Notes under the pieces: generated by a model
The model's database searches: none
Seen by the model: only the letters and a program-made list of their open reading frames with translations
What the model was told of the DNA's origin: nothing
Made by a program: the position numbers and the translations under genes
Shown: positions 1 to 64,000 of the stretch, one piece after another
How the letters are laid out: each line of letters opens with the position of its first letter
Position numbering within the stretch: position 1 is the stretch's first letter
Origin: a phage
Sequence record: NC_094493.1
Length of the DNA: 64,000 bases
Direction: 5' to 3' (one strand)

Positions 1-192
1 TACAAAATCTGAAATAGATTGCGACAAATCCACTTCATCCTCTGCCCAGTCTTGTTCTTTTTGTTTTTTGTATAGTTCAAACAGTTGTGGATATTTTTTG
101 TTGATAGAGTCGTACATACCCATTTGCTGTCCTAGAAACAGCGGATAGTCACCAGTTTTATGAGCGGTGTTCTCAGCATTAAATACAGCCAT
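1..192 (-). CDS. nrdB: Ribonucleotide reductase small subunit, N-terminal fragment; gene runs off the window start
   Basis: Minus-strand ATG at complement of 190-192 with GAGG RBS; translation MAVFNAENTAHKTGDYPLFLGQQ...DWAEDEVDLS resembles class Ia RNR beta N-termini; lies directly downstream of nrdA. Confidence 0.55.
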   Translation of the reverse strand, partial: MAVFNAENTAHKTGDYPLFLGQQMGMYDSINKKYPQLFELYKKQKEQDWAEDEVDLSQSISDFV

Positions 193-231
193 TATTCTAA
201 CCTCTAAAATGGGGCCGAAGCCCCTTTAAAA

Positions 232-2547
232 TTATAGTGCACAACTTTCGCAATACTGATCTTCAACTGAACTATCTGCAGTCAAAGGATAGTTCTTTCT
301 GGTTTCATCTTCAGCCTGTTTCTTGGCATGAAGTTCCTCTGCCAAGGAGTCACCAGCACCAACCCTAGAGTTTAAATAATACCATGTCTTCATTCCGAAT
401 TTAGTGGCACGGATAAGGTACCCTAGCTGCTCCTTCATTGAAATTTTACCATCTTTCAACTTGGTGTAGTCTATGTACAAATCCGCGCTGATTGCCTGAC
501 CTGTGAATTTTTGAATCACAGCATACATATCGATCATGTCGTTAGTATCAACGTCCCAAGCCGAAGTGTAATACTCTTTCAACTCATCATAGTCAGGAAC
601 GATAAACAGCACCTGCCCTTGTGGCGACTTTTTAAAGATAATGTGCTCACGGACAGGATAGACCCCGTTAGTGGTGTTTGTTGCCAGCGAAGAGCTTTCA
701 TTAGGCATATATGCTTCAAGAACGCTATTACGTAGCCCACCATTTTCAATGATTTCTTTACGTAACCCTTCCCAATCCTGTTTAAGAGAAGGATCTTTCA
801 CCACGCTATCGACCTCTTTGTTATAGGTGTCGATTGGTAACCAACCTTCTGGATATTTTGTTTTATGCATCCACTCGCAGACACCACGCTCTTTTGCCAA
901 CCGTAAACTTGCCTTATGCAAGCTGTAGCTGTGAAGTTCTGCAAGATCGTGAACGAGCTGTTTACTTTCAGGAGATCCGTAAGTAACCTTGTGGCTGGCA
1001 ATAAAATGTGCAACATTGGTAAGGCCAACCCCGATGGATCTGCGTTTTTTAACTGTGCTTTCCATATTTTCATACGGATATGTCATGATTTCCATAACAT
1101 TGTCAATCATAAGCACCGTATAGTATGCAACATCCTCATACTCCTCTGGAGTAACCCTCCCAGCTACAAGAGATGACAGGAAGCACAATGCAACCTCTCC
1201 ATCATCAGCATCGTACTTGAAGATATTACGCATATCTGAATAGCCTTTTGTCGGGAGGGCTATTTCTGCACACAGGTTACTTGAATAGATCACATCTTTA
1301 AAAGGTGTATGTCTATTCATCTCATCTGTCCAGTATACATACAGCCTTCCCACCTCAGTACGCTGCGTGATCAGTTCAACAGCAAGATCTCTAGCCCGGA
1401 TCCATGTTTTAGGAATACTGTCATCTTTAGCAATACGATCAACCTCTGCATCAAACTCCTCCATAGACATGGTGAAGATACCCTCATGCAGTTGAGGCGC
1501 GTGCTTATAAGAAACAAGCATCCAATCCAAATTCTTAGCCACACGGTTGATAAACGACCTATTAATACCGATGGAGTAGTCCATGGTGTTGATTCTTTTT
1601 GAAGCAACAGTCATAGGGTTTCTCAAACGGATTAGCTCATCAATCTGCGGGTCCAGTGCAAGGAATGATACTGTTGCAGAACCGCCACGTGATTGTTGTC
1701 TGTTCTCCTTAACACCAGCATCAATACCTCGATAATATGGAATCTTACCCATATGTTTAATAGTGTTACCACGAACACCATCGCCTGCAGATCTTGAGGA
1801 TAAGTAGTAGCCGATACCTGCCTGGTTAACCGTCATTGTGTACGCAACTTCACGTGCCACACCAATAGATTTTGCTGTATCGTCAGCTTTTATTACACAA
1901 CAAGATGCATACCCTGTCTTACCTGTGCGCAGCCCGTTTAAGTACGGTGTCGGGGCATTGATCTTTAAGTCGGACAGATAAGTGTATAATTTTACAACAT
2001 CGTTGATACGACGTTCTTTCGGCATATTCTTCATGACAGCCATTGCTATCCCCATAAACATCATCTGGGGAGATTCAAACAGGGTGTCTTTAAGAGTATC
2101 TTTGATCCCGTATTTGTCGCGAAACTGTTTAAGGACTGCATAGCCGTAACCGAGATCTTTACTGTGGTCAATAACAGCGTCTAAAGTGTTTAGCTCGGTA
2201 AAGCTATAACCCATATCCTCCCAATAACCTTTCTCAACCATGTCATTGTAAAATGATGGTAAGGAAGGGATCTTTGTAAACCCTCCAAAAGCCTCTTTAT
2301 AGATCTGACCAATAAGAACACGACCAGCCATACGGGAATGTGCTTCGTCTTTACGGCTAACACAAGAGTCTATAATAGCTTGGTTAACTTCTTTGGTTGT
2401 ACATCCATCATACAACCGCTTGTAGGCATCCAGTGCAATATGTGACCAATTGCCGTTACCATCGTCACCGAAAATAGCTGCCTTATTTAAACGTTCTGGA
2501 TCGAATGCCACTTCACATCCGTTGCTTTTAATTACCTTGGTGATCAA
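232..2547 (-). CDS. nrdA: Ribonucleotide reductase large subunit, class Ia
   Basis: 771 aa; N-terminal ATP-cone-like region; NLCAEIALP active-site motif; C-terminal CESCAL redox tail. Confidence 0.85.
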   Translation of the reverse strand: MITKVIKSNGCEVAFDPERLNKAAIFGDDGNGNWSHIALDAYKRLYDGCTTKEVNQAIIDSCVSRKDEAHSRMAGRVLIGQIYKEAFGGFTKIPSLPSFYNDMVEKGYWEDMGYSFTELNTLDAVIDHSKDLGYGYAVLKQFRDKYGIKDTLKDTLFESPQMMFMGIAMAVMKNMPKERRINDVVKLYTYLSDLKINAPTPYLNGLRTGKTGYASCCVIKADDTAKSIGVAREVAYTMTVNQAGIGYYLSSRSAGDGVRGNTIKHMGKIPYYRGIDAGVKENRQQSRGGSATVSFLALDPQIDELIRLRNPMTVASKRINTMDYSIGINRSFINRVAKNLDWMLVSYKHAPQLHEGIFTMSMEEFDAEVDRIAKDDSIPKTWIRARDLAVELITQRTEVGRLYVYWTDEMNRHTPFKDVIYSSNLCAEIALPTKGYSDMRNIFKYDADDGEVALCFLSSLVAGRVTPEEYEDVAYYTVLMIDNVMEIMTYPYENMESTVKKRRSIGVGLTNVAHFIASHKVTYGSPESKQLVHDLAELHSYSLHKASLRLAKERGVCEWMHKTKYPEGWLPIDTYNKEVDSVVKDPSLKQDWEGLRKEIIENGGLRNSVLEAYMPNESSSLATNTTNGVYPVREHIIFKKSPQGQVLFIVPDYDELKEYYTSAWDVDTNDMIDMYAVIQKFTGQAISADLYIDYTKLKDGKISMKEQLGYLIRATKFGMKTWYYLNSRVGAGDSLAEELHAKKQAEDETRKNYPLTADSSVEDQYCESCAL

Positions 2548-2774
2548 TTTGCTTCCTCCACTTCACTAACGTATTTATCAAGGCAGGTATCAGTATCTTG
2601 CTGGATAAAAGTATCCTCTTCTACAGAGATATTTATAATTTTACCTGTATACTCGTCATAATAGACATCATCATACATTTTAATATCGTTTGTCAGGCCA
2701 TTGAACCAAAGCCAACCAACATACTCTGCCCGACTTGCAAAACCAAGATCCTTCCACTTGGAGTTATGACTCAT
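2544..2774 (-). CDS. Hypothetical protein (76 aa)
   Basis: Start moved to internal ATG preceded by AAGGTGGTG RBS; no recognisable motif. Confidence 0.3.
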   Translation of the reverse strand: MSHNSKWKDLGFASRAEYVGWLWFNGLTNDIKMYDDVYYDEYTGKIINISVEEDTFIQQDTDTCLDKYVSEVEEAN

Positions 2775-2784
2775 CTTCACCACC

Positions 2785-3285
2785 TTAGCTTTCAATACCG
2801 AATAATTTTTCCAGGCGATGCAGATCTTCAAAATTGAAAGGTTCATCAACAATATGAATATCTTCAGCCTTTTCAGATTGTTTTGTATACTTTCTTACAT
2901 TAACACGATCCTCTACAGGGATATCATACGGGAGATCTTGAACAAGCATTGCCTCACCAGGTGCTTTATCTACATCTAAAATATCTACACCGTTATACAT
3001 TTGTGGGTATCTAAAGTCTGCACGCATGACACCAGCAAATACATCTGCCTTTCGATAATGTGTTGGCTTATTTTTGCATCGAACGTTTTTTCCACGAAGA
3101 ACATCAATACTTTTTAAATCAAACCCTACGGCAAAGAGTGCAGCTCGGAGACCGTTTCGTGTGCGAACGTTAAACCCGGGGACGGTAGATAGAAAATCTA
3201 AAGTAACTGAAATAAATGTCTTTTTAGGAATCATAACATTACTCATATCTGTCTCCATTTCTGGCTCACCAACAAAGTGAGCCAT
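2785..3285 (-). CDS. Hypothetical protein (166 aa)
   Basis: ORF in the operon between nrdA and the ThyX-like gene; no recognisable motif. Confidence 0.35.
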   Translation of the reverse strand: MAHFVGEPEMETDMSNVMIPKKTFISVTLDFLSTVPGFNVRTRNGLRAALFAVGFDLKSIDVLRGKNVRCKNKPTHYRKADVFAGVMRADFRYPQMYNGVDILDVDKAPGEAMLVQDLPYDIPVEDRVNVRKYTKQSEKAEDIHIVDEPFNFEDLHRLEKLFGIES

Positions 3286-3344
3286 TATTATAGATTATCT
3301 AATACTATTAGTCAACACAAAAGTTACCTATCGCTGTGATAGGA

Positions 3345-4328
3345 TTAACCTTTCACGAAGTGGTTATTAAGCAGTTGTCTGTGCTGAACCCACCCACAAA
3401 AGTTGGCAGACCAGAATTTACCATCACGGTCTTGATGGGTTACACCTTCCTGCCAAGTACTGATGTCTTGTGTGATTTCACATGAAGACAGGTAGTAGTT
3501 TAAACGTTCCATTGCGTTATCGTGATCCATAGGTGTTGCCTGGTGCTCGTAAGGGCTTGCATGAATACGATCCCCACCAATCAATTTTTTAGCCACACTA
3601 TCTGCCTTTTCAAACGTGCTGTCAATATTTCGATAAGATACTTGTGCACAGCAACTAGCACTGATAGACAGAGCTTCTTTAGTATCGAGAATGCAGAGCT
3701 TTCCTTCTGTGTCACGTACAGCGTAGTTAAACTCTCCGTCCAAATAAACGTGCTCTACATATGGGGTGTGCCATTGACCCGGTTTAAGGATTTCAGGAGT
3801 GCTATTCTCAAGAGCCTCCCACATACAATTAGCTAACATCTGAATCGTAGGATCCGCATCGTGCCAGCAACGGAGGTGGAAAAAATTATTCCACTCGGTG
3901 CTTGTTACAACTGTTTTCATGCGCTGGAACGGCTCCACTAAGCGGTTACATACTTGCTTATGGTAACCAGCAAGGGCGAACTTCTCTGCATGCCAAGCGG
4001 CGTTTTTTGCAGCTTCTTTCCAAAACTCTTCAGGAGTTAGCTCCATGTCAGTGTACTCTACACGGATCTTTTGATCGTGTTCCCCACCATCTTCCATTCC
4101 TCGCTTATTTACACCGAAGCGAACTGGCATTGCCGGATTCTCCACAATCTGTTGCAGCATCTTGCCGACAGGTACTGCACGGGAAGACATGGCGTTTCGG
4201 CTGAACACTCGGTGCGTCATAAGCTCTGAGTGAATAATTCGAGGATACTCTAGTTCAAAAGTGGTGATACGCTTACCTTTCTCGGAAATGCTGTCAGCAA
4301 TAATCTTTGCAGTGCACAGTTTTAGCAT
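3345..4328 (-). CDS. ThyX-like (flavin-dependent thymidylate synthase fold) protein, divergent
   Basis: THRVFSRNAMSSR matches the spacing of the ThyX RHRxxSxxxxSxR signature but with Thr in place of the first Arg; later LR...DA...IQ segment also ThyX-like; 327 aa is longer than typical ThyX. Confidence 0.45.
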   Translation of the reverse strand: MLKLCTAKIIADSISEKGKRITTFELEYPRIIHSELMTHRVFSRNAMSSRAVPVGKMLQQIVENPAMPVRFGVNKRGMEDGGEHDQKIRVEYTDMELTPEEFWKEAAKNAAWHAEKFALAGYHKQVCNRLVEPFQRMKTVVTSTEWNNFFHLRCWHDADPTIQMLANCMWEALENSTPEILKPGQWHTPYVEHVYLDGEFNYAVRDTEGKLCILDTKEALSISASCCAQVSYRNIDSTFEKADSVAKKLIGGDRIHASPYEHQATPMDHDNAMERLNYYLSSCEITQDISTWQEGVTHQDRDGKFWSANFCGWVQHRQLLNNHFVKG

Positions 4329-4528
4329 TATTTAGCTCTCCTTGTTTTAATTTTGGAAATTTCGTCTGGGTTTATGTTGGCCTTAAATGCAAGGTATCTG
4401 TTGAACATGTCAGAGCACATATCTTGGGTGATCCTAGAGGCATACACTAGCTTACCTCCTAGATCATACACCTCTAGCCAGTCACCGTATCTGACTACAG
4501 GATCGCCACCTTTAGAACATCTGCCCAT
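4328..4528 (-). CDS. Hypothetical protein (66 aa)
   Basis: Small ORF coupled between ThyX-like and HAD genes. Confidence 0.3.
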   Translation of the reverse strand: MGRCSKGGDPVVRYGDWLEVYDLGGKLVYASRITQDMCSDMFNRYLAFKANINPDEISKIKTRRAK

Positions 4529-4529
4529 T

Positions 4530-5123
4530 TCAAATACCTTCTAAAAACTTTCCTATTTTATACCAGCTATTGGCGGTATAGTCAACACTGACCTTTAACT
4601 CCTCGAATTGCTCATAAGGCGTATCTTTTAGGATTTTAATAACTTCAGGTCGTGAAGCGAATTGGTTAAGGTATTCATGCCTGTCGTCAATTATAACATC
4701 TACAGCCACATTTCCTTTGAAATGTGTGGCGTAGAAGCCGTGACCCTGGGTGTGATCGTCCAGATCCATAAAATCACTGGTCCAACGCTTTAAGAACCTT
4801 GATTTAGATGCAAGGTGACCTTTCTTGCATACCGAGATAAATGCAAGCTTGTGACCACGAGCCACCAAATCTTTCATAACCTCAATAGCCCCCTCTTCAG
4901 GCTTAAGAAAGTCGTAGAGGAATGGGTCACTCCAGAAATCAAAAGGCCCTATGATGTTTTCTTTGGGGCGATCAGGCCAATACTTTGACAGATCGTAATA
5001 CATCAGTCCATTAGAAGGTTTAGCGACTGTCTTACTGGCTGGACCATACAAACGCTCCAACCACTCCCACCATGCTGTTCCTGAATCTACCAGTGTCAAA
5101 TCTACATCAATTCCGATTAACAT
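4530..5123 (-). CDS. HAD-superfamily phosphatase, possibly a deoxyribonucleotidase
   Basis: N-terminal IDVDLTLVD fits HAD motif I (DxDxT). Confidence 0.5.
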   Translation of the reverse strand: MLIGIDVDLTLVDSGTAWWEWLERLYGPASKTVAKPSNGLMYYDLSKYWPDRPKENIIGPFDFWSDPFLYDFLKPEEGAIEVMKDLVARGHKLAFISVCKKGHLASKSRFLKRWTSDFMDLDDHTQGHGFYATHFKGNVAVDVIIDDRHEYLNQFASRPEVIKILKDTPYEQFEELKVSVDYTANSWYKIGKFLEGI

Positions 5124-5734
5124 TCTTCTTGGGCCTCTTTAGCATCAATATACTTGCACACAATCTCCGATGCACACTCCCAAGGTGCACCTTCAGGGTT
5201 TACAACATCGAACTCAATCCCTTTTATTCCGTTCTTTTCCAGACTTAGATAGGTTCTGGAATCATTTCCCCAGTCATATCCGACACGGTGAATACGGAAC
5301 AACAACAGATCTCCACCTGTGCTGTATGCGTACTCGCTAAGGCATGCCAGCTCCTCTTTGAATCCACCATCGGAGTAAACAACAACCCCTTTACCTTTAG
5401 GGAAATCTTTCTTCAAGGATGTGACTGCGGCCTTACCGAAAGCATCTTCACCAAAGATAGGTTTAATCAGATTTTCACTACAATGGATCATCCACTCTCG
5501 CGGAGAAACATGCTTACCGTCTATCATTAAGAAAGGGCAAGGCTCTTCTTTGTAGTGGCGGTCATAAAGTGCATTCCAGAGTTGAGGAGTTACACCAGCT
5601 GCCTTAATTGCCACGCTGAAGAGCATCTCCTTAACCTCACGATGGTGTGAGTTAGGAATAGCTTCCAACAAGAGATCTGCAATGTGATCCTTACCACTAC
5701 TAGGTGGGGCGTTAAGAACAATAATATCCATCAA
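5117..5734 (-). CDS. Deoxynucleoside monophosphate kinase-like P-loop kinase
   Basis: P-loop NAPPSSGKDH resembles the SGKD loop of T4 gp1-type dNMP kinases. Confidence 0.5.
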   Translation of the reverse strand: MMDIIVLNAPPSSGKDHIADLLLEAIPNSHHREVKEMLFSVAIKAAGVTPQLWNALYDRHYKEEPCPFLMIDGKHVSPREWMIHCSENLIKPIFGEDAFGKAAVTSLKKDFPKGKGVVVYSDGGFKEELACLSEYAYSTGGDLLLFRIHRVGYDWGNDSRTYLSLEKNGIKGIEFDVVNPEGAPWECASEIVCKYIDAKEAQEEC

Positions 5735-5934
5735 AAACCTCCGTGGTATTCTTCAACTGCATCAATAATACTTTTACACTTATCTACCAGCTCGTTAGCC
5801 ACTACAGCATCGTCTTCCCAAACAGCCTCTTCAATCTGATCAAGCAATGATCGCATCTTATCCATCATTTCTGGGATAAAGTTTTCTGAAAAGCTGTCTG
5901 GAACTGTTAACCTTAGTGTCATTGCGGTCTCCAA
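5731..5934 (-). CDS. Hypothetical acidic protein (67 aa)
   Basis: ORF only. Confidence 0.3.
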   Translation of the reverse strand: METAMTLRLTVPDSFSENFIPEMMDKMRSLLDQIEEAVWEDDAVVANELVDKCKSIIDAVEEYHGGF

Positions 5935-5949
5935 TCATACTATGCGTTA

Positions 5950-6408
5950 TTAGAAGTTTGTTTTTACACGTCCCTTTTCATCTACCTCATTGTTAGCTAA
6001 AAGCGTTACAAAGTCTGTGAAACGGACATGAAGAACTCTTTTCTTGTCAAGGTATCCTAAAGCCACCCCTGAAAAATTTAGCATCAAGGGGGCTAAAGAA
6101 GCTCTAGCACTGAAATGCTGTTGTTCTACTCTTCCTACACCCTTAGTGTAGGATGGGTTAAGATTGTAAGTTCTGAATCCCAGTTTTGTTGGAGCTTTAG
6201 AATTAAAAACAACTTTATAGCGTTTCTTACTCAACTTATGCTCCAGGATAAGAATTCCCTTATCACCCTTGATAAGTTGAAAATCTGTAAAGTGCTCTTT
6301 TAAGACGAAAGGTAGTGCCAGTCCCATCGCCTGCCCTCTTTGTACCGCTGTCTCACCAAAAGCTTTCGCATCAGTGAGTTCTTTGGTCAAGTCTATGCTT
6401 TTGATCAT
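5950..6408 (-). CDS. Hypothetical protein (152 aa)
   Basis: ORF only. Confidence 0.3.
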   Translation of the reverse strand: MIKSIDLTKELTDAKAFGETAVQRGQAMGLALPFVLKEHFTDFQLIKGDKGILILEHKLSKKRYKVVFNSKAPTKLGFRTYNLNPSYTKGVGRVEQQHFSARASLAPLMLNFSGVALGYLDKKRVLHVRFTDFVTLLANNEVDEKGRVKTNF

Positions 6409-7219
6409 ACCTGGTCTCCAAAATGTATTGTAGTTCTTTCTTGCCTATACTCTTCATTCCAGCAGTCTTACCTGCTTCTTCTTGAAAAGAAGAATAGCAT
6501 TCAGCAAACACTCTGTCAACACCGTCAACTAAAGATTTTATGAAATATGTCGATTCTTCAGATTTTGGGTCATCATCTCCCAATACTTTTCCAGCATTAT
6601 ACCCAACACGTCTTACACAGAAGTCGTAGTCATCTGGAGTGCTAAAAGAAAATAACTTATTCTCTCCAATCTCTACAGGATCCCTATTACACGCCTTTTT
6701 CTCCCAAATTTGGAAAACACACGGCACGTCATAAGGTTTGCCATTAAGTAAAAACGAATTCTTAGGGCACCTTTCGCTGTAGACAAGGTGCATCGACATG
6801 TCCAGTTTGTTTGCAAAAAATATTTTTTCAAATGTCCGTGGCAAGATGAAGGCTATAGCCCCTCCAAGCTCTAGCAATGATGCACAATGGTTGAAGAATT
6901 TGCAAGCTAAAGATGAATTCTTGCCAAATGGTGGGTTACCTATGAAGACATCTGCCTTGGGATGCACCTCCAAGAAGTTTGCCTGAATGCACGGTGTTGG
7001 TCCTTCAAATTCAGGATCTGGTACTAAATCGTACGACAGTATCTCTGAAAATAGTTTTGAAAAAGAACCCCTTCCAGCAGAAGGCTCAACGTATGCACAA
7101 TTCCCATACTTATCTTTTACTTTACCAACAAGATATTCTGCATACTCAGGGTTTGTGTAATATTTGTCGTTGGACTCTTTCTTACTCAAAGTGCCTCCAA
7201 AAGGAAAAGGGAGGCGCAA
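6371..7219 (-). CDS. DNA N6-adenine (amino) methyltransferase
   Basis: Motif I-like EPSAGRGSF and motif IV GNPPFG. Confidence 0.65.
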   Translation of the reverse strand: MRLPFPFGGTLSKKESNDKYYTNPEYAEYLVGKVKDKYGNCAYVEPSAGRGSFSKLFSEILSYDLVPDPEFEGPTPCIQANFLEVHPKADVFIGNPPFGKNSSLACKFFNHCASLLELGGAIAFILPRTFEKIFFANKLDMSMHLVYSERCPKNSFLLNGKPYDVPCVFQIWEKKACNRDPVEIGENKLFSFSTPDDYDFCVRRVGYNAGKVLGDDDPKSEESTYFIKSLVDGVDRVFAECYSSFQEEAGKTAGMKSIGKKELQYILETRYDQKHRLDQRTH

Positions 7220-7234
7220 GCCTCCCTCTACTTG

Positions 7235-8218
7235 TTAGATTATCTGAATCAGGGTGTTTTTCATCTCTTCTCTGGTACGGATGTTGTTACGATCACGAAC
7301 AACAGATCCACAACCTTCGCAGCGGTATGTTTTAAATGCACTCAGCTGAGTATACGCCAAAGCTTCTTCCTCGTGAAGGTGTTCTCCACCACAGCGTGGG
7401 CAACGAACCTTTGGCTCCTCGTCCTGGTAGTACAATGACATGTTTGGGTGCTGCTTAGCAAACGGGCGAGCCAGCAAATACAAGCCTTCCAGAGACAGGA
7501 TATCACCAACATTATACTCCCGCATCTGTTTAAATGCCTCAAGATCGCCATGGACACACTTGATCCACATTTCAAATGTGTGGTCAATCAGTTTCTGTCG
7601 GGCCAGTTGGAAGTATTTGCATGCATACTCTAAAGTGTTTGCATTCAAACGGAATGCCTTCTTGATCATTTTAAGGGTGTCAACCTCTTTGTAGGGGCTT
7701 GTTGGAGGCAACCCGTGAAATGCAAATCGTTGGTTGGCCCACCCGCAGTCAAAACCTGAATTGTGGGCTACTGCGACATCGCATTTATCCAGATAATACC
7801 ACAAATCCTGAATCAATTCGAGATCATTGTGAATATCCTCATCCCACATTTTGTAATCTGGAAGAGCGCAGTCAACCACACTAGGGCTGTCTAACCACTT
7901 ACCTGCGAAAGTTAGCATATAGGGCATAACTTCAATACCACAGGTTTGAATGTTGGTCTTATAGTGCCCAAAGAACCAGCCGTTTGTTGGGGATGTCTCT
8001 GTATCATACACCCAAACTTTAGCACCTTTGTGCTCTTCAAGGAAGCGCTCCGTTGCTTCTCCTACAATCTCCGACATATTCTCTTGTGCACGTTTAAGCT
8101 GTAGTCGGATCCAGCTCTCACGTGACTCACGGCCTAAAAATTCACGAGCAATTTGTCTATTAGTGTATCCTTGTTGCTTTAGTGTTAAAATTTGCTCAAG
8201 AGTTAACTTTGTCATCAT
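7235..8218 (-). CDS. DEDD-family 3'-5' exonuclease with N-terminal HTH-like region
   Basis: VYDTETS (Exo I) and AHNSGFD (Exo II) motifs. Confidence 0.55.
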   Translation of the reverse strand: MMTKLTLEQILTLKQQGYTNRQIAREFLGRESRESWIRLQLKRAQENMSEIVGEATERFLEEHKGAKVWVYDTETSPTNGWFFGHYKTNIQTCGIEVMPYMLTFAGKWLDSPSVVDCALPDYKMWDEDIHNDLELIQDLWYYLDKCDVAVAHNSGFDCGWANQRFAFHGLPPTSPYKEVDTLKMIKKAFRLNANTLEYACKYFQLARQKLIDHTFEMWIKCVHGDLEAFKQMREYNVGDILSLEGLYLLARPFAKQHPNMSLYYQDEEPKVRCPRCGGEHLHEEEALAYTQLSAFKTYRCEGCGSVVRDRNNIRTREEMKNTLIQII

Positions 8219-8230
8219 CGTTAAGATTCC

Positions 8231-8452
8231 TTAGTAAAACTGAAGAATGTCTTTTAAAGCGAAGTCACGATATTCGCCCTTGTCTACATCGAAGGCACGC
8301 ATCAACCACTGCTCTTCTTTATGATACTCTGTAGAGCCAAACCATAAATTAGGCTCAGTAACGCAGCGATCTGCAACAACACCTTTCCAGTTACGGTATT
8401 TCATCCTGATCAGGACTGAGTCGCAAGGATTGAATACCTTTTTCATCCCCAT
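8231..8452 (-). CDS. Hypothetical protein (73 aa)
   Basis: ORF only. Confidence 0.3.
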   Translation of the reverse strand: MGMKKVFNPCDSVLIRMKYRNWKGVVADRCVTEPNLWFGSTEYHKEEQWLMRAFDVDKGEYRDFALKDILQFY

Positions 8453-8996
8453 AGAAATCTCTCTCCTCAGTTTTCTTTATAAACTCCTGCATGTAGAGCT
8501 CAATAGCCTCATGCTTGGTGCACTCTGGATTAATGACAAGATTGAGATCTGATTCTGCTCGTGCAATAATCGTAGCTTTAGAGCATCTCCTCAAGAACTT
8601 TGTCATATCATCTCTGTAGTTTTTGTGGAGCGGGAAGTCGCTGTAGTCTTTCTCCAAATAGTCAGCCATCCGGCGCAACGCCTCTGATAAACTGCAATCT
8701 GTATACTCGTTACAGTATTTCATCCAGTATTTAAGCACATACCCCTCAAAGGTATTAGTGCATTGAGACAAAACACCCCTGCAACGACCAGTCAGATGAT
8801 CATGATCTAAACAAGGCTTACGAAGTGGCTCGCACAAGATCGGATCAAGACCATCCTGCTCCTCTGACAATTCTTTTCGAAAGTTGGCTATGTCCTTAGA
8901 ATCTTTTAACCACCCGTTATGAACTGGGGCTTTGACAGCTTTCTTTCTTATTTTACGCTTTGCGATAATCCCTCCAGATGAGCCCTGCCTATCCAA
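8391..8996 (-). CDS. Endonuclease VII-like junction-resolving nuclease
   Basis: CLDHDHLTGRCRGVLSQCTNTFEG closely parallels the T4 gp49 HLDHDH...RGLLCNLCNAAEG zinc/active-site block. Confidence 0.65.
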   Translation of the reverse strand: MDRQGSSGGIIAKRKIRKKAVKAPVHNGWLKDSKDIANFRKELSEEQDGLDPILCEPLRKPCLDHDHLTGRCRGVLSQCTNTFEGYVLKYWMKYCNEYTDCSLSEALRRMADYLEKDYSDFPLHKNYRDDMTKFLRRCSKATIIARAESDLNLVINPECTKHEAIELYMQEFIKKTEERDFYGDEKGIQSLRLSPDQDEIP

Positions 8997-9577
8997 TAAG
9001 CATCTGCGAGATCGGCCTTACCTTGTACCAAATTGATCCCGTCTAGGAACCCAGGTTCAGATACTTCGCAGGCCTTAACCATCAACTTTTTATCCATTGT
9101 AACAGGTTTCTTCACAGTATGCTCTTTACCTGTCTTTTTGTCAAGCTTTTTCTTCTCCTCAAAAGCAAGTTCTTCAGGAAGATGACTACGAGCAAACTTT
9201 TTGGCAGTTGTTGGTGTCACTGTGTGGACCTTAAACAGGCCGTCATTTTCACAATCAGCTAAGGCATCCCAAAGCATAATTTCAAGACCGTAAAACAACC
9301 CAGCCAGTTCACGTGTGGCATCCCCGCGTGATCCAAAGGAAAGCCCTTCCATAACCACGGTGTCAACGTGATGCGTGTGGATATAATATCTGACCTGTTT
9401 GCAGATCCAGTCAATACGCTCAGCAGCTGTTGCAAAAGAAACCGTCCCTGGTTTCTTCTCTTTTGCAGATGAGCTTTGAGTTCGTAACACAACCTTATGA
9501 ACAGGCTTTCCATCGTCCCATACAACGCAAGCTGTGTGTGTCAACGACTGGTCTATGGATAATAGACGCTCTCTCAT
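8948..9577 (-). CDS. RuvC/RNase H-fold nuclease-like protein
   Basis: SIDQSLTHTAC and VVMEGLSFGS resemble the Asp and Glu strands of RuvC-like resolvases; weak. Confidence 0.4.
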   Translation of the reverse strand: MRERLLSIDQSLTHTACVVWDDGKPVHKVVLRTQSSSAKEKKPGTVSFATAAERIDWICKQVRYYIHTHHVDTVVMEGLSFGSRGDATRELAGLFYGLEIMLWDALADCENDGLFKVHTVTPTTAKKFARSHLPEELAFEEKKKLDKKTGKEHTVKKPVTMDKKLMVKACEVSEPGFLDGINLVQGKADLADAYWIGRAHLEGLSQSVK

Positions 9578-9909
9578 GCTTCCTCATCCTCCTCTCCTTC
9601 ATCAGGAGCATAAGCCTTATCTTTGAACAAGACGAGAGAGCAAAGCTTAACATCTGTTTCCACACTGGTGAACATGCATAACCGCTCGCCCTCAATCAAC
9701 TCACAATCCTCTTTTAAAACAGCAGACCATACACGGTCATCTGCGTAATCATCTGTGTACAGGATGTATGAAATAGTGTCATCTTCATACAACCGCCACA
9801 TACCTGTGGCAACAATAAATGTATTTTTTGTTTTAATGGTCCCTGTTGTATGATCATCCTCAAAAACAGCTTCCATAATTGCATTATCTACAGAATTTTT
9901 AGTCATCAA
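9574..9909 (-). CDS. Hypothetical acidic protein (111 aa)
   Basis: ORF only. Confidence 0.3.
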   Translation of the reverse strand: MMTKNSVDNAIMEAVFEDDHTTGTIKTKNTFIVATGMWRLYEDDTISYILYTDDYADDRVWSAVLKEDCELIEGERLCMFTSVETDVKLCSLVLFKDKAYAPDEGEEDEEA

Positions 9910-11045
9910 ATTGCTCCAACATTTCTAAGAACGTTAACAAGTTTTGTTCGATCATTGAATGTTCGCTTCATATACAAACAGTCAAAAATTATACTCATCC
10001 ACTGACCTACGGAAATTCTACGATCAATACCATTGAAGTCAGTATACTTAACAACACCTTTCGGGAACCACTTCTTGTACTGATCAATAATAGCCGCCCA
10101 CATCTCCTTTGGAGTGCTGCACTGAGACAGTAGGTAGAATGCTGAGGCATCCCCGAACTTACCCTTACCGATAAGTCCTTGATACGGCTTGATGTTGTCA
10201 GCAGAGTCACCACACAGCATTTGGTATCCGAAGAACAGCATTCCGTAACCACCAACCTCTCCATTAGGCTTCATGAAGATGTTACCCATACCGTTATCGA
10301 TCAGCATAGGGGTTTCCCTTACAAAATCTCCCTTATCATTTCGCATGGGATCGAACACAAGCCCCGGTAGTGTTCTTTGGTCCTTATCAATAGAGATAAT
10401 AAACTTGTTGAACTTACCTGTTTTTTGGTAGTGGTTCCAACCTTCAAATTGCTGGATAGCTAACCAGTCGTCAGCCTCGATACCGTTGATCACTTGAGCA
10501 TTATACTGCTTTTGGAGATACTGTCTTGCATCTCCAAGCAGCAGTGGTCGAAGAGTATTGTTACGGTTGGCTTTATATCTTTCCGGCATTGGGAGATCTA
10601 GTCTGAAGTTACCTGTGCCTCCCAGCACCCCAACGCACCGATCTTCCGGAATACCGAGATAATTAAGGACTGCATTAGCTTTACACTTAATTGTGTGCAA
10701 GCAGTTCTCTACAGGATCTGGGGTTTGGATATCCAAGACATCGAAATCTTCTCGTGTCCACGGAATAAACTCCTTGCCAGCCTTTTTACATGCAGCTTCA
10801 CGGTTGGTATTCTCAGCTTTTAACCAACCACCAACGGTGTTCTTCTGCCGCCCCCAGAACTCTGTTCGTGTTTTAAACATCTTCTTACGTCCGGAGGCTT
10901 TGTGTGTTACCTCAATTGTCCTTTTTTCACAACTTGCTGCAGCTTGATATGCAACCTGATCGAAGTCATAATAAACTATAGCGTCAGGTTCAAGAAGATC
11001 AGCCAGACAATCTATGGACTCAATAAGCGGATATTCTCTACTCAA
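9906..11045 (-). CDS. 5'-3' exonuclease / flap endonuclease (T4 RNase H-like)
   Basis: YKANR and INGIEADDWLA match the T4 RNase H YKKNR / YEADD blocks. Confidence 0.55.
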   Translation of the reverse strand: MSREYPLIESIDCLADLLEPDAIVYYDFDQVAYQAAASCEKRTIEVTHKASGRKKMFKTRTEFWGRQKNTVGGWLKAENTNREAACKKAGKEFIPWTREDFDVLDIQTPDPVENCLHTIKCKANAVLNYLGIPEDRCVGVLGGTGNFRLDLPMPERYKANRNNTLRPLLLGDARQYLQKQYNAQVINGIEADDWLAIQQFEGWNHYQKTGKFNKFIISIDKDQRTLPGLVFDPMRNDKGDFVRETPMLIDNGMGNIFMKPNGEVGGYGMLFFGYQMLCGDSADNIKPYQGLIGKGKFGDASAFYLLSQCSTPKEMWAAIIDQYKKWFPKGVVKYTDFNGIDRRISVGQWMSIIFDCLYMKRTFNDRTKLVNVLRNVGAI

Positions 11046-11346
11046 AGACCCTCCTGTTAGTTATTCTGCAAGATGGTTGGATGCTGTAATGGAATGCATC
11101 ATCACTCTCTGCAATAAGTGACTCAACATCCCAATACTTTTCAAAAAGGAACGGATTAGACCCCCAGTGGTGGGTTATTTTCATCAAGGAGTCTGGTATC
11201 ATATAACCACAGATCTTAATTACATCGCCAGGTTGAATTGTGTTTTCATGAAGGTTGCTTGCCTTCTTCAGAATCATACCTTTATGATTCTCGTTTGCAT
11301 ACAACTGGACAATATCTTTATCTTCAATAATAAAAATTTTAAGCAT
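11038..11346 (-). CDS. Hypothetical protein (102 aa)
   Basis: ORF only. Confidence 0.3.
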   Translation of the reverse strand: MLKIFIIEDKDIVQLYANENHKGMILKKASNLHENTIQPGDVIKICGYMIPDSLMKITHHWGSNPFLFEKYWDVESLIAESDDAFHYSIQPSCRITNRRVFE

Positions 11347-11405
11347 ATCTAGTTCTCCTAGTTTATAGATATCTGACCGATAATATCAGATTAATAACAC
11401 TTTTG

Positions 11406-11699
11406 TCAAGACTTTTTAGTCTTTCTTGGAGAGCTTTTTGTTGATCTTTTCCTTTTGTGGTAGATTCCAAGTGCAGCGTTTTCTTGGGCGCACGTTTTAA
11501 CAGTTCTCAGACAAGAACTTTCAGCTTTAGGCAGGTTTAACTCCCACCAACCAAGCCAGTAAAGTTCTGATTCAGACAACTGCTCAGATTCAGCCTTCCG
11601 ATACAAGGCTTGCATACCTCTGATGATATCGTCCAGAGGTGTATCGAATACAAAAGCTGTCTTATCGAATTTCTCTTTTACAGGTTTCTTAGCCATCAA
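11406..11699 (-). CDS. Hypothetical protein with basic C-terminus (97 aa)
   Basis: ORF only. Confidence 0.3.
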   Translation of the reverse strand: MMAKKPVKEKFDKTAFVFDTPLDDIIRGMQALYRKAESEQLSESELYWLGWWELNLPKAESSCLRTVKTCAQENAALGIYHKRKRSTKSSPRKTKKS

Positions 11700-12153
11700 G
11701 GTAACCCTCTATCCACGAAAAGTCAGTCTTCCATTCTGGAACTTTACTAAGCTCACGCCACTCTGCAAAGCAGTCTCGGTAATAGGCCTCTGCCATACCC
11801 TTGGTGATCTTATTCACCTTAGCTAACTGACTAACTGCCTGAGCATACTTTCCACGGATATTTGCTAACCCAGGATGCACCGATGTGTGACAATCTGGGC
11901 ACAACGCTATCAGTCCGACAAGCCGGATCACTCCCTCTTCGAAAGTGTAAAGTTCATGACACTCCACTGGGTGTTTGCTGCCTTTACCGCCGCACACCTC
12001 ACAGGTGTAGTTGGCTTCTCTATAGCACTTCTTGCGGATCTTATCCCACTCACTCTTCTTCACAGCGTTTCGGAGGTTATTATACCAAGCTGTTTCTGGG
12101 ATCAGTTGCACAATAAGCCTGCGTTCAGACTTCATTAAACGTCCGTCTTCCAC
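11689..12153 (-). CDS. Zinc-binding HNH-like protein
   Basis: CEVCGG...ECHELY...LCPDCHTSVH Cys/His pattern. Confidence 0.35.
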   Translation of the reverse strand: MEDGRLMKSERRLIVQLIPETAWYNNLRNAVKKSEWDKIRKKCYREANYTCEVCGGKGSKHPVECHELYTFEEGVIRLVGLIALCPDCHTSVHPGLANIRGKYAQAVSQLAKVNKITKGMAEAYYRDCFAEWRELSKVPEWKTDFSWIEGYLDG

Positions 12154-12162
12154 GTATTCTCC

Positions 12163-12369
12163 TCACTCAAAGAAATGGGTGCGAGGACAAGATCCAGCCT
12201 CGCCTTGTTTCACAAGCTCGTAGAGCTCACCTTGACTTGTCTCATAAAGGCAAATACGTTTACCATTGTCCCGATATACATCGACAAGATACGCTGTTTC
12301 ACCTGCAAACACGACACCACAGGCCAGACATGCTGCCATGAACAAAATTGCCAACAGAAAGTCTTTCAT
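12163..12369 (-). CDS. Small secreted or membrane-anchored protein (68 aa)
   Basis: N-terminal hydrophobic signal-like segment LLAILFMAACLACGVVFA; sits just downstream of the endolysin. Confidence 0.35.
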   Translation of the reverse strand: MKDFLLAILFMAACLACGVVFAGETAYLVDVYRDNGKRICLYETSQGELYELVKQGEAGSCPRTHFFE

Positions 12370-12432
12370 GGTTAAACCCTCCTAAACATTTTATGAGGTA
12401 ACAATACCACGTCCGTGTGGTTATGTCAATGA

Positions 12433-12903
12433 TCAATCAAGGACAACACCGCCTGCCTTTTTAAACACCTCGATCAACTTCTCAATCTTCTGTTCATGCT
12501 GACCATATCCAGCACCAGGCAACGAAGCCCAGCGGGAACGGCATTTATGGATAGCCTCGTGGATACGCCCTTCGTCAATGTCGGCGAGAGCCTTGCACTC
12601 ACGGATCAGTTGCAACGCAATCTTGTCCTGACTGGCAGGGCCAAAATCTGGCAATCCTAACTGTTCCATGTAGTGTTTAGCAAACTTCTCCAAAACCTGG
12701 TAACGCCCAGCAGCGGAGGAGGTAAGTTTAGCATTTAGCTTAACGTAAACACCGGGATGCTTGCTGTAATCGCTGAACAGCTTGCCTCCGACTATGACAT
12801 CGTATCCCCGATCCTTGGTAGGTTGTCTACCATTATCTGTGCCTTCCGAATATGCGATCATATCCAAGAAAGCCTTTCGTTGAACATTTTTATCAAGTTT
12901 CAT
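12433..12903 (-). CDS. Endolysin, lambda R-type lytic transglycosylase
   Basis: Near end-to-end resemblance to lambda R as recalled: QRKAFLDMIAYSEGTDNGRQ, GYDVIVGG, AGRYQ, WASLPGAGYGQ. Confidence 0.85.
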   Translation of the reverse strand: MKLDKNVQRKAFLDMIAYSEGTDNGRQPTKDRGYDVIVGGKLFSDYSKHPGVYVKLNAKLTSSAAGRYQVLEKFAKHYMEQLGLPDFGPASQDKIALQLIRECKALADIDEGRIHEAIHKCRSRWASLPGAGYGQHEQKIEKLIEVFKKAGGVVLD

Positions 12904-13045
12904 TTTTCATACTCTCCAGTTCACTCATAACGAGCCCCGATCAGCACCACTGTGTGGTGTGGCTAGGTTGCACAGTTCATACATCAGGGCATATGTAGGT
13001 GCAAATTGAAAACACTTATTCAATTGGCTACTAAACATACCTAAA

Positions 13046-14329
13046 TTATTCCAGCACCTCCCAAGTGTCTGGGTTAACATTTCGGACGCAGATACCGACA
13101 GGGAATTGGTAGTTGTTGTCTTCTGTCCTTGCTTGATATTTGAAGGTGACAAACTTGCCGATCATTTCCTGCATTCTGTCATAGCTACGCTCCTCGTGCG
13201 TACCTTTCATCTTCATTTTAACAACAATACCTTCCTTGTCAACACAGATAAGAACACCTTCATCATTCTTATCTTTCTCAACGTCAATAACTTTCACCTC
13301 TGCGTCGTTGAACTTTTTCCATTTCAATGCTTCAGATGTTCTCTGACCGTACTCATATTTACCACAGAAGTTACGCATAATGGTACCTTCATATCCTTCG
13401 GACATGAATATACCAACAGATTCTTCGCAATGATCAACTGTGTACGCAAGCTCTGCGTCAACAACCTTGATATGGTCAAGCATCAGAGTGGTAACGGTAT
13501 CCTCTGCATCCATAAGATCCTTGCAGCGTCCAGACTCTGTTTCGGGATCCCACCACACCTTGTCGCTAGGAATATCAAAAATGTGATACTCCAGATCGTA
13601 GCTACAGTACCCACCGTAACGCAAATCATCACGAACAGGCTCAACATCGACAGGAATATCTACCTTGTTGAAGTTTTTATATGTTGATAAGCCGGACTTA
13701 ATTGCGGCATGACGGCGTTTTTTATCTGCCTCATAGTCTTTATCGATCTCGGCCTGAATCTCTTCCTGTGTGCGCCACCGTTTAGCAAGAGACACTATTT
13801 TCTGCAAAGGAAGACCATGAATGTATAGTTCCCCATCAAGTTGTTTAATCCCAGTGGTAGAATGGAAAGAACGAAGTTGCTCTAAAAGCTTTCCTTGAAT
13901 AGGGTAGGACTTATTACCACGGGAAATAAATTTAGGCTCACCATTTTGGAAAACAACAAGCAGACGAAGGCCATCTAACTTACGCAAGATCCAGCAAGGT
14001 AGTTTAAGTGCCTTGCCACGCTTCAGGTAGTCATGCACCAGCATGGGTAAAAGATCAACACCCTGCTCGCAATCTTCCATGTTTTCAACATACCCCAGAC
14101 GGACTTGTTTTTCCCACTTGCTGATAGCCTCAAGCTCGGCCTGTTGCTCAGCTGTAGTCTCATTGGCACGACCTACGTTCTTAGGTGTGCATACCGTCTC
14201 TTTGTACTGCAATTTACCGTCAAGCTTGCCAAACTCTACGATAACCTTTTCGCCATCAGTGAATACTTTCCACTGTTGGTAGCTGCCATCTTTGTTCAGT
14301 GCGTACAGTGTTGTTTTGATTTGATGCAT
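13046..14329 (-). CDS. ATP-dependent DNA ligase
   Basis: Motif I LRKLDGLR (KxDG) and EG-containing motif IV-like segment. Confidence 0.7.
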   Translation of the reverse strand: MHQIKTTLYALNKDGSYQQWKVFTDGEKVIVEFGKLDGKLQYKETVCTPKNVGRANETTAEQQAELEAISKWEKQVRLGYVENMEDCEQGVDLLPMLVHDYLKRGKALKLPCWILRKLDGLRLLVVFQNGEPKFISRGNKSYPIQGKLLEQLRSFHSTTGIKQLDGELYIHGLPLQKIVSLAKRWRTQEEIQAEIDKDYEADKKRRHAAIKSGLSTYKNFNKVDIPVDVEPVRDDLRYGGYCSYDLEYHIFDIPSDKVWWDPETESGRCKDLMDAEDTVTTLMLDHIKVVDAELAYTVDHCEESVGIFMSEGYEGTIMRNFCGKYEYGQRTSEALKWKKFNDAEVKVIDVEKDKNDEGVLICVDKEGIVVKMKMKGTHEERSYDRMQEMIGKFVTFKYQARTEDNNYQFPVGICVRNVNPDTWEVLE

Positions 14330-14598
14330 TACTCGGCCTCTTCCTTAAAAATTTTAAACATCTCTTCTTTACTCATTACCAACCAGTCTCCCATAAAGTC
14401 AACTAGCCAATCTCCCTGGTACAAGACAAGGTTACCAAAAGGCTCGACAAGCTCACACATGCGACGAAGATCTCTGGTCCGAACAGGTGACGATGTAAAC
14501 ACACCTGTATCAATCCACCGTTGCAGATCAGATACTGATGAAGAGCTTCCGTCAAACTGGTGGGCTTCTACAGGTTTAGCAAGATTAAATAACGGCAT
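14329..14598 (-). CDS. Hypothetical protein (89 aa)
   Basis: ORF only. Confidence 0.3.
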   Translation of the reverse strand: MPLFNLAKPVEAHQFDGSSSSVSDLQRWIDTGVFTSSPVRTRDLRRMCELVEPFGNLVLYQGDWLVDFMGDWLVMSKEEMFKIFKEEAE

Positions 14599-14893
14599 TG
14601 CAGTCCTCCTTCTGTAGTAGGTCTTTTATAGGATAAACAAGTAAGTGTGGATCGGAATAACGTATAGTCTTATTCTGCCACACTATGAACTTTATTACAA
14701 CCAAATTTACAATATCTTTATCACCATGTAGCCCAACACACACATTTGTCCATATTTTGTGGTTGAAGATCTTGCTATCGATGTAGATTTTAGTGTCAAA
14801 CTTATCTTCCATTCTACCTATAAGTTTGATCAGCTCCTTCATCTGGTCGCCAAACACAGCATCTTTTTCAAGATCTCTGGAATGCTTGTACAT
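14585..14893 (-). CDS. Hypothetical protein (102 aa)
   Basis: ORF only. Confidence 0.3.
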   Translation of the reverse strand: MYKHSRDLEKDAVFGDQMKELIKLIGRMEDKFDTKIYIDSKIFNHKIWTNVCVGLHGDKDIVNLVVIKFIVWQNKTIRYSDPHLLVYPIKDLLQKEDCNAVI

Positions 14894-14955
14894 AACTAAC
14901 TACCTCGCTGCATACTTTCCATAATAAGTAAAGCCGGGATTACCCGGCTATGTTG

Positions 14956-15669
14956 TCAAATATACTCTGTTACATCCTTGAAGCTCGAAGGCTTCATGAT
15001 CTTACCTTTACTGTCAAGGAATATGATAACTTTATTACCGTTGTAGAATTCTTCCTTAGCAACAAAACCTTCATATCGACCATCAAAGCGTCGCTCAAGA
15101 TCTTTAATCTCCAACTCGATGAGTTGTTCAGCAGGCATATCTGCACTGGCACCGTGTGAATACCGTAGATGGTTGACCCGTGCAAACTTGCTGTCATTCG
15201 ATTTGAGAACCTTACGCATCATCCCGCACACATCGCCGCGAAGCTGGAACAGCAAAGCTGTTGACAACTCTGCTAAGCGGTAAGCAGACGCTCTTTGCTT
15301 AGAGGTGTTTTTCGCAGCGATCAGTGTATCATAGAACTCACCAATCTTGAACTTAATACCTCGTGGATTATCAAACAGGTTTGACCACTTTTCGTGATTG
15401 TCATTAACAAGATAAGCGGCATAACTTGTGACAACATGAAGATCGCAGGCCTCTTTTAGCAAGTGATCTCCACCATCACCTTTCTCCAGCTCTTCCAAAA
15501 CTTCATTGAACTCTTCCTCAATGAAGCTAAGCTGTAATTCGAATGGTGTGTATGATTTTTTCACCTTAGCTGCCACACGGTTCCAGTTTTCCACCCAGTT
15601 GGCAGACCAAAGGTAGTTTTCAGGCTGAGACAGTTTTTCCAGGTTGTCGATCAGTTTAGTATTCAGCAT
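14956..15669 (-). CDS. Hypothetical protein, possibly MazG-like all-alpha NTP pyrophosphatase
   Basis: EEEFNEVLEELEKGD...EACDL resembles the MazG EExxE/D motif; weak. Confidence 0.3.
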   Translation of the reverse strand: MLNTKLIDNLEKLSQPENYLWSANWVENWNRVAAKVKKSYTPFELQLSFIEEEFNEVLEELEKGDGGDHLLKEACDLHVVTSYAAYLVNDNHEKWSNLFDNPRGIKFKIGEFYDTLIAAKNTSKQRASAYRLAELSTALLFQLRGDVCGMMRKVLKSNDSKFARVNHLRYSHGASADMPAEQLIELEIKDLERRFDGRYEGFVAKEEFYNGNKVIIFLDSKGKIMKPSSFKDVTEYI

Positions 15670-15682
15670 TAAAGGTCTCCTT

Positions 15683-16444
15683 TTAAAGTTCCATAAAGTT
15701 TTCTACAGTTTCAATAAATACTTTATCAGAGAAAGCGTCAACAGCACCGTTAAACCATACAGGGATCCCGCGATCCTCATATTGATAAAGGTCGCTACGT
15801 GAAATGCCACTTCCATCTGCACTCTGCGAATCATACTTGTTTACAATCAGCAGTTTTGTGCCTTTACAAGTAGCAGGAAACAATTCCCAGTTAAAATTAA
15901 TAACTGTGTTAGAACAACCTACCAGGATAACCATATCATTGCTTGTGAGAGATGTCAACAGGTCATACATGTCTGTATACTTAGGAGCAACCTCACCGAA
16001 GAACACTACATTGGGCTTAACCCAGGTATACTTACCTGTATCTACCTCCGTGTATCCGATATTTTTAATTACATCATTACCTTCAGCATCTTCGTAGGTG
16101 ATTTCAGGCAAATACCCGTGGACATGTAAAATATCTTCATGTTTTACACCAGCACGCTCCAGCAAATCATCTACATTGGTGGTAAGGTTGATCACACGAC
16201 CAGACCAGCGGGAATACCACTCAGCGATCCGAAGATGTGCAAGGTTAGGATCAACACTGCCCAGAGCTACACGACGTGCATTGTAAAAGTCATGCACCTT
16301 ATAGTAGTTCTTGGCAAAGGTGTGGATGTTGCACACCTCATCTATGCTGAAATTCTCCCACATTGCAGTACTACCAGATCGGAAAGTGGGAATACCAGAT
16401 TCAGCGCTCAAACCAGCACCGGAGATAATAATCAGTCGTCGCAT
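15683..16444 (-). CDS. Sir2-family (sirtuin) NAD-dependent enzyme lacking the zinc ribbon
   Basis: GAGLSAESGIPTFR, TTNVDDL, catalytic-His-like HVHG and PNVVFFGE motifs; no CxxC...CxxC between the HG and VVFFGE motifs. Confidence 0.75.
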   Translation of the reverse strand: MRRLIIISGAGLSAESGIPTFRSGSTAMWENFSIDEVCNIHTFAKNYYKVHDFYNARRVALGSVDPNLAHLRIAEWYSRWSGRVINLTTNVDDLLERAGVKHEDILHVHGYLPEITYEDAEGNDVIKNIGYTEVDTGKYTWVKPNVVFFGEVAPKYTDMYDLLTSLTSNDMVILVGCSNTVINFNWELFPATCKGTKLLIVNKYDSQSADGSGISRSDLYQYEDRGIPVWFNGAVDAFSDKVFIETVENFMEL

Positions 16445-16452
16445 AAGTGCCC

Positions 16453-16803
16453 TCAGTAGATGTTTTGTTTAATCTCTATTCCAAACTTTTTAAACGAGTC
16501 AGCTGCAAGCATGAATTTACGAGCCGCTGATGGATTAGAAGTATGTACGAAAATCTTCACGTTGTCAACCACGGGAGGCTTACCGAATACAAATTTTTCC
16601 TCCAACATGGATAGGCAATCGTATCCTTCGAATACTTCTCCTAGGTCGTTGTCCATATGCCACTCAGAAACGCGTCTGTAGAGCTTTCCCTTATCGTTAA
16701 TAAAATCCATAAACTCGGAGGAATTCTTCAGCCAAACAGCGTCTGGGAGCCCGTAATTTGACGGATCTCTTAAGTCATCTAGCCACACAATCAACTTCTT
16801 CAT
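16453..16803 (-). CDS. Hypothetical protein (116 aa), translationally coupled to the RNA ligase gene
   Basis: Start overlaps the ligase stop (ATGA); 9-nt gap to the Sir2 gene. Confidence 0.35.
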   Translation of the reverse strand: MKKLIVWLDDLRDPSNYGLPDAVWLKNSSEFMDFINDKGKLYRRVSEWHMDNDLGEVFEGYDCLSMLEEKFVFGKPPVVDNVKIFVHTSNPSAARKFMLAADSFKKFGIEIKQNIY

Positions 16804-17735
16804 TGCATATAGTTCTCGTTGTGGAAATAGTAATCAAGTATCTCACGGCGTTCCTGCTCCAGGAGGCAGTTCCACACATCCTCTGTGTAATTGCTACGAA
16901 TGAAGTTTACCATGCCGTAAAACTCTTCGTCAACACGTTTAAAGATATCATCATCCCAAATCTTCCAAGCTTTACCCCTCATTACGGCCTTCCGTGCCAG
17001 ATAGTATGGAGACTTGATCTTCAGCTGCAGATCATAAGGGTAGTAAGGCTTACGAATCATATACCCTTCACCTCTTGTTTCTGCAGCTAATTCTTTTGCA
17101 TAGCTGAACGGAATTTCACGCACAGTGTGAGGACGTTTTGCACCAAGGTATTTGGCAATCCCATCTAAAGCTGCTTCTGGTAGCATTATTCCAGAATCAT
17201 TATATCTGCAACCTATCAAATATGCGCCATGATCTTCCTGAACAATATGCGGATCTGAAGGGTGACAAATTTCAAACATGAATGTCATGTTTTCATTGCC
17301 CATAACCTTCTTGATAAGATCTAAATTACCACATTGCTCTTGGATGGTTTCCTTTGCAAGGTTACAATATGGAGAATCAAGAGACCCGGTTGTTGAGAAC
17401 AATAGTTCACCTTTATGAGATGATACCACACCGAGGAATCCGTTCTTTTTCTCTACCGCAGTAACAAGTTTACTGTCCGGTAGGTTGGTGGAGTTTTCTC
17501 CTAAGTTGAATACTTTTGTGAAAGGCCATGCCACAACATTCCCCTCATTGCCAACAACAATACCTCGGCACTCCAGTAAACGCGGAGACAAATGCCACAG
17601 ATTGTTGTAGAATACTTTTCTGGCATATTTATAGATCTTTAATCCAAGATCTGGATAATACCGACTGGTTACAAGACCTTTGTCTACTAGGTCATCTGCA
17701 TTAAAATACTTCATCATACGTTCCTCATTTGTCAT
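16800..17735 (-). CDS. ATP-dependent polynucleotide (probably RNA) ligase
   Basis: Motif I-like VEKKNGF (KxNG), motif IV-like EGYMIRK and KIK motif V-like segment. Confidence 0.5.
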   Translation of the reverse strand: MTNEERMMKYFNADDLVDKGLVTSRYYPDLGLKIYKYARKVFYNNLWHLSPRLLECRGIVVGNEGNVVAWPFTKVFNLGENSTNLPDSKLVTAVEKKNGFLGVVSSHKGELLFSTTGSLDSPYCNLAKETIQEQCGNLDLIKKVMGNENMTFMFEICHPSDPHIVQEDHGAYLIGCRYNDSGIMLPEAALDGIAKYLGAKRPHTVREIPFSYAKELAAETRGEGYMIRKPYYPYDLQLKIKSPYYLARKAVMRGKAWKIWDDDIFKRVDEEFYGMVNFIRSNYTEDVWNCLLEQERREILDYYFHNENYMQ

Positions 17736-17778
17736 TTTGTCAGTCTATCCTGCCACACAAATAACCTAGTGTCAACAC

Positions 17779-17807
17779 TTGAAATTAACAAAACAGTTAG
17801 GTATACT
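17779..17807 (+). promoter_or_regulatory. Sigma70-type promoter (TTGAAA, 17 bp, TATACT)
   Basis: Read directly from sequence upstream of the kinase gene. Confidence 0.4.
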
Positions 17808-17835
17808 ATCATTAAAATTAAAACGGAGGGTTGCT

Positions 17836-18246
17836 ATGTCTAAAATGCTATATATCGTGCGTGGTCTGCCAGGGTCTGGCAAATCAACACTGGCAAATGC
17901 GCTATCTTTAGAAGGTCTGTATCCACATTTTGAGAACGACATGTTCTGGTATGACGATGACGGCAATTACAACTGGGATGCAAGTAAAGTAACACTCGCA
18001 GCAAAATGGTGCAAAGATAACGTAGAAGATATGATGCGTATGGGATACGACCGTATCGTGGTAAGTAATACGTTTACAAAAGAAAAACATGTGCAGGAAT
18101 ATGTTGACATGGCAATCAGTCACGGGTATAGTTATACCGTGATCGTGGTTGAAAACCGCCACGGTAATAAAAGCATTCATGATGTTCCAGACAAGGTTGT
18201 GGATCGTATGGAACGCCAGCTTAAAAACTGCATTAAACTTAAATGA
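17836..18246 (+). CDS. Polynucleotide kinase-like P-loop kinase
   Basis: Start moved to ATG after GGAGGG RBS; Walker A GLPGSGKST as in T4 Pnk kinase domain. Confidence 0.55.
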   Translation: MSKMLYIVRGLPGSGKSTLANALSLEGLYPHFENDMFWYDDDGNYNWDASKVTLAAKWCKDNVEDMMRMGYDRIVVSNTFTKEKHVQEYVDMAISHGYSYTVIVVENRHGNKSIHDVPDKVVDRMERQLKNCIKLK

Positions 18247-18253
18247 GGAATGT

Positions 18254-18808
18254 ATGAAATACTTTGTAACAAGCGACACACACTTTCTCCACCAGCGGGT
18301 CATGGAGTTTGATTCATGTCAAAAACACAGATCTCAGTATGATCACAATCTTGACAGTATGAATGCGGGAATCATCACCAAGTGGAACTCTGTTGTGTCA
18401 CCTGCAGACACTGTGTTTCACTTGGGAGATATTGCGTGCACTAATGATAAGAATATCAACAAATTGCTCCCAGATGTTCTAAATATGTTGAACGGACATA
18501 TTATTCTTGTTCGTGGTAACCATGACACAAGGACGACTGTCAGAATTATGAAAGAGTTCGGTCATGAGGTTGTAGATTATTACGAGCTTCGCCACAACAA
18601 GAATTTGATCTGTATGAGCCATTACCAGTTTGCAAAGTGGAACAGAAAGCCTCACGGATCAGTCCAACTGTTCGGTCATGCTCACGGAACCACACAGCAG
18701 TTGTTTGGCAGGCAGTTTGATGTCGGTTGGGATGTGTGGGGGAGACTCTTACCATTAGAAGAGGCATACCGTATTGCAATGAGTCTTGCTATTGACAGCG
18801 GGGAGTAA
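18254..18808 (+). CDS. Calcineurin-like metallophosphoesterase
   Basis: Start moved to ATG (MKYFVTSDTHF); SDTHF, GDI and GNHD motifs. Confidence 0.6.
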   Translation: MKYFVTSDTHFLHQRVMEFDSCQKHRSQYDHNLDSMNAGIITKWNSVVSPADTVFHLGDIACTNDKNINKLLPDVLNMLNGHIILVRGNHDTRTTVRIMKEFGHEVVDYYELRHNKNLICMSHYQFAKWNRKPHGSVQLFGHAHGTTQQLFGRQFDVGWDVWGRLLPLEEAYRIAMSLAIDSGE

Positions 18809-18855
18809 TCCCTGCTATTTTAAAGAAAATTGCCACACAAGGAGAATCAGGAGAT

Positions 18856-19206
18856 ATGAAAGATGGGGATAAGCTGCTATATCTTAAAGTCCCCCTTGAA
18901 ATACTGTCTATGTCAAAAGTTTTGAATGACACAACTGGGGAGGTTGTTGTTCTTGACTTATATGACAAGATCGTATACTGCTACCTGCACAACTGGTATA
19001 AGCTTGGAGGAAATTCACGCTTCACACCCAGCACAAGGAAAATTGCAGCAGATGTTGGGATAAAGAAAACAAAAGCAGCAGCGTGCGTTAAAACTTTAGA
19101 ATGTGCAGGAGTGGTTGAAATATCCACACAAGGGAGAGGTAAAAGATGTACATTTTCCAAAGTTTTGCCACCAGAAGAGGTTATTCGAATGTCAACAACT
19201 GGTTAG
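18856..19206 (+). CDS. Putative HTH DNA-binding protein
   Basis: PSTRKIAADVGIKKTKAAACVKTLECAGVVEI helix-turn-helix-like segment; directly upstream of the repeat array. Confidence 0.4.
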   Translation: MKDGDKLLYLKVPLEILSMSKVLNDTTGEVVVLDLYDKIVYCYLHNWYKLGGNSRFTPSTRKIAADVGIKKTKAAACVKTLECAGVVEISTQGRGKRCTFSKVLPPEEVIRMSTTG

Positions 19207-19280
19207 ACCAGTAAAAACTTAAATATCTGTACTATAAGGATTCGTATGTTTTATGTTCGCTCTGGAACAGAGGTCAGTAA

Positions 19281-26286: not shown

Positions 26287-27843
26287 GTGTCCAAAAAGAA
26301 CCGCAGGAAACACAACGCCACAGCCAAAACTGTGAATAAATCTGGGAACGCAGGCGCACCAACTCATAATGTTCGTATGAGTGAGATCGGTTCTGGCGCA
26401 CTTTCCCAAATTATGGCAGAATCGCAATCTATGATGGTTGAGGAATTGCGTTGGCCTCAGCTGATTGCCACAGTGGAGACTATGAAATGTGATTCCACAG
26501 TTGCTACTGCCTTAGATACAAAATATGTTTTCATCACGAAAGCATTCAATGATTTTAAGATCCTTTATAATGTTAAAAGTGAAGACTCTAAGAAAGCTGC
26601 CGAGCTTATAGAGTATTCTTTGCGTAATTTGGCAAACCAACAAACTCTTCGAGATATTGCAAGAAGCGCAGCTACCTTTAACGAGTATGGTTTTTCACTG
26701 TTTGAGAAAGTATACCGCAGAGAGAAAGAAGGTAAATATGCCGGGATGCTTCTTATCGATAAAATTGCATTCCGACCTCAGGCCAGCCTGTCCAGATCAG
26801 AGCCGTTTGTTTTTGATAAGAATAGCAGAACACTGACAGGTATTTATCAGTCACCTAATGCATTTCTAAACACTCAGAATGCACGCTGGGCTGGACCTCT
26901 TGCTGCAATGCCTTCAAAAGGCTTTAATGAGCCTGAAATTTTCATCCCTGCTAAAAAGCTTATGCTCATGACCCTGTCAGGAACAGAATCTAACCCTGCA
27001 GGTGTGTCACCTATGATAGGTTGCTACAGATCTTTCCGTGAGAAAGTTCTGATTGAAAACCTTGAGGTTGTTGGCTGTTCCAAAGACCTTGGTGGTGTGC
27101 TTGAGCTGAAAATTCCTTCCAATATTTTGAACAAGGCCAGCATTGACCCGAATTCAATGGAAGGGAGAATGGTTGCAGACCTTATGCTTGACGCAGCAAA
27201 CGCCCATAGTGGTGAGCAAAGTTTCTTTATACTTCCGTCTGATAGAGATAAGTCTGGTAAAGAGCTTTACTCCATGACCCTGAAGGGGGTTGACGGTATG
27301 GGCAAGCAGTATTCCACTAAAGATTTGATTGATGCCCGTAAGAAGGCGATTCTTGACCGTTTCGGTGCTGGCTTTATTAACCTCGGTAACGATAACGTCG
27401 GATCTTTCTCTCTGTCTGAGTCAAAACAGTCTATCCATGGTCATTTTGTTCAGCGTGATATAGATATTATCACTGAGGCCTTCAATAAAGATCTTATTCC
27501 ACAGCTTCTGGCATTGAATGGTATCATCCTTGAAGATGATGATATGCCTAAACTGAAACCTGGCCTGATTGAAGAGGTGGACATGGAGAGCTTCTCCAAG
27601 TTTGTCCAGAGGATCGGTGCTGTAGGTTACTTGCCAAAAACTCCTGCAGTAATTAATAAGATTCTTGAAGTAGGTGGGTTTGATGAAAGATTTGACGAGG
27701 ACATGGATCAGGAAGAGCTAATGAAGCTCTTGGGCCAGGACATCAGTAGGGCTGGCGATGGAATGGCTGCAGGATCCACTGGCAACGGCACTTCTAAGAT
27801 GTCATCAACCAGAGATAATTCCATATCCAACATGGAAAATTAA
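26287..27843 (+). CDS. Putative portal protein
   Basis: 518-aa ORF (GTG start, GAGGGG RBS) directly after the terminase and before scaffold/capsid genes; assignment by position and size. Confidence 0.5.
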   Translation: MSKKNRRKHNATAKTVNKSGNAGAPTHNVRMSEIGSGALSQIMAESQSMMVEELRWPQLIATVETMKCDSTVATALDTKYVFITKAFNDFKILYNVKSEDSKKAAELIEYSLRNLANQQTLRDIARSAATFNEYGFSLFEKVYRREKEGKYAGMLLIDKIAFRPQASLSRSEPFVFDKNSRTLTGIYQSPNAFLNTQNARWAGPLAAMPSKGFNEPEIFIPAKKLMLMTLSGTESNPAGVSPMIGCYRSFREKVLIENLEVVGCSKDLGGVLELKIPSNILNKASIDPNSMEGRMVADLMLDAANAHSGEQSFFILPSDRDKSGKELYSMTLKGVDGMGKQYSTKDLIDARKKAILDRFGAGFINLGNDNVGSFSLSESKQSIHGHFVQRDIDIITEAFNKDLIPQLLALNGIILEDDDMPKLKPGLIEEVDMESFSKFVQRIGAVGYLPKTPAVINKILEVGGFDERFDEDMDQEELMKLLGQDISRAGDGMAAGSTGNGTSKMSSTRDNSISNMEN

Positions 27844-27910
27844 AAATTATCAACACAGGGGGTTGCAAAACCTCCTTTGGCGTGATAAAATAATCCACAT
27901 GGGGAATAAG

Positions 27911-28330
27911 ATGCCACAGGAAGAAATGATTTCCTACGAAATCATCTACGAACCGGACACTAAAGACGCTCACGGTGAGTGGATGAGTAAAGACACCATC
28001 AAAAAGGCTAAAGATAATTGGGACGCAGCATACGCCGCAGGCCTAGTTTCTGAAAACCTTTTCCACTTGACCTCTACAGATGCTTTCACTATTGAAAAGA
28101 CGTGGATTCAAGAAGAGTTTGATGTTGTAGTAATTGGTACTGAGCAGGTCATCAAGGCTGGCTCTTGGGTTGCTAAAGTTAAATACAATAATCCTGAATT
28201 ATGGGAAGCTAAGAAGGCGGGCATTGTTGGTGGCCTAAGCATTCAGGCAACAGGTAATGTTGATGAAGAGACGGGCGAAATTACCAATGTAAATTTCGGG
28301 ATCAGTGTTGTAGAAGAGGGCAATGAATAA
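27911..28330 (+). CDS. Hypothetical head-module protein (139 aa)
   Basis: Start moved to internal ATG; between portal and scaffold. Confidence 0.3.
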   Translation: MPQEEMISYEIIYEPDTKDAHGEWMSKDTIKKAKDNWDAAYAAGLVSENLFHLTSTDAFTIEKTWIQEEFDVVVIGTEQVIKAGSWVAKVKYNNPELWEAKKAGIVGGLSIQATGNVDEETGEITNVNFGISVVEEGNE

Positions 28331-29310
28331 TGTCTGAAAAAACAATCACTATTAAAGAGAAGGGTATTGCCCTGTGCCATAAGGCGCAAGGCTATAGCGC
28401 TAACAATCGGCCTGTATCTCTTTTAATGAAGAGCGATCTTAAGCCTGAGCAGTTAACAGACGATATTGTTAAGGCACTTCGCCAAGTTACTGTGGAGCTC
28501 AGTTTTGAAGAATACCTGCGTCGTTTTTTCGATATGTGGTATGACGATGCTAAGGCACTGGCTCACCTGCTTGGGTTCGAGATTGAGGAAGAAGCTTGGG
28601 CAAAAGAACACCCAGATTGGGAGTGGGCACAGGCTGATGCAGAGGCTTGTGTGCAGTGGTTAGAAGAACGTTGTGATAACGTAACCATTCACAAAGCTGC
28701 TAAAGAAGGTAAAGATTTAAGTATTGTTGACCAATACACTCTGTTGAAAACCCAACAAGTTTTTGAGCAGATGACCGCTGATCTCTTCGATGAAGAAGGG
28801 AAACTTATTAAAGCGGCGCAGGAAACCACAGAAGAAGTTGTTACAGACGCTGTGGACAATGTTGATAAATCCGCAAATACCGAGGAGAATCCGGTGGAAG
28901 ACGTAACCAAGTCTCAAGAGTACCTGGACCTGCTGAAACAGTTCGAAGAACTGAAAGCTACCAATGAAAAGGCTGAAGAAATCATCAAGGCTCAGGTAGA
29001 AGTTGAAAAAGCTAAAATGCTGGAAAAAGCTCAGGCGTTAAGCTTCACCACTGAAGAAGACCACGCATCTCTGGTCGAATTCATGCTGGATAAAGCTAAC
29101 GCTCCTGTTGTTGAATTGCTGGAAAAAGCTCAAGCTCGTATTGCTGAACTGGAAGCTAAAGTTGAAAAAGCTAAAGAAGAGTTCGCAACCACCGAGCAAG
29201 GCAAAGATGGTGATGTCGTAGTAGATGACATTGCTAAATCTGCTGAAGATATTATTGCTGAAAACGTCGCTAAAGCTCTGGCTCGTGCACGTAAAGAATC
29301 TAATAAATAA
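28330..29310 (+). CDS. Putative scaffolding protein
   Basis: Acidic, Ala/Glu/Lys-rich coiled-coil-like C-terminal half; upstream of capsid genes. Confidence 0.5.
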   Translation: MSEKTITIKEKGIALCHKAQGYSANNRPVSLLMKSDLKPEQLTDDIVKALRQVTVELSFEEYLRRFFDMWYDDAKALAHLLGFEIEEEAWAKEHPDWEWAQADAEACVQWLEERCDNVTIHKAAKEGKDLSIVDQYTLLKTQQVFEQMTADLFDEEGKLIKAAQETTEEVVTDAVDNVDKSANTEENPVEDVTKSQEYLDLLKQFEELKATNEKAEEIIKAQVEVEKAKMLEKAQALSFTTEEDHASLVEFMLDKANAPVVELLEKAQARIAELEAKVEKAKEEFATTEQGKDGDVVVDDIAKSAEDIIAENVAKALARARKESNK

Positions 29311-29331
29311 TCTGCTTAATAGGGGAAAATA

Positions 29332-29706
29332 ATGATCACCACTCAATATTCTGATATCGTGCTCGGCAAAGTAGATGCAAGCGATGCAGGTTTCAACTTT
29401 AAAGAGATTGAAATTACCCTTACTGCTGATCACGTTGCTGGCGCAGTAGTTACCAAAACTGGCACTCTGGCTAACAAAGATGGCACAGACACATTTGGTG
29501 TTCTGGTTGACCGTGCACTTCTGCCGGACTCTGCTGGCAAAGTTAATCTGGCAGAGCCTCTGACTGTGGGTCAGAAATACAAATTAGTCGTTGCTGTTCG
29601 TGGCGTTACTTTCGCTAAAAAACACCTGAAAGTAGCCAGCGGCGAAGCTGCACCTGCTGCAGTTCTGGAAGCTCTCGAAGCCAAAGGCAACAAAGTTCAG
29701 GAATAA
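29332..29706 (+). CDS. Putative head decoration protein (lambda D-like by position and size)
   Basis: 124 aa, immediately upstream of the major capsid gene. Confidence 0.4.
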   Translation: MITTQYSDIVLGKVDASDAGFNFKEIEITLTADHVAGAVVTKTGTLANKDGTDTFGVLVDRALLPDSAGKVNLAEPLTVGQKYKLVVAVRGVTFAKKHLKVASGEAAPAAVLEALEAKGNKVQE

Positions 29707-29752
29707 TCCTAGATCTTTGGGAAACAAATTTTAAAGTTATTTGGAGAAAATA

Positions 29753-30757
29753 ATGCGTAAAGATGATTTTGGTATTGTTGATTTAGGTGCTACTCTTGAA
29801 CTGGTTCCGCGCCAATATCGCCTGATCACTGGTATGGATCTGTTTGAAACCCATCTCGGCACCTCAACAATCGCACAGATCGAACGTGTTGATGAAGTGG
29901 TTGGTGATATCGCCGCTCGCCGCCGTGGTGGTGAACGTAACTACGTTGATAGCGAACGTGCACAGATCAAAAACCTGAACATCCCGTTCTTCCCGCTGGA
30001 TAAGGGCATTACTGCTGCGGACGTTCAGAACTTTCGTCGCTACTTCACCCCAGATGCACCGAAAACTGTGCAAGACGTGGTTACTCGTGTAGTTCGTCGT
30101 ATTCGTCTGAGCCACGAAACCCTGCGTGAAAAAGCTCTTTTTTCTGCAATTCTGGGTAAATCCTATGCACCTGGTGACAAAACTTGCCAGTATGACTATT
30201 ACACGCTGTGGGGCGTTTCTCAGAAATCTATCGAAATCGATCCTAAAAATGCAGCACAGGACCCGATGGAAGTAATCGAAGATGCACGTCTGCACATTGC
30301 TCTGCAGGCTGGTGACAACGCTGGTGCTTATAACATCATCGCGCTGTGCTCTCCGAAATTCTTCTCTGCACTGGTTCATCACCCACTGGTAGAGCTGGCC
30401 TACACCTACTACAGCTCTTCTCAGGAACCGCTGCGTCGTCGTCTGGGTGCAGGTGGCGAACAAAGCATTTACCGTGTGTTTGAACACAAGGGTATGACCT
30501 TTATCGAAGATATTTCTGGCAACATTCCGGACGGTGAGGCTCGCCTGATGCCTATGGGTATCGATCAGATGTTCCAGCTGCACTTTGCCCCGGCTGACAC
30601 TGTGGAAGATGCAAATACCCCAGCTCAAGAGCTGTATATGTGGTATAAACACTCTGCCTACCTGAGAGAACAGAAAATCGAATCTGAAACCTCTATGCTG
30701 GCAGTTAACACCCGTCCAGAGCTGGTTGTTAAAGCAACTCTGAAAGGTGGTGACTAA
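29753..30757 (+). CDS. Major capsid protein (lambda E-like)
   Basis: About 334 aa; size and gene order as lambda D/E; followed by a strong terminator. Confidence 0.55.
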   Translation: MRKDDFGIVDLGATLELVPRQYRLITGMDLFETHLGTSTIAQIERVDEVVGDIAARRRGGERNYVDSERAQIKNLNIPFFPLDKGITAADVQNFRRYFTPDAPKTVQDVVTRVVRRIRLSHETLREKALFSAILGKSYAPGDKTCQYDYYTLWGVSQKSIEIDPKNAAQDPMEVIEDARLHIALQAGDNAGAYNIIALCSPKFFSALVHHPLVELAYTYYSSSQEPLRRRLGAGGEQSIYRVFEHKGMTFIEDISGNIPDGEARLMPMGIDQMFQLHFAPADTVEDANTPAQELYMWYKHSAYLREQKIESETSMLAVNTRPELVVKATLKGGD

Positions 30758-30781
30758 TCACTAAGGTGATTCATCCCATAT

Positions 30782-30814
30782 GGGGAGGGGGTTCTCCCCC
30801 TCCCCTTTTTATTT
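30782..30814 (+). terminator. Rho-independent terminator after the capsid gene
   Basis: GGGGAGGGGG-TTCT-CCCCCTCCCC followed by TTTTTATTT. Confidence 0.7.
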
Positions 30815-30838
30815 ATTAGGGTTTAACAGGAGTGTCCC

Positions 30839-31693
30839 GTGAATAGAGTTGTATATCCAGTCGAGTATGATCCTCTATTAAGAGTTTTCAACAATCAGTT
30901 AAGTTTTTATCAATTTTTAGCACAATACAATCCAGAAATCAATGTTGGTTTATCAGCCCTGCTGCCACCAACAGAGTTCGTTATTGGAAGTGTTCACTAT
31001 CCATGCAGAACGATTGTAGACTTCTTCGAGAAGATTGCAAAACACACAGGCCTGCCAATTGATACTGGTATCTCAACTATCCGTATGGGTGTTATTCTTC
31101 TGTTCTTCACAGAGAACCTTGATGAAAGCACTTTAACACTGCAAAGCGGTGATGTCAATATCACACTCACCCCGTCAGTGTTTAAAGAGGTAGATGCCGC
31201 TTTCAAAGTTTCAGTGGCAGAGGGCCATCTGTGGGACCCTGAAGGGATGCCCAAAAAAGTGACCATAAACGATGAGCAATGCGATGTTGCTTATGCAGAA
31301 GATACCCAGACTTTCACCATTGAGTGGCCTAAGAAACGTTCTCAGGTTGTAAATCTTGGGCTGACTTCTACAGTAGCCCCAGAACCTGAACCAGAGCCGG
31401 AGCCACCTGTAGGCCCTACTGAACCTGGTGGTGGCAGTGAGGAATCACCAGGCCCGACCGCACAGGAGGGTACGGAAGGTACTGAACAGGATCCTGAGCA
31501 GGCACAAGAATCAAGATCTTCTCACGGCGATGTTGATGCCATACTGCACCAAGCCGCAGCTCTTAACAACGAAGATGACAAAAGTGGTTCGAAAGATGCA
31601 CTCCAAACCTTCGCCAAAGAGCACGGTGTTACCTTAAGTAAGGCAAAAACTTTCCAAAATATGATGAAAGATTTTGAGGCTGCACTGGCATAA
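30839..31693 (+). CDS. Hypothetical structural protein with PEPEPEPEP linker
   Basis: GTG start with AGGAG RBS; central Pro/Glu repeat. Confidence 0.35.
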   Translation: MNRVVYPVEYDPLLRVFNNQLSFYQFLAQYNPEINVGLSALLPPTEFVIGSVHYPCRTIVDFFEKIAKHTGLPIDTGISTIRMGVILLFFTENLDESTLTLQSGDVNITLTPSVFKEVDAAFKVSVAEGHLWDPEGMPKKVTINDEQCDVAYAEDTQTFTIEWPKKRSQVVNLGLTSTVAPEPEPEPEPPVGPTEPGGGSEESPGPTAQEGTEGTEQDPEQAQESRSSHGDVDAILHQAAALNNEDDKSGSKDALQTFAKEHGVTLSKAKTFQNMMKDFEAALA

Positions 31694-31752
31694 TTTTGTT
31701 AAGGCCCCTTCCAAATCAGGAATGGGGCTTTATTTTTACGAGGTATTTTCAA

Positions 31753-32373
31753 ATGGCATGGTATGAAGATGAAGAGATTATCCCGTCCCCGCCTAACCAT
31801 GATGGTGTAGTCGATACCCCAGAAGAACCACCAAAAGAAGATCCTGTACTTCCGGAACCTGATCCAGACCAACCTCTTATCAATATTATGAGGTTGTTGC
31901 TCGGCAATGTTGATGAGGAAACTCTCCCTGATGAGGTAATTAAAACATTCCTTGACATGGAGAAGTTGAAACTAAATTATCCGGCAGATCCTGATAAGCT
32001 ACCTCTGCTCAAGTACAATGTGCTTGTGCAACTTGTGCGGTGGCTAATGATGCAGGAAGTGTCCAGCGGTAATGCAAGTATAACTTCCCGTCTGGAAAAA
32101 ATAGGTGATGAGACCATAGAGATTCGTGGTGGATCTTCCTACGCTCAATGGAAAGATTTCCTTGATTGGCTGCTGGCACACCCAGACTATGTAGATTCTG
32201 AGCTAGATGCTTACAGCAGAATGATTATCATTGGTGGTGTTCGTGTAGATGAAGGAATTCGGGTTAAATTTAATGAAAACAGCAACGGGCCGTTCGATGT
32301 CCAGGGTATTACACCTATCAGTGGTCTAAATAACCAACCTCCTCGCCACCCAAGACGCAAACGCAGTTTTTAA
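31753..32373 (+). CDS. Hypothetical head-tail joining region protein
   Basis: Start moved to ATG after GAGG RBS. Confidence 0.3.
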   Translation: MAWYEDEEIIPSPPNHDGVVDTPEEPPKEDPVLPEPDPDQPLINIMRLLLGNVDEETLPDEVIKTFLDMEKLKLNYPADPDKLPLLKYNVLVQLVRWLMMQEVSSGNASITSRLEKIGDETIEIRGGSSYAQWKDFLDWLLAHPDYVDSELDAYSRMIIIGGVRVDEGIRVKFNENSNGPFDVQGITPISGLNNQPPRHPRRKRSF

Positions 32374-32379
32374 AAATTG

Positions 32380-32408
32380 TTGCTTTTGATGTATCTTTGT
32401 GGTAAAAT
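32380..32408 (+). promoter_or_regulatory. Sigma70-type promoter (TTGCTT, 17 bp, TAAAAT with upstream TG)
   Basis: Read directly from sequence. Confidence 0.4.
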
Positions 32409-32426
32409 ACATTAGTGAGGGATATA

Positions 32427-32885
32427 ATGCTAAAGGTTAAATGTCAAACAAAGTTCAACCTAAAGCGTTTAGATCGCTTCTACAAAGAACTTGTGAGACT
32501 TGAAAGTAAAACAATAACCTACGGCTTTTATGACGAACCTCACCCGTCAGGCTTAAATATGGCAACATTGGCAGCCATTCACAACTTCGGTTGGAACGGG
32601 CTGCCTGTTCGCAATTTCATGGAGACAGCCTTTGCATTTCACAGTACTCAACTACAGACCTTGACAGAAAAATTGTTGAGAGCTATGGCTAGAGGGTCAA
32701 GTGCAGAGGCTATTCTTAAGCAGATGGGGGACACAGGGGCCAAAGCTATCCAGTTTGTTATTGAGGCTGGGCAGTTTAGTAATCCTACTGTTAGCGAGCA
32801 GTGGGCACAAGAGAAAGGCTTCAACGAGGCTATGCGGCATTACGATGTGCTGCTTGAATCTGCAACCTTTAAGATCGGACAGTAA
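32427..32885 (+). CDS. Hypothetical protein (152 aa)
   Basis: Start moved to ATG after GAGGG RBS. Confidence 0.3.
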   Translation: MLKVKCQTKFNLKRLDRFYKELVRLESKTITYGFYDEPHPSGLNMATLAAIHNFGWNGLPVRNFMETAFAFHSTQLQTLTEKLLRAMARGSSAEAILKQMGDTGAKAIQFVIEAGQFSNPTVSEQWAQEKGFNEAMRHYDVLLESATFKIGQ

Positions 32886-32900
32886 AAATAAGGGGGTTGA

Positions 32901-33326
32901 GTGGCAGCAGGTTATAAGCTGATAGGAAAGAACAGACTAATACCTCGTAAAACATTCAAAGGTCGCCACAGAGTGTATAACAAAACAGTTGGTGGCCCTT
33001 TTGCCAACGAGGGGTTAGAACTTGAGTATGAAGAGTTTGATGTCTTAGAGTGTGTTGTGCAGCCGTTGACAGGAAGGGCGGCTAAAGATTACTCCTCTCA
33101 AATAAACCCTGAAGGTGACAGACAGTACGAGGCTTTTACAGTTTACTCCTCAACCAAGTTGTATAGTCCGGATGAAGGAACATATGCAATGGCTGATCAA
33201 ATTCAACTTCCTGACATCCGTGGTGACTTGAAATGGTTTACCGTTTTAAAATGCGATGCATATGTTACCTCTGGTGGTGGGAGATATAGATTTTTTGTGG
33301 TAGAAGAGCCTGAAGGAGAAAACTAA
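32901..33326 (+). CDS. Hypothetical protein (141 aa)
   Basis: GTG start with AAGGGGG RBS. Confidence 0.3.
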   Translation: MAAGYKLIGKNRLIPRKTFKGRHRVYNKTVGGPFANEGLELEYEEFDVLECVVQPLTGRAAKDYSSQINPEGDRQYEAFTVYSSTKLYSPDEGTYAMADQIQLPDIRGDLKWFTVLKCDAYVTSGGGRYRFFVVEEPEGEN

Positions 33327-33877
33327 TGGAAGCTTTCGAAAAAGTTTTTTCTGATCTTGAAACAACCATTGCTAAGCTCGTCAAGGTTGCCACAGGAAGA
33401 ACTGTAGTTCTGGCAGAAAGCTCTACCATACCGAAGCCGGAAGGTGAGTTTGTACTTTTACAAACCTTGGCGATCAATCCCACCACTTGGGAAGATAATG
33501 AGTTTCAAGATGCGGAGGGTAATGCTTACGTCACCCACAGCTACACTGTTACTTATATGTTAACAGCTTATCGTGGCAGGGCATATGCTGCACTTAGCAG
33601 AGTATTGCAAGCAATAAACCTTCCAATGTTTTATGACAAGTATTTCCCTCTGGGATCGTGCTTTGCCTACTCTAACAATTCAACAATCTCATCCCAAAGA
33701 GTGCCGTTGAATAAGCAGACGTATGAAAATAGAGCCACTGTGATGCTGACATTTAACGTAAGGTTTGTTGAAACAGACATTGGGGCTTTTGAGGATCTTC
33801 AGGGAATTAAGGCTGAAATAACCACACACTTCCCTTCACCCAATTCTGGTAAAGCGGTTACAGACAGTGGTCAGTAA
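33326..33877 (+). CDS. Hypothetical protein (183 aa)
   Basis: ORF coupled to the previous gene. Confidence 0.3.
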   Translation: MEAFEKVFSDLETTIAKLVKVATGRTVVLAESSTIPKPEGEFVLLQTLAINPTTWEDNEFQDAEGNAYVTHSYTVTYMLTAYRGRAYAALSRVLQAINLPMFYDKYFPLGSCFAYSNNSTISSQRVPLNKQTYENRATVMLTFNVRFVETDIGAFEDLQGIKAEITTHFPSPNSGKAVTDSGQ

Positions 33878-33949
33878 TCGTTATAATTGTGTAGTGTAAT
33901 GATTACACTGCGTGTTTGATATCCGTGCACAGATATTAAGAGGAAACAA

Positions 33950-35326
33950 ATGCCATATTTAGATAAAGTGGTAGATGTTACAGTTAACCTCGGAACCCAG
34001 CCTATTGACACTGTAGGTTTCGAAACTCCCCTGTTCATCGCTATCCACAATAACTTTACTGAGCGAGCTCGCGTATATGCGGAGCTGGATCAGATGGTGG
34101 AAGATGGTTTCGCACAAGGCTCTGCAGCGTATGAGTTTGCAGCAAAAGCTTTTGGTGGTGTATTCCCTCCACAATACGTTATGATCGGCAGACAGGCCAA
34201 AGAAAAGACCACTGTAGATTTTAAAGGTATTGCTGCCGCAGCTGATACCGATGTTGTAATGACTATTGCAAAAGGTGACTACAATACTGCCTTGATAGTC
34301 CCTATCTCTGGTGGAACAGGGGCAACTCAGATCGCAGAGGCAATGAAGGAAAAAATTGAGGCTGATGATAGCTTAGACGGTATCACCGTGCAGGCCGAAG
34401 AAGGTGTTATCACCATCACTGGTGATTGTACTGTTGGTTATCATACTGGTAACTATACGATCAAAAACATTGCTAATAGTGAAAAACCTTCTACCGTGAT
34501 CGACAAGATCAACGCTGAGCAGGATAATTGGTACTTCCTGTGTCATGAAGACCACACGGACATTGAAGCGTGTGCTAAGTGGGCTCAGGCTAACTACAAA
34601 CTGCATGTCTACTCTACTGCAGAAGATGTGACTGGTAAAGACAGCAATATTGCCACTAAACTGAAAGCTGCAAAATATGACAGTGTTGGTATGTACGACC
34701 CTCGCGCAGACAAAGACTTCCCAGAGGGCGGTATTATCGGTGCTATGGCATCCAACGATCCGTCATACGGCGACAGCTTACACTTAAAACAGATGCCTGG
34801 TGTTCTTGCACCATCCCTGACCTTGACCCAGCGCATGGCGATTTGGGAGAACAACATTAACTTCTACAGAACAATCAACGGTGTTGGTGCTTTCTGGGAA
34901 GGTAAGTGTGCTTCAGGTCAGTATGCAGACGCTATTCGTTTTGCACACTGGATCAAGTTCAGATCTGAAGAGTCCATGTTTGGGTACATGCATCGTCGCT
35001 CCAATATGGGTTTAAGCATGAAGATGTCTGATGATGATCTTCCGGTTATCAAGTCTGTCCTGATGAACAACCCAATCAACACTGGCATTAAGAATGGTGC
35101 GATCCTGACAGGTTTCGACGAAGACAATAATGTGTTCTACGACCCGATCATCACAGTTCCTAAACGTGCAGAAATCCCAACCAATCAGTTGGCTGCTCGT
35201 GTTCTGGAAGGTGTGAAAGTAGAACTGGTGTATAATAACGCCCTGCACTTCGTTCGTATCCGGATCAACGTCCTTCTGGACAAAGTTGGTTCTAAATCCA
35301 CCAATGCTGTTGCAATGACTGAATAA
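33950..35326 (+). CDS. Putative tail sheath (or major tail) protein
   Basis: 458-aa ORF followed by a 157-aa tube-sized gene and a terminator; by position and size. Confidence 0.4.
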   Translation: MPYLDKVVDVTVNLGTQPIDTVGFETPLFIAIHNNFTERARVYAELDQMVEDGFAQGSAAYEFAAKAFGGVFPPQYVMIGRQAKEKTTVDFKGIAAAADTDVVMTIAKGDYNTALIVPISGGTGATQIAEAMKEKIEADDSLDGITVQAEEGVITITGDCTVGYHTGNYTIKNIANSEKPSTVIDKINAEQDNWYFLCHEDHTDIEACAKWAQANYKLHVYSTAEDVTGKDSNIATKLKAAKYDSVGMYDPRADKDFPEGGIIGAMASNDPSYGDSLHLKQMPGVLAPSLTLTQRMAIWENNINFYRTINGVGAFWEGKCASGQYADAIRFAHWIKFRSEESMFGYMHRRSNMGLSMKMSDDDLPVIKSVLMNNPINTGIKNGAILTGFDEDNNVFYDPIITVPKRAEIPTNQLAARVLEGVKVELVYNNALHFVRIRINVLLDKVGSKSTNAVAMTE

Positions 35327-35336
35327 GGAAGCCTAG

Positions 35337-35810
35337 ATGGAAACTCAAATTTTAACTCCTTATGCGTATGACCCTAAAAAGGTCAAACTGTATCTGATGC
35401 AGCAGCGTGTCACTGGCTTCGCTGCTGACACCAAGATTGTTGTTTCAAGAAACGAAGACAACATTTATCCTCACGTCGGTGTGGATGGTGAAATGTCTGC
35501 AGCTCTGTCCCGTAACCAATCTGGTGTTATGACTGTGTCTTTGCAGAACACTTCTGTATGGAACGCTTACCTTTCTGACTGGCAGAAACAGGCATCTATT
35601 ACTGGCCTGGTATTCTTCCCGGTTCTGCTGGAAGGTAGCCAGGGCCCTGGTATTTCCACAATCGGTTGGATCCAGAAACAGCCTGACCTGACTTACGGAA
35701 CCGAAGTAGGTCAACTGGACTGGGATATCGGTATTTTGGATGCATGGCTCAACCGTGATAACATTACTGGTGCTCTCACTGGCCTCGCAGGTCTTGCAGG
35801 TATTATCTAA
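35337..35810 (+). CDS. Putative tail tube protein
   Basis: 157 aa, immediately downstream of the sheath candidate. Confidence 0.35.
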   Translation: METQILTPYAYDPKKVKLYLMQQRVTGFAADTKIVVSRNEDNIYPHVGVDGEMSAALSRNQSGVMTVSLQNTSVWNAYLSDWQKQASITGLVFFPVLLEGSQGPGISTIGWIQKQPDLTYGTEVGQLDWDIGILDAWLNRDNITGALTGLAGLAGII

Positions 35811-35827
35811 GGGCACGCTTTAGCATA

Positions 35828-35854
35828 AGCCTCACCTTCGGGTGGGGCTTTTTG
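35828..35854 (+). terminator. Rho-independent terminator
   Basis: AGCCTCACC-TTCG-GGTGGGGCT followed by TTTTTG. Confidence 0.6.
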
Positions 35855-35865
35855 CTTTTATGGTT

Positions 35866-35894
35866 TTGACATGTGTGTTTGTTTTTGGTATCAT
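35866..35894 (+). promoter_or_regulatory. Sigma70-type promoter (TTGACA, 17 bp, TATCAT)
   Basis: Read directly from sequence, ahead of the zinc-ribbon nuclease gene. Confidence 0.45.
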
Positions 35895-35923
35895 AGGTTG
35901 TAGGAAAAGTAAAGGAGATAATC

Positions 35924-37774
35924 GTGGCTAGAAAACTAAGATCAAGCACAGAGGAGTTCATTGCTAAGGCTAGGGAAGTTCATGGGGATAAGTATTCTTA
36001 CGAAAAAACTGTGTACACAGGTTGTACAAAACCTCTGATTGTAACGTGCAGCTTGCACGGTGACTTCAAAATAACTCCGCACAAACACATCTCTGGTAAG
36101 CAAGGTTGCCCGGAGTGTGGTAAGCTGGTTCGGGCAGCGAAAAAGAATAAGGGCGCTCTGTTTGTAGAAAGAGCTAAAGCTATCCACGGGGATAAATACG
36201 ACTACTCCCTTGTGAATTACAAAACTTGCAAAGATCCTGTGGAAATCATCTGTAATAAATGTGGTAAACATTTTCTGCAAACTCCTGACAACCACATTAA
36301 CACCAAAAAAGGTTGCCCCGTTTGTGGTAAGGAGAGGTCAAAAGAGAAATTGGTGGCTAGAGGAAAAGAACGTAGAGGAAAACCGAATCTTAGGCACAGA
36401 TCTTCAACAGAAGAGTTTTTAAAGAAAGTTTTCAATAAATTCCCTCAGAACAGGGATTTGTTTGATTACTCACACGTTAAGTATACAACTTGTGAGGAAA
36501 AAGTAGAGATTCATTGTAAGGTTTGTGGGTACGTTATGCATCAAAAACCTTCAGACCATCTACAAGGGAAAGGGTGTAAGCGCTGTGCTGGAATGGCTAC
36601 TTCTGCGAAAAAAGTGCCAAGTTTTCAAGAGGTGGCAGAAAGAGCCAAAGCTGTACATGGCGACAAATACGAATATTTTGAAGATTCTTATGTGAATGCC
36701 TCAACACCTATGAAAATACGTCACAAAGAGTGTGGTAACATCTTCATGCAGCGTCCGGAGTTCCATTATGGTAAAGGCCAGGGTTGTCCTCGTTGTTGCC
36801 ATAATCAGTCAACTGGCGAGAAAGATGTGCTGTCATTCATTAAAGGTATATATAGTGGTGTTGTTGAAGAGAATGCGTGGGTTTTGGAAAACTTCAAATA
36901 TCCGTCTAAGAAAAAGATGGAATTGGATATTTACCTCCCAGAGTTAAAGCTTGCTGTAGAATACAATGGTGTCTTCTGGCACTCAGTTGATCGTAAAGGG
37001 AAAGGATATCATATCCAGAAGAGAAAGGCTTGTGAGCAACAAGGAATTCGCATGCTATCTATTTGGGAATGTGACTGGCATGATTCTCGTAAAAGGCCTA
37101 TCATTGAGAGATATCTTAAAAACGCTCTTGGTGTTAAAGATGAGAAGACAGTGTATGCAAGGAAGTGCACGATAAAAGATGTGGACAATAAAACTTACCG
37201 AGATTTTATGGATAAGAACCACATTCAAGGGTATGCAACTGCTAAAGAAGTGAAGAAGGGACTTTTTACAGCCGACGGTGAACTGGTAGCCTGTATGAGT
37301 TTTAAAATACTGAAAAACAAGGATCAAAAGGTAACACCTTTCGTCATGTGGGACATGGTAAGATATGCCACAAGCTGTAACGTTCCTGGTGGACGTAGCA
37401 AGCTGTTTAAACATATCCAAAAGGAGTTTAAGATGGATCATGTTCAATCTTTTCTTGATAGAGACTACTTTACGGGCGTGTCCTATAAAGAGGAAGATGG
37501 ATGGGTTCTGGCAGAGGACGATCAGGTGTCTATCAGTTTCTGGAGTTACCGAGGGGGTAGGATGTCAAGGCAAGCGTGGTGGAAGTCTAACATTCCAGAA
37601 ACATTGAAACGTCTTGGGTTGGACGAATCCTTGTATGATCCGGAGAAAACACAAGAGTGGAATGCCAAAAATGCAGGATGTCACATTTTGGAGAACAGTG
37701 GTAACTCTCGCTTCGAGTGGCACAGCGAGGAAGGTAAAAATGACCCTGTGTATTTAAACTGGTTGAAAGGTTAA
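35924..37774 (+). CDS. Repeated zinc-ribbon protein with C-terminal Vsr-like nuclease domain; putative free-standing homing endonuclease
   Basis: Four to five ~50-aa repeats (HGDKY...C...HG...GCPxCG); C-terminal LAVEYNGVFWH resembles Vsr/DUF559-type nucleases; GTG start. Confidence 0.45.
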   Translation: MARKLRSSTEEFIAKAREVHGDKYSYEKTVYTGCTKPLIVTCSLHGDFKITPHKHISGKQGCPECGKLVRAAKKNKGALFVERAKAIHGDKYDYSLVNYKTCKDPVEIICNKCGKHFLQTPDNHINTKKGCPVCGKERSKEKLVARGKERRGKPNLRHRSSTEEFLKKVFNKFPQNRDLFDYSHVKYTTCEEKVEIHCKVCGYVMHQKPSDHLQGKGCKRCAGMATSAKKVPSFQEVAERAKAVHGDKYEYFEDSYVNASTPMKIRHKECGNIFMQRPEFHYGKGQGCPRCCHNQSTGEKDVLSFIKGIYSGVVEENAWVLENFKYPSKKKMELDIYLPELKLAVEYNGVFWHSVDRKGKGYHIQKRKACEQQGIRMLSIWECDWHDSRKRPIIERYLKNALGVKDEKTVYARKCTIKDVDNKTYRDFMDKNHIQGYATAKEVKKGLFTADGELVACMSFKILKNKDQKVTPFVMWDMVRYATSCNVPGGRSKLFKHIQKEFKMDHVQSFLDRDYFTGVSYKEEDGWVLAEDDQVSISFWSYRGGRMSRQAWWKSNIPETLKRLGLDESLYDPEKTQEWNAKNAGCHILENSGNSRFEWHSEEGKNDPVYLNWLKG

Positions 37775-37775
37775 A

Positions 37776-37804
37776 TTGACAATGCACCATAATCATGGTA
37801 AAAT
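37776..37804 (+). promoter_or_regulatory. Sigma70-type promoter (TTGACA, 17 bp, TAAAAT with upstream TG)
   Basis: Read directly from sequence. Confidence 0.5.
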
Positions 37805-37847
37805 ACACAAATATGGTGCACAACATGACTAATAAGGATGCTATAAA

Positions 37848-38321
37848 ATGGCTATAAACTTTAGACCTACAACAGAGATTGATTTAGCAGGGCACAACTT
37901 TGTGATCACCCACTGGGGACCGATGAAAGCAATGAAAAACATGCCTAAAATCGGTAAGATTGTGGCTGTCCCGCTAGGTGCTATCGGTGGATCTATTATC
38001 TCTGGTGGTCAGAATATGGCAGAGGTCCTTCCTACTGCTCTGGCTTACCTGTTCCAAGAACTTGATGATAATTCTATTGAAGAGTTATTTAAAATCTTGT
38101 TCGAAGATATTACCGTAGATGGTGTGGATAAGCTTAACCCGGATGTTGTGTTTGCAGGGCATCTGCTGGAGATGATTAAGCTGGCAGGTAAGGTTCTGGA
38201 GGTTAACTACGGCTGTTTTTTCACACAAGACGGTTTAGGAAGCCTTCTGGAGATGTTACAGCAGATGGGTATGATTCAGCAGGTGAACAACCTGGATCAG
38301 ACTCCGGAAGAGCAGGAATAA
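37848..38321 (+). CDS. Putative tail assembly chaperone
   Basis: 157-aa ORF directly upstream of the tape measure gene; contains a slippery heptamer. Confidence 0.45.
   Translation: MAINFRPTTEIDLAGHNFVITHWGPMKAMKNMPKIGKIVAVPLGAIGGSIISGGQNMAEVLPTALAYLFQELDDNSIEELFKILFEDITVDGVDKLNPDVVFAGHLLEMIKLAGKVLEVNYGCFFTQDGLGSLLEMLQQMGMIQQVNNLDQTPEEQE
38216..38222 (+). other. Candidate -1 programmed frameshift site (T TTT TTC)
   Basis: X XXY YYZ heptamer in the zero frame; the -1 frame is open from about 38207 to 38581. Confidence 0.45.
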
Positions 38322-38332
38322 GTAAGGTTGTT

Positions 38333-38581
38333 GTGAGGGCCAGTGAGTGGGCAGCCAAGAACAGTTCACTCAACTGGTTCGACTTTCTTTGGTGCAGGGT
38401 GCTCAAGAATTTCAAAGGGGAAAATTTTGAATCGCTAAATCTTGCAGATATGGCGTATTTCCTGAAGCTCTGTGAGTATCTTGATATCGAAGAATTCCTA
38501 GATACCGTCCAAAACAGGGAAATGGAGCGGGAGCAGAAGGCTGCCGCAGCTGCTGCGAAAGCTAAGCGCAGGAGAGGATAA
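38333..38581 (+). CDS. Downstream ORF of the chaperone, probably expressed as a frameshift extension
   Basis: Same frame as the -1 frame after the slippery site; GTG at 38333 is the track's nominal start. Confidence 0.4.
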   Translation: MRASEWAAKNSSLNWFDFLWCRVLKNFKGENFESLNLADMAYFLKLCEYLDIEEFLDTVQNREMEREQKAAAAAAKAKRRRG

Positions 38582-38585
38582 TCTA

Positions 38586-38623
38586 AGGGCCGGATTCCTT
38601 TTCTGGGATCTGGCCCTTTTTAT
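38586..38623 (+). terminator. Terminator-like hairpin with U-run
   Basis: GGGCCGGATTCC...GGGATCTGGCCC followed by TTTTTATT. Confidence 0.45.
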
Positions 38624-38635
38624 TATGAGGAAACC

Positions 38636-40972
38636 ATGGCTACAAACAAAATAGTTGCCACAACAGTCAACAAGATTGGCTTTGAGATAGAGAACTCCTC
38701 CTACAAAAAAGCTGTAGAGAAAATTCGCAGTATTGGGAGGGAGTTCAGGAAACTGGGCGAGGATTTTAACTCAGCCAACCCCATGAGTAGATGGCAGGCG
38801 GTAGCTGTTAAAACCCAGCAGACAATGCAGAGGGTTGCCAGACAGCAATCTCAGGCAAATGCTAAACTGCACAGAGAGAGCATAGCACAGGCCAAGAAAG
38901 AGGCTGCAGTAAGGGCTGCAATAGAACGTAGGGAGAATGCGAGACGTAAACAAGCTGTAGGTAATCTTACCGCTAAAAATCCAGAAATGGCTAGGATGCG
39001 TAAGTTCTACCAGCAGCAAGCTAAAGAGGCCAAAAAGGCTGCCAAATCTGCACCAGTGTCTTACGGTGGTTATAAGGCACCTAAGGCAAGAGTTTTGGCT
39101 AATGCCAAATCTTTCAAATATATCCCCGGTAACCCTAATATGGGTGGTGTGGCTTCCGACCCTAACCTTGTGAAAGCTCAGACAGCCGCTATGAATCGTT
39201 ATCATAGACAGCTAAGAAGAGACAGTAAAGCTGGTATGGATAATAAGCTTATGTCGGATCGTGAGGCAAGGAGAACCCACCTCTACAACTCCGCGATAAG
39301 ACTTTCTGCCAAGTATGGGGCCGGATTCCGTGGAAGCTTGCCAGGATACTCAGAGTTAGAGTCCAGGTTTGCTCGCGGGGAGATGAAGAAGTCAACCTTT
39401 AACGCCCACCTGTCAGCGCTGCAGTCTGGGTTTAAAAGCGCCACCAGCCAAACGCTTACACTAGGTGATGCCATGAGAGACCTACGTAGATCTGTTATTA
39501 ATGCAACAGCTGCGTATACGGCTTTTTCTGGATTTGCTGCGGTTAACAGATCCGGTCACATGATGGAGGGGGCAAGTGCTGCTCTTACTGCTGTTACTGG
39601 AGATCCAAACAAAGCCAACAGTGAGGTTGCGTTTGTCCAGCAAGAGGCTATGCGTCTTGGTTTTGATCTCAAATCTGGTCTTCAAGGTTACGCCCAGATG
39701 TCGGTAAACGCCAAAAACCAGATGACAAATCAGGAAGTGCATGAGCTGTTTTCTGCATACTCACAGTATGCTGCTGCTTATGGTGCCGATGAGGTAAAAT
39801 ACCAGCGCGGTATTATGGCTATCCAACAGATGCTAGGCAAGGGACAAGTAATGTCCGAAGAACTGAAGCAACAACTTGCTGAAGCATTGCCCGGTGCATA
39901 CGAACCTTTTATCAAGGCCACCAAAGAGGCTTTTGGTCTTTCTGAACTCTCCATGGATCAGTTCATGGACATGATGAAGAAAGGTGAGGTTAAAACAGCC
40001 AAGATCATGAAGTATGTGGCTAAGTACATGAACGAGGCATCTGCAGCTGGTTATGAAAGAATGCAGAAGTCTAACGTGCTGGCAGAAAACAGACTGAAAA
40101 CCTTTATCGAACTGACTCGTCAGAAACTGTTCACCCGTTGGTCTGACGAACTAACAGAGTTCTATTATACACTGATCCGCACTGGTGAGACTCTGCAATT
40201 TATGTGGGATGCCTCTGGTGATTTTGTTAGCGGGTTTGTGAGAGGCCTTAACTGGGTAGTTGGTGAACTGAACAACACTATAGTCAAGATCCGCATGTTT
40301 TTCCTTGAATGGGGGATTAAATGGGGGTTCATAACAGCTAAGACGAAGGAATATTCTGAAGAGCTTCATGACACCTTTAGCTATGCTAAATGGGCAGGGT
40401 TTGCTGCTGCCATCATGCTGGTCGTCAACGCCCTAACAAAAGGTTTTGTCATGGCATCTATGCTTGTAAAAACCTTTAAATTCCTTAGCTCTCTAAGGGG
40501 TGCAGCTGGAGTAGCAGGTGCCGCTACTACAGAAGGATCTGGTGGTGGCGCTCCGGCAGGAAAAGGGGGAGGTGGCCTCAAGACACCTGGTGGCAAAGTT
40601 GGTCTGCTCGGTAAGCTAGGTATTATCGGTACAATACTAAGCGCCGGGGAATTATTTAATGACCGTTACAACCCACTAAGTGAAAGAAATCAGCAGCTGG
40701 ATACTATCAGCGATATGATTCGCAAAGATATCATATCGGGAGGTAACGGGTTTGTTAATCCTTTGGACACCTTACCGGGCGGGACTCTTCCGTTGCCGGG
40801 TGGCCCTGGTTTTGCTTCTCAATTAAGAACTATGGAAATGCTACCTTTAGAGATCAGTGATGGGAAAATCACGATTTCAATAGATGAGGGTGAGTTTAAC
40901 AAAATATTTGATGCAAAACTTGAGTGGGAGAACAATAAAGATATCAACTTCATGTCTACCGACCTTTGGTAA
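38636..40972 (+). CDS. Tape measure protein
   Basis: 778 aa, long basic/alpha-helical N-terminal region, Gly-rich hydrophobic C-terminal segments; follows the chaperone pair. Confidence 0.6.
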   Translation: MATNKIVATTVNKIGFEIENSSYKKAVEKIRSIGREFRKLGEDFNSANPMSRWQAVAVKTQQTMQRVARQQSQANAKLHRESIAQAKKEAAVRAAIERRENARRKQAVGNLTAKNPEMARMRKFYQQQAKEAKKAAKSAPVSYGGYKAPKARVLANAKSFKYIPGNPNMGGVASDPNLVKAQTAAMNRYHRQLRRDSKAGMDNKLMSDREARRTHLYNSAIRLSAKYGAGFRGSLPGYSELESRFARGEMKKSTFNAHLSALQSGFKSATSQTLTLGDAMRDLRRSVINATAAYTAFSGFAAVNRSGHMMEGASAALTAVTGDPNKANSEVAFVQQEAMRLGFDLKSGLQGYAQMSVNAKNQMTNQEVHELFSAYSQYAAAYGADEVKYQRGIMAIQQMLGKGQVMSEELKQQLAEALPGAYEPFIKATKEAFGLSELSMDQFMDMMKKGEVKTAKIMKYVAKYMNEASAAGYERMQKSNVLAENRLKTFIELTRQKLFTRWSDELTEFYYTLIRTGETLQFMWDASGDFVSGFVRGLNWVVGELNNTIVKIRMFFLEWGIKWGFITAKTKEYSEELHDTFSYAKWAGFAAAIMLVVNALTKGFVMASMLVKTFKFLSSLRGAAGVAGAATTEGSGGGAPAGKGGGGLKTPGGKVGLLGKLGIIGTILSAGELFNDRYNPLSERNQQLDTISDMIRKDIISGGNGFVNPLDTLPGGTLPLPGGPGFASQLRTMEMLPLEISDGKITISIDEGEFNKIFDAKLEWENNKDINFMSTDLW

Positions 40973-40983
40973 TAAACTGTGCA

Positions 40984-41008
40984 GGGGGGCTCCGGCCCCC
41001 TTTATTTT
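40984..41008 (+). terminator. Rho-independent terminator
   Basis: GGGGGGCTCCGGCCCCC followed by TTTATTTT. Confidence 0.6.
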
Positions 41009-41015
41009 ATCGGTG

Positions 41016-41044
41016 TTGTAAAAACGGCTATTTTATGATACAAT
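41016..41044 (+). promoter_or_regulatory. Sigma70-type promoter (TTGTAA, 17 bp, TACAAT)
   Basis: Read directly from sequence. Confidence 0.4.
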
Positions 41045-41077
41045 ATCTAGATGGTATCGGAGTGTCCTGGAGAGGTT

Positions 41078-41962
41078 ATGCCAAGCAATATAGTTGATGA
41101 AAAAGACCTGTACAAGCCTCAAGAGGTTAAATCTCCAAAGGCTGAAAAGGCAGAACAGCAAACTGAAAGCGATGTAAAGTACACTATGTTTGTCAGCGGT
41201 CTTAACTATGGTGGTCGCAATACGGAGATGAAGGGTAAAAACTTTACTAACGATCTTGCCATCATCTTCGATCAGGTTGAGAATTACTCTTTCAAACATT
41301 CTGTTGATAAGACTGGGTTTGCGGTGGAAGATAAATCTACCCTGTCAGACCACGCTGTAATTAAAGATGGTGTATTTTCTTTTACTGGTAGGGTAAATAC
41401 ATCACCACATATAATCTATGAGCAAAACTACATTGACAGGAATACTGACTCTAAAAACCCTGCAGCGTCTATGCGACCAGGCGCTGCACTGGAGGCTTTG
41501 ACTGAGATCATTAATAAGCGCCAGTTGGTTTCTTTGGTTACCGAGGAGAGACTCCTTGAGAACTACATCATAACCAGCCTTTCTGCCAACAAGTCTGTTG
41601 GTGAAGGTGCTGCGATGGTGTTTGATGTAGAACTTACAGAGTTCCGCACATTCTACTTGAACAAGGTTGTTAATGCAACTGTATACAGCAACCCTAAGAA
41701 AGTAGGCAAGACCCAGCAAAAAGGTGCTGTCAACGACTGTAAGAATGGCAGTAACGTAGGTAACAAGAGGGACACAGGGGCATTTGCAGACACTGCATCC
41801 ACAAATGCCGCAGAAGAGTGGCAGCCCTACAAATCTATGATGTGGACGGATGAAAACGGTGTTACTCAATCTGCTGCGGATTGGTATTATCAGGAATATG
41901 GAAGACCTTCTACCATAGTCCCATCTGAGCAGGGAAACTACAACAAAGTTAACGGAAAATAA
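41078..41962 (+). CDS. Hypothetical baseplate/tail protein (295 aa)
   Basis: Start moved to ATG after GGAGAGG RBS. Confidence 0.3.
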   Translation: MPSNIVDEKDLYKPQEVKSPKAEKAEQQTESDVKYTMFVSGLNYGGRNTEMKGKNFTNDLAIIFDQVENYSFKHSVDKTGFAVEDKSTLSDHAVIKDGVFSFTGRVNTSPHIIYEQNYIDRNTDSKNPAASMRPGAALEALTEIINKRQLVSLVTEERLLENYIITSLSANKSVGEGAAMVFDVELTEFRTFYLNKVVNATVYSNPKKVGKTQQKGAVNDCKNGSNVGNKRDTGAFADTASTNAAEEWQPYKSMMWTDENGVTQSAADWYYQEYGRPSTIVPSEQGNYNKVNGK

Positions 41963-41974
41963 GGAGAGCGTGTA

Positions 41975-42355
41975 ATGGAACTTAAAGATTGGTGCATAAT
42001 CACCTTTGTGTGGGACATTGACGGCTTTCCTGATCAAACCATGCGTGTTGTTTTAGACAATGAGACGTATGAAATGCGTATGCAATGGAATGAGAGGGAT
42101 GAGTCCTGGTGGTTATCTCTTGGTCCGGTAGGTGACAGCCCTTTAGTAACCAGAAAAGTAACAGCTTGTCAAGATATTTTAGACGGACTGCATTACAGAG
42201 ACGATTTACCGAAAGGTAGATTGATGGCGCTGTCGTTTAAAGACGATCAATATTGGGGCAGGGTTGGAAGATATAACCTTGGGGCGAGATCTGAGCTACA
42301 ACTTGTATACGGCACCCCGGTTGATCTTTACAAGGAACAGCAAGGGTTAGAATAA
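41975..42355 (+). CDS. Hypothetical tail protein (126 aa)
   Basis: ORF with AAGGAGAG RBS. Confidence 0.3.
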   Translation: MELKDWCIITFVWDIDGFPDQTMRVVLDNETYEMRMQWNERDESWWLSLGPVGDSPLVTRKVTACQDILDGLHYRDDLPKGRLMALSFKDDQYWGRVGRYNLGARSELQLVYGTPVDLYKEQQGLE

Positions 42356-43359
42356 TGGCAGAGTACAGACGTAGAACATGGCGATTATTGTTTGGTCGTC
42401 CTGTAGAACATGGCGGTAAATCAAAAACCAATATCCCAAAATCTGTTGAAAAGAAAGGGGAGAGTGATTCCGGAGTTTATGAAGTTAGCTCGGACACTGG
42501 TGCTGCCAATATAGAGTTTGACATACAAAAGGACAATACCAAAGAGCCAAACAAAGGTTATGTGACAGTTTACAACCTGTCTGACGATACAGTTAACTAT
42601 CTGGATATGCATCAGGCTGATGCCCTTGCAGTTATGTTTGAAGCTGGCTATGATAATGAGAACCAGTTGATATTCTCCGGAACTGTGGAGTTTGTTGAAG
42701 ACAGATGGGAAGGTCCGACCAGAAAAACTAAGTTCATCTTTGGAGATGGCACTGAGAACATCATTAAGTGCCAAAGCACAAGATCTTATCAGAAAGGCAC
42801 ACCTCTGAACTCTGTGCTTAATGACCTGCTGAAGGATATGAACTTGCCAAAAGGTAGGGTTGTTGGTTTTGGAAACCAGACTTTGCAATACTCTATGGCT
42901 TTCTCTGGAAACACTGCAGAGAACCTCCGCAGGTTTGCAAGGCTGACCAACTCAACATTTAGCGTTCAGGATGGGGCTTTGTATTGGACCAAGGTTGGAA
43001 AAAGGTTCAAAGACTCTGTGTTTGAAATAAGTGCAGAGTCTGGGATGCACGGATCTCCTACCCCTAAAAACCCAGAACCTGCTAAAAAACGAAAAGCTAA
43101 AGCTGCTGCCAAAGGTGGTTCGACATCTAAAAAGAAAAAGAAAAACCCGAGAGAGGATGTTGGCCTTACTGTAACCACATGCCTTAACGGAGCTATCCTC
43201 CCAGAGTCCACTATTTATCTTAAAAGCAAGCAATATACAGGATTCTATAAGGTGATCACGGTGCATCATAAGGGCACCATAGAAGGAGGTGATTACACTA
43301 CAGAGCTTGGCCTTGGGGAAACAGTGGGTGGAGTTGTTGACAAAACTGAGGAGGTATAA
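42355..43359 (+). CDS. Hypothetical baseplate protein with Lys-rich patch
   Basis: 334 aa; KKRKAKAAAKGGSTSKKKKKNP segment. Confidence 0.3.
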   Translation: MAEYRRRTWRLLFGRPVEHGGKSKTNIPKSVEKKGESDSGVYEVSSDTGAANIEFDIQKDNTKEPNKGYVTVYNLSDDTVNYLDMHQADALAVMFEAGYDNENQLIFSGTVEFVEDRWEGPTRKTKFIFGDGTENIIKCQSTRSYQKGTPLNSVLNDLLKDMNLPKGRVVGFGNQTLQYSMAFSGNTAENLRRFARLTNSTFSVQDGALYWTKVGKRFKDSVFEISAESGMHGSPTPKNPEPAKKRKAKAAAKGGSTSKKKKKNPREDVGLTVTTCLNGAILPESTIYLKSKQYTGFYKVITVHHKGTIEGGDYTTELGLGETVGGVVDKTEEV

Positions 43360-44036
43360 TGGCAATAAATAGGAAAGATGCTGCTGTAAGATCCTTTATA
43401 GAAAAAATAATGAGGGACTACCACACCAGTATCAGGGCCAGAGTTGTCAGTGTTGACTACAGTATACCTTCTGCAGCCGTGCAGCCAATAGCTGAAACTA
43501 CGTTTGATGACGGAGATGTGGAGAGATACCCTCTTATCTATGACGTTCCAATTCAGGTGATGTCTGCAAACAGCGGAAAGGCAAGGTTAACACTTCCTAT
43601 TAAGGCCGGAGATGTTGTAGGATTACAGTTTTCAGAGAGAAATGAAAACAATAACGACGATCAACAAACTCACGGCCTGTTTCCCGGGTGGGCAATCACC
43701 TCTGTCCATTCAGACTCAAACGCTTTACAGATCGATCCTGATAACGTAGAGTTATGGAATGATAGGGTTTATTTTAAACTGACACCTTCTGGCGATTTTG
43801 AGCTTCAAACACCTGGTGGGACATTACGGTGCGACAGCAGCGGGGAGTTTTCTTTCACTAACGGGGCTGCCAATTTGCGAGCTGCTGTGGATGGAAATAT
43901 CAGAATGAATGGTGCCACAATAGACCCATCTGGTAGAATTATAACTGCTGCTGGTGTGGATTTGGATTCATTCTATGCAGAATATAAAGGTCATACCCAC
44001 TCTTGCCCTGATGGCGAGACAAGTGGACCGCACTAA
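43359..44036 (+). CDS. Putative baseplate spike (gpV-like)
   Basis: 225 aa; C-terminal HTHSCPDGETSGPH resembles the metal-binding spike tip. Confidence 0.45.
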   Translation: MAINRKDAAVRSFIEKIMRDYHTSIRARVVSVDYSIPSAAVQPIAETTFDDGDVERYPLIYDVPIQVMSANSGKARLTLPIKAGDVVGLQFSERNENNNDDQQTHGLFPGWAITSVHSDSNALQIDPDNVELWNDRVYFKLTPSGDFELQTPGGTLRCDSSGEFSFTNGAANLRAAVDGNIRMNGATIDPSGRIITAAGVDLDSFYAEYKGHTHSCPDGETSGPH

Positions 44037-44048
44037 TAGAGGGCTTTC

Positions 44049-44765
44049 ATGGCTACGCTTTATAGTGATATATTGATGGACCCACAGACAGGCGATTTGG
44101 CGATAGACAAAGGTCTTGAGTTGATAGATTCAAACCAAGTAAGTCTGCGCCAGCGCTTGTGGATGAGGTTTAATACGTGGAAGGGGAGCTGGTACTTTGA
44201 CGAGTTGTTTGGCTTCCCTTATATGGACTTTCTCAGTAAGAAGGTCATGAAGACTGTTCTTGATAACAAGATCATGGAAGTGGCAAGACAAGAGCCGGAT
44301 GTGCTAAACATCATAAACTTCCAGTCTACCATGGACCGAAGATCGAGAACATACCAAGCGTTCTTTGAGGTTGTTACCAAAGAGAACGAGATTGTAAGGC
44401 TGGCTTTCGTAGGTCTTGATCAGTTCACCTACCCACAACCTGATTCTGGGACAACCTCTCTCTGTGATGATGAGGGTTGGATTAAGTGGGCTAATAAACT
44501 GTACTACCTGATCAACTTCAGATTACCTAGAACCGGAGATGCCACATGGTGGAACCAGTATGCTGGTCCTGAGATGGAAAACCCGATCCCTGTAGGCTCT
44601 CTGTTGACTCAGGATAAAGATCTGCTGATGACTGAGGCAGAACAAACCATTAACCGCAATACCTGGACGCTTGCTCCAGATGAGCGCGAATACTCTGGTG
44701 TTATTGCTACCTCCAATGATGAGGCTATTGCCAACCAGTCTGGTCGTGCTATTGATGTTAACTAA
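44049..44765 (+). CDS. Putative baseplate wedge protein (gp25/gpW-like)
   Basis: N-terminal GDLAIDKGLELIDSNQVSLRQRLWMRFNTWKGSWYFDELFGFP fits the gp25/W pattern. Confidence 0.45.
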   Translation: MATLYSDILMDPQTGDLAIDKGLELIDSNQVSLRQRLWMRFNTWKGSWYFDELFGFPYMDFLSKKVMKTVLDNKIMEVARQEPDVLNIINFQSTMDRRSRTYQAFFEVVTKENEIVRLAFVGLDQFTYPQPDSGTTSLCDDEGWIKWANKLYYLINFRLPRTGDATWWNQYAGPEMENPIPVGSLLTQDKDLLMTEAEQTINRNTWTLAPDEREYSGVIATSNDEAIANQSGRAIDVN

Positions 44766-44774
44766 GGAGAAATC

Positions 44775-45443
44775 ATGGCTGTAGCTTATCCTACAATACC
44801 AATTCCAGATCTTGAAGATGCAGAAACAGTCCTGAGTGATGACTTCTTGGTTGTCAACCAGACTGATGGGACAAGAAAGGCTAAGATTGACGATGTTGTC
44901 AACGATCTTAGTATTACTAAGATAGTCTATTTCACAGAGGGTGGTTATCTTAAGAGCAAGAAGGACTTTGCTTATGACCCAGAGACTAAGCGCTACTACA
45001 CGTGGAACGGGGATTATCCTAAAATAATCCTCCCAGACTCCACTGTAGAGGGTGCTGGGGGCGTGTCTGCAAATGCCTGGTCTGTTTTTGGTGAGCTTGC
45101 TGCAACTTCTTCTGGCAGAATAGTTGATTACGGATCTATCGGTGGTCAGCTTGATATGGATCTTGAAGTTGCGGATACCTTTAAGGTTCGACTAACTTCA
45201 AATACCACAATCTCTTTTGAAAATCAAACAGAAGGTCTTGAAGGGGTGGCGAGAACTATAACCGTATGCATTACTCAGACCTCTGGCGGCAACAAAGTCT
45301 ATTGGCCTGGTAATGTTAAATGGTCCTACGGAAGAGATCCTATCCTAACATTTACAGCTGGTGCAACAGATATTTTCAAGTTGGAAACCTACGACAACGG
45401 GTTAACTTGGTACGGGGCACTGATTATCGCAGGAGCTATCTAA
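44775..45443 (+). CDS. Tail protein sharing an N-terminal domain with the long fibre
   Basis: DDFLVVNQTDGTRKAKIDDVV parallels EDDYLVVQQPDLTRRVKIGDVV in the 48078 gene. Confidence 0.4.
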   Translation: MAVAYPTIPIPDLEDAETVLSDDFLVVNQTDGTRKAKIDDVVNDLSITKIVYFTEGGYLKSKKDFAYDPETKRYYTWNGDYPKIILPDSTVEGAGGVSANAWSVFGELAATSSGRIVDYGSIGGQLDMDLEVADTFKVRLTSNTTISFENQTEGLEGVARTITVCITQTSGGNKVYWPGNVKWSYGRDPILTFTAGATDIFKLETYDNGLTWYGALIIAGAI

Positions 45444-45444
45444 G

Positions 45445-48042
45445 ATGCGTATTCAACATAACATTGATAACGTATTTCAGATGATTGAGGGGCACAGGAA
45501 GTGCCTCGATAACAACACAGGTATTACCAACACCCCTACACAAAATAAGCTAGTAAACCCTGATGGTCTTATAGCTGCAGGGTGGGCAGGTAATAAGATA
45601 AATAATGATTGGGCAATGCATGAGTCCCAAGCTGTGTTGATTCTGGGATACATTGAAGCATACAGGGCATCGAAAAGCGATTTCTATCTGGATAGGGCAA
45701 AAGATGCTTGGGAAGCTTACAATAGCCATCTTCTGGGCGCATATGCAGTAGAAAGTAAAATGCAAAGATTGTCCCACTACCCTCTATCCACAGATGGGGT
45801 TCCATCACATGGTGGGTTTAAAGATGTGGTGGTGTCTTTTACCAACGGTAGAGGAAAAATCCCAGCTGGATCTCCGACATGGGGGGAATACCTGGACAAG
45901 GCATTCCAAGCGTATAAAGGTGTGTTAGGAAGAAACACTGTAGACTCTGATGTTTACGGTGGCACAGATGCTAACCCAGATTGGACAACATCCGGATTAA
46001 ATTGGTGGGTTGAGTGGTACATAGCATGGGATGGTAACCGCTATTGGGCTAACGGGAGCATAGCCGACAGTGGGCATACGTCTATAGAGTTCGGCACAAT
46101 CCAATTACAAGATAAGGGTGTTACAGGAAGCCACAAGGTGACCTATTGTGTAAGATTACCTCAAGAGCAGGGTGGATCGGTGATACCTGCTGGATCCCCT
46201 GTAATTGTAAATCCTATAAACGTGGTTGCAGATAATCAGGCCCCAGAGTTGGACGGGGAAGAAATGTGGTGTGACGCTTGTTATCAACTCTACACCTTGA
46301 CAGGTGAGGAAAAGTATCACACCGCATTTAAACAGTCTTACAACAAGTTGCTTAATTTCAGTGATATAAACGCCTACGACAAACTGTTTAGGAAGACCAC
46401 GTTGATTAAGGCACCGTTTACAGATGGTACTTGTCTTGTTGCAGGAACAGTTCCTGTCATGAGCAGGGACAGTGACGGATATATCAATTTTAGAATGAAC
46501 GCACGCCAGCCTTGCGAAATAATTCAAAAAGGGACTACATACAAAATAGGCAGAGATGCTGAAATTGTTATGAATTTCGGAGGAGAAGGGGTTCTGTTCC
46601 AGCCACATTTCATCCTTAATGATGGCAACAATAACAAAAAACAGTACAGGATAGGTGTTCCTTTTGGAGGGGCAGAGGTAACAGAAATAGTTGCCAAGGT
46701 TACTGATTTCGTAGAGGTGGTTGGTAAAGACGGTAATCCATATCTCTTACCTAAAGAGGAAAACATTGTCGTAAGTGGTGGCGCTAGTGTTAGTATGCAG
46801 TATGATACCGACATTTACAACCACTCTGACAACTTCACCCGTTGTAATATAGTAAGAGGTAAAGTAACTTTCAATTTTGGAAGAGAGATTTCTTTAAACT
46901 CAGTAACTTATCGATCAGATGATGAGATGGTAAGGGTCAAATTTCTTGACAAAGACAGGTGGTTATGGTATGCTGATCTATATGCCACTAATGGACAATG
47001 GATAACAGAAACTCTTACTCTAGGAGATTTCAAACTAGATCCGACACAACCTCATCACACTGAAGAAGAGATTAAACCTTTCTTTGCTAATCCTAAGGGG
47101 CTCACCTCTGTAGATTTCAGCCTAAGCGACAGACAGATAGGTAATGGCTTGTTTGATCTGTACTGCGTAAACACGCTGCCGCAGTTCTATATTGCAGATA
47201 GGGATGCTTATCTAATATGGTTTAGCGTATGGATGGCAAGCAAGACAGAATCAACCGCCAAGGTTGGTGATTGCTATGTCAGAAACTACAAGCAAGGCGC
47301 ATACAGGCACACACCGGGTGTGTTCCCTGCCGGAAAGGTGATAGATAAGGAAAACTATCTCTTAGAGGAAAAGCCAAATTGGCCCTACCCTGGCATGCAA
47401 TACCCAGCAGTATACTGCATGGGTGCAGAAAACATAGATCGCCATAGATTGTCAAATACAATAGGCTTTCTGTATGACGCTCAAGTCTGGTATAATAATA
47501 CATTTAAGACAGAGGGTCCAGTTGCCTCACGTTATGTATGGCAGAGAGGTAATGAAGGGTTGACTGGTTGGTGGGAGATGGTAGATAACTCTAAGCTCCA
47601 GTCAAGATCTTTTGTTGCTGCGTGCCGCACAATCTATGAGCTCAAGAAACATAAAGAACCTGTTGATGAAAGATTATTCCTGTTCTGCCAGAAATGGGCA
47701 TGGTTCCTCAACAGATTCCAGTCATCTCATTCAGGAAATCTGCCTACAGACTTTAACACCTCTGGGGGATATTCTTATCAAGACAGAGGGGACAGGATGT
47801 GGGTGGTAGGTGAATGGCTTGCAGGTTGCTGCTGGCTAGGTCTGTGCGGGTATTCAGAGACAATACCCCAAATAGATATTGTTGTAGAAGCCTGTGTGAA
47901 GCTGCTGCAAAAGCACCACTTCATTAATGGGGATAATGTTTTAAACGGCTGCTGGGCAGTTTCTGATCCGGTTGGCTATCACTCTGGCGAAATCCTTCGC
48001 GGTCTGGGACTTTATGCTCAATACCGTGGATTGTACCTTTAA
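45445..48042 (+). CDS. Large tail/baseplate protein (865 aa), possible tailspike
   Basis: Large ORF within the tail module; no motif recognised. Confidence 0.35.
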   Translation: MRIQHNIDNVFQMIEGHRKCLDNNTGITNTPTQNKLVNPDGLIAAGWAGNKINNDWAMHESQAVLILGYIEAYRASKSDFYLDRAKDAWEAYNSHLLGAYAVESKMQRLSHYPLSTDGVPSHGGFKDVVVSFTNGRGKIPAGSPTWGEYLDKAFQAYKGVLGRNTVDSDVYGGTDANPDWTTSGLNWWVEWYIAWDGNRYWANGSIADSGHTSIEFGTIQLQDKGVTGSHKVTYCVRLPQEQGGSVIPAGSPVIVNPINVVADNQAPELDGEEMWCDACYQLYTLTGEEKYHTAFKQSYNKLLNFSDINAYDKLFRKTTLIKAPFTDGTCLVAGTVPVMSRDSDGYINFRMNARQPCEIIQKGTTYKIGRDAEIVMNFGGEGVLFQPHFILNDGNNNKKQYRIGVPFGGAEVTEIVAKVTDFVEVVGKDGNPYLLPKEENIVVSGGASVSMQYDTDIYNHSDNFTRCNIVRGKVTFNFGREISLNSVTYRSDDEMVRVKFLDKDRWLWYADLYATNGQWITETLTLGDFKLDPTQPHHTEEEIKPFFANPKGLTSVDFSLSDRQIGNGLFDLYCVNTLPQFYIADRDAYLIWFSVWMASKTESTAKVGDCYVRNYKQGAYRHTPGVFPAGKVIDKENYLLEEKPNWPYPGMQYPAVYCMGAENIDRHRLSNTIGFLYDAQVWYNNTFKTEGPVASRYVWQRGNEGLTGWWEMVDNSKLQSRSFVAACRTIYELKKHKEPVDERLFLFCQKWAWFLNRFQSSHSGNLPTDFNTSGGYSYQDRGDRMWVVGEWLAGCCWLGLCGYSETIPQIDIVVEACVKLLQKHHFINGDNVLNGCWAVSDPVGYHSGEILRGLGLYAQYRGLYL

Positions 48043-48077
48043 CATAGGGGGCTGTTTGCCCCCTTTCAGGAGAAAGA

Positions 48078-51000
48078 ATGGCTGATATTAAAGTTGTCAG
48101 AATTGAATCTCTTCCTGCCACTACCGCAGTGACAGAGGATGATTACCTGGTTGTTCAACAACCAGACCTGACTCGTCGTGTAAAAATTGGCGATGTTGTC
48201 CATGTGGATGGGACTGTTTCTCATGTAATCTCCTTTAAGGAAGGTGGTAAGTTAAACGGCCCAATGGATTTTGCCTACTTCGAAGAGGAAGACCTCTACC
48301 TGCGTTGGAAAGGCGAATTTCCACACACTGTTCCTGCACTATCTTCACCGTACTCCGATGGTGGGATTACTGACGCTGCATGGATGGTATATACTGACCC
48401 GTCCCTAAGGGAGGAGCTGGAATCTACCATTGGCGCATCTATGATCATGACAGCCGAAGGGCAGTCTGTCCAGGATGTAATGGATGTTACTGTTCAGACA
48501 GCTAACGATGCTAAAGCCCTTGCACAGCGTGTAGATTTTGGTACAGTGCACACTGTAGGTGATGTTATCCACCTTGATAACTTTGTTGGCCCTGCAGTTA
48601 TTGAAGAGGGAAGAACCACCAACTACCCTTCTGTAGCAGCTGGTGAAAAATTTCTGAACGGTGTGGTATCTCGTCGTGATACTACAACTGTTGATGGCAT
48701 TTTCCGTGGCGCTACCTCCGGAGCCATGTATACCATCGCAGTAACCAACGGTGTAGCGACAACAAAAAGAATAGCACTTCGTGATGAATTTAAACGCCTA
48801 GAGGCAAACAACCCAACAAGAACAGTTATCCGTGCTGGAGATGATTTAAACACGGCAGGGTACTTGCAGCTTGACGCAACAGGCCGTTGGGGTATGTGGA
48901 ACCAACAAACAGCCTCGTGGCAACCTCTTGCTATAGAGCAAGGCGGCACAGGGGCTAGAGATGCCGCTGGAGTCCGTATCAATATCGGTGCTTTCTATAA
49001 GCAACGTGCAGCCCTTGAGCCAAATTTCAATATCAATAACTTGACTGGTAATCAGGATGGTGTATACTACCAGCCGATGACTGCTTATGCAACTGAGGCA
49101 AATGGTTACCCTGCAGGTTCTGGTGCTGGTCACCTGATTGTTTGGCAGAACAATGCTAACGGCGGTACAGGTTGTCGTCAGGAATACTATCCATTCTCTA
49201 ACGTAGATGTTTGGTATTTAAGAACCTATCAGGCCAACACAAATCAGTGGACTGCATGGCAGCCGATGGTCAGACCTCGTAACGATGATACCTTTAGAGC
49301 GCACATCGGTCTCGGGTCTAGAAACTCCCCTACCTTTGGGCACCTTTACCTGTCTCAAAGTTCTGCTGATGTTAAGTCAGCATCAGGTATTGTTAACGGG
49401 GACAAATACAGCGCTGACGGTGTCCTTGAGCATGGATATAGGATCTACTCTGAGGTAAGAAACGACAATAAGGCTTGGTTGACAATCCACCTGCACAAAG
49501 GTGCAAAAGGATCTGAAACTCATAGATATTTAGGTTTCCGCGAAGATGGCGTGTTAGACTGCCCTAAATACATGCAGGTTGGGGATCTTACTGGTCAGCT
49601 GACAAACTGGGGTCTTGGAGAATGGATCCGTAGTTCAGGGGCAGAAAGAGGCTTCTGGGGGTCCAAGAAAGCCGCCAAGATGGTTGTCTGGGATGGTGGG
49701 ATGGACGAATCCGGTAACGGCACTCTGGAATGGGGTGTTTATAACAACCGGAAGGCCAAGTGGGAACCTTTACCTCAAGCCGCAGGTGGTACTGGGGCTA
49801 CAACTTTAGCAGATGCTCAGAATCTGTTCAAAGTTCCTATAGCAGCAGGTGTGAAAGACTTCTTAACACTGCCAAGAACCGCAGGGATGGAAGATGGGAA
49901 ATACTACCCGATCATCGTTAGAACAGATCCGTATTACGCCCCTTCGACAGGTACAGATATTACCATAGTCACCAGGTCTTCATCTGGAAATGACCCTATG
50001 AACTGTGCCACCCTGCAGTGTCACTATAGAACTGGCGGCTGGACGGACAGGGGAGACTCTTTCTACGGGGTAGTAAATTTCTACCAGAATGAAAAAGCAC
50101 TTCTTGGGATGGTTGCTCCAGCAAGGGGTAAACAAGAGTATGTTGCTTTCTATGCAGAGGCTCGTGCTTTCCCTGTCAGCATATACGCAAGTAGAAATGT
50201 TGTCGAAGTGTTTACCAGAGAGCAAGATTACCAGGTTGGGGCTGTAACAGCCAATCAGGATGGGGTTAAGTTCGTTGCACCTCTTCAGTCAGCAGATTTG
50301 AATCTCGCTATTCTTGGAGATAACAACACCAATACCAGACCTATTGTTGACTTCAAAGGTACTTCAGGGTTCTACACTGGCGGCGGCACACAGTGGCACT
50401 ATATAGGCACTGCTGAACGCTATGCTGTGATGAGCAAAATGAATATGCCTAAAGTCGAGCTATGGGCAGACGGTATTGACTACCTTTGCCCTGGTAGTCA
50501 GACCACTCGAAAAGCACTGTTCTCTAATGCAGGGTTCCAGGCTGCGTCGGAAGGAACAGAGGATCTGATCAACAACACCTTTACCTCTAAATGTGGTAAT
50601 GGTGCAAGACTGCAAGGACAGGCAGAGTTCAGATCTACTCCAGAAGCTGCTCAAGTTATTGTTCGTGATGTTGTAGGCACAGCTCATAGATTCTACAACT
50701 TCAACAAAGATGGCACTTTCTCAGCTCCGGGCGGTTTTGTATGCCACACGGGTGCAGACTGGAACAACCAGTTTGGGCCTAACAACCCGTCAAAAATAAT
50801 AGCTGGTAATGTTAACGGCCCACAAGATACCATGGTTGTAGGCGGGTTATCTGTAGGATTCTCGGGAAACTACGCTTTCCAGATTGCTGGCAGACAAAGT
50901 AACTTATACACCAGGTCTATAGAAGGTGGTAATCACCATCCCTGGAATAAGGCTATGCAACACAGGGGTCAAGGTCTTGGTTCTTCAGACCTTAACACCT

Positions 51001-51896
51001 ATCACGGATTGTGGGAAGGTATTTACCATCAGCCTGCAAATAATGATGCAACATATGATCGTCATTATCCCGTAAATGAGGCCGGAACACTTATTGTGTT
51101 GCAAAATAACGCCAATAACGGTAATGGGTGTGTTCAAGAATATATTACCTACCATGGCGATAGATTTACACGTTATGGGAATATGGTGAAACAGGTCTTC
51201 ACTTGGGGCCCGTGGACCCAAACAGGTGGTAATGGTGTTAGCTTCAGATATGGAGGAACAACTCCCGAAGGGGAAATACCGACCTCAGAGTTAAAGGTAT
51301 ATATTTCTGGAAGCCATGTTACTAATAACGGTGGCAACATGCCTGCGAATAGCGCTCATATGCACTATTGGGGCAACGGCAGCACAGGGGATCGCCCAAA
51401 CGTGTTAGAGTTTAAGGTTCTTGACGAGTCTCAAGCAAATTGGGTATGGCATTGCGGTACCTTGCCAGATAAATCAAGATATTTTGCTGTCAACGGTACG
51501 GTAGAATGTACTACTGTTAGCCAAAGTTCCGATAGGGACCTGAAGGATAACATAGAGGTCATACCTAACGCTCTGGAAGCAATTAGAAAAATGAAAGGTT
51601 ATACCTACACCTTGAAAGAGAATGGTATGCCTTATGCAGGCGTGATTGCTCAAGAGGTTATGGAAGCATTGCCAGAGGCAGTAGGATCTTTCGTAAAAAG
51701 GAAGGAAATAGAAGGTCCTACTCAAGACGGTATTCCTCTGATGACCGAGGAAAGGTTCTATAACGTTGACTACGCAGCTGTAACAGGCTTGCTTGTCCAG
51801 GTTTGCAGGGAACAGGACGATAAAATAACCGCCCTTGAGGAGCAGGTTAAAAAATTGACAGAGGTTGTTACTGGATTGCAAGAGAAACTGAAGTAA
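48078..51896 (+). CDS. Long tail fibre with C-terminal intramolecular chaperone (peptidase S74-like) domain
   Basis: 1272 aa; C-terminal SSDRDLKDNIEV...GYTYTLKENG matches the autoproteolytic chaperone signature. Confidence 0.65.
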   Translation: MADIKVVRIESLPATTAVTEDDYLVVQQPDLTRRVKIGDVVHVDGTVSHVISFKEGGKLNGPMDFAYFEEEDLYLRWKGEFPHTVPALSSPYSDGGITDAAWMVYTDPSLREELESTIGASMIMTAEGQSVQDVMDVTVQTANDAKALAQRVDFGTVHTVGDVIHLDNFVGPAVIEEGRTTNYPSVAAGEKFLNGVVSRRDTTTVDGIFRGATSGAMYTIAVTNGVATTKRIALRDEFKRLEANNPTRTVIRAGDDLNTAGYLQLDATGRWGMWNQQTASWQPLAIEQGGTGARDAAGVRINIGAFYKQRAALEPNFNINNLTGNQDGVYYQPMTAYATEANGYPAGSGAGHLIVWQNNANGGTGCRQEYYPFSNVDVWYLRTYQANTNQWTAWQPMVRPRNDDTFRAHIGLGSRNSPTFGHLYLSQSSADVKSASGIVNGDKYSADGVLEHGYRIYSEVRNDNKAWLTIHLHKGAKGSETHRYLGFREDGVLDCPKYMQVGDLTGQLTNWGLGEWIRSSGAERGFWGSKKAAKMVVWDGGMDESGNGTLEWGVYNNRKAKWEPLPQAAGGTGATTLADAQNLFKVPIAAGVKDFLTLPRTAGMEDGKYYPIIVRTDPYYAPSTGTDITIVTRSSSGNDPMNCATLQCHYRTGGWTDRGDSFYGVVNFYQNEKALLGMVAPARGKQEYVAFYAEARAFPVSIYASRNVVEVFTREQDYQVGAVTANQDGVKFVAPLQSADLNLAILGDNNTNTRPIVDFKGTSGFYTGGGTQWHYIGTAERYAVMSKMNMPKVELWADGIDYLCPGSQTTRKALFSNAGFQAASEGTEDLINNTFTSKCGNGARLQGQAEFRSTPEAAQVIVRDVVGTAHRFYNFNKDGTFSAPGGFVCHTGADWNNQFGPNNPSKIIAGNVNGPQDTMVVGGLSVGFSGNYAFQIAGRQSNLYTRSIEGGNHHPWNKAMQHRGQGLGSSDLNTYHGLWEGIYHQPANNDATYDRHYPVNEAGTLIVLQNNANNGNGCVQEYITYHGDRFTRYGNMVKQVFTWGPWTQTGGNGVSFRYGGTTPEGEIPTSELKVYISGSHVTNNGGNMPANSAHMHYWGNGSTGDRPNVLEFKVLDESQANWVWHCGTLPDKSRYFAVNGTVECTTVSQSSDRDLKDNIEVIPNALEAIRKMKGYTYTLKENGMPYAGVIAQEVMEALPEAVGSFVKRKEIEGPTQDGIPLMTEERFYNVDYAAVTGLLVQVCREQDDKITALEEQVKKLTEVVTGLQEKLK

Positions 51897-51902
51897 CTGT
51901 TT

Positions 51903-51929
51903 TGCCCTCGCTTCGGCGGGGGCTTTTTG
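51903..51929 (+). terminator. Rho-independent terminator
   Basis: GCCCTCGC-TTCG-GCGGGGGC followed by TTTTTG. Confidence 0.6.
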
Positions 51930-51935
51930 TTTGTA

Positions 51936-51964
51936 TTGCGTATTAACTCAAAATCTGGTAAAAT
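51936..51964 (+). promoter_or_regulatory. Sigma70-type promoter (TTGCGT, 17 bp, TAAAAT with upstream TG)
   Basis: Read directly from sequence. Confidence 0.45.
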
Positions 51965-51995
51965 AACTATCATGATTGTTTAACCTGGAGGCACA

Positions 51996-52586
51996 ATGTT
52001 TTTATGGGAAAGGCCTAGATACCTTCCAGATATTAGATTGGAGCTGCTGGCAGATATTGTTACGTTTAAAAGTCCGTTTACAGGTAAAACGCAAAAAGTA
52101 ACCTATGCCACACCTAACTGGAAAGGCACTTTGACGGTTTCCAATATCAGCGAGTCACAGTTGCTAGAGCTTAAGAGCTTTGTTGATCAGGTGTATAAAG
52201 ATGGAAACATCTTTCTTATTAAAACTTACGGTCACTCAGTTACAGCTAATGAGCCAATCGCCCTTGGGCCTACTGGTAACGACGATTTTTTGAAGACGGT
52301 TGGGTGGGAGCCAAACAGAGACATAGCCAGAGCTGGGGATAAAATATCTGTCAATGATGAATTGAAAGTGGTAACAGCTCCAGTGCGTAGCGATGGTGTT
52401 GGGTCTGCTGTTATAAGCATATCTCCAAGACTTAGAAAACCTATTGCCGCAGGGGACACTATGAAGATAATAACTCAATCCCCGAAGGGTAGGTTTCATA
52501 TCAGAGATATTTATAAAATTAAGCAAAAAGTCGATGCTATGCAAAAAGGTGATAATATAGTTATCAACTTCTTTGAGGATTTCTAA
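51996..52586 (+). CDS. Hypothetical tail protein (196 aa)
   Basis: ORF with GGAGG RBS. Confidence 0.3.
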   Translation: MFLWERPRYLPDIRLELLADIVTFKSPFTGKTQKVTYATPNWKGTLTVSNISESQLLELKSFVDQVYKDGNIFLIKTYGHSVTANEPIALGPTGNDDFLKTVGWEPNRDIARAGDKISVNDELKVVTAPVRSDGVGSAVISISPRLRKPIAAGDTMKIITQSPKGRFHIRDIYKIKQKVDAMQKGDNIVINFFEDF

Positions 52587-52587
52587 G

Positions 52588-53139
52588 ATGATCAGAGCGC
52601 CATTAGATAATTTATTTCTTGAAAAGCTGGAGCTTGATGGTGTTGAGATCTTAATTGCTGCAAAGCTGGAGCTACCGACAGGAACTGTCAGGGTGTGCTC
52701 AGGCACTGGTGTTGTAGTAATTGAGGGGCAACATTTTATAGGGATAGGTGGATCAGCAACGTTAACTGCTGTGTCTGAGAAAGATGCCACCAACTTCGGA
52801 TCTGTGGTAGCGACATTGAACGGGTTTGATCCTAAGTATGTGGGTGATCTTCTGAAGACGGAGTATTCCGGTTGTCGTGCCACGTTGTACATTACCGCTA
52901 TGGAGAATGGTCTGCCTGTCACAACTAATGGCTTGTTTGACGGCCTTATAACAGATATGGCTATTCAGACAGGGGAGAATAGTGCTTTGTCCATATCCAT
53001 CTCTTCCATCTTCAATAGTTGGTTAAGAGGTTTTCCTTATCGGTACACGGAGGAAAGCCACAGCTCAAGAAACGATAATGACAGATTTTTTAAATATGTG
53101 GATCAGGTGGCGAGCCGCCCGATCATTTGGGAGGTTTAA
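52588..53139 (+). CDS. Hypothetical tail protein (183 aa)
   Basis: Start moved to ATG after GAGGA RBS. Confidence 0.3.
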   Translation: MIRAPLDNLFLEKLELDGVEILIAAKLELPTGTVRVCSGTGVVVIEGQHFIGIGGSATLTAVSEKDATNFGSVVATLNGFDPKYVGDLLKTEYSGCRATLYITAMENGLPVTTNGLFDGLITDMAIQTGENSALSISISSIFNSWLRGFPYRYTEESHSSRNDNDRFFKYVDQVASRPIIWEV

Positions 53140-53564
53140 TGAGCACACACCCTCGTTTAGTGGATTGGCAAGAAAGATTGTGGAAAGTGTTTGACGAAGA
53201 GGCCACCATACCTTTTGAATGGGGATTCCACGATTGTTGCACCTTTGCGGCTAAGTGTGTTGATGCCCAATACGGAACAGATTTTCTTTCCAACTTCGAA
53301 GGAACGTATAAAACAGAGTTGGAAAGCAAAAGATGGTGCATGCTTCGTTTCAAAACTACACACCTGCCTACTATTTTTGATCTCTTTATGACTCGGCTGG
53401 ATACTCCTAAACAGGTTCAGCGTGGAGATATTGTCATTTTCGAAGGTCTGAACGGGCTCACCGCTGGTGTGTTCTGGAACAACCAGATTTGGGCGAAAGG
53501 TGATAAAGGGGTCTTTATGTTCGACATGAAAGATTCTATCGTTGTTGATGTCTGGAGGTATTAA
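53139..53564 (+). CDS. Putative tail assembly protein with NlpC/P60-like Cys-His core (lambda K-like)
   Basis: Start moved to ATG after GGGAGG RBS; FHDCCTF Cys motif; directly precedes the J-like gene. Confidence 0.4.
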   Translation: MSTHPRLVDWQERLWKVFDEEATIPFEWGFHDCCTFAAKCVDAQYGTDFLSNFEGTYKTELESKRWCMLRFKTTHLPTIFDLFMTRLDTPKQVQRGDIVIFEGLNGLTAGVFWNNQIWAKGDKGVFMFDMKDSIVVDVWRY

Positions 53565-56500
53565 TGCCAATTGCAATGATTGATAACATCGTTGCTTCTG
53601 CAAGATCTTCAAGTTATGACTGGAACGCATCCAAGGCAGCTCTGGCTGACAGCCTGAACACTGTTACCACCAGAACTCTGGATAAGATTTTTGAGGGCAA
53701 CAAATCTTACAGAAGTCAGCAAGATAGACAAAAGCTTCTCAGATCTTCTGCTGCACCTTGCTCTGTAGTGTATGGTAAGACACGTACGTCTGGATTGCTT
53801 GCGTTTTTGGAGCAGGACAGAGACAGAACTCTCCACTGTGCTATTGTTCTTGCCAACCACCCTCTGGAAGATATAGAAGATATACTTATCGACGGTAATC
53901 CTATTTCCTCGTATGGAGATCTGGTATCGTGGGAGCTACATAACGACAGAAAAACATCTGATCCTTTCATGGGTACACACTGCCCATCATGGTCACCAGA
54001 CATGATAGGTAGAGGGATCAGTTGGCTACGTGCCAGCTTCAGGTTTGACCCTAATAAGTTTCCTTTTGGGTTGCCAAACGTTACACTCGTTAAGGTTGGT
54101 AAAAAATGCTATGATCCTCGTATCAGTAAAGAGGTGTACACCAATAACGCAGCCTTGGTGATCCTGGACTATTTAAGAACGTACCTTAAATGTCCTGACG
54201 AAACCATCAACTGGGAGTCCTTTAAGGAGGCTGCCAACATATGCGACGAGGCGGTAAAAAACGCTGACGGAACCAGTGAGCGACGTTACACCATTAACGG
54301 TGAGTTTGACATGGATGAGGCCCCAGCAAGTATTATGGCAGAAATGCTGAAAGCTTGCGGTGCAGACCTTAGTTATGTTGCTGGTAAGTATGGTTTGCTG
54401 GTTGGTGCATACTATGGTCCGGCAACAATGACATTGAGTGAGGACTGTGTCTGTGGTGAGGTTAAGATCTATCCGGAAGCCTCATTTGACAAAAGATCTA
54501 ACACAATAACTGGCAGATTCACTAGTCCGACCAAAGGGTATTCTGAAACAGATTTTCCATCAGTGTTTGTCCCAGAGTGGATAGAGAAGGATGGAGAAAG
54601 AAAGATAATCGATATAGACTATCGCTTTGTTACCAGCCCTTATCAAGCTCAGCGTGTTTCTGCAATATTCTTAAGACGTGCCAGAGCTGGCAGGATTATT
54701 GAAGTCACCTGCAATATGCGAGGTTTTAAATTTAAGCCTGGTCGTTACGTCACAATGGACCTTCCAAGCATTGGTATAGTGGGCCAAGAAATGAGGGTTC
54801 TCGAATGGGAGTTCACTAAAAAGGGTGGTGTCAAGGTAAAACTTCGTCAAGATGCTAAAGAGTGGAATGATGCCACCGGGCAACTTCCGGATTCTGGCGA
54901 TGTAGATATTCCGATATCCCCATCCGGTGTAGCTCAACCGCAAAACTTCAGATACTCCGTCCTCCAAGCTGGGGAAATAACTCACGGTGTTCTGGCTTGG
55001 GACAACGTTGGGACTTACGCTCAAAATATTGTGCAGGTAAGAAAGAACGGAGAGATTGTTTGGACAGCACAGACAGTTGAGCAGTTTGTCCGAGTAGAAG
55101 GCTTGACCAAAGGGTCATACACAGCAACCGTGGTTGCAACATCTTATAAAGGTGGTGTATCTCCAGAAGCGTACTGCGAGTTTAACATTCAGGCACCTGA
55201 AGCTCCGGTTTCTGTAGAGGTTAAGCAGGGATACTTTGCTATCACCTTGATTCCGCATAGTAGGGATTTAGCAAGCGTAAGCACCCAGTATGACTTTTGG
55301 ACATCTGGTATGACAAGGTTGCCAGACACCAGTGATGCAACCGTTACTTCAAAAGCCACCCGTATGGGTGTTGGTTCAACTTGGACATCTGAAGGTCTCC
55401 AGAACGATAAGGTTTATTATTGGTATATTCGAACCACAAACGCTTTTGGTAGCTCTCAGTTTGTAGAATGCGCTGCACGCTGCTACACCTCTATTGAGGA
55501 TTTGATGCCTCAGATAGATGCTGAATTCAAAAAGACAGAAACTTATAAAGAGTTGATGAGCACTTTGGATTCCTCTATTGAAGAGGTTGAAAATCGTGTC
55601 ACAGAACTTAACAGGTACATGGATGGTAGGGTAGATGAGGCATTCCAGCAACTTGGAGACAGAATAGGTGCGGTAGTTACAGAGACAACTCAGAAGTTTG
55701 AGGATGTCAATGGCAATATCACAGCGCTGGATAGGAAACTTGTTGCTGCACAGAACAAGTTCACCAACGATCTGAACACTGAAAGTGGAAGATTGGCATC
55801 TCTGATTGAGACAACCAATAAAGCAACCACTGATCTTCTGAACAAAAAGACAGAGGCTTTAGATGAGAAATTGGTTGCCGCCAAAGGTGAACTGGTAGAG
55901 CAGATAGAGGGAGTTGAGAGCGGGTATTTAGCCGGAGATAAAACTCTAGATGGTAAGATCAATACTCAGAGAACAGAACTTGACGCAAGCATCTTGAGCA
56001 CCAACCAAGCCACTGTGGATCTTTTGAACAGGACATCTGAAACTCTGGATCAAAAGATTAGTCAGACAAACGCGACGGTATCTAAAAACTATACCACCCT
56101 TGACGGAAAGATAACTACCGCAAAAACTGACCTCAACACCTTGATTGCCAATACCAACAAGGCCACCACTGACCTGCTGAATCAGAAAACATCTGCACTG
56201 TCAGAGCAGATAACTTCTGCACGTGGGGAGATTTCTACCAACAAGCAAGCGATTGATGCTTTGGATGGAAAACTGACCTCCACAAAAACAGCGCTGGATG
56301 CTACAATTTCCGATACCAACAAAGCCACTGTGGACCTTATCAACGGCACAGCGTCAGCTATTCGTCAAGAACTTGCTGTTGCTAAGCAGGAGATCATGGA
56401 TGATGTTGGGGATGTGTCTGAGATCAGGGCTGCAGTAGCTACAACATCTAAGGCTGTAACCGACTTAGAGGGTAAAGTAAATGCTCAATGGGGCACAAAA

Positions 56501-57403
56501 ATACAGGTAGACTCCGCAGGGAATAAATATGTTGCAGGTATTCAGTTGGGGATGGAAGGGTCTGGAGGCCAAGTTCAATCCTACTTCATGGTTAGTGCAA
56601 ACAATTTTGCGGTATACAACCCAGGAAATGGAACAGCAACCCTTGCTTTCGCAATCAAGAACAACCAAGCGTTCTTGAAAGACGCTTTTATAGAGAATGG
56701 CACGATCTCCTCTGCCAAGATCGCACAAGAAATCTCGTCAAACAACTACGATGGCAACGGGTACCATAAATACGGTTGGTATATTAACAAGAACGGGCAC
56801 GCCCAATTTATGGATGTGTGGGTGAAAGGCAACATCAACGCTAGTTCTGGTAACTTCACAGGGGCAGTTAACGCCACTAGTGGTACCTTCCGTGGGGATG
56901 TTTATGCCAATAATGGTAGCTTTAGGGGCACCATAGATGCAACCGGAGGTACCTTCCGTGGTCGTGTAGAAGCTTCTGTTATCCGTGCTAACCAGTTCGA
57001 AGGTGCAATTGTTGCACACAGGACTTACGGGGATTGTGCTCCAGTATATAACTCCCAGCAAAGGGTTTGCCGTTGGAGGTGGAGATACGTAGATAACGTT
57101 TCAGGTCAGGGTAAGAACGTAACATTCTTCTTTAAACTGAATGGTACTCTTGCCAGCTCCCAACTGAATGCATGGATAGCTGGTCATCAGATCCTTGCTG
57201 GCAAGAAGTATTTTAACGACAACAACGGCATGTGTGCGGTAGGGATAACAGGTCTGGGTGAACAAACTATAGACATTGTTATCGAGATTTACACACCGTG
57301 GTCAACGTCAAGCGTGACAGGTGTCACAATCTCCTGTCCTACTGTGATAGTAAGTCGTTCAAACTCTAGCTTCCAGGGACCTTGGAACGAGTCTCACGAC
57401 TAA
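53564..57403 (+). CDS. Lambda J-like central tail fibre / tip attachment protein
   Basis: VKQGYFAITLIPH, YYWYIRTTNAFGSSQFVE, KYVAGIQLGMEG and SYFMVSANNFAVYNPGNG parallel lambda J blocks as recalled; coiled-coil repeats in the distal half. Confidence 0.6.
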   Translation: MPIAMIDNIVASARSSSYDWNASKAALADSLNTVTTRTLDKIFEGNKSYRSQQDRQKLLRSSAAPCSVVYGKTRTSGLLAFLEQDRDRTLHCAIVLANHPLEDIEDILIDGNPISSYGDLVSWELHNDRKTSDPFMGTHCPSWSPDMIGRGISWLRASFRFDPNKFPFGLPNVTLVKVGKKCYDPRISKEVYTNNAALVILDYLRTYLKCPDETINWESFKEAANICDEAVKNADGTSERRYTINGEFDMDEAPASIMAEMLKACGADLSYVAGKYGLLVGAYYGPATMTLSEDCVCGEVKIYPEASFDKRSNTITGRFTSPTKGYSETDFPSVFVPEWIEKDGERKIIDIDYRFVTSPYQAQRVSAIFLRRARAGRIIEVTCNMRGFKFKPGRYVTMDLPSIGIVGQEMRVLEWEFTKKGGVKVKLRQDAKEWNDATGQLPDSGDVDIPISPSGVAQPQNFRYSVLQAGEITHGVLAWDNVGTYAQNIVQVRKNGEIVWTAQTVEQFVRVEGLTKGSYTATVVATSYKGGVSPEAYCEFNIQAPEAPVSVEVKQGYFAITLIPHSRDLASVSTQYDFWTSGMTRLPDTSDATVTSKATRMGVGSTWTSEGLQNDKVYYWYIRTTNAFGSSQFVECAARCYTSIEDLMPQIDAEFKKTETYKELMSTLDSSIEEVENRVTELNRYMDGRVDEAFQQLGDRIGAVVTETTQKFEDVNGNITALDRKLVAAQNKFTNDLNTESGRLASLIETTNKATTDLLNKKTEALDEKLVAAKGELVEQIEGVESGYLAGDKTLDGKINTQRTELDASILSTNQATVDLLNRTSETLDQKISQTNATVSKNYTTLDGKITTAKTDLNTLIANTNKATTDLLNQKTSALSEQITSARGEISTNKQAIDALDGKLTSTKTALDATISDTNKATVDLINGTASAIRQELAVAKQEIMDDVGDVSEIRAAVATTSKAVTDLEGKVNAQWGTKIQVDSAGNKYVAGIQLGMEGSGGQVQSYFMVSANNFAVYNPGNGTATLAFAIKNNQAFLKDAFIENGTISSAKIAQEISSNNYDGNGYHKYGWYINKNGHAQFMDVWVKGNINASSGNFTGAVNATSGTFRGDVYANNGSFRGTIDATGGTFRGRVEASVIRANQFEGAIVAHRTYGDCAPVYNSQQRVCRWRWRYVDNVSGQGKNVTFFFKLNGTLASSQLNAWIAGHQILAGKKYFNDNNGMCAVGITGLGEQTIDIVIEIYTPWSTSSVTGVTISCPTVIVSRSNSSFQGPWNESHD

Positions 57404-57411
57404 CCTTTAAA

Positions 57412-57437
57412 GCCCCGCTTCGGCGGGGTTTATTTTT
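57412..57437 (+). terminator. Rho-independent terminator
   Basis: GCCCCGC-TTCG-GCGGGGT followed by TTATTTTT. Confidence 0.6.
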
Positions 57438-57446
57438 ATGCTCAGA

Positions 57447-57475
57447 TTGACTATTGTTACAAAATTTGGTAAAAT
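57447..57475 (+). promoter_or_regulatory. Sigma70-type promoter (TTGACT, 17 bp, TAAAAT with upstream TG)
   Basis: Read directly from sequence. Confidence 0.5.
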
Positions 57476-57508
57476 ACCTTGTAGAGATTTTCATACCGGA
57501 GGAGTGAC

Positions 57509-58999
57509 GTGGCTAAGTATGGATTGACAGAGGCTGGTTTCGTTATACCAACCCTAAATGACCTAATCGTTGAAACTAAGCAAAGCCTGATCCGTGCTTT
57601 TGGCGAAAACTTCAACGTACAGAGTAACTCCGTTGCAGATAAGCTGACCACTATCTTCAACGAGCGAGAGTATCAACTTATTCTTATGGCAGCATCTGTA
57701 TACGCATCACAGACGCTGTATGGGGCAGAAGGTATTTACCTAGATGAACTTCTTGGAAGACAGGGTATTTACCGAAGAGGCCGTTCTAAATCATCAGGTA
57801 CCTGCCAGTTGACGATCAACACAACTGTGCCGTACAATATGATTTACGATTCCAAAACTTATACGCTGGATAGTGGCAACTTTGTTCTTAGCAATGATGT
57901 GCAAGTGGCAGGGAATCTTATTGCTCACAGAATAAATGCTCCAGACCTAAGGATTGGTAAATACAACTTTCAAATTACCAACCAGACAGATGGAAGTATC
58001 AAAACAAAAAGTCTGGTTTTAACAGATAAGGCTCTGGACTCTTCTGATCTGCCAAGCTTTTACGGAGAGATTAAGCAATTCATTGTAGATAATACAACTC
58101 TGTTAAACGACGATTTGATTCAGATCGATATGTTGACAGGAACGTTGTGGATAGGATACAATTCGAATCTTGATCAAGTTGGACTTAATAGTAGGGTAGA
58201 TTTTAGAGTATCCCCGATTGTAGGGGAAAGAACTATCACCCTAGATGTTATCGCCAACGAGGCTGGTGAGCTGTCAAGAGAGGCAGAAACCGTGACAACA
58301 ATGTCACCTACTCCCAGTGGATTTATCAAGCTTACCAACCGAGAAAGATTCAATGAGGGCAGGGATGTTGAGAAAGACTCAGAGTATCGCTTAAGAGCTT
58401 CCAGCACAAAACAGTTAACATCTAAGGCTACCCGTCCTGCAATCCTTAGCGCTGTAAGCGAGGTGAAAGGTGTTGAGAAAGTGAGAGTGTTCTCTAACAA
58501 TACCGATAAAACTGATGCTAAAGGTATACCTCCTTACAAGTTCCAAGTGGTTGTGTTTGGTGGTGCAACGGAGGACATTTGCCAAGCGCTTTACCAAACT
58601 ATCGCCTGTACGAACAGGACTTATGGTAATATTTTCTACGATGTCACTACATCTGACGGTCAAACTGAAAGAATTTATTACTCCAAGGCAAATACCTACC
58701 GCCTGGATGTAAGAATTACCTACTCTGGTGCTGCGCTTTCCACAACCGAAAAAGATGCCATTGTAGAAGCTCTTTTACAGGTTGTTAACGGACTGGATGT
58801 TGCAGATACGTTGTACAATATCCAATTGGTTGGTGCTGCATCCGCTGCTGTGTCAATAGGCAGATTTAATAGACTGGTAATTCAAGTTAAACCTGTGGGG
58901 GCTTCTGATGAAGCTTACACTACAAACGATATTGTTGCAAACATGACCGAGGTGTTTGACCTCGATGAAAGTAATATAACTTTCCAACAAACTATTTAA
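57509..58999 (+). CDS. Putative baseplate protein (496 aa)
   Basis: GTG start with GGAGGAG RBS; position in tail module. Confidence 0.35.
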   Translation: MAKYGLTEAGFVIPTLNDLIVETKQSLIRAFGENFNVQSNSVADKLTTIFNEREYQLILMAASVYASQTLYGAEGIYLDELLGRQGIYRRGRSKSSGTCQLTINTTVPYNMIYDSKTYTLDSGNFVLSNDVQVAGNLIAHRINAPDLRIGKYNFQITNQTDGSIKTKSLVLTDKALDSSDLPSFYGEIKQFIVDNTTLLNDDLIQIDMLTGTLWIGYNSNLDQVGLNSRVDFRVSPIVGERTITLDVIANEAGELSREAETVTTMSPTPSGFIKLTNRERFNEGRDVEKDSEYRLRASSTKQLTSKATRPAILSAVSEVKGVEKVRVFSNNTDKTDAKGIPPYKFQVVVFGGATEDICQALYQTIACTNRTYGNIFYDVTTSDGQTERIYYSKANTYRLDVRITYSGAALSTTEKDAIVEALLQVVNGLDVADTLYNIQLVGAASAAVSIGRFNRLVIQVKPVGASDEAYTTNDIVANMTEVFDLDESNITFQQTI

Positions 59000-59010
59000 G
59001 GCGGCGAGAT

Positions 59011-59697
59011 ATGGCAGAGATTAAGTCGGATGTTAACCACATCCACACTCTGCCAGATTTTGTTCAGGGGGGTCTTGACTACCTTCCTGGAGATTTTCTG
59101 GCTGAGAAGGTTAATTTGGTCACATTCTTAACCGTGTACCTTAAAAGGTTGGAGGATGTTGATAAGATGCTGGTAGGTTTGGCTGAAGGAAGATTGCTTA
59201 ACAATGCCAGCGGAAGATACCTTGATGAAGTTGGTAATCAACTTGGTATTCTTAGGAATGGACTTTCAGATGCTGATTTTCGTGCCACACTAATTATTCA
59301 GCAGGCTGCAGCATCAAGGGGCGGGACTCGCGAAGATGTCATCTCCACCTTGCGACAATTGTTCGGAAGAGACAATTTCGATACGTGGAAAGGAGACAAC
59401 TTCAGGTTTGACATAAATATTAGAAAAACTTGCTTTGACATATTGCAGTCCATCGATCAGATCTTAGATATGCTACCATTACCTTGTCATTTGCGTCTTA
59501 CAGAATCGCAAGGGCAAGCTTTTGGTTTTGAAGGGGACTCTACAGCTCTTGGCTTCGGATCAGTGTGGGAAGAAAACCAATTCGGAGTTGGTGGGCTGGC
59601 TACTTTGCTATATGTTCCTGACGTAAGACCTGATTGGGACACCACAACCATTTATTGTGAAAGTATTACAGTAAACGCAACTAGACAGGAGGGTTAA
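59011..59697 (+). CDS. Putative baseplate protein (228 aa)
   Basis: ORF coupled to neighbours. Confidence 0.3.
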   Translation: MAEIKSDVNHIHTLPDFVQGGLDYLPGDFLAEKVNLVTFLTVYLKRLEDVDKMLVGLAEGRLLNNASGRYLDEVGNQLGILRNGLSDADFRATLIIQQAAASRGGTREDVISTLRQLFGRDNFDTWKGDNFRFDINIRKTCFDILQSIDQILDMLPLPCHLRLTESQGQAFGFEGDSTALGFGSVWEENQFGVGGLATLLYVPDVRPDWDTTTIYCESITVNATRQEG

Positions 59698-61769
59698 TGG
59701 CAACAGCTGTTTTTAAACCTTACCGTGATTACTCTACAATGGCTGCACAGTTTCATTACCGAACAGTTCAGGATACTGCCGTTCCTGGTAGGGATTATAA
59801 TCATGCTGAGGGCGATGTAACTATCCCAATTGGGGCAACCAGTATTGAGATCCCCGTGGAAATTGTTGACAAATTACCCAACAGGTTACCAAGAAGCTTC
59901 TTTATGGAGTTTTCATCAAAATCTCAAGGAGTGATGATTGGGACACAAAGGGCGAAATGTACAATAGTTTCAGATGAGAATCTTGACAGGATAGCTTGGG
60001 ATACTGTTGAGGAGAGAATGTTTCACCCAAGATATTGGGTTACAACCACTCAGCAGACTGAAAGTACCTGTATTGTTGCAGATAACAACTGTTGTATTAA
60101 CCGTTTAGTGTCAAGAACATATGGAGGTATGGCCGGGTGCATTTGGGAAACAGTTGATAAGTATGACCATTTCGGTATTGGGTTTGATGATCACTATGAG
60201 ATGAGAAACACCAAGCTTTGGTTCAGAATGTCAATAACCAATGCCAGCAACTTCTCCACCCCTGAAAAGATGATTATGACTGTAGACCTTGTTGATGGCA
60301 CAATCATCTATGTTCCTTTAGCTCAATATGCTGCCAGCATCTCAGAGGATAAGAATGTTGCAGAGATTCATATTGATTTCGAGGACTGCGTCGGGATGGA
60401 TCAGAACAACAACATGATGGGTGTTGATCCTCGCCAGGTGAGAAGGATTTTAATACCGCTTATGCCTAAAGATTGGGTAAGTAATAGCACAGACCCGAGA
60501 ACGGAAAATGTAGAGTGTGAGTTGCGCCTAGATCTGCTTCAGCCAGACACGGGCTGGAAAATGATGCAACTTAACAATATTCAGGTTAAAGAGCACGACG
60601 TTGGGATCTGCACCGCATATGACGATATGTGGAACGTATCTCCTTTAAGGGTGTTGAACAATATCAAGCGTCTGGGCTATACCGGAACCATAAACCATTA
60701 TGTTGGTATGAGTCATTATTATGACTACACATGGTCAGGAACCCAATGGTCTATAAACAGAACAGGAGCGCTAAACGCTGCAGCTTATAAATGGCATGAT
60801 GATTTTATGTACAATGCCAAACGACATAACTTCGACGTTATGCAGTCTGTAAGTTTTGAGCTTTACAGCGATGCCTGTCCGTTGGAATGGACCCAAAGAG
60901 ACTGGAACGATAACTACGCTAAAACAGGGTATACACCTTGTAGCTACCTCCTGTCTCCAACCATTGAAGAGGGTATGAATTTCCTTACTGCAGTATTTAA
61001 GAATTTTGCATCAGCCGCTATGAGAAACAACCTGCCAGTGATTATGCAGGTTGGTGAACCATGGTGGTGGTACAATACCGATACTCGTAGACCTTGTATT
61101 TATGATTACCCTACAAAGCAGGCGTTTTATGATGAGACAGGTGAGTATGCATTAGATATTGGGACTATTGACGATCCTAAAACTGGCGGTGTTTACGACA
61201 AGTATGTAGCATTTTGTCGTGGTAAGCTTGGCGCTCGTATTGCGGCTATTTCAAAGGCAATAAAGGCACACGCTGCATCAGCTCAGATGACAGCTCTGCT
61301 GTTTTTCCCAACCATTATGGAAACCGAGCTTACGCAAAAGCTGAACCTTGCTGACCAATATAAAAAAGAAGCAGGTGCTCTTGATTTCTTCTGCACCGAG
61401 TGCTACGATTGGGTAATGCAGGGGGGTATTGAAAAGGCAAAAGAGTCTGTAAACATACCTATCGTTAAGTTAGGTTGGCAACCGTCTGAAATACAATACC
61501 TTGCAGGGTTCGTTCCTAGTAAAGAGCTTGCTCCGGTATATGGCTACGACCCAACTAGGAATTACCAAGAATTTTTATGGAGATGTATTTGCGGAAACAT
61601 GGCAACTATAGAGTATAGATACCCTGAGGTAAAACAGTATGTGTGGGCATACCCGCAAGTAATGTCTGACAGCATCACTGTTACCGCTAGAGATTCTACC
61701 GTGCTTCATATGGGGCAGGTTGCTCTGAAAGGGTATGTAGAGGATGTTGTCCCGCCAGACTTCTCATAA
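59697..61769 (+). CDS. Hypothetical tail protein (690 aa)
   Basis: Large ORF upstream of the tail-fibre gene. Confidence 0.3.
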   Translation: MATAVFKPYRDYSTMAAQFHYRTVQDTAVPGRDYNHAEGDVTIPIGATSIEIPVEIVDKLPNRLPRSFFMEFSSKSQGVMIGTQRAKCTIVSDENLDRIAWDTVEERMFHPRYWVTTTQQTESTCIVADNNCCINRLVSRTYGGMAGCIWETVDKYDHFGIGFDDHYEMRNTKLWFRMSITNASNFSTPEKMIMTVDLVDGTIIYVPLAQYAASISEDKNVAEIHIDFEDCVGMDQNNNMMGVDPRQVRRILIPLMPKDWVSNSTDPRTENVECELRLDLLQPDTGWKMMQLNNIQVKEHDVGICTAYDDMWNVSPLRVLNNIKRLGYTGTINHYVGMSHYYDYTWSGTQWSINRTGALNAAAYKWHDDFMYNAKRHNFDVMQSVSFELYSDACPLEWTQRDWNDNYAKTGYTPCSYLLSPTIEEGMNFLTAVFKNFASAAMRNNLPVIMQVGEPWWWYNTDTRRPCIYDYPTKQAFYDETGEYALDIGTIDDPKTGGVYDKYVAFCRGKLGARIAAISKAIKAHAASAQMTALLFFPTIMETELTQKLNLADQYKKEAGALDFFCTECYDWVMQGGIEKAKESVNIPIVKLGWQPSEIQYLAGFVPSKELAPVYGYDPTRNYQEFLWRCICGNMATIEYRYPEVKQYVWAYPQVMSDSITVTARDSTVLHMGQVALKGYVEDVVPPDFS

Positions 61770-61781
61770 TCAGGAGATAAA

Positions 61782-62822
61782 ATGTCAAAACCTAGTTTTC
61801 CATTAGAGATTTGGGCAGAGGAGGATCAGGTTCTGCCTAACACCCACAGACAGAACAGGCTACGCCCGATTGATGATTTGTGGAGAAAAGGTTGGGATCT
61901 TGGTCAAAAGCCCTCATGTGAAGAACTTAACTATATTTTCAATATGCTCGGAACTTGGGCAAAATACATTGCTGACGAGCAGATCCCCGCTCAAGAAGGC
62001 CGTTATCTGGTACGTGATAATAACTTGAGTGATCTTTTGAACATTCCTGTTGCCCGTAGAAACCTTGGGATTATTACTAAGGAAGAGGCAGACGCCAGGT
62101 ATGTAAAAGTTACAGGTGATACAATGACAGGCCCATTGGGTTTGCAACGTATCAACTTTAAAGCTGCCGAGACAGATAAGGCTTGGATAGAGACAACTAT
62201 TGGCCCAGATAAGACAACTCTCGACTTTGGGTTAAGTGATAATACCGGGTCGTTTGATGATGGTGGTACATCTACAGTAGATGCGTTTCGTTGGAGATTC
62301 CAGCCAACTCAGCCGGATATTAATCCAGAGTTCACTTTGATGTACCTTAACGCGATCACGGCTAACCGTGCGCTGTTGAAAGTGGTCGGCAATGTTGAAG
62401 TTGTCGATAACATGAGGTGTAATAACCTTACTATCAGCAATACAGCAACATTCACCAACTGTAATGTGGCTAGTCAGTTGACGACTGGGTCAGTGTATGT
62501 TAATGGTGGTGCAAGTTGTGACAGTATGGTTGTAAGAAGTCAGCACTGTGTTGTCGGTAACAGAAATGTGGTGCGCTCTGTGAATGGAGTGACGGCTAAC
62601 GGTAACGGTGATGTAACAATCACTATCCCGCAGACAGGTGTGCAAGACATCAGAATCGGTGCAAGACTTGTTGACGGCGTTTCTGAATCTCCAATTCGCA
62701 ACGGCTACGTTGTCACAGGCTGGCATTTCGGTGACAAAAAAGAGATGCGTGGTTCAACCTACTGGGCAGGACCTTTACAAAAACTTGTAAATGGTCAATG
62801 GATCACTGTTAATTATGCATAG
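61782..62822 (+). CDS. Tail fibre protein
   Basis: LSDLLNIPVARRNLGI motif common in fibre N-terminal regions; followed by an assembly chaperone. Confidence 0.5.
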   Translation: MSKPSFPLEIWAEEDQVLPNTHRQNRLRPIDDLWRKGWDLGQKPSCEELNYIFNMLGTWAKYIADEQIPAQEGRYLVRDNNLSDLLNIPVARRNLGIITKEEADARYVKVTGDTMTGPLGLQRINFKAAETDKAWIETTIGPDKTTLDFGLSDNTGSFDDGGTSTVDAFRWRFQPTQPDINPEFTLMYLNAITANRALLKVVGNVEVVDNMRCNNLTISNTATFTNCNVASQLTTGSVYVNGGASCDSMVVRSQHCVVGNRNVVRSVNGVTANGNGDVTITIPQTGVQDIRIGARLVDGVSESPIRNGYVVTGWHFGDKKEMRGSTYWAGPLQKLVNGQWITVNYA

Positions 62823-62836
62823 ATCGGAGGACTAGC

Positions 62837-63421
62837 ATGAAAATACTTCAAGAGTTTAAACTTTACCAACCGGGATCTGGCGAATACCACGCCAACAAGG
62901 AAACCAAGGAGCTGACCCCCCAAGAGGTTGAGGATTACACCGCATACACTGGGTATTTTTTACGTAATGATGATGGAGATTGGTATGTGCAGTCACGAAC
63001 ATTACGACAAGAAAATCCGGGTTGTATCTTCCTACTTGTTGACGAGAAGGGAATTCTTAAGACATCTACAGAAGAACCTGATGCCTTATGGCCTGCTCCA
63101 GGTCTTCGTGTGGTTATCGCCAAAAAAGAAGAGGTACCAGAAAACATTATGCTTCACCACGACGCTTTGCGTTTAGTTGGTGATGAATTTGTCACAGATA
63201 ATGAATTCTTTGTTCAACAGGCAGAGGGTGTCATAGAGACAGAACTTGCTTGGGCTACTGCTAGAATTGGTGCCTATCAAGACATGATTGACCTTGAATA
63301 TGATCTTACTGATGACCAGAAACGTAACATCAGAGATTTGAAAATGTACAGGGTAAAACTTCTTGAAATAGATACATCTAAAGCCCCTGACATTTTCTTC
63401 CCGGAGCGACCTACCCTCTAA
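62837..63421 (+). CDS. Tail fibre assembly protein (Tfa-like)
   Basis: C-terminal YQDMIDLEYDL...YRVKLLEIDTSKAPDIFFPERP resembles Tfa chaperones. Confidence 0.5.
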   Translation: MKILQEFKLYQPGSGEYHANKETKELTPQEVEDYTAYTGYFLRNDDGDWYVQSRTLRQENPGCIFLLVDEKGILKTSTEEPDALWPAPGLRVVIAKKEEVPENIMLHHDALRLVGDEFVTDNEFFVQQAEGVIETELAWATARIGAYQDMIDLEYDLTDDQKRNIRDLKMYRVKLLEIDTSKAPDIFFPERPTL

Positions 63422-63432
63422 GAGGAGGTGTT

Positions 63433-63747
63433 GTGGAGTTGGATTTGGCGGCATTGTACGGTATCTGCATGGGTACCGTTGTCCCGATCTGTGTATGGGC
63501 TTTCAACCAGTGGCACACCAAATGGAAAGGCATTTCCAAAAGGTTGGATGAACTGGAGAAAGACCTCATCTTAGTGAAAAACAGTATGGTTACAAAAGAT
63601 AAACTTGATTCCGTTATCGAGACCCGGTTAAGCAAGCTAGAGGCCGATATTAACGACCTTAAGCAGGATGTCAGGACAGATGTCTCCGGTATCCGAGCTG
63701 ATGTACAAAAGATTTTGCACATGCTCGTAGAGCATAGTAAAAGGTAA
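63433..63747 (+). CDS. Hypothetical membrane/coiled-coil protein (104 aa)
   Basis: Hydrophobic N-terminus then coiled-coil-like region; GTG start. Confidence 0.3.
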   Translation: MELDLAALYGICMGTVVPICVWAFNQWHTKWKGISKRLDELEKDLILVKNSMVTKDKLDSVIETRLSKLEADINDLKQDVRTDVSGIRADVQKILHMLVEHSKR

Positions 63748-63777
63748 ACAAAGGTCAGAACGGAAAGGACTCCGTTC

Positions 63778-63806
63778 TTGCATTTTGTTCTCTAAAGTGT
63801 TAAAAT
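63778..63806 (+). promoter_or_regulatory. Sigma70-type promoter (TTGCAT, 17 bp, TAAAAT)
   Basis: Read directly from sequence, ahead of the second fibre gene. Confidence 0.4.
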
Positions 63807-63836
63807 AGTCCTAAGGAATTTTCTCAGGAGAACGCG

Positions 63837-64000
63837 ATGACTAAACCAGTTATCCCTCTTGATATTTGGGCCAATCAGGATGTTGTGCTTGAAAATACGG
63901 GAGAGTTGAATAAGTCTCAACCAAAAAAAGAAGAGAGATTGAAAGGTTGGGATATGACACAAAGAGTGGCATGTGAAGTTGTTAACTTTGAACTTCACAC
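63837..64000 (+). CDS. Second tail fibre paralogue, N-terminal fragment (runs off window end)
   Basis: MTKPVIPLDIWANQDVVLENT...LKGWDM parallels MSKPSFPLEIWAEEDQVLPNT...RKGWDL of the 61782 gene. Confidence 0.45.
   Translation, partial: MTKPVIPLDIWANQDVVLENTGELNKSQPKKEERLKGWDMTQRVACEVVNFELH

Follow-up and report, generated by a model that had tools for sequence, protein, structure and literature searches.

Flavin-dependent thymidylate synthases (ThyX) are defined by an RHR-X7-S signature (in its extended form continuing to S-x-R-Y), of which the first arginine touches, in the canonical enzymes, both the flavin (N1/C2=O) and dUMP. The pyrimidine hydroxymethylases known from phages all have the other, ThyA, fold, and they work in modules that superficially join the same three kinds of activity as the genes described here: dCMP hydroxymethylase, dCTPase and the kinase gp1 in T4, and dUMP hydroxymethylase, dUTPase/dTMPase and a kinase in SPO1. 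Mammalian deoxyribonucleotidases of the NT5C type prefer dUMP and dTMP.

Here we establish, for a three-enzyme locus in a stretch of 64,000 nucleotides of phage DNA (record NC_094493.1; hereafter the window), which genes are present and in what genomic setting, which folds they encode, how one of them is permuted and which residues are conserved. A first-pass annotation of the locus had offered two readings, a ThyX-fold trio that modifies a DNA base or an ordinary thymidylate synthase with its kinase; our results favour the second and weaken the first. We consider it probable (about 0.78) that the locus is the ordinary dTTP-supply module of an rV5-like Vequintavirus, built on a circularly permuted ThyX.

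Organisation of the locus

The source phage is a Vequintavirus, as the window is 98-99% identical to many rV5-like phages of E. coli, and identity to BASEL phages across the thyX/HAD/kinase locus reaches 98.6-100%. The G+C content of the window is about 0.42-0.45, below that of E. coli (~51%). The trio lies a short way upstream of the ribonucleotide reductase genes, amid the following features:

232-2547, minus strand: class I ribonucleotide reductase alpha subunit (context: a deoxynucleotide supply cluster)
3287-3315, minus strand: sigma-70 promoter-like site, TTGACT-17-TATAAT (11 of 12 matches; consensus match only)
3327-3343, minus strand: terminator-like hairpin that follows the thyX stop codon directly (consensus match only)
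3345-4328, minus strand: ThyX-like gene, 327 aa, circularly permuted ThyX-family flavoenzyme and probable dUMP-to-dTMP synthase
4328-4528, minus strand: 66-aa ORF (phrog_4903), function unassigned, between the HAD and ThyX genes
4530-5123, minus strand: HAD-superfamily 5'(3')-deoxyribonucleotidase (NT5C family), 197 aa, motif I D6-V-D8-L-T
5117-5734, minus strand: P-loop kinase, a distant T4 gp1-like dNMP kinase, 204-205 aa (ATG at 5731 the likelier start)
5731-7219, minus strand: genes farther upstream with the same orientation, putatively in the same unit (67-aa ORF, 152-aa ORF, N6-adenine methyltransferase-like protein)
7229-7206: terminator-like hairpin upstream of the 67-aa ORF, 152-aa ORF and methyltransferase-like genes

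The four genes from kinase to thyX all lie on the minus strand and are close-packed or overlapping (kinase/HAD overlap 7 nt, HAD/ORF66 gap 1 nt, ORF66/ThyX overlap 1 nt). This tight packing makes a single transcription unit of kinase, HAD, ORF66 and thyX plausible, in keeping with the operon that had been proposed for the trio. The promoter-like site (read 3315-3287) precedes the downstream genes leading to nrdA. The 66-aa ORF, absent from the first-pass account, occupies the same position in other Vequintavirinae-type loci (L005, L007-L009), and a weaker match was found farther upstream of ThyX in a further locus (L027).

A circularly permuted ThyX

The ThyX-like protein contains ELMTHRVFSRNAMSSRAVP, in which T38-H39-R40 is followed by seven residues and S48-S49-R50, so that the spacing RHR-X7-S-x-R is exact and the first arginine is replaced by Thr38. 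The altered signature noticed at first pass is not a peculiarity of this phage: among 132 family representatives, over which we scored residue conservation, the position of Arg78 in Thermotoga maritima ThyX (Tm numbering) is Thr in 126 and that of Tyr91 (Ala51 here) is Ala in 131, and the full RHR-X7-S(-x-R-Y) signature is thus missing clade-wide. The protein scores 38.1 bits against Pfam PF02511 (Thy1; cutoff 24.8) and 39.5 bits against the NCBIfam thyX equivalog TIGR02170, far under the cutoff of 87.9. Its 327 aa compare with 216-258 aa in solved ThyX chains, which bears out the excess of about 100 aa reported earlier. PDB searches with single sequences gave nothing useful for any of the three proteins (ThyX-like, kinase, HAD), and family profiles were used for the PDB comparison of the ThyX-like and HAD proteins.

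These comparisons place the protein in the ThyX fold and identify it, at the level of aligned sequence, as a circular permutant of flavin-dependent thymidylate synthase, which explains both the weak Pfam score and the extra length. The catalytic core spans residues 20-178; behind it, at about 216-263, comes what forms the N-terminal part of canonical ThyX, namely helices 1 and 2, the former with the flavin-contacting Ser, and the HxSPFEH histidine motif (H256-A-S-P-Y-E-H262, i.e. HASPYEH). The collinear order, in which the N-terminal helices and HxSPFEH precede the RHR helix, is accordingly not observed. A profile in native order (A2) aligns with T. maritima ThyX in three pieces (25 bits, E 6e-5; query 219-261 to chain 32-72, 24-53 to 73-102 and 131-175 to 167-211), while a re-permuted profile (A3) gives a single continuous alignment that spans the artificial junction (36.5 bits, E 3e-8). 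Re-permutation likewise raises the Pfam Thy1 score from 38 to 50 bits and extends profile coverage from 60-191 to 15-190, and hhalign matches the C-terminal part of the protein to Tm residues 20-61. Besides the core and the relocated segment there are a beta insertion (65-97), a beta sheet (179-214) and a C-terminal extension of roughly 60 aa (264-327) with an invariant R317; the beta-rich insertion and the C-terminal extension account for the remaining excess length, and the additional ~100 aa are thereby explained by circular permutation plus insertions, without an added modifying domain. Family members of ~630 aa were considered as tandem ThyX duplications, a possible intermediate of the permutation, and rejected as such, being single copies that contain inteins. 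As our literature search found no description of a permuted ThyX, the variant is apparently new to the literature.

Active-site residues

In addition to Arg78 and Tyr91, the permuted clade has replaced Tm Arg165, which aligns with an invariant Thr; these three are the exceptions in a set of dUMP- and flavin-contacting residues that is otherwise kept by alignment. Retained in 131-132 of the 132 representatives are H39 (Tm H79), S48 (S88), R50 (R90), R129 (R147), N148 (N169), R153 (R174), H256 (H53) and S231 (S30), while R40 (R80) is kept in 110 and R30, which lies eight residues ahead of the motif in the manner of Mtb Arg87 and Hp Arg66, in 128. Three residues, K124, H187 and R317, are new invariants specific to the clade. 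Some family members carry inteins exactly within the THR and HxSPFEH motifs, as would be expected of sites that are functionally critical.

Since Arg78, Tyr91 and Arg165 are all replaced, the chemistry of the permuted clade could, judging by its aligned residues, differ from that of canonical ThyX. A dCMP-directed enzyme was rejected as unlikely, since the residues that match Arg174 and Arg90, which contact uracil, are invariant.

Nucleotidase and kinase

The HAD protein, which starts MLIGIDVDLTLVD, matches Pfam NT5C with 27.1 bits (cutoff 24.8), and its family profile matches the human mitochondrial and cytosolic deoxyribonucleotidases over nearly their full length (E 5e-11 to 4e-7). HAD motifs I-IV are present, and across 13 homologs D6, D8, S97, T133, K136 and D147 never vary and D146 hardly does. 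Homologs were sought by tblastn against phage records; the thymidine-hypermodifying phages (ViI-like, SH-Ab 15599) were found to carry distant ones (24-28% identity). By its predicted activity the nucleotidase appears to oppose the kinase.

The kinase has the P-loop LNAPPSSGKD and matches phrog_139 ('dNMP kinase') with an E of 3e-44. Its AlphaFold2 model (pLDDT 94) retrieves T4 dNMP kinase (1DEK) as the best Foldseek match in the PDB (E 1.7e-6, TMq 0.63; chains A and B are the top two). Sequence-level relationships are fainter: neither the kinase nor any of its homologs matches a Pfam domain, BLASTP against T4 gp1 gives no significant match (E of about 1-2), and the family profile matched no kinase in the PDB beyond the P-loop. 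The identities that the first-pass annotation had assigned to these two neighbours, a HAD-type phosphatase with DVDLT and a T4 gp1-like dNMP kinase, stand, the former as an NT5C-type enzyme and the latter by its fold and PHROG family.

Distribution and gene neighbourhoods

The permuted ThyX family is large and almost entirely viral: its phage records number more than 1000 (Vequintavirinae, phi92/phAPEC8-like, ICP1, PAK_P1-like, N4-like and phiCbK-like phages), and cellular genomes contribute only 18 loci, 17 of these in metagenome-assembled genomes. Given this near-absence from cells, there is no organism in which the permuted ThyX must be the sole thymidylate synthase, and our literature search found neither a biochemical report on a phage ThyX of this clade nor thyA complementation by one. 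We know of no thymine replacement in ICP1, PAK_P1-like, N4-like or phiCbK-like phages.

Of 80 diverse viral loci, about 20 combine the ThyX gene with a linked HAD gene; in other phages (L023, L047 and L030) dUTPase or MazG genes lie directly upstream of the ThyX gene. The phi92-like phage PaulScherrer has a true thymidine kinase (Pfam TK, 185 bits) in the place of the dNMP kinase, within the gene order TK-HAD-ThyX-...-NrdA. In the complete genome of the rV5-type relative RudolfGeigy (BASEL Bas52) the permuted ThyX is the only thymidylate synthase, with no match to E. coli ThyA or canonical ThyX; nor did this genome yield a dUTPase (tblastn with Dut; annotation), an annotated dCTPase or dCMP deaminase, or annotated genes for post-replicative thymidine modification (5hmdU DNA kinase/transferase). 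A ThyA-like ORF in L030 was dropped as evidence on non-redundancy, for it is N-terminally truncated (Pfam positions 87-266) and uninformative.

These neighbourhoods bear on the suggestion that the substrate of the ThyX-like protein is another nucleotide and that it supplies no DNA precursor (e.g. as a UMP/dUMP methylase resembling PolB of polyoxin synthesis, or as a regulatory or NADPH-oxidase flavoprotein), the three genes being loosely related neighbours. Its altered signature and its score below the equivalog cutoff would suit such a function; against it, the gene adjoins ribonucleotide reductase, dUTPase/MazG, thymidine kinase or dNMP kinase across distant phages, is the sole thymidylate synthase candidate in a phage of about 43% G+C, and encodes invariant equivalents of the dUMP-contacting Arg and Ser. 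We consider this reading very unlikely.

A probable module for dTTP supply

Under the ordinary dTTP-supply reading, for which we infer what the enzymes act on and make and what the replacement residues do, the permuted ThyX would bind FAD and dUMP and methylate the latter at C5 with methylene-tetrahydrofolate, yielding dTMP, and the parts of Arg78 and Tyr91 would be played by the invariant or nearly invariant clade-specific residues K124, H187, R317 or R44. The T4 gp1-like kinase would then form dTDP (and probably other dNDPs). The NT5C-type HAD enzyme is predicted to dephosphorylate pyrimidine deoxynucleoside monophosphates, by which it might either trim the dUMP/dTMP pools in a substrate cycle with a kinase or, more speculatively, feed a dCMP-dC-dU-dUMP salvage.

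The second of these roles has been developed into a route by which host-derived dCMP would be turned into thymidylate in place of a missing dCMP deaminase: dCMP to dC by the HAD enzyme, dC to dU by host cytidine deaminase, dU to dUMP by a host or phage thymidine kinase and, last, dUMP to dTMP by ThyX. Such a salvage fits the lack of an annotated dCMP deaminase in the complete relative, the TK-HAD-ThyX order of the phi92-like phages and a window G+C below that of the host. It is nevertheless a purely inferential scheme, which the dUMP/dTMP preference of the mammalian NT5C enzymes would render futile, and rV5-like phages encode a dNMP kinase at this position and not a thymidine kinase; on balance we hold it to be unlikely, even within the ordinary dTTP-supply model.

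A modified DNA base?

The alternative that prompted the first-pass interest is that the three genes serve base replacement, the ThyX-fold enzyme making a C5-modified pyrimidine dNMP (e.g. 5-hydroxymethyl-dUMP) for phage DNA by passing the methylene group to dUMP and omitting the last flavin hydride transfer, or by another C5 modification, while the NT5C nucleotidase destroys dTMP and the dNMP kinase phosphorylates the modified dNMP. Several observations are in tune with it: the clade-wide loss of Arg78 and Tyr91, which have been implicated in reduced-flavin stabilisation and acid catalysis, the essentially viral distribution of the family, the recurrent HAD-ThyX linkage (about 20 of 80 loci), the homology of the HAD protein to deoxyribonucleotidases that prefer dUMP/dTMP and the distant HAD homologs of thymidine-hypermodifying phages. 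On the other side, the complete relative RudolfGeigy yielded neither a dUTPase/dTTPase or dCTPase, the kind of enzyme that excludes a canonical dNTP, nor annotated 5hmdU DNA kinase/transferase genes, and only the monophosphatase is present. Furthermore, the bona fide thymidine kinase beside the HAD-ThyX pair in phi92-like phages suggests that dTMP is the wanted product; to our knowledge thymine replacement has gone unreported in spite of more than 1000 records from much-studied phage groups; the phage pyrimidine hydroxymethylases on record are all of the ThyA fold; and E. coli AlkA and Mug are described in the literature as acting on 5hmdU DNA; phages with plain 5hmdU would need hosts without AlkA/Mug-like repair enzymes, or inhibitors of these.

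Restriction behaviour is a less direct witness. The literature reports, albeit as indirect evidence, that Vequintavirinae are highly restriction-sensitive: together with phi92-like phages they were described as 'exceptionally susceptible' to restriction-modification systems and devoid of effective protection, and the DNA of the Vequintavirinae phage CB7 is cleaved by BglII, SspI and BamHI. Most type II enzymes, however, still cut 5hmdU DNA, and because just 4 out of 30 leave SPO1 DNA fully uncut, sensitivity is weak evidence against simple 5-hydroxymethyl-dU and is not decisive. Our literature search found no nucleoside analysis of Vequintavirus DNA, and the rV5 genome paper does not report restriction or base analysis.

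On this evidence we judge the base-replacement trio very unlikely and expect the virion DNA to contain ordinary thymine. Also very unlikely is the corresponding claim for the enzyme itself, namely that the permuted clade lacking Arg78 and Tyr91 stops at the exocyclic-methylene stage and releases another C5-substituted pyrimidine nucleotide (e.g. 5-hydroxymethyl-dUMP); were it true, the enzyme, the NT5C nucleotidase and the dNMP kinase would together be the first known case in which a modified DNA base is made by way of the ThyX fold.

Significance and comparison with known systems

The main value of the analysis is negative, in that rV5-type phages most likely make ordinary thymidylate. At the same time, the annotated 'thymidylate synthase' of the phage groups named above is a circularly permuted ThyX with a rewired signature, in which Thr stands for the first Arg and Ala for the catalytic-loop Tyr, and such a variant accounts for the poor scores of these abundant phage proteins against curated ThyX models. 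If confirmed, the clade would serve as a natural test of which residues a ThyX enzyme cannot do without, with a bearing on the debated ThyX mechanism and on the design of ThyX inhibitors. Moreover, the recurrent pairing with an NT5C nucleotidase and a dNMP or thymidine kinase points to an unstudied management of pyrimidine deoxynucleotide pools in large lytic phages.

The resemblance to the T4 and SPO1 modules fades on closer comparison: their modifying enzymes have the ThyA fold and that of the present phage the ThyX fold; they contain a triphosphatase by which the canonical dNTP is kept out, and none was found in RudolfGeigy; and many nucleases fail on T4/SPO1-type DNA, whereas restriction acts strongly on rV5-type phages. 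The kinase shares with T4 gp1 (1DEK) its fold and a GK[DT]-type P-loop, but at 14% identity and a shorter length (205 vs 241 aa), and gp1 serves hydroxymethyl-dCMP, whereas a modified substrate is not indicated for the phage kinase. The HAD protein has the catalytic residues (two motif I Asp, motif II Ser, a conserved Lys and the motif IV Asp pair) of mdN/cdN (NT5M/NT5C; PDB 1MH9, 2I7D) and bacterial 3BWV, which its profile matches over full length; it differs from mammalian mdN/cdN in being phage-encoded and in a cap-region insertion.

With canonical ThyX (T. maritima TM0449, M. tuberculosis, H. pylori, PBCV-1 A674R; PF02511) the phage protein has in common the H-R-X7-S-x-R spacing, the conserved equivalents of H53, S30, H79, R80, S88, R90, R147, N169 and R174, and inteins that target the same motifs. 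It departs from these enzymes in the permuted order of its segments, in the replacements Arg78 to Thr, Tyr91 to Ala and Arg165 to Thr, in ~100 extra residues, in a score below the NCBIfam equivalog cutoff and in its almost exclusively viral occurrence. PolB (PDB 4P5A), a UMP/dUMP C5-methylase of the ThyX family, keeps the collinear segment order of ThyX and is part of an antibiotic gene cluster, whereas the phage protein is permuted and is encoded within a deoxynucleotide-supply cluster.

Phage identity and organization of the thyX locus

The window is part of an rV5-like Vequintavirus. Over 100 records of Escherichia phages share 98-99% identity with a 3-kb region of it, among them the BASEL phages RudolfGeigy and EmilHeitz (the EmilHeitz ThyX protein is identical to that of the window). 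Some 20 'Campylobacter phage' GenBank records (MG065635-MG065684; host C. jejuni) are ~99% identical over this locus to E. coli rV5-like phages, and are probably mislabelled or derived from contaminating coliphages.

Features of the locus (hairpins and promoter are consensus matches only)
7229-7206, terminator-like hairpin, stronger than that at 3343-3327 (10-bp stem with 6 G-C pairs, T-rich tail)
5734/5731-5117, minus strand, P-loop kinase
5123-4530, minus strand, HAD phosphatase
4528-4328, minus strand, 66-aa ORF
4328-3345, minus strand, ThyX-like protein (327 aa)
3343-3327, minus strand, hairpin after the thyX stop codon
3315-3287, minus strand, near-consensus sigma-70 promoter after the thyX stop (TTGACT-17-TATAAT)

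Since the four genes are tightly packed (neighbours overlap or lie 1 base apart), and given the hairpins and promoter (as consensus matches only), the kinase, HAD and thyX genes plausibly share one transcription unit, with thyX last. The kinase gene is preceded by two small co-directional ORFs and a gene for an N6-adenine methyltransferase-like protein (6371-7219), and two small ORFs followed by nrdA, nrdB, glutaredoxin and nrdD/G are situated downstream of thyX. The 7206-7229 hairpin sits between the DnaQ-like exonuclease and methyltransferase-like genes, overlapping the proposed TTG start of the latter. Several DNA methyltransferases are encoded by rV5-like phages (RudolfGeigy has three of the N6-adenine type plus a Dcm-like one), which are nonetheless reported to be highly restriction-sensitive. 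In phage Mangalyan (locus L001, 1-1826), an HNH endonuclease gene divides the annotated nrdD (anaerobic ribonucleotide reductase) into two pieces; RudolfGeigy has nrdD as a joined two-piece CDS. GC and AT skew reverse sign near ~18000, which we take to mark the change from minus-strand nucleotide-metabolism/replication genes to plus-strand genes (ORFs listed for 1-10000).

A circularly permuted ThyX

The match of the window protein to ThyX is real, and chance is excluded by the E-values obtained for Pfam Thy1 (1.7e-9) and phrog_85 'thymidylate synthase' (5e-113). It is still an unusual match, with Pfam coverage confined to profile positions 60-191 and an NCBIfam thyX equivalog score of 39.5 bits, below the cutoff of 87.9. 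The altered signature described in the first-pass annotation was recovered: THRVFSRNAMSSR is present, the RHR-X7-S-x-R spacing is exact and Thr38 replaces the first Arg.

Several sequence-based tests support a circular permutation. The motif HASPYEH, resembling the ThyX HxSPFEH that normally precedes the RHR helix, is located in the C-terminal part (256-262), and within an hhalign comparison of family residues 180-327 with T. maritima (Tm) ThyX (sequence identical to PDB 1O26), 221-264 aligned with Tm 20-61. A native-order profile (34 diverse members) searched against PDB sequences matched Tm ThyX as three out-of-order pieces (25.4 bits, E 6e-5):

Query 219-261, Tm chain 32-72
Query 24-53, Tm chain 73-102
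Query 131-175, Tm chain 167-211

When residues 179-263 were placed before 20-178 (16 members), the re-permuted profile gave a single unbroken alignment over the artificial junction (42-117 to chain 30-102; 36.5 bits, E 3e-8), and the window protein, likewise re-permuted, rose from 38 to 50 bits against Pfam Thy1, with coverage now at profile positions 15-190. The relocated N-terminal module, together with three secondary-structure additions (a beta insertion at ~65-97, a beta sheet at 179-214 and a C-terminal extension at 264-327), therefore account for the extra length of the protein, and the permutation also explains its low profile scores. No description of a permuted ThyX was found in the searchable literature.

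Active-site residues

Conservation was counted over 132 family representatives (clustered at 50% identity), with T. maritima numbering assigned by alignment.

Retained active-site residues (Tm, window, conservation)
S30, S231, 132/132
H53, H256, 132/132
H79, H39, 131/132
R80, R40, 110/132 (rest mostly K)
N85, N45, 122/132
S88, S48, 130/132
R90, R50, 131/132
R147, R129, 131/132
N169, N148, 131/132
R174, R153, 132/132

Additionally, R30, which lies eight residues ahead of the THR motif (like Mtb Arg87 and Hp Arg66), is retained in 128/132. The lost residues are Tm R78 (window T38; T in 126/132, R in 2/132), Y91 (A51, 131/132), R165 (T144, 129/132) and E86 (mostly A or S in the clade). The first RHR arginine of canonical ThyX forms a hydrogen bond with flavin N1/C2=O and also makes contact with dUMP; Tyr91 is the proposed general acid and gate. 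G77-M78, K124, H187-x-P189 and R317 are clade-specific invariants, and R44 is R or K in 125/132; we infer that some of these would stand in for the lost side chains. Members of ~630 aa (P0126, P0131, P0155) were ruled out as duplications and contain instead HNH- or LAGLIDADG-type inteins exactly at THR|xFSRN or H|ASPFEH, positions that fit functionally critical motifs.

Distribution and gene neighbourhood

The family was matched by 5050 representative clusters (E <=0.001), and its gene occurs on at least 580 viral contigs and in 1035 phage records (including Vequintavirinae, phAPEC8/phi92-like, ICP1, PAK_P1- and KPP10-like, phiCbK-like, Flavobacterium and the N4-like phages PhAPEC7, Ea9-2 and DSS3phi2). 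A one-genome-per-species scan of 185,579 species, limited in sensitivity because a single pattern was used, yielded 18 loci only (17 in metagenome-assembled genomes).

Across 80 diverse viral loci, the HAD gene lay <=8 kb from the ThyX gene in ~20 and the kinase gene in ~12, ribonucleotide reductase was frequent nearby, and a dUTPase or MazG gene was immediately upstream in three (L023, L047, L030). In L030 (7435-8001 and 13681-14310), the MazG-like pyrophosphohydrolase gene directly precedes the permuted ThyX, and ~5 kb downstream is a ThyA that lacks its N-terminal part (Pfam positions 87-266) and may be split by an intron or be a pseudogene.

Probable dTTP supply versus base modification

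The first-pass assignments of both partner genes found support. The HAD-type phosphatase carries DVDLT (it starts MLIGIDVDLT), passes the Pfam NT5C threshold, keeps D6, D8, S97, K136 and D147 invariant among 13 homologs (D146 nearly so), and in profile searches aligns along almost its whole length with the human 5'(3')-deoxyribonucleotidases, both mitochondrial and cytosolic (E 5e-11). The kinase is predicted to be T4 gp1-like: its confident structure model (pLDDT 94) has T4 dNMP kinase 1DEK as best PDB match (E 1.7e-6, TMq 0.63) and it matches phrog_139 'dNMP kinase', but it has no Pfam match, and sequence comparison with T4 gp1 gave nothing significant.

The best explanation of the locus (probability roughly 0.8) is a dTTP-supply module, in which the permuted ThyX would make dTMP, the gp1-like kinase would phosphorylate dNMPs, and the NT5C nucleotidase would tune pyrimidine dNMP pools or feed salvage. 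We consider it very improbable that the product of the clade is something other than dTMP. Distant HAD homologs (24-28% identity, some annotated deoxyribonucleotidase) do occur in Ackermannviridae (for example Salmonella phage Mooltan and Klebsiella phage May) and Acinetobacter phage SH-Ab 15599, which are known to hypermodify thymidine. Against base modification stand the exceptional restriction sensitivity reported for Vequintavirinae and phi92-like phages (two of these phages have 98.6% DNA identity to the window at this locus) and the cleavage of CB7 (Vequintavirinae) DNA by BglII, SspI and BamHI (literature), although SPO1 DNA, containing 5hmdU, shows full resistance to just 4 of the 30 type II enzymes examined, so that a small modification is compatible with sensitivity. 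The paper on SPO1 DNA also notes that AlkA/Mug-type glycosylases, present in E. coli, act on plain 5hmdU DNA. A literature search found no nucleoside analysis or enzyme assay for the clade. Also against modification, the permuted ThyX gene is the sole thymidylate synthase gene in the complete RudolfGeigy genome, where tblastn searches for E. coli ThyA, canonical ThyX and Dut gave no match and the annotation lists neither a dCTPase or dCMP deaminase nor a base transferase or 5hmdU DNA kinase. All phage pyrimidine hydroxymethylases known so far are ThyA homologs (literature), which agrees with the ThyA fold noted in the first-pass annotation for known cases and likewise speaks against modification.

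Taken together with the PaulScherrer locus, these data leave the suggested base-modification trio unsupported. This phi92-like phage is syntenic with the window (DnaQ-like exonuclease ... thymidine kinase - HAD - ThyX - two ORFs - NrdA) but has, where rV5-like phages carry the dNMP kinase, an unrelated, genuine thymidine kinase (L103, 4454-6572; Pfam TK, 185 bits). A thymidine kinase adjoining the same HAD-ThyX pair suggests dTMP as the wanted product. The novelty is structural, namely a widespread, phage-restricted clade of ThyX proteins that are circularly permuted and have a rewired signature.

Follow-up and report, generated by a model that had tools for sequence, protein, structure and literature searches.

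tRNA repair by Pnkp and Rnl1 of phage T4 counters the anticodon nuclease PrrC, and T4 pnk is dispensable on ordinary hosts. T4 Rnl1 acts on 2'-OH/3'-OH ends, and no 2'-phosphate remains after it has sealed them. tRNA splicing by Trl1 and Tpt1 proceeds through a cyclic phosphodiesterase, a kinase, a ligase, NAD+-dependent removal of the 2'-phosphate, and breakdown of the ADP-ribose by-product.

Sirtuin-centred RNA-repair neighbourhoods of phages have been described by Iyer, Burroughs, Anantharaman & Aravind (2022, Viruses 14:1977; PMC9503650). Their type 2, "Escherichia phage V5 / Proteus phage Mydo", comprises a sirtuin, a T4-like RNA ligase, cREC, a nucleotide kinase, a pyrophosphatase of the MazG superfamily, and a calcineurin-like phosphoesterase. 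A KptA/Tpt1-like, NAD+-dependent role for the sirtuin has already been proposed there as a computational prediction, and the linkage between cREC and the ligase has been remarked on (PMC7824862).

The locus analyzed here lies in a window of 64,000 nucleotides (NC_094493.1) from a Vequintavirus (rV5-like) infecting E. coli. It shares the phage group and the gene set of type 2, shows no essential difference, and is a member of it. The first-pass annotation took the gene combination to be undescribed, but section 3.7.3 of PMC9503650 presents the neighbourhood with phage V5 as prototype; both the combination and the NAD-dependent sirtuin step are therefore already known as a 2022 prediction.

Kinase, phosphoesterase, and RNA ligase

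The cluster of kinase, phosphatase, and RNA ligase is real and intact, with the sirtuin and two helper enzymes adjoining. All six genes are located where the first-pass annotation placed them, and catalytic residues are kept in all six proteins. The minus strand carries a tight unit of, in order, the Rnl1-type RNA ligase, a 116-aa ORF, Sir2, and a MazG-superfamily ORF, and the polynucleotide-kinase-like and metallophosphoesterase genes diverge from it on the plus strand. The ligase stop overlaps the start of the 116-aa ORF in an ATGA (16800–16803), as reported before. The stop of this ORF and the Sir2 ATG are separated by 8 nt rather than the 9 nt claimed, and Sir2 and the last ORF by 13 nt with an AAGGAG Shine-Dalgarno site. 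Just 3' of the MazG-like stop is a terminator-like hairpin (14932–14949, minus strand; AGCCGGG-TAAT-CCCGGCT, 7 bp, G+C-rich, followed by a T-rich tail), a pattern match from a consensus scan only and the probable 3' end of the four-gene unit. The overlap, the two short gaps, and the terminal hairpin make the packing operon-like. Ligase unit and kinase unit are separated by 100 bp of intergenic DNA (17736–17835) with promoter-like hexamers, consensus matches only: TTGAAA-17-TATACT on the plus strand (17779–17807) and TTGACA on the minus strand.

The 311-aa ligase ORF (16800–17735, minus strand) belongs to the T4 Rnl1 family (PF09511, 9e-15; phrog_562, 4e-66); related records annotate its start 18–21 nt further downstream. 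T4 Rnl1 (2C5U, 2e-9) is the only match of its profile in the PDB, where no Trl1-type match is found. K96-x-N98-G99 (motif I, aligned to the lysine of T4 K-E-D-G), F154-E155, E223-G224, and K239-x-K241 are invariant. The possibility, raised earlier, that the ligase is a DNA-ligase paralogue is ruled out, because a separate ATP-dependent DNA ligase is encoded at 13046–14329.

The kinase is a stand-alone polynucleotide 5'-hydroxyl-kinase-like P-loop protein of 136 aa (17836–18246, plus strand; AAA_33, 1e-10; phrog_505 polynucleotide kinase, 4.7e-10), with invariant G-x-G-K-S-T and D35. It also matches the kinase part of phrog_8238, a kinase-ligase fusion family. The closest solved matches of its profile are all RNA-repair 5'-OH kinases, with bacterial Pnkp proteins at the top (Pnkp1 4XRP, 3.5e-6; CthPnkp kinase domain, 1e-5), then T4 Pnk (1LTQ, 1.8e-5) and a Mucorales RNA kinase of tRNA splicing (9D8A, 1.5e-4).

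Starting 7 nt past the kinase stop, the third gene encodes a calcineurin-like metallophosphoesterase (MPE) of 184 aa (18254–18808, plus strand; PF00149 (Metallophos), 4e-6; PF12850, 1.7e-6; phrog_547, 5e-51), in which D8-x-H10, G58-D59, G88-N89-H90-D91, H123, and G141-H142-x-H144 are invariant. Its nearest solved relatives are Aquifex aq_1665 (1XM7, 2e-14) and YfcE (0.019), and it is not of the lambda-phosphatase/CthPnkp type.

The locus and T4 both have a Pnk-type P-loop 5'-kinase and a ligase of the Rnl1 family in which the nucleotidyl-transferase motifs are complete. However, kinase and phosphatase are encoded separately, with a binuclear metallophosphoesterase in place of an HAD/DxDxT domain, the ligase is shorter (311 versus 374 aa) and scores 38 bits, far under the T4 RnlA equivalog cut-off of 242 bits, and the sirtuin, cREC, and MazG-like protein are additions. 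With bacterial Pnkp (Clostridium thermocellum Pnkp; Capnocytophaga Pnkp1-Rnl-Hen1), it shares the logic of kinase, metallophosphoesterase, and ligase, but here these are three polypeptides with an aq_1665/YfcE-like phosphoesterase and an Rnl1-type ligase, and no Hen1 methyltransferase. The healing-and-sealing function predicted for the triad in the first-pass annotation is well supported both by homology, the ligase being T4 Rnl1-like and the kinase akin to RNA-repair kinases, and by conserved linkage, the triad co-occurring in unrelated phages.

Gene order and dispensability in other phages

Inherited gene order does not by itself account for the clustering, as the same genes are linked in at least four different arrangements across other genera of phages. 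The divergent layout is that of V5-type loci. In 12 Seunavirus-type loci the order is MPE-Rnl-cREC-Kin-Sir2-(DNA ligase)-MazG-like, all on one strand, and further layouts occur in L046/L080 and in L047/48/56. The DNA ligase and two small ORFs of no assigned function also accompany the cluster. The constant core is phosphoesterase, ligase, and kinase, which lacks the sirtuin in Pakpunavirus and Vibrio phages and which, in Pakpunavirus JG004 and Vibrio phage 166E36-1, is accompanied by none of the three remaining genes. The phosphoesterase, called "occasional" in PMC9503650, is the most constant partner of the ligase in our survey.

Of all the components, the sirtuin has the loosest linkage, and its attachment is lineage-specific. 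In about 50 of the 63 loci of its clade, ligase, kinase, and cREC are all absent within 10 kb, and the phages that carry this ligase family (Pseudomonas, Streptomyces, Vibrio) are mostly missing among the sirtuin matches. In phAPEC8/phi92-like phages, it lies ~30–32 kb from the cREC-MPE-Rnl-Kin cluster, among unrelated DUF genes; in two phAPEC8-like contigs, Sir2, cREC, MPE, and the MazG-like gene are retained although neither Rnl nor Kin occurs within 10 kb of the cluster. T5-like phages carry the sirtuin with an HAD_SAK_2 phosphatase instead of ligase, kinase, or cREC; in T5 itself this gene (PF18143, 4e-20) belongs to the same gene string, lying a few hundred bases downstream. The jumbo phages SP27 and PHA46 combine Sir2, a Nudt16-like Nudix protein, and cREC, with sirtuin identity of only ~38–43%, and PHA46 also has an Acb1-like 2H protein. 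A KptA gene in the place of the sirtuin is found in none of the fetched loci.

Phage Bas54 is 94.7% identical and has the orthologous locus. In transposon data on three E. coli hosts, five of its cluster genes are non-essential and cREC is "Intermediate"; no requirement for the locus appears across the three hosts, and no conditional essentiality on the two clinical strains. Like T4 pnk, the Bas54 kinase is dispensable on ordinary hosts. In the same study T4 rnlA is not freely disruptable, whereas the Bas54 ligase is non-essential.

Sirtuin, cREC, and MazG-like protein

The sirtuin (253 aa; 15683–16444, minus strand) is of class III (CobB/SIRT5-like) type (PF02146, 7e-28; top PDB match E. coli CobB 1S5P, 3e-21), and defence-type SIR2 models do not match it. 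GAGxSxxSG..FR, F53-Y54-x-x-R57-R58, T89-N90-V91-D92, H109-G110, and K143-P144 with V146, F148, F149, and E151 are invariant among 27 phage homologues. The NAD+ pocket, the catalytic His, and the anion-binding Tyr-x-x-Arg pair are thus conserved as in E. coli CobB and human SIRT5. In contrast to these, the zinc module is lost, with no Cys pairs between H109 and K143 in any of the 27, and the clade is phage-restricted with other gene neighbours.

The 116-aa ORF (16453–16803, minus strand), which the first-pass annotation did not recognize, encodes a cyclic-phosphate-processing receiver domain (cREC, PF20274).

The MazG-like protein (237 aa; 14956–15669, minus strand) is all-alpha, with a small conserved C-terminal beta domain, and resembles NTP pyrophosphohydrolases of the MazG/HisE/dimeric-dUTPase superfamily. 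The earlier "MazG-like" label has moderate support: phrog_671 "nucleotide pyrophosphohydrolase" (5e-22), PF01503 PRA-PH precomputed on three homologues, and a conserved acidic motif EExxE...ExxD (invariant E52, E53, E56, and D76) favour it. However, the protein itself has no Pfam or NCBIfam match, HisE (1YVW) is a weak PDB match (E 0.059), and the AF2 model, whose top fold matches are dimeric dUTPases (prob 0.92–0.96), is of low confidence (pLDDT 59).

Possible role of the sirtuin

In Vequintavirus, we tentatively propose, a phage cassette for RNA repair (tRNA "healing and sealing") takes the form of this locus, with the sirtuin performing a Tpt1/KptA-like step; we consider this reading as a whole plausible but somewhat short of probable, its healing and sealing steps being the well-supported part. 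In these steps, cleavage by a metal-independent ribonuclease, such as an anticodon nuclease of the host, would leave 2',3'-cyclic-phosphate and 5'-OH ends. The kinase would phosphorylate the 5' end, opening of the cyclic phosphate and removal of the 3'-terminal phosphate would fall to the metallophosphoesterase, perhaps together with cREC, and the ligase would seal the break. The sirtuin scaffold may then carry out the two-step chemistry of Tpt1/KptA, removing a 2'-phosphate with NAD+, and cREC, as a cyclic phosphodiesterase, and the MazG-like pyrophosphatase may degrade the ADP-ribose by-product.

The pathway imitated would be that of fungal and plant Trl1 and Tpt1, with Cpd1/Poa1 clean-up of ADP-ribose cyclic phosphate. 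In contrast to that pathway, the locus has no Tpt1/KptA homologue, its proposed 2'-phosphotransferase is a Rossmann-fold sirtuin, and its proposed cyclic phosphodiesterase is a receiver-domain protein instead of a 2H enzyme. The ligase has no detectable Trl1 affinity and resembles T4 Rnl1; therefore, a junction 2'-phosphate need not arise. The intact active sites, the operon-like packing, the linkage kept through rearrangements, the fusion family phrog_8238, the triad of unrelated phages, the independent proximity of the sirtuin clade to phosphate-end or ADPR-processing enzymes (HAD_SAK_2 in T5; Nudix and cREC in SP27 and PHA46, with 2H in PHA46), and a sirtuin in which the catalytic His and the anion-binding Tyr/Arg pair are invariant but the zinc module is gone speak for this reading, and the lineage-specific link between sirtuin and ligase, the lack of KptA substitution, and the lack of conditional requirement in Bas54 speak against it.

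Alternatively, the sirtuin could be an ordinary CobB/SIRT5-type lysine deacylase (deacetylase or desuccinylase) that retunes host or phage proteins and meets its neighbours only through shared early accessory operons. Among solved and curated relatives, CobB and SIRT5 come closest, the residues of deacylase catalysis and the class III acyl-carboxylate pocket are all invariant, and the gene occurs apart from the repair genes in T5-like and phAPEC8-like phages. We nevertheless regard this as unlikely, though a serious contender: the zinc module, which helps to form the peptide cleft, lacks cysteines across the whole clade, the bit scores are less than half of every CobB equivalog cut-off, and near neighbours in three independent phage lineages process phosphate or ADP-ribose.

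Quite unlikely is a third reading, in which sirtuin, cREC, and a pyrophosphatase (MazG-like in this locus, a Nudix protein in jumbo phages) act in NAD+/ADP-ribose counter-defence on small molecules or ADP-ribosylated targets instead of broken RNA, with the triad a separate neighbour. The jumbo phages fit it, having Sir2-Nudix-cREC with no Rnl1 or kinase and, a few kb upstream in PHA46, genes for Nampt and a cytidylyltransferase. So do the two phAPEC8-like contigs, an NAD synthase adjoining one cREC, a Nampt adjoining one Sir2, and Prs-like and NAPRTase-like genes that abut the JG004 triad and lie a few kb upstream in PVP-SE1. Recent work showing that phages reuse a tRNA-splicing-type enzyme (a Poa1p-like macro domain) to rebuild NAD+ is also in its favour. 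On the other hand, a sirtuin uses up NAD+, which is counter-intuitive against NAD+-depleting defences, and we know of no sirtuin that acts on free ADPR-derived signals. In addition, V5-type phages couple cREC translationally to the RNA ligase, and in phAPEC8-like phages cREC stays with the repair triad, not with the sirtuin. The NAD+ papers examined mention neither sirtuin nor cREC.

That the six genes are mere neighbours is very unlikely: the broad synteny of Vequintavirinae genomes, the accompanying DNA ligase and small ORFs, and the individually dispensable genes of Bas54 (cREC "Intermediate") would fit, but the genes remain linked despite several rearrangements, unrelated phages have the triad too, kinase-ligase fusions exist, and Sir2-cREC adjacency reappears in divergent jumbo phages.

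The dispensability in Bas54 neither supports nor refutes a counter-defence role; five non-essential genes and an "Intermediate" cREC are as expected of a conditional module. As an RNA-repair cassette, the locus is an accessory module, and an effect would be expected only where the host attacks RNA.

Layout and affiliation of the locus

The 4-kb region is shared at 96–98% identity by upwards of 100 E. coli myoviruses of the rV5-like type, with JES2013, V5, Murica, FFH2 and BASEL phages among them (phage V5 is 96% identical to the window across the locus), indicating that the window is a segment of a Vequintavirus genome. From the sequence and its ORFs, all six genes lie inside 3.9 kb. On the minus strand, the TGA stop codon of the RNA ligase gene (16800–17735) is located inside the ATG of a 116-aa ORF (the cREC gene, 16453–16803), giving an ATGA overlap at 16800–16803. 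The stop codon of the 116-aa ORF is followed after 8 nt by the ATG of the Sir2 (sirtuin) gene (15683–16444), which is separated by 13 nt, with an AAGGAG site, from a 237-aa MazG-like ORF (14956–15669). A G+C-rich hairpin of 7 bp with a T-rich tail, found by sequence scan, lies 3' of the 237-aa ORF (14932–14949). An intergenic region of 100 bp separates this unit from the plus-strand unit, in which the kinase gene (17836–18246), preceded by GGAGGG, is followed 7 nt past its stop codon by the phosphoesterase gene (18254–18808). The first-pass annotation had the six genes, their order and the overlap right, and only its 9-nt gap ahead of Sir2 needs correction to 8 nt. Strand skew and base composition flip near 18 kb. 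A scan for sigma-70 promoters finds 16 matches, compared with 11.9 ± 3.0 expected in shuffles; there is no enrichment, and the promoter calls are therefore tentative.

In RefSeq, the JES2013 genes are labelled nucleotide pyrophosphohydrolase, Sir2, hypothetical protein, 'RNA ligase and tail attachment protein', ATPase and phosphoesterase. Two small minus-strand ORFs of 89 aa (phrog_14585) and 102 aa (phrog_7684), neither with a Pfam match, are located at 14329–14893 between the MazG-like gene and the DNA ligase gene. Both stay with the cluster in all the Vequintavirinae arrangements that we examined, and in PVP-SE1 a homologue of the 102-aa ORF adjoins the phosphoesterase. Also 96–98% identical to the rV5-like locus are 18–23 unannotated MG0656xx records ('Campylobacter phage D1, A147, C12 ...') labelled as Campylobacter jejuni phages; given this identity, the labels look like host misattribution or contaminating coliphages.

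By its gene content, the window belongs to the V5/Mydo-type neighbourhood, which comprises a sirtuin with a T4-like RNA ligase, cREC, a nucleotide kinase, a pyrophosphatase of the MazG superfamily and a calcineurin-like phosphoesterase (PMC9503650). That definition specifies a medium-sized proteobacterial phage and treats the phosphoesterase as optional (PMC9503650). The locus is thus a member of a neighbourhood already described in silico in 2022, and the view of the first-pass annotation that the combination was undescribed does not hold. Its idea of an NAD+-dependent sirtuin step in RNA repair coincides with a published hypothesis, in which the sirtuin was proposed to act like KptA/Tpt1 in removing 2'-phosphates, and the neighbouring enzymes to open a cyclic phosphate or process the resulting ADP-ribose cyclic phosphate (PMC9503650). 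Apart from transposon fitness values for phage Bas54, our literature search found no experiments on the cluster, its cREC or the phage sirtuin.

The ligase, kinase and phosphoesterase

The ligase matches PF09511 (9e-15; 55.5 bits against a cut-off of 28.3) and phrog_562, the T4 gp63 family (4e-66). It scores 38 bits against the NCBIfam equivalog TIGR02308 (T4 RnlA), far under the cut-off of 242, indicating that it is a divergent member of the family rather than a T4 RnlA equivalog. Motifs K96-x-N98-G99, F154-E155, E223-G224 and K239-x-K241 are invariant in eight homologues and align to motifs I, III, IV and V of T4 Rnl1. Among solved structures, a profile of the eight homologues matches T4 Rnl1 only (2e-9), with no Trl1-type match. 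A T4 Rnl1-family ligase would be expected to seal 5'-PO4/3'-OH RNA ends in an ATP-dependent manner, preferring broken anticodon loops of tRNA. Since a separate gene encodes an ATP-dependent DNA ligase (13046–14329) and the RNA-ligase motifs are intact, a DNA-ligase paralogue is ruled out, and the identity first assigned to the protein is upheld. The widespread label 'RNA ligase and tail (fibre) attachment protein' has been carried over from T4 gp63.

The kinase matches AAA_33 (1e-10) and phrog_505, 'polynucleotide kinase'. Its P-loop (G10-x-x-G13-x-G15-K16-S17-T18) and D35, the expected Asp general base following strand 2, which aligns with the Asp of the Pnkp1 'NRDD' segment, are invariant among homologues. 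The top PDB matches of its profile are Capnocytophaga Pnkp1, the kinase domain of C. thermocellum Pnkp, T4 Pnk and a Mucorales tRNA-splicing kinase, and a family of kinase–ligase fusions, phrog_8238, matches both the kinase and the ligase of the window. Whereas in T4 Pnkp and bacterial Pnkp the kinase is fused to a 3'-phosphatase domain, the window kinase is a stand-alone domain of 136 aa, and the phosphoesterase is a separate gene.

All metal-binding motifs of the phosphoesterase (DxH, GD, GNH(D/E), H, GH and GHxH) are invariant in eight homologues. The protein matches PF00149 (27.8 against 21.5) and PF12850 (28.5 against 27), and its nearest solved relatives in a profile search are Aquifex aq_1665 (2e-14) and YfcE (0.019). 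The same search of the PDB matched neither bacterial Pnkp nor lambda phosphatase. Bacterial Pnkp carries a lambda-phosphatase-like branch of the fold, whereas the window phosphoesterase falls outside that branch. Of the polynucleotide-kinase-like gene and the calcineurin-type metallophosphatase of the first-pass annotation, the kinase stands, and the phosphatase lies outside the Pnkp branch of its superfamily. Judged by homology, the joint task of the three enzymes would be the healing and sealing of RNA that metal-independent nucleases have cut, which is the best-supported part of our interpretation.

In phage T4, pnk and rnlA matter only on particular hosts, the prr+ strains. Phage Bas54 (MaxBurger, MZ501093) is colinear with the whole locus at 94.7% identity, and its transposon tolerance has been mapped in the HIDEN-SEQ preprint (10.1101/2025.11.20.689424). 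Five genes are classed as non-essential, with transposons in 35 of 40 TA sites of the MazG-like gene (bas54_0206), 48 of 51 of the sirtuin gene (bas54_0207), 56 of 60 of the RNA ligase gene (bas54_0209), 33 of 36 of the kinase gene (bas54_0210) and 26 of 27 of the phosphoesterase gene (bas54_0211); the cREC gene (bas54_0208; 16 of 21) is classed as 'Intermediate'. On two clinical E. coli strains, none of the four genes with full resampling statistics (sirtuin, cREC, ligase and phosphoesterase) is conditionally essential (adjusted p 0.75–1.0), and resampling gives raw p values of 0.45 for the kinase gene and 0.84 for bas54_0206 (10.1101/2025.11.20.689424). T4 rnlA was not freely disruptable in that study (10.1101/2025.11.20.689424). 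By analogy with T4 pnk and rnlA, the tolerance in Bas54 fits an accessory module that would matter only on particular hosts. The hits in the ligase gene make an essential role in tail-fibre attachment unlikely for the Bas54 orthologue, in which the inherited label 'tail attachment protein' is without support.

Seven tRNA genes (21744–22556, plus strand; Arg-TCT, Tyr-GTA, Ser-TGA, an odd tRNA-like gene, Thr-TGT, Met-CAT and Pro-TGG) are clustered 3 kb downstream of the phosphoesterase gene. JES2013 has only four tRNAs (Arg, Thr, Met and Pro), in a region ~276 bp shorter than that of the window. Carrying tRNA genes and repairing tRNAs are both recognised ways for phages to counter anticodon nucleases, and the closeness of the cluster to the repair genes may therefore not be accidental. 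The odd gene (22213–22311, plus strand; 97–99 nt) is unassigned by ARAGORN, with a 4-base anticodon reported, scores 35.5 bits with the Rfam tRNA model and has a folding z-score of −3.7. The cloverleaf predicted for it combines a long variable arm with a U-rich anticodon loop (UUUUUAA) that could present UUU. With 99% identity or more across 91 Vequintavirus records, the gene is better conserved than its neighbours on either side; a single record annotates it, as 'tRNA-OTHER', and JES2013 lacks it.

The sirtuin, cREC and the MazG-like protein

The only Pfam family matched by the sirtuin is PF02146 (7e-28; 98 bits against 24), which differs in fold from KptA/Tpt1. The sirtuin is thus not homologous to the ADP-ribosyltransferase fold of these enzymes, a difference that bears on family membership alone and not on a Tpt1-like way of working. 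Among solved structures, E. coli CobB and SIRT5 are nearest to it, and the alignment with CobB includes FYNARR and HxHG. Invariant in 27 phage homologues (46–93% identity) are the motifs for NAD+, His109, which is the catalytic residue, and the class III pair Tyr54-x-x-Arg57, which we take to be Y102/R105 of SIRT5. Unlike CobB, the phage clade lacks the Cys4 zinc-binding module of the small domain: the zinc cysteines of CobB align to non-Cys residues of the window sirtuin, and none of the 27 proteins has a cysteine pair between H109 and K143. The sirtuin scores 55–123 bits against the CobB equivalogs (NCBIfam NF040867, NF001755 and others) and misses all cut-offs (221–395). The zinc module of sirtuins shapes the peptide cleft. 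The invariant His, the anion-binding Tyr/Arg pair and the lost module would be consistent with the clade having exchanged acyl-lysine for a substrate that bears a phosphate.

A defence-type SIR2 NADase (Thoeris ThsA, DSR, SIR2-HerA and others) is ruled out, as no PADLOC family matches at E ≤ 0.01. A jackhmmer search with E. coli KptA as single seed, of limited sensitivity, finds no match among the ORFs of ~95 loci (±10 kb around Sir2 or cREC homologues), so that non-orthologous displacement of Sir2 by KptA is unsupported.

The 116-aa ORF, which the first-pass annotation had left unnamed and proposed for profile searches, encodes a cREC domain (PF20274, 1.5e-14). It has the features of that family, namely a divergent receiver fold and conserved aspartates without a histidine-kinase partner, and residues D9, D10, R12, D51, D53, H87, N90 and P91 are invariant even when members from jumbo phages are included. 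Residues 86–91 (V-H-T/S-S-N-P) are invariant as well, and the H-x-S/T within them recalls the HxT/S of 2H cyclic phosphodiesterases. To our knowledge, a residue of the His87 type is not typical of ordinary receiver domains. His87 is a possible catalytic residue for the opening of a cyclic phosphate. A 354-kb jumbo phage contig of the Yersinia phage fHe-Yen9-04 type (L086) carries two tandem cREC paralogues (10004–10723), with no sirtuin, ligase or kinase found within 10 kb of the pair. Hydrolysis of cyclic phosphates is the activity predicted family-wide for cREC (PMC9503650), and both the domain and its association with RNA ligases in operons had been defined one year before that 2022 paper (PMC7824862).

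The 237-aa ORF contains the metal-binding motif EExxE...ExxD and matches phrog_671 (5e-22). Pfam and NCBIfam give no match for the protein itself, and PF01503 is found on its homologues only. Fold matches of its structural model to dimeric dUTPases (E 0.3–0.6) are weakly informative because the confidence of the model is low (pLDDT 59). The protein may plausibly belong to the MazG/HisE/dimeric-dUTPase superfamily, although the support is weak.

Neighbourhoods in other phages and the role of the sirtuin

Using profiles built from the window proteins, we surveyed 63 IMG/VR loci with the sirtuin clade, 26 with cREC and annotated phage records. The six genes remain together across rearrangements: V5-type loci are divergent, the Seunavirus-type loci (n = 12) have the order MPE-Rnl-cREC-Kin-Sir2-(DNA ligase)-MazG-like on a single strand (MPE, phosphoesterase; Rnl, RNA ligase; Kin, kinase), and cREC comes first in two loci and is not within 10 kb in three. 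The gene association thus recurs in related phages through several arrangements, a check that the first-pass annotation had suggested. In Pseudomonas phage JG004 and Vibrio phage 166E36-1, phosphoesterase, ligase and kinase are tightly packed without sirtuin, cREC or MazG-like genes. These three form the constant core of the cluster, and the sirtuin is its loosest member, ~50 of the 63 sirtuin loci having none of the other five genes; most of these loci are on contigs whose size is T5-like. In the phage collection, the sirtuin clade is present in 1010 records, the ligase family in 764 and V5-type cREC in 347, with only partial overlap.

In phAPEC8/phi92-like phages, the cluster cREC-MPE-Rnl-Kin...MazG-like is intact, and the sirtuin lies 30–32 kb off among DUF genes. 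Two phAPEC8-like IMG/VR contigs of 153 and 149 kb (L078 and L083; ~9900–15000) keep cREC, phosphoesterase, DNA ligase and the MazG-like gene, and retain the sirtuin 32 kb from the cluster, but no RNA ligase or kinase is detected within 10 kb of it, which suggests that the first four proteins have a job not needing the phage ligase. In jumbo phages SP27 and PHA46, Sir2 is found with a Nudt16-like Nudix gene and a cREC gene, and Rnl1 and kinase are absent there; in PHA46, an Acb1-like 2H protein adjoins Sir2, with Nampt and a cytidylyltransferase a few kb upstream. In T5 (NC_005859.1, locus L002), the gene string of the sirtuin (T5.102) includes, a few hundred bases downstream, T5.105 (8142–8648), a HAD_SAK_2 'Swiss-army-knife RNA-repair' phosphatase (PF18143, 4e-20) misannotated in RefSeq as 'Sir2 (NAD-dependent deacetylase)'. 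Two DUF7415 proteins, T5.106 and T5.107, come next in this string. Pfam scans of uncharacterised neighbours in phAPEC8-like, Seunavirus-type and other loci return DUFs or no match.

The likeliest role of the sirtuin is the published one, at a probability well short of even. The sirtuin would ADP-ribosylate an RNA phosphate at the expense of NAD+, and the ribose 2''-OH would then attack the ADP-ribosylated phosphate. The MazG-like protein here and the Nudix protein in jumbo phages, both putative pyrophosphatases, could dismantle the ADP-ribose cyclic phosphate together with cREC. Step by step, this route would parallel sirtuin deacylation and the Tpt1 mechanism, both of which are established chemistry. 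In the RNA-repair reading of the first-pass annotation, the core triad is supported by homology and recurring linkage, and the predicted sirtuin step is plausible.

A ligase-independent role could consist of terminal-phosphate healing or of counter-defence centred on NAD+ and ADP-ribose. In accordance with such a role, one cREC gene adjoins NAD synthase and one Sir2 gene adjoins Nampt in the surveyed loci. Annotated ribose-phosphate pyrophosphokinase and nicotinate/nicotinamide phosphoribosyltransferase genes are located directly beside the triad of JG004 (L098, 6325–9160) and a few kb upstream of the PVP-SE1 cluster (L003, 1–1476); by annotation, this pair resembles Adps/Namat, the NAD+-reconstitution pair of NARP1. 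According to recent work, a Poa1p-like enzyme also serves NAD+ reconstitution in phages. Among preprints on the NAD+ arms race (2024–2026), the one on aRES reports a phosphatase of the Macro-domain type, which is not an enzyme of this locus, and the RyR-domain preprint leaves sirtuin, cREC, Nudix and RNA ligase unmentioned. Several facts weigh against the simple model in which the sirtuin removes a junction 2'-phosphate, namely that the ligase is T4 Rnl1-like rather than Trl1-like, that the sirtuin thrives in phages without a nearby RNA ligase and that no KptA occupies its slot elsewhere (~95 loci, single-seed search, ±10 kb), and these facts leave room for a ligase-independent role.

Returning to RNA phosphate as the substrate, we tentatively consider a stronger form, possible but doubtful, in which the sirtuin would be no protein deacylase but an NAD+-dependent ADP-ribosyltransferase acting on a nucleic-acid phosphate monoester, that is, an analogue of Tpt1/KptA that uses the sirtuin fold, which would make it the first sirtuin to act on RNA. 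With cREC and the pyrophosphatase it would form a self-contained module to which the phage ligase is optional. The ligase-less versions in T5-like and jumbo phages, and the phAPEC8-like contigs without ligase or kinase near the cluster, suggest that the module is workable without a phage ligase.

The locus is well defined and experimentally tractable, with viable transposon mutants for five of six genes and cREC 'Intermediate', and the comparative survey separates core components from add-ons. If the proposal is true, sirtuins would gain a new substrate class, RNA phosphate ends, Tpt1-type chemistry would gain a second, unrelated protein fold, and the cREC receiver-domain family would get its first demonstrated activity. 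Phages of the rV5-like group are widely used in biocontrol and therapy. The proposal, if true, would explain how rV5-like, T5-like and jumbo phages survive the tRNA-cutting ribonucleases of their hosts.

Follow-up and report, generated by a model that had tools for sequence, protein, structure and literature searches.

Phage sirtuins without the zinc site have been described before, and our full-text search for experimental work on phage sirtuins recovered only an in-silico study from 2016 and comparative-genomics papers from 2021/2022. The Vibrio schizoT4-like phages phiSt2, phiGrn1 and KVP40 carry zinc-less Sir2/CobB proteins in which the zinc site is absent and the catalytic histidine and FxE loop are conserved, with homologues in T5 and other phages; it was proposed that salt bridges replace the zinc and that the proteins are deacetylases, activating acetyl-CoA synthetase (Skliros et al. 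2016, PMC5107563). A phage sirtuin clade with Escherichia phage V5 and Proteus phage Mydo as prototype was found beside genes for a T4-like RNA ligase, cREC, a nucleotide kinase, a MazG-like protein and a calcineurin-like phosphoesterase, and a KptA/Tpt1-like role, the removal of RNA 2'-phosphates, was predicted for the rV5-type sirtuin (Iyer, Burroughs, Anantharaman and Aravind 2022, Viruses 14:1977, PMC9503650). Elsewhere in the Sir2 superfamily, the class M sirtuins (SirTM) and the defense Sir2 NADases are non-deacylases acting in conflict systems. SirTM proteins have a zinc-coordinating domain, carry Gln in place of the catalytic His together with a partner Arg, and occur in operons or fusions with macro domain and GcvH-L proteins (PMC4518038).

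The gene analyzed here lies in a 64,000-nt stretch of DNA (NC_094493.1; the window) from an rV5-like phage of E. coli, a Vequintavirus. The V5 prototype belongs to this genus and carries the same gene. The one described here shows no difference in kind from that clade and has the same neighbors; all three published sirtuin neighborhood configurations (PMC9503650) are reproduced in our data. Both the zinc-less state and the phage RNA-repair context had already been published (PMC5107563, PMC9503650), and our analysis is a re-discovery of them. Because a sirtuin acting on RNA like Tpt1/KptA was already predicted in 2022, novelty would lie in proof of that idea and in a link to the sequence changes. 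Beyond Iyer et al. we add the deletion of the second zinc knuckle, the Gln-to-Thr89 and Pro-to-Asn183 replacements, an invariant Cys38, the limits of the operon, the low pI, and the finding that RNA-repair neighbors are enriched at zinc-less over zinc-bearing viral relatives. The Vibrio phage relatives match the protein at 41-50% identity; salt bridges were the substitute proposed there, whereas the conserved replacements in the rV5 clade are aromatic residues and the gene is part of an RNA-ligase operon.

The ORF begins with ATG and encodes 253 amino acids. The gene and its motifs are as follows.

15683..16444, minus strand: zinc-free Sir2-family (sirtuin) gene (Pfam, PHROG, CobB match, AlphaFold2, Foldseek)
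16379..16420, minus strand: NAD-binding or cofactor-loop motif GAGLSAESGIPTFR, residues 9-22 (clade alignment)
16331..16333, minus strand: Cys38, at the acyl-pocket position of CobB Ala76 and SIRT5 Ala86 (invariant in the clade)
16274..16285, minus strand: Tyr54-Asn-Ala-Arg57, the class III Y-x-x-R motif (CobB and SIRT5 alignments)
16166..16183, minus strand: TTNVDD, residues 88-93, a variant of TQN(I/V)D (CobB and clade alignments)
16118..16120, minus strand: catalytic His109, within HVHG, residues 107-110 (invariant in the clade)
16016..16117, minus strand: zinc-free ribbon, residues 110-143 (modeled with confidence as three beta strands)
15992..16015, minus strand: PNVVFFGE, the substrate-binding (FGE) loop, residues 144-151 (clade alignment)
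15893..15919, minus strand: GCSNTVINF, residues 176-184, in place of GTSxxVxP (clade alignment)

The first-pass annotation had taken the ORF for a phage-encoded Sir2-family protein, and the profile searches agree. The Pfam SIR2 family (PF02146) matches with E=7e-28 (98.2 bits, cutoff 24) over profile positions 1-178 of 180, PHROG 2162 ('Sir2') with E=1.6e-108 over residues 1-252, and E. coli CobB (1s5p) with E=3e-21. At the level of sequence, this agreement with Sir2 motifs and profiles far exceeds chance. Escherichia phage JES2013 has an annotated Sir2-like protein that is 100% identical, and relatives occur in 1010 phage records from several families. Structure prediction, which the first-pass annotation had named as a check, gives a single-domain model (AlphaFold2, pLDDT 90.2, pTM 0.88) with the sirtuin fold, a predicted Rossmann domain plus small domain; its closest match in the PDB by Foldseek is CobB (E=1.5e-18, TM 0.75/0.84), followed by Sir2Af1, SIRT5 and SIRT2. 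The best NCBIfam matches are likewise deacylase models, but the scores reach only about one third to one half of the CobB model cutoffs (104/320, 93/318 and 72/221 bits, score/cutoff, for the equivalogs NF040867, NF001755 and NF001752; 122.6 bits against a cutoff of 243 for the subfamily NF001753), so that a class III/CobB assignment by these models fails. Computed for the whole protein, the pI is 4.9 and the net charge -12, a strong acidity shared by the clade at large (median pI 5.1).

All four motifs quoted in the first-pass annotation (GAGLSAESGIPTFR, TTNVDD, HVHG and PNVVFFGE) are present at the residues listed above. Roughly 50 positions are invariant across an alignment of 39 clade sequences with identity down to 46%, including all NAD-contacting and catalytic residues: G9, A10, G11, S16, G17, F21 and R22 within GAGLSAESGIPTFR (the GAGxSxxSGxxxFR pattern), Y54 and R57, N90, D92, H109, N202, the FFGE residues, and K143, P144, F148, F149 and E151 at the FGE loop. 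The pair Y54/R57 aligns to Y102/R105 of SIRT5 and Y92/R95 of CobB (CobB and SIRT5 residue numbers are from the literature and PDB entry titles). In those enzymes the Y-x-x-R motif binds an anionic group and recognizes acidic acyl groups. Nearly all pocket-lining residues are kept, with CobB A76/Y92/R95/I131/V187 corresponding to C38/Y54/R57/V91/V146. The protein thus shares with CobB and human SIRT5 (1s5p, 6rxj, 3riy) the fold, NAD motifs, histidine, FGE loop, Y-x-x-R and a similar acyl pocket. It differs from them in having no zinc ligands, a deleted second knuckle, an acidic pI, and a place in a phage RNA-repair operon, as well as in TTNVD for TQNID, GCS for GTS, VIN for VYP, and Cys38 for the pocket Ala. 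The Gln of TQN(I/V)D is Thr89 in 39/39 clade members, with Asn90 and Asp92 retained, and the peptide-binding-loop Pro of VxP is replaced by Asn/Asp183 throughout the clade. Full-text searching turned up no paper on what the Gln of TQNID does (SIRT5 Q140L). Judged by these alignments, the predicted catalytic core is of the class III (CobB/SIRT5) type apart from zinc and the Gln-to-Thr change.

The loss of the zinc site is a property of the clade as a whole. The protein has three cysteines (C38, C177, C193), none of them between His109 and Glu151, as the first-pass annotation had noted in concluding that the canonical CxxC...CxxC zinc ribbon is absent. Tyr117 to Ala120 occupy the position of the first CxxC, and the second CxxC knuckle is deleted. 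No conserved set of Cys, His, Asp or Glu residues exists in ribbon residues 110-143 of the 39-sequence alignment; the cryptic zinc-binding site that the same annotation had offered as a possible refutation is rejected, since the ribbon has no conserved alternative metal ligands. Conserved in the ribbon instead are an aromatic cluster in place of the metal (Y/F111, Y131, Y/F139 and W141), the hydrophobic L112, and G130 and K143; AlphaFold2 models this segment at a pLDDT of about 95. The data are best explained by a shorter, metal-free beta ribbon, held by aromatic residues, that replaces the zinc ribbon. Among the 88 parsable sequences of the 120 closest homologues, 62 have no ribbon cysteine, 25 have one and one has two; relatives at 45-50% identity retain CxxC...CxxC. 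Zinc loss is associated with a non-Gln residue in the TQN(I/V)D motif (odds ratio 32, in statistics that ignore kinship).

The genes surrounding the sirtuin gene in the window suggest a setting in RNA-end metabolism.

13046..14329, minus strand: ATP-dependent DNA ligase (in related 145-kb phages, immediately next to the Sir2 gene)
14932..14949, minus strand: GC-rich terminator-like hairpin directly after the MazG-like gene (phage Murica has an annotated terminator here too)
14956..15669, minus strand: MazG-like nucleotide pyrophosphohydrolase, 237 aa, last gene of the predicted operon (PHROG 671 E=5e-22; phage Murica annotation)
16453..16803, minus strand: cREC (cyclic-phosphate-processing receiver-like) protein, 116 aa (Pfam PF20274 E=1.5e-14; PHROG 1479)
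16800..17735, minus strand: T4 Rnl1-type RNA ligase, 311 aa, first gene of the predicted operon (Pfam PF09511 E=9e-15; PHROG 562 E=4e-66)
17836..18246, plus strand: P-loop kinase (AAA_33, polynucleotide-kinase-like; Pfam PF13671 E=1.7e-10; PHROG 2071; polynucleotide-kinase PHROG 505)
18254..18808, plus strand: calcineurin-like metallophosphoesterase (Pfam PF12850/PF00149; PHROG 547 E=5e-51)
21744..22556, plus strand: cluster of 7 phage tRNA genes, about 3 kb from the RNA-repair genes

The stop codon of Rnl1 overlaps the cREC start, cREC ends 8 nt upstream of the Sir2 start, and 13 nt separate the Sir2 stop from the MazG-like start. From this spacing, Rnl1, cREC, Sir2 and the MazG-like gene form, in that order, a predicted operon on one transcript, and the hairpin is likely to be the end of the unit. 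The polynucleotide-kinase-like gene is divergent from it. A Pfam scan of the MazG-like protein gave no match, a sequence search of the PDB gave no relatives of the RNA ligase or cREC, a Pfam scan of the neighboring genes gave no macro domain, and tblastn of the 64-kb window gave no NAMPT (NAD+ salvage).

RNA-end or ADP-ribose enzymes recur beside Sir2 in unrelated arrangements. The set of Rnl1, cREC, nucleotide kinase, MazG-like protein and calcineurin-like phosphoesterase occurs in 12-14 of 62 related viral loci, and phages of 145-153 kb have the order Rnl1-cREC-kinase-Sir2-DNA ligase. T5-like phages have the gene of a HAD_SAK_2 'RNA repair' phosphatase starting within 0-450 nt after Sir2, an arrangement seen in 28 of 62 loci. 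One locus (L064) reads Rnl1-arginase fold-Sir2, and another (L063) places Sir2 between DUF4326 and a nucleoside deoxyribosyltransferase-like gene. The jumbo phage PHA46 has the order 2H(Acb1-like)-Sir2-orf-Nudix-cREC beside NAMPT, its 2H phosphodiesterase belonging to the Acb1-like anti-CBASS family (E=1.7e-16), with an NMNAT-like gene a few genes off; NAMPT is also near the sirtuin gene in several further loci. Around Phapecoctavirus-type homologues, Pfam and PHROG scans found no recognizable RNA-repair genes; the matches were all to unknown families, apart from one family labeled 'DNA methyltransferase'.

Our first neighborhood test used jackhmmer seeded from the zinc-less clade's own neighbors. 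Because such a test favors relatives of the seed genes, we redid it without seeds, by scanning the five ORFs nearest to Sir2 with Pfam. The neighbors of 30 zinc-less Sir2 clusters included HAD_SAK_2 four times, RNA_lig_T4_1 four times, AAA_33 three times and cREC twice, whereas those of 28 zinc-bearing clusters included RNA_lig_T4_1 once and HAD_SAK_2, AAA_33 and cREC not at all. At least one RNA-end neighbor was present for roughly 8 of 30 zinc-less and 1 of 28 zinc-bearing clusters (Fisher p about 0.03), approximate figures that cover the 25 commonest Pfam families, count members rather than loci, and ignore kinship. RNA-end-processing neighbors are enriched at zinc-less over zinc-bearing viral sirtuins. 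Part of the linkage between Sir2 and RNA repair may be synteny inherited among related phages.

Taken as a predicted protein, the gene product is best explained as a class III sirtuin, like CobB and SIRT5, that folds, consumes NAD+ and is probably competent for catalysis. As to its role, we tentatively put first, somewhat short of thinking it probable, that Sir2 is the NAD+-dependent step of a phage heal-and-seal pathway for RNA (tRNA) that counters host ribonucleases. The invariant catalytic core, the confident sirtuin model, the tight operon, the identity of the neighbors and the tRNA cluster 3 kb away speak for this, as does the recurrence of RNA-end enzymes described above. The proposed analogue, as in the published prediction for phage V5 (PMC9503650), is the RNA 2'-phosphotransferase Tpt1/KptA. 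Tpt1 chemistry consists of two successive attacks, the first by a substrate oxygen on C1'' of the nicotinamide ribose and the second by the ribose 2''-OH, and it yields a cyclic derivative of ADP-ribose. We infer the substrate and every chemical step for the phage enzyme. The substrate would be the RNA 2'-phosphate remaining once a 2',3'-cyclic end is opened; its anionic oxygen, gripped by Tyr54 and Arg57, would attack the nicotinamide ribose at C1', with nicotinamide as the leaving group. His109 would then assist the ribose 2'-OH in displacing the group, yielding repaired RNA and ADP-ribose 1'',2''-cyclic phosphate, of which neighboring phosphoesterases would dispose. The presence of phosphoesterase neighbors and the lack of a macro domain fit a phosphorylated ADP-ribose product. 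The analogy is one of function: the phage protein has no Tpt1/KptA Pfam match, its fold is the unrelated sirtuin fold, and the use of NAD+ would be common to both on the proposed chemistry. Both are linked to genes for RNA ligase, kinase and cyclic phosphodiesterase (PMC9503650).

Several observations weigh against an RNA substrate, and some of them favor an ordinary CobB/SIRT5-like lysine deacylase. No sirtuin is known from biochemistry to act on RNA. The strong acidity (pI 4.9) is unusual for an RNA-binding enzyme. Kinase, metallophosphoesterase and Rnl1 make up a full T4-style heal-and-seal set, which leaves no 2'-phosphate to remove. The Phapecoctavirus-type homologues have no recognizable RNA-repair genes beside them, Arg57 is lost in the more distant PHA46 homologue despite its cREC/2H/Nudix context, and the linkage itself may be partly shared synteny, or reflect jackhmmer searches seeded from the zinc-less clade's neighbors. 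Since nearly all CobB pocket residues are kept and the FGE loop is canonical, a lysine deacylase is the default expectation. Such an enzyme would remove acetyl or acidic acyl (succinyl, malonyl) groups and remodel the acylation of host or phage proteins, and its possible targets include enzymes of the acetyl-CoA synthetase type and, in the RNA and DNA ligases encoded next to it, the catalytic lysines; zinc loss would be a neutral structural simplification. The top sequence, fold and NCBIfam matches (CobB, SIRT5, Sir2Af1) are all deacylases, His109, the FGE loop and Y-x-x-R are invariant, and the Sir2 gene abuts that of the ATP-dependent DNA ligase in the 145-kb phages. Because the zinc ribbon survives in relatives of 45-50% identity, its loss need not alter the chemistry. 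Skliros et al. likewise concluded that the Vibrio phage homologues without zinc are deacetylases (PMC5107563). However, the scores lie far under every CobB equivalog cutoff, and three changes run through the whole clade (Gln to Thr89, GTS to GCS, and the VxP Pro to Asn/Asp183). The recurrent neighbors, moreover, are phosphoesterases and RNA-end enzymes rather than acyl-CoA or acetyltransferase genes or the macro domains that usually process O-acyl-ADP-ribose, and the host already has CobB. On balance a plain deacylase is a real possibility, but we are inclined to doubt it.

These considerations bear on the warning in the first-pass annotation that deacetylation should not be assumed. The caution itself was reasonable, because the scores are far below the CobB cutoffs and the context points to RNA-end repair; the finding that RNA-end neighbors are mostly at zinc-less viral sirtuins also favors it. 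The argument given for it was weak. Zinc in sirtuins is structural, and for that reason its loss alone is uninformative on the chemistry. The annotation had also placed zinc-less or otherwise divergent Sir2 domains among ADP-ribosylating sirtuins, but the ADP-ribosylating SirTM proteins have a zinc domain and lack the catalytic His (PMC4518038).

Returning to an action on RNA, it is tempting to speculate, though we hold it rather unlikely, that the zinc-less Thr89-type phage sirtuins are the first to act on nucleic acid. Having converged on the function of Tpt1/KptA, they would use NAD+ during counter-defense to free broken tRNA or mRNA of a 2'-phosphate or some other terminal phosphate. The trimming of the ribbon, Gln to Thr, Pro to Asn and the pocket Ala to Cys would then be adaptations to the substrate. 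As a variant, the enzyme may deacylate N-acylated aminoacyl-tRNA produced by toxin acetyltransferases.

It is improbable that the protein is an ADP-ribosyltransferase or regulated NADase serving host take-over or counter-defense within an island of anti-defense genes, where it might interfere with immune signaling derived from NAD or else modify a protein or nucleic acid of the host. The PHA46 context, with its Acb1-like 2H, Nudix and cREC genes and nearby NAMPT and NMNAT-like genes, would suit such a role, as would NAMPT in the several other loci and the DUF4326 and nucleoside deoxyribosyltransferase-like neighbors at L063; ADP-ribosylation is also known for some sirtuins (PMC4518038). We nevertheless rejected a SirTM-like activity, given the invariant His109, the missing macro-domain partner, and the zinc bound by SirTM itself. 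The pointer in the first-pass annotation to NAD+-degrading defense effectors likewise led nowhere: PADLOC gave only the unnamed PDC-S65 (E=0.011, 13 bits), Pfam SIR2_2 gave E=0.097 (13.2 bits, cutoff 24.5), and a defense-type Sir2 was rejected. ThsA, DSR1/2, Sir2-HerA and pAgo-Sir2 belong to other families and have fused or paired sensor modules, which are absent from the Sir2 operon of this lytic phage. A free NADase, moreover, would drain NAD+ that the phage needs, and the window offers no NAMPT. That the protein is a decayed, non-catalytic relic, destabilized by the loss of all four zinc ligands and the conserved Gln and kept as a binding or scaffold protein, is hardly credible given the invariant NAD-contacting and catalytic residues, the breadth of phage families with homologues, the confidently predicted ribbon, and an intact gene translationally coupled in its operon.

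If the RNA-repair role is true, the chemistry of sirtuins would reach beyond protein lysines to the ends of RNA, RNA repair would have a second, independent solution to the 2'-phosphate problem, and widespread coliphages would have a further route to resist ribonuclease-based immunity. If the protein is a plain deacylase, the small domain of a sirtuin can fold without zinc, and phages adjust the acylation of host or phage proteins. Sirtuins of this kind occur in about 2% of the phage records sequenced, among rV5-like, T5-like, Klebsiella and Vibrio phages, and several of these groups have uses in therapy and biocontrol.

The zinc-less Sir2-family gene of this phage is a real feature but an already known one, because the gene is annotated, the zinc-less state of phage sirtuins was reported in 2016, and its neighbourhood and a prediction of its mechanism were published in 2022; the finding would not surprise a specialist. 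Skliros et al. (2016; PMC5107563) modelled the Sir2/CobB proteins of Vibrio phages phiSt2, phiGrn1 and KVP40, reported the zinc site as absent, proposed salt bridges as its substitute, expected the protein to be a deacetylase, and noted homologues in further phages, T5 among them. Iyer et al. (2022; PMC9503650) described exactly the same neighbourhood in 'Escherichia phage V5 and Proteus phage Mydo', together with jumbo-phage and T5-like (SP15) configurations, and proposed that these sirtuins remove RNA 2'-phosphates in the manner of KptA/Tpt1; the same group had defined the cREC (cyclic-phosphate-processing receiver-like) domain in 2021 (PMC7824862). Our literature searches turned up no experimental work on a phage sirtuin.

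Four minus-strand genes follow one another in the order RNA ligase, cREC, Sir2, MazG-like pyrophosphohydrolase:

16800-17735, minus strand: Rnl1-type (T4-type) RNA ligase (PF09511)
16453-16803, minus strand: cREC (PF20274)
15683-16444, minus strand: Sir2-family gene, ATG start, 253 aa
14956-15669, minus strand: MazG-like pyrophosphohydrolase (PHROG 671)
14949-14932: GC-rich terminator-like hairpin after the MazG-like gene

The RNA ligase stop overlaps the cREC start and the subsequent gaps are only 8 nt and 13 nt, so that, with the hairpin, the four genes look like a single transcription unit, whose boundaries are an addition of this work. Divergent from the operon are a P-loop kinase akin to polynucleotide kinases and a calcineurin-like phosphoesterase; an ATP-dependent DNA ligase follows downstream of it, and a seven-gene tRNA cluster is 3 kb away. 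Separating the DNA ligase from the RNA-repair operon are two small conserved ORFs at 14329-14893 on the minus strand (89 and 102 aa; PHROGs 14585 and 7684), which accompany the module in related 135-153 kb phages. The tRNA cluster includes a 99-nt tRNA (22213-22311, plus strand) with a four-base anticodon (atcc) and an identity not called by ARAGORN; its counterpart in phage Murica is annotated 'tRNA-OTHER Asp|Gly', and it may be intron-containing, frameshift-suppressor-like or degenerate.

The Sir2 protein carries all four sirtuin motifs recognized in the first-pass annotation (residues 9-22, 88-94, 107-110 and 144-151), and matches Pfam SIR2 (E=7e-28; 98 bits, the cutoff being 24) and PHROG 2162 'Sir2' (E=1.6e-108). 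Its nearest solved structures are E. coli CobB (E=3e-21), SIRT5 and Archaeoglobus Sir2Af1; a fold search also placed CobB first (E=1.5e-18, TM 0.75/0.84), then Sir2Af1 and SIRT5. The gene region is 96-98% identical to more than 100 rV5-like genomes (genus Vequintavirus), whose records annotate the gene as Sir2-like or cobB, and Escherichia phage JES2013 encodes the very same protein (100% identity), annotated as 'putative Sir2-like protein (NAD-dependent deacetylase)'. Homologues occur in 1010 of 50,697 phage records, across Vequintavirinae, T5-like Demerecviridae, Phapecoctavirus, 145-kb Klebsiella and Salmonella phages, Vibrio schizoT4-like phages and jumbo phages. Searching a large database gave 949 relatives, the best 120 of which share 46-93% identity and include long contigs of 110-153 kb, as expected for such phages. 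Eighteen GenBank MG0656xx 'Campylobacter phage' records, mostly without annotation, are 96-98% identical to window 14900-17800, a region of an E. coli Vequintavirus; their Campylobacter jejuni host label looks doubtful, through contamination or mislabelling. The source name 'tail assembly protein' of a full-length homologue in Klebsiella phage vB_Kpn_3 (P0037; 50% identity, Pfam SIR2) is likely a misannotation.

The proposed absence of the zinc ribbon was borne out: the only cysteines are residues 38, 177 and 193, none of them between catalytic His109 and the FGE loop. No cryptic zinc site emerged either, as no alternative metal ligand set is conserved in the ribbon across the clade alignment. 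Of the best 120 homologues, 88 have a His-to-FGE segment that could be parsed; 62 of these have no cysteine in it, 25 have one and a single homologue has two. Judged from sequence, the clade as a whole has lost the zinc site. Remoter relatives at 45-50% identity keep the classical CxxC...CxxC, and when they are aligned with the phage protein, their first CxxC stands opposite its Tyr117..Ala120 and the second knuckle is deleted from it. The conserved ribbon residues are Tyr/Phe111, Leu112, Gly130, Tyr131, Tyr/Phe139, Trp141 and Lys143, and AlphaFold2 predicts ribbon strands at 110-118, 124-128 and 142-146 with pLDDT of ~95 (whole-model mean 90.2). We infer that a small aromatic core has replaced the metal; the route of loss, by second-knuckle deletion with aromatic residues conserved instead, is new here.

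Other residues have changed as well. The canonical TQN(I/V)D reads TTNVD in the clade, with Thr89 invariant. Among 128 parsed representatives of the wider family, 38 lack both the Gln and the zinc site, 12 lack only the Gln, 7 lack only the zinc site and 71 have both (odds ratio 32, Fisher p=4e-15, phylogeny ignored), and this coupling of zinc loss to the Gln-to-Thr89 change is an addition to the record. GTS has become GCS, and at residue 183 Asn or Asp stands in for the proline of the peptide-binding VxP loop. At a pocket position occupied by Ala in CobB (A76) and SIRT5, the clade has an invariant Cys38. The alignments also contribute the invariant Cys38 and the Asn183 in place of the loop proline. 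The Cys38 codon, at the acyl-pocket position, is window 16331-16333, and Cys is also found there in most zinc-bearing relatives of the small viral sirtuin family.

Tyr54-x-x-Arg57 aligns with Tyr102/Arg105 of SIRT5 and Tyr92/Arg95 of CobB, the Tyr-x-x-Arg being the motif by which class III enzymes such as these two bind an anionic acyl group. We file the protein as a class-III-like sirtuin and not as a CobB equivalog, because it scores far under the cutoffs of all curated CobB models. Between residues 50 and 51 of the present protein (alignment A1 columns 50-77), where the small domain is helical, many of the T5-like and Phapecoctavirus homologues have an insertion of 20-28 residues (for example GFHYLDDPMPPLEALSEGSDDEPSRNL) that is absent from the rV5-type protein.

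Comparison of 62 viral loci with close Sir2 homologues revealed three recurrent arrangements. About a dozen 135-153 kb phages carry a set of RNA ligase, kinase, phosphoesterase, MazG and DNA ligase, most with cREC, in varying order. At 28 T5-like loci the gene found 0-450 nt downstream of Sir2, though often annotated as a second Sir2, encodes a HAD_SAK_2 'Swiss army knife RNA repair' phosphatase. Such is the 171-aa HWD25_gp068 of Salmonella phage fuchur (L065:6156-6671), named 'Sir2 (NAD-dependent deacetylase)' and matching HAD_SAK_2 in Pfam (E=7e-18), with equivalent ORFs in loci L004-L051; the public second-Sir2 annotation is probably wrong. Jumbo phages such as PHA46 have a 2H (Acb1-like) gene, Sir2, a 122-aa ORF, Nudix and cREC, with NAMPT and an NMNAT-like gene a few genes off. 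The 2H gene of Salmonella jumbo phage PHA46 (L067:4513-4959), annotated 'RNA ligase', encodes a small 2H phosphoesterase matching the anti-CBASS Acb1 family (E=1.7e-16), and its clustering with NAMPT, the NMNAT-like cytidyltransferase, Nudix and cREC looks like an NAD/nucleotide counter-defence island. Locus L063 has the order DUF4326, Sir2, nucleoside deoxyribosyltransferase-like gene, and neighbours at Phapecoctavirus-type loci are uninformative. Locus L064, on a 608-kb contig classed as viral, runs Rnl1 (407 aa, L064:3582-4805), arginase-family gene (L064:4818-5723, E=9e-76), and directly after them a zinc-bearing Sir2 relative.

With 80 viral loci fetched using zinc-bearing relatives as query, a jackhmmer-seeded test found RNA-end enzymes common beside zinc-less Sir2 genes and rare beside zinc-bearing ones. 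Because that test is biased to relatives of its seeds, we also clustered the Sir2 proteins at 70% identity and scanned the five nearest ORFs per locus against Pfam. Beside 30 zinc-less clusters the scan found HAD_SAK_2 (4), RNA_lig_T4_1 (4), AAA_33 (3) and cREC (2); beside 28 zinc-bearing ones it found a single RNA ligase, no HAD_SAK_2, AAA_33 or cREC, and otherwise a miscellany (nitroreductase, glycosyltransferase, ankyrin, etc.). By our count an RNA-end neighbour accompanies ~8 of 30 zinc-less against 1 of 28 zinc-bearing clusters (Fisher p ~0.03, approximate and ignoring phylogeny). This enrichment is a modest addition, and the one result that favours the earlier suggestion that zinc-less forms may act differently; no other point does.

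The question of interest raised by a zinc-less phage Sir2 is whether RNA ends can serve a sirtuin as substrate. In sirtuins C1' of the nicotinamide ribose is first attacked by the acyl oxygen, after which the ribose 2'-OH, activated by His, attacks the acyl carbon; the corresponding nucleophiles in Tpt1 are a 2'-phosphate oxygen and the ribose 2''-OH, and the product is ADP-ribose 1'',2''-cyclic phosphate. By analogy, NAD+-dependent, Tpt1-like chemistry on an RNA 2'-phosphate would be plausible, and Tyr54 and Arg57 could bind a phosphate in the way they hold a carboxylate. We tentatively favour, at somewhat less than an even chance, an active NAD+-consuming enzyme serving an RNA heal-and-seal module, and the neighbours, which are phosphoesterases and not macro domains handling O-acyl-ADP-ribose, argue for it. 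Against it, the acyl-lysine pocket and FGE loop are conserved, the protein has a strongly acidic pI of 4.9 (5.1 being the median for the clade; a property we add to its description), T4-style repair is already satisfied by kinase, phosphoesterase and Rnl1, the linkage is missing in some lineages, and Arg57 is not retained in the jumbo-phage homologue. The main rival, a CobB-like lysine deacylase in which zinc loss is neutral, is a possible if somewhat more doubtful account.

An ADP-ribosyltransferase, NADase or anti-defence role is unlikely. The first-pass annotation had tied zinc loss to ADP-ribosylating sirtuins, a link undercut by SirTM, which has a zinc domain and lacks the catalytic His (PMC4518038); a SirTM-like identity was excluded. 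A defence-type Sir2, also suggested there, was excluded too, the only PADLOC match being an unnamed model (E=0.011) and Pfam SIR2_2 falling below threshold (E=0.097). A decayed relic is very improbable: apart from the clade-specific changes, all residues required by sirtuin chemistry are invariant in the alignment, including the cofactor loop, Asn90, Asp92, His109, the FFGE loop and Asn202.

Follow-up and report, generated by a model that had tools for sequence, protein, structure and literature searches.

In this Vequintavirus (an rV5-like coliphage), an open reading frame of 616 residues occupies the gap between the tail-tube gene and the tail-assembly-chaperone gene (Table 1). Together with its own promoter and ribosome-binding site it forms a self-contained cassette between the terminator of the tube gene and the promoter of the chaperone gene, an arrangement that confirms an earlier note on this DNA, which had reported a 616-residue frame with a TTGACA/TATCAT promoter of its own and these neighbors. 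Of the 12 positions in the promoter-like site 11 match, a TG extension is present, and a ribosome-binding AGGAG lies 8 nt upstream of the GTG start codon. The tube-gene terminator comprises a hairpin (35827–35850; 10-bp stem with six GC pairs, 4-nt loop) followed by a T-run; it is also present in relatives in which the site is empty, and the annotation of phage Gotham marks it as a terminator. At the other end, the −35 hexamer of the chaperone promoter begins 2 nt after the stop codon, with no terminator between the endonuclease gene and the chaperone gene. The GC content of the gene is slightly lower (0.40–0.42 versus 0.44–0.48), and its base composition is not diagnostic. A tblastn search of the window (the whole 64-kb stretch of DNA analyzed) for paralogues elsewhere found none, with nothing below E = 2; one weak match, at 53164–53483, falls among open reading frames, one of them of 1,279 residues.

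Table 1. Features of the tube–chaperone interval, in window coordinates
Feature	Position	Strand	Remarks
Tail-tube gene	35337..35810		
Intrinsic terminator of tail-tube gene	35827..35858	+	Left boundary of cassette
Endonuclease-gene promoter	35866..35894	+	Sigma-70-type, TTGACA-17-TATCAT
Segment replacing 16 bp of empty-site relatives	35874..37762	+	Replaces CACGTTCTTGAATTGC; junction alignment versus A6-1 and Gotham
616-residue ORF, putative Hef-like homing endonuclease CDS	35924..37774	+	GTG start, stop included
Zinc-ribbon array	35939..36811	+	Residues 6–296; four DUF723/DUF4379/CapR-type treble-clef modules
Vsr-like / EDxHD-type nuclease domain	36812..37120	+	Residues ~297–399
Mom-like GNAT-fold domain	37121..37771	+	Residues ~400–616 (217 residues)
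Tail-chaperone promoter	37776..37804	+	TTGACA-17-TAAAAT; right boundary; identical in empty-site genomes
Tail-assembly-chaperone gene	37848..38321		

The protein has 3,479 homologues in a word-indexed protein search and matches PHROG 559 over its full length (E = 2e-122), as it does PHROG 3339; the frame is therefore not a chance ORF. Homologues in Salmonella phages (42%–49% identical) are called “homing endonuclease” in RefSeq. BLASTP aligns residues 333–496, in the nuclease plus Mom-like core, with the “putative Hef-like homing endonuclease” of the T4-like phage PhaR5 (40% identity over 169 residues, E = 6e-29), tblastn finds Hef-like genes in CP30A, CPX, AR9, and PTm5 as well, and such genes are present in 9–11 copies per Campylobacter phage genome; the core further resembles thousands of other phage proteins. 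NCBIfam gave no meaningful match for the protein. Judged by these homologies, it belongs, as an ordinary member, to a very large Hef-like (Vsr-like, “EDxHD”) phage family. Homing endonuclease genes are abundant in lytic phage genomes and, with close homologues already annotated as such, the gene would be a routine one in this capacity. The Hef prototype is reportedly the Hef of phage U5, described by Sandegren et al. in 2005. The link to the Hef type made here rests on database annotations and on the placement of Hef-type enzymes in the Vsr-like family (PMC3239194). U5 Hef is described as an endonuclease cleaving nrdB (PMC2988022).

Self-alignment resolves four repeats in the N-terminal half of the protein (residues 6–70, 73–140, 157–226, and 230–296; period about 60–70 residues), each with four zinc ligands in the pattern [C/H]xx[C/H]...CxxC (C42/H45/C62/C65, C110/C113/C131/C134, C198/C201/C218/C221, and H267/C270/C288/C291), and an AF2 model has a helix and β-hairpin unit in every repeat. 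The protein scores above the Pfam cut-off for DUF723 (33.9 versus 20.9 bits), and DUF4379 and CapR are matched by 32 and 9 of 34 homologues, respectively. The earlier note had counted four to five repeats of about 50 residues ending in CPxCG; the number four stands, but not a fifth repeat or the shorter length, and the CPxCG ending holds for two repeats, the other two ending in CKRCA and CPRCC. The array is presumably the part that recognizes sequence. Its description as unusual does not hold, since phage homing endonucleases are already known to bind DNA through repeated DUF723/DUF4379/CapR arrays (PMC10055350): Barth, Dunham and Seed describe the same type of array in the T5orf172 (GIY-YIG-related) homing endonucleases of Vibrio phage ICP1 and others, where, as here, modules duplicate and swap (PMC10055350). 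In contrast to those enzymes, the nuclease here is Vsr-like, the array lies N-terminal to it, and a Mom-like domain follows. No match to T5orf172, MUG113, or GIY-YIG was found in Pfam, either for the protein or among the top families of the 34 homologues, and a nuclease of that class was rejected. Elsewhere in Vequintavirus genomes, GIY-YIG-type genes have DUF723 modules to which the DNA of repeat 2 is about 75% identical. The PhaR5 Hef-like protein, unlike the present one with its four N-terminal modules, has no zinc-ribbon Pfam match.

The best structural match of the nuclease domain is the homing endonuclease I-Bth0305I (PDB 3r3p). A profile of the family was needed to reach it (E = 1.2e-5), because the single-sequence PDB search with the 616-residue protein gave a merely marginal match (E = 0.12). 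A profile search had been proposed as a check on the nuclease fold, and its outcome bears out a Vsr-like domain; the domain is, however, central rather than C-terminal as had been described, and the LAVEYNGVFWH motif from which it was recognized is present at residues 343–353. Asp335, Asn348, and His353 align with the catalytic Asp196, Asn208, and His213 of I-Bth0305I, and Glu299, Glu333, Asp335, Glu346, His353, His363, and Lys366 are invariant in 34 homologues, down to 34% identity. The fifth EDxHD residue differs: Asp222 of I-Bth0305I aligns, in a short and gapped loop alignment, with the invariant His363, giving an “EDxHH” variant. I-Bth0305I is encoded in an intron in recA and has N-terminal NUMOD/HTH motifs, a C-terminal nuclease, and no Mom-like domain (PMC3239194). 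PHROG 559 carries an HNH endonuclease label, which is a misnomer, since the protein has no HNH motif or Pfam match and its fold is Vsr-like.

The last third of the protein, on which the earlier note was silent, has a GNAT fold whose top Foldseek match in the PDB is Mom (8bv8, E = 3.5e-6), about 100-fold better than any other GNAT. Mom of phage Mu uses glycyl-tRNA to hypermodify adenine in DNA, as recently demonstrated (PMC13219725), and its essential residues have been defined (PMC13219725; PMC7261163). Arg480, Ser492, Asp512, and Tyr521 align with Mu Mom Arg111, Ser124, Asp149, and Tyr159 and are conserved in 100%, 80%, 79%, and 98%, respectively, of 145 diverse representatives; the two proteins also have in common the motif VQSFxD...G..Y. 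Mu Mom Arg151, in contrast, corresponds to Asp514, a position that is Arg in 52% of the same representatives. The score of the HMM-to-Mom alignment is low (6.7 bits; E = 3e-4 for a single comparison), and Pfam Mom (PF25680) gave no match at E ≤ 1 with the 616-residue protein itself. Two homologues nevertheless exceed the 27.1-bit Pfam cut-off, P0104 (33.2 bits), which has the same architecture and is 34% identical, and P0138 (30.6 bits), a stand-alone protein 38% identical to the C-terminal domain, so the protein is, by transitive similarity, a divergent Mom relative rather than a direct Pfam member. The domain alone retrieves 8,945 cluster representatives, and nuclease and Mom-like domain are always contiguous; throughout the Hef-like family the latter belongs to the conserved core. 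A literature search pairing “Hef-like” with “acetyltransferase” found nothing.

From its conserved residues the Mom-like domain looks enzymatically competent, and we would guess that its substrate or ligand is adenine in DNA at the site that the protein occupies, in self-protection or in target engagement. Mu Mom (Gly-tRNA-dependent adenine N6 hypermodification), with which it has its fold in common, stands alone and shields the whole Mu genome from restriction, whereas the present domain is the C-terminal part of a fusion with a nuclease and a site-reading array. We know of no modification activity for any nuclease–Mom fusion of this type. Were the domain active and steered by the zinc ribbons, which we consider rather unlikely, the protein would be a site-directed adenine hypermodifier fused to a nuclease, able to mark and immunize the cognate site in its own genome and to cut the unmarked site in competitors. 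Such a self-contained “modify self, cut rival” homing element would have a mechanism common to thousands of Hef-like endonucleases; an active domain would connect selfish-gene immunity with DNA hypermodification and might offer a naturally targeted DNA-modifying module. The role of a Mom-like domain in a site-specific nuclease is the sole interesting question that the locus poses.

Comparison with relatives lacking the gene, which the earlier note had called for, found the site empty in the great majority: a homologue lies between tube and chaperone genes in only 4 of the 128 related records. Among the matches listed, the other relatives with full flanks have a span of 4,225–4,227 bp, that is, no insert, and the site is empty in A6-1, the closest relative by flank sequence (99.5% identical). 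With so few records occupied, the gene is not a conserved structural component. A role in tail structure or assembly was likewise rejected: about 97% of close relatives lack the gene, and their tube and chaperone genes and signals are identical.

The position of the gene directly upstream of the chaperone promoter, with its stop codon next to the −35 hexamer and no intervening terminator, would suit a domesticated regulator, whose array would bind at the promoter region of the tail operon and adjust tail-gene expression, the nuclease being irrelevant; CapR itself is a transcriptional repressor that evolved from such a homing-endonuclease zinc-ribbon domain (PMC10055350). Yet most relatives without the gene keep an identical chaperone promoter, and domestication as a pure DNA binder is not expected when the nuclease catalytic and Mom-like residues are invariant, or nearly so, throughout the family. 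We regard this possibility as highly improbable.

Alignment of the occupied locus with A6-1 and Gotham places 16 bp in the empty-site relatives where the occupied genome has the segment 35874–37762. The empty site keeps the −35 hexamer of the endonuclease-gene promoter but not the −10 hexamer, and read in the frame of the gene it ends in ...FLNCLKG*, against ...YLNWLKG* in the gene itself (the last ~7 codons); compared with the JEP1 allele, 8 of 11 nt match in register (background rate 0.0012). Since the hexamer and these terminal codons remain, the empty allele is, on the evidence of the alignment, a deletion scar of the endonuclease gene, and the direction implied by “inserted” in the earlier note becomes uncertain. 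The gene is also, by nucleotide identity, far more diverged than its own flanks (90.2% versus 96.5% against A135, and 77.5% versus 93% against JEP1). Orthologues 70%–74% identical lie in the same tube–chaperone gap of diverged metagenomic phages, and a 50% identical paralogue adjoins nrdD, a classic homing-endonuclease locus.

Within the gene, divergence is uneven. Relative to the A135 allele the Mom-like domain is 100% identical and the nuclease 97%, but repeat 3 just 53%; repeat 3 is instead 90% identical to that of the L005 allele, which is otherwise 62%–82% identical. The alleles are mosaic, and zinc-ribbon modules have been exchanged between them. Alleles in JEP1 and HMD-6 are shorter and lack repeat 1, which could indicate that the gene is a decaying remnant, once mobile, now inactive, and merely not yet deleted in this lineage; a phase of degeneration belongs to homing-endonuclease life cycles, and most relatives have already lost the gene through deletion. 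Against this, the 616-residue frame, its promoter, and its ribosome-binding site are intact, all invariant family residues are present (although invariance was defined on this protein itself), and the complete identity of the C-terminal 218 residues to A135 points to recent exchange or constraint. We think it very doubtful that the gene is such a remnant.

The pairing of a REase-fold nuclease with a Mom-family domain has been read differently in jumbo phages, where Mom–REase fusions, often in several copies per genome, were interpreted by Iyer, Anantharaman, Krishnan, Burroughs and Aravind in 2021 as restriction-modification-like conflict systems (PMC7824862); the likeness to the present protein is one of description. 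Applied here, the Mom-like domain would modify the phage’s own adenines and the guided nuclease would destroy unmodified host or rival DNA, a single-chain weapon. The Foldseek match to Mom, the homologues above the Pfam cut-off, the strong conservation of the equivalents of essential Mom residues, and the unbroken contiguity of the two domains are all in keeping with it. The flanks of occupied and empty genomes, moreover, are almost identical, so a carrier would need epigenetic self-protection if the target lay in them. However, about 97% of close relatives propagate without the gene at this locus, the four-module array implies a rare, long target rather than genome-wide restriction, and Hef-type enzymes are described as homing endonucleases. 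A fixed locus that is either occupied or empty, a deletion scar, and multi-copy, multi-locus spread are typical of homing endonuclease genes, and the population pattern here (fixed locus, scar, mosaic alleles) is that of a homing element, in distinction to the interpretation given to the jumbo-phage fusions. We judge the weapon interpretation distinctly unlikely. Marker exclusion and homing frequently coincide, and for this reason the two readings are not exclusive.

The gene is, in our assessment, probably a selfish, free-standing Hef-like homing endonuclease gene of an rV5-like phage. Of the earlier note’s “homing endonuclease or selfish insertion,” it is the homing endonuclease that is supported, by the sporadic occupation of a fixed locus and the nuclease homology. 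The gene resembles the Hef-like endonucleases of T4-related, Campylobacter, and jumbo phages in being a free-standing gene set between other genes of a lytic myovirus, in its contiguous core of Vsr-like nuclease and Mom-like C-terminal domain, and in its sporadic, multi-locus distribution. Activity is predicted from homology throughout. In the mechanism that we propose, the four zinc-ribbon modules would read a long DNA site and the central Vsr-like domain would cut the DNA of co-infecting relatives without the gene. This site would most probably span or adjoin the 16-bp scar junction, because occupied and empty alleles differ substantially nowhere else, and a cut confined to the empty allele, at or close to GGTTTTGACACACGTTCTTGAATTGCTTGAAAGG, would be expected. 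The break would then be repaired by recombination with the occupied genome, the cassette being copied into the cut genome, and later deletion would remove the gene to give the scar allele of most relatives. The locus would thereby record both phases of the homing cycle, in occupied alleles with swapped recognition modules and in an empty allele that is a visible deletion scar.

Several observations count against the homing reading: the replacement of the fifth EDxHD residue (Asp222) by an invariant His, the conserved Mom-like domain, absent from the characterized I-Bth0305I, and a published interpretation in which that domain supplies the “modification” half of a restriction-modification-like weapon (PMC7824862). 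Since the scar shows the empty allele to be a product of loss, retention and ordinary recombination, rather than active homing, could in part account for the sporadic pattern. A further point against homing is the lack of a clear co-conversion tract, comparisons around the gene with A6-1, Gotham, JEP1, and A135 giving no clean gradient. On the left, only four positions differ from the empty-site A6-1 over the first 600 bp; on the right, the first 1 kb has no difference. The left side also has a mosaic cluster of SNPs, at a distance of 640–970 bp, and at −58 there is one allele in common with A135.

The 616-aa ORF between the tail tube and tail chaperone genes is best explained as a free-standing Hef-like homing endonuclease gene, a probable reading. 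The zinc-ribbon array would read a long DNA site, the Vsr-like domain would cut genomes without the gene, and the cassette would be copied in through repair. The layout proposed in the earlier note (tube gene and terminator, ORF with a TTGACA/TATCAT promoter, chaperone gene with its own promoter) was correct, since the ORF call and a consensus scan recovered the ORF, promoters, and hairpin as described, and annotations of relatives and Pfam matches gave the neighbor identities; the chaperone-side promoter starts 2 nt past the endonuclease stop codon. An 82-aa ORF (38333-38581) begins 11 nt past the 157-aa chaperone ORF, in a different frame; tail assembly chaperones usually involve a programmed frameshift, which may join the two. 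The upstream structural module includes a 284-aa ORF (30839-31693) with a PEPEPEPEP/acidic low-complexity stretch.

Features of the endonuclease locus (window positions) and modules of its product (aa), with identities to the A135 homolog
Feature	Position	Strand	Description	Basis
Tail tube gene	35337..35810		upstream neighbor	so assigned because relatives are so annotated and a metagenomic ortholog matches Pfam Phage_Tube_PhiTE
Hairpin and T-run	35827-35850		directly 3' of tail tube gene	consensus scan
Endonuclease promoter	35866-35894		TTGACA-17-TATCAT, 11/12 match plus TG extension	consensus scan
Endonuclease ORF	35924..37774	+	616 aa, GTG start, AGGAG 8 nt 5'	
Chaperone-side promoter	37776-37804		TTGACA-17-TAAAAT, 11/12	consensus scan
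Tail assembly chaperone gene	37848..38321		downstream neighbor	Phage_TAC_15
Repeat 1	aa 6-70		89% identity	self-alignment
Repeat 2	aa 73-140		82% identity	self-alignment
Linker			25% identity	
Repeat 3	aa 157-226		53% identity	self-alignment
Repeat 4	aa 230-296		87% identity	self-alignment
Nuclease	aa ~297-399		97% identity	
Mom-like domain	remaining 217 residues, C-terminal		100% identity	

The "four to five" repeats proposed previously proved to be four, not five. Each comprises a helix, a GDKY.Y motif, and a β-hairpin, with the zinc ligands, four per repeat, arranged as [C/H]xx[C/H]...CxxC. In the Pfam search the repeats of the window protein matched DUF723 (33.9 bits, cut-off 20.9); DUF4379 was also matched by 32 of the 34 homologs, and the CapR homology domain by 9 of them. 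A Vsr-type nuclease had been predicted for a C-terminal domain containing LAVEYNGVFWH; the motif in fact lies in a central domain, and the predicted fold was confirmed by a sequence search with a profile built from 34 homologs, which found I-Bth0305I (3r3p, a Vsr-like/EDxHD homing endonuclease; E = 1.2e-5). The catalytic D196, N208, and H213 of 3r3p align with D335, N348, and H353, and E299, E333, D335, E346, H353, H363, and K366 are invariant among the 34 homologs. In contrast to the EDxHD motif, the position of its last Asp is occupied by an invariant His in this family. Because the ORF is intact and its catalytic residues are invariant, domestication of the endonuclease as a regulator is very unlikely, and the same observations leave equally little room for a decaying remnant.

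The Mom-like domain was overlooked in the earlier note. In the Pfam search the window protein itself fell below the Mom gathering cut-off, which two homologs passed: P0104, with the same architecture, and P0138, a 251-aa stand-alone protein. Profile alignment places R480, S492, the SF.D512 motif, and Y521 opposite Mu Mom R111, S124, S146-F147-D149, and Y159, residues reported to be essential or important (PMC13219725, PMC7261163). Conservation among 145 diverse representatives is 100% for R480, 98% for Y521, 80% for S492, and 79% for D512. Mu Mom R151 aligns with an Asp of the window protein, although Arg occupies this position in 52% of the wider family. Mom-REase fusions of jumbo phages have been interpreted as restriction-modification-like systems (PMC7824862), and such a system is the main rival explanation here; we consider it improbable, and it is compatible with homing, neither excluding the other.

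Searching with the C-terminal domain retrieved 8,945 cluster representatives (E <= 1e-3), the best 150 of which are nearly all 430-830-aa proteins with the Mom-like domain at the C terminus. The same query matched 338 records of a phage collection. Many carry the label "Hef-like homing endonuclease", among them those of Bacillus AR9, Tenacibaculum PTm5, and Campylobacter phages (9-11 copies per phage); others are labeled "nuclease/acetyltransferase". The nuclease and Mom-like core recurs in a T4-like Acinetobacter phage, whose Hef-like protein is 40% identical over 169 aa (E = 6e-29) and has an N terminus unlike that of the window protein. Hef-type endonucleases have been placed in the Vsr-like family (PMC3239194), and Hef of phage U5 is described in a review as cleaving nrdB (PMC2988022). 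Neither the homing-endonuclease call nor this kind of array for DNA binding is new to the literature or to annotations; of note are the overlooked Mom-like domain with conserved active-site residues, an "empty" site that is a deletion scar, and alleles with swapped modules. Unrelated myoviruses likewise have Hef-like genes beside their tail sheath or tube genes, e.g. two tandem copies next to the sheath gene of Campylobacter phage CP30A (L011:1601-4823) and F-LimVIII next to the tube gene of Dickeya phage LIMEstone1 (PMC3296691); this neighborhood may be a recurrent landing zone.

The window derives from a Vequintavirus (rV5-like coliphage). Comparison with relatives, as the earlier note had proposed, showed that most lack the gene: of 128 phage records matching a 6.1-kb query around it, only A135 and A147 (both 87% amino acid identity) and JEP1 and HMD-6 (65%) carry a homolog at this site. 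Among the matches listed, every other full-flank match spans 4,225-4,227 bp and therefore has no insert; the site is empty even in A6-1, the closest relative by flanks (99.5% identical). Divergence is far higher in the gene than around it: nucleotide identity to A135 is 90.2% for the gene versus 96.5% for its surroundings, and to JEP1 77.5% versus 93%. The corresponding tube-chaperone gap of two diverged metagenomic phages holds orthologs with 74% and 70% identity, both with their own terminator and promoter.

The empty allele (...GGTTTTGACA|CACGTTCTTGAATTGC|TTGAAAGGTTAAATTGACA...) keeps the -35 hexamer of the endonuclease promoter and, in the frame of the gene, reads FLNCLKG* (YLNWLKG* in the window, YLDWLKG* in JEP1). 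Orthologs with different flanks also have the YL(N/D/E)W motif, which therefore belongs to the gene family itself. Over the 11 nt 5' of the shared flank, the empty allele matches JEP1 at 8/11 positions in fixed register, a level reached or exceeded by just 0.12% of window 11-mers. The retained hexamer, gene-frame ending, and JEP1 match therefore indicate that most rV5-like phages carry a deletion derivative of the gene. The gene is a long-standing inhabitant of the locus, lost repeatedly and presumably regained, and not a single recent insertion. Occupied and empty alleles differ appreciably only in having the cassette or a 16-bp scar; window and A6-1 differ at four positions over 600 bp of left flank, and their right flanks are identical for 1 kb. 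The target would thus span the junction at the scar, unless the carrier has another way of protecting an intact target, in which case the Mom-like domain could be relevant. Of the 19 window/A6-1 differences in the 3-kb left flank, 10 fall within window positions 34901-35234, in the 3' part of the sheath gene and 640-970 bp away from the junction; at several of them the window matches the related phage Gotham instead. This cluster resembles a small patch of recombination with no relation to the edge of the cassette.

The alleles are mosaic. In repeat 3 the window protein shares 90% identity with the allele of L005, a diverged relative (62-82% elsewhere), and the JEP1 allele lacks repeat 1. Repeat 2 DNA (36161-36325, 165 bp) is 70-76% identical to parts of endonuclease genes located elsewhere in other Vequintaviruses, one annotated as a homing endonuclease (WalterGehring) and one as a GIY-YIG nuclease (SophiaRose), a pattern suggesting that different nuclease families of this genus have traded zinc-ribbon modules. 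The CapR/DUF723 arrays of T5orf172 endonucleases have been described as duplicating and swapping modules in the same way (PMC10055350).

In the diverged relatives L005 (3578-3904) and L006 (3579-3905), the tube and endonuclease genes are separated by an additional ORF (108 aa) that has a promoter and terminator of its own, gives no Pfam match, and is absent from the window. A paralog (50% identical) adjoins a fragmented nrdD (anaerobic ribonucleotide reductase) gene in another phage: in L007 and L008 (both 589-3877), nrdD lies directly upstream in at least five ORFs (176, 102, 81, 169, and 116 aa), with a small DUF723+MUG113 ORF nearby; the fragmentation could reflect introns or decay within an endonuclease-rich island. 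The tape-measure gene, one 778-aa ORF in the window (38636-40972), is apparently split in the metagenomic relative L006 (6695-9866; ENA ERZ27302833 k141_1320198) into a 414-aa TMP_3 ORF, a 174-aa HNH_3 endonuclease ORF, and an ORF of at least 365 aa, and may harbor another homing endonuclease that is either carried by an intron or splits the gene.
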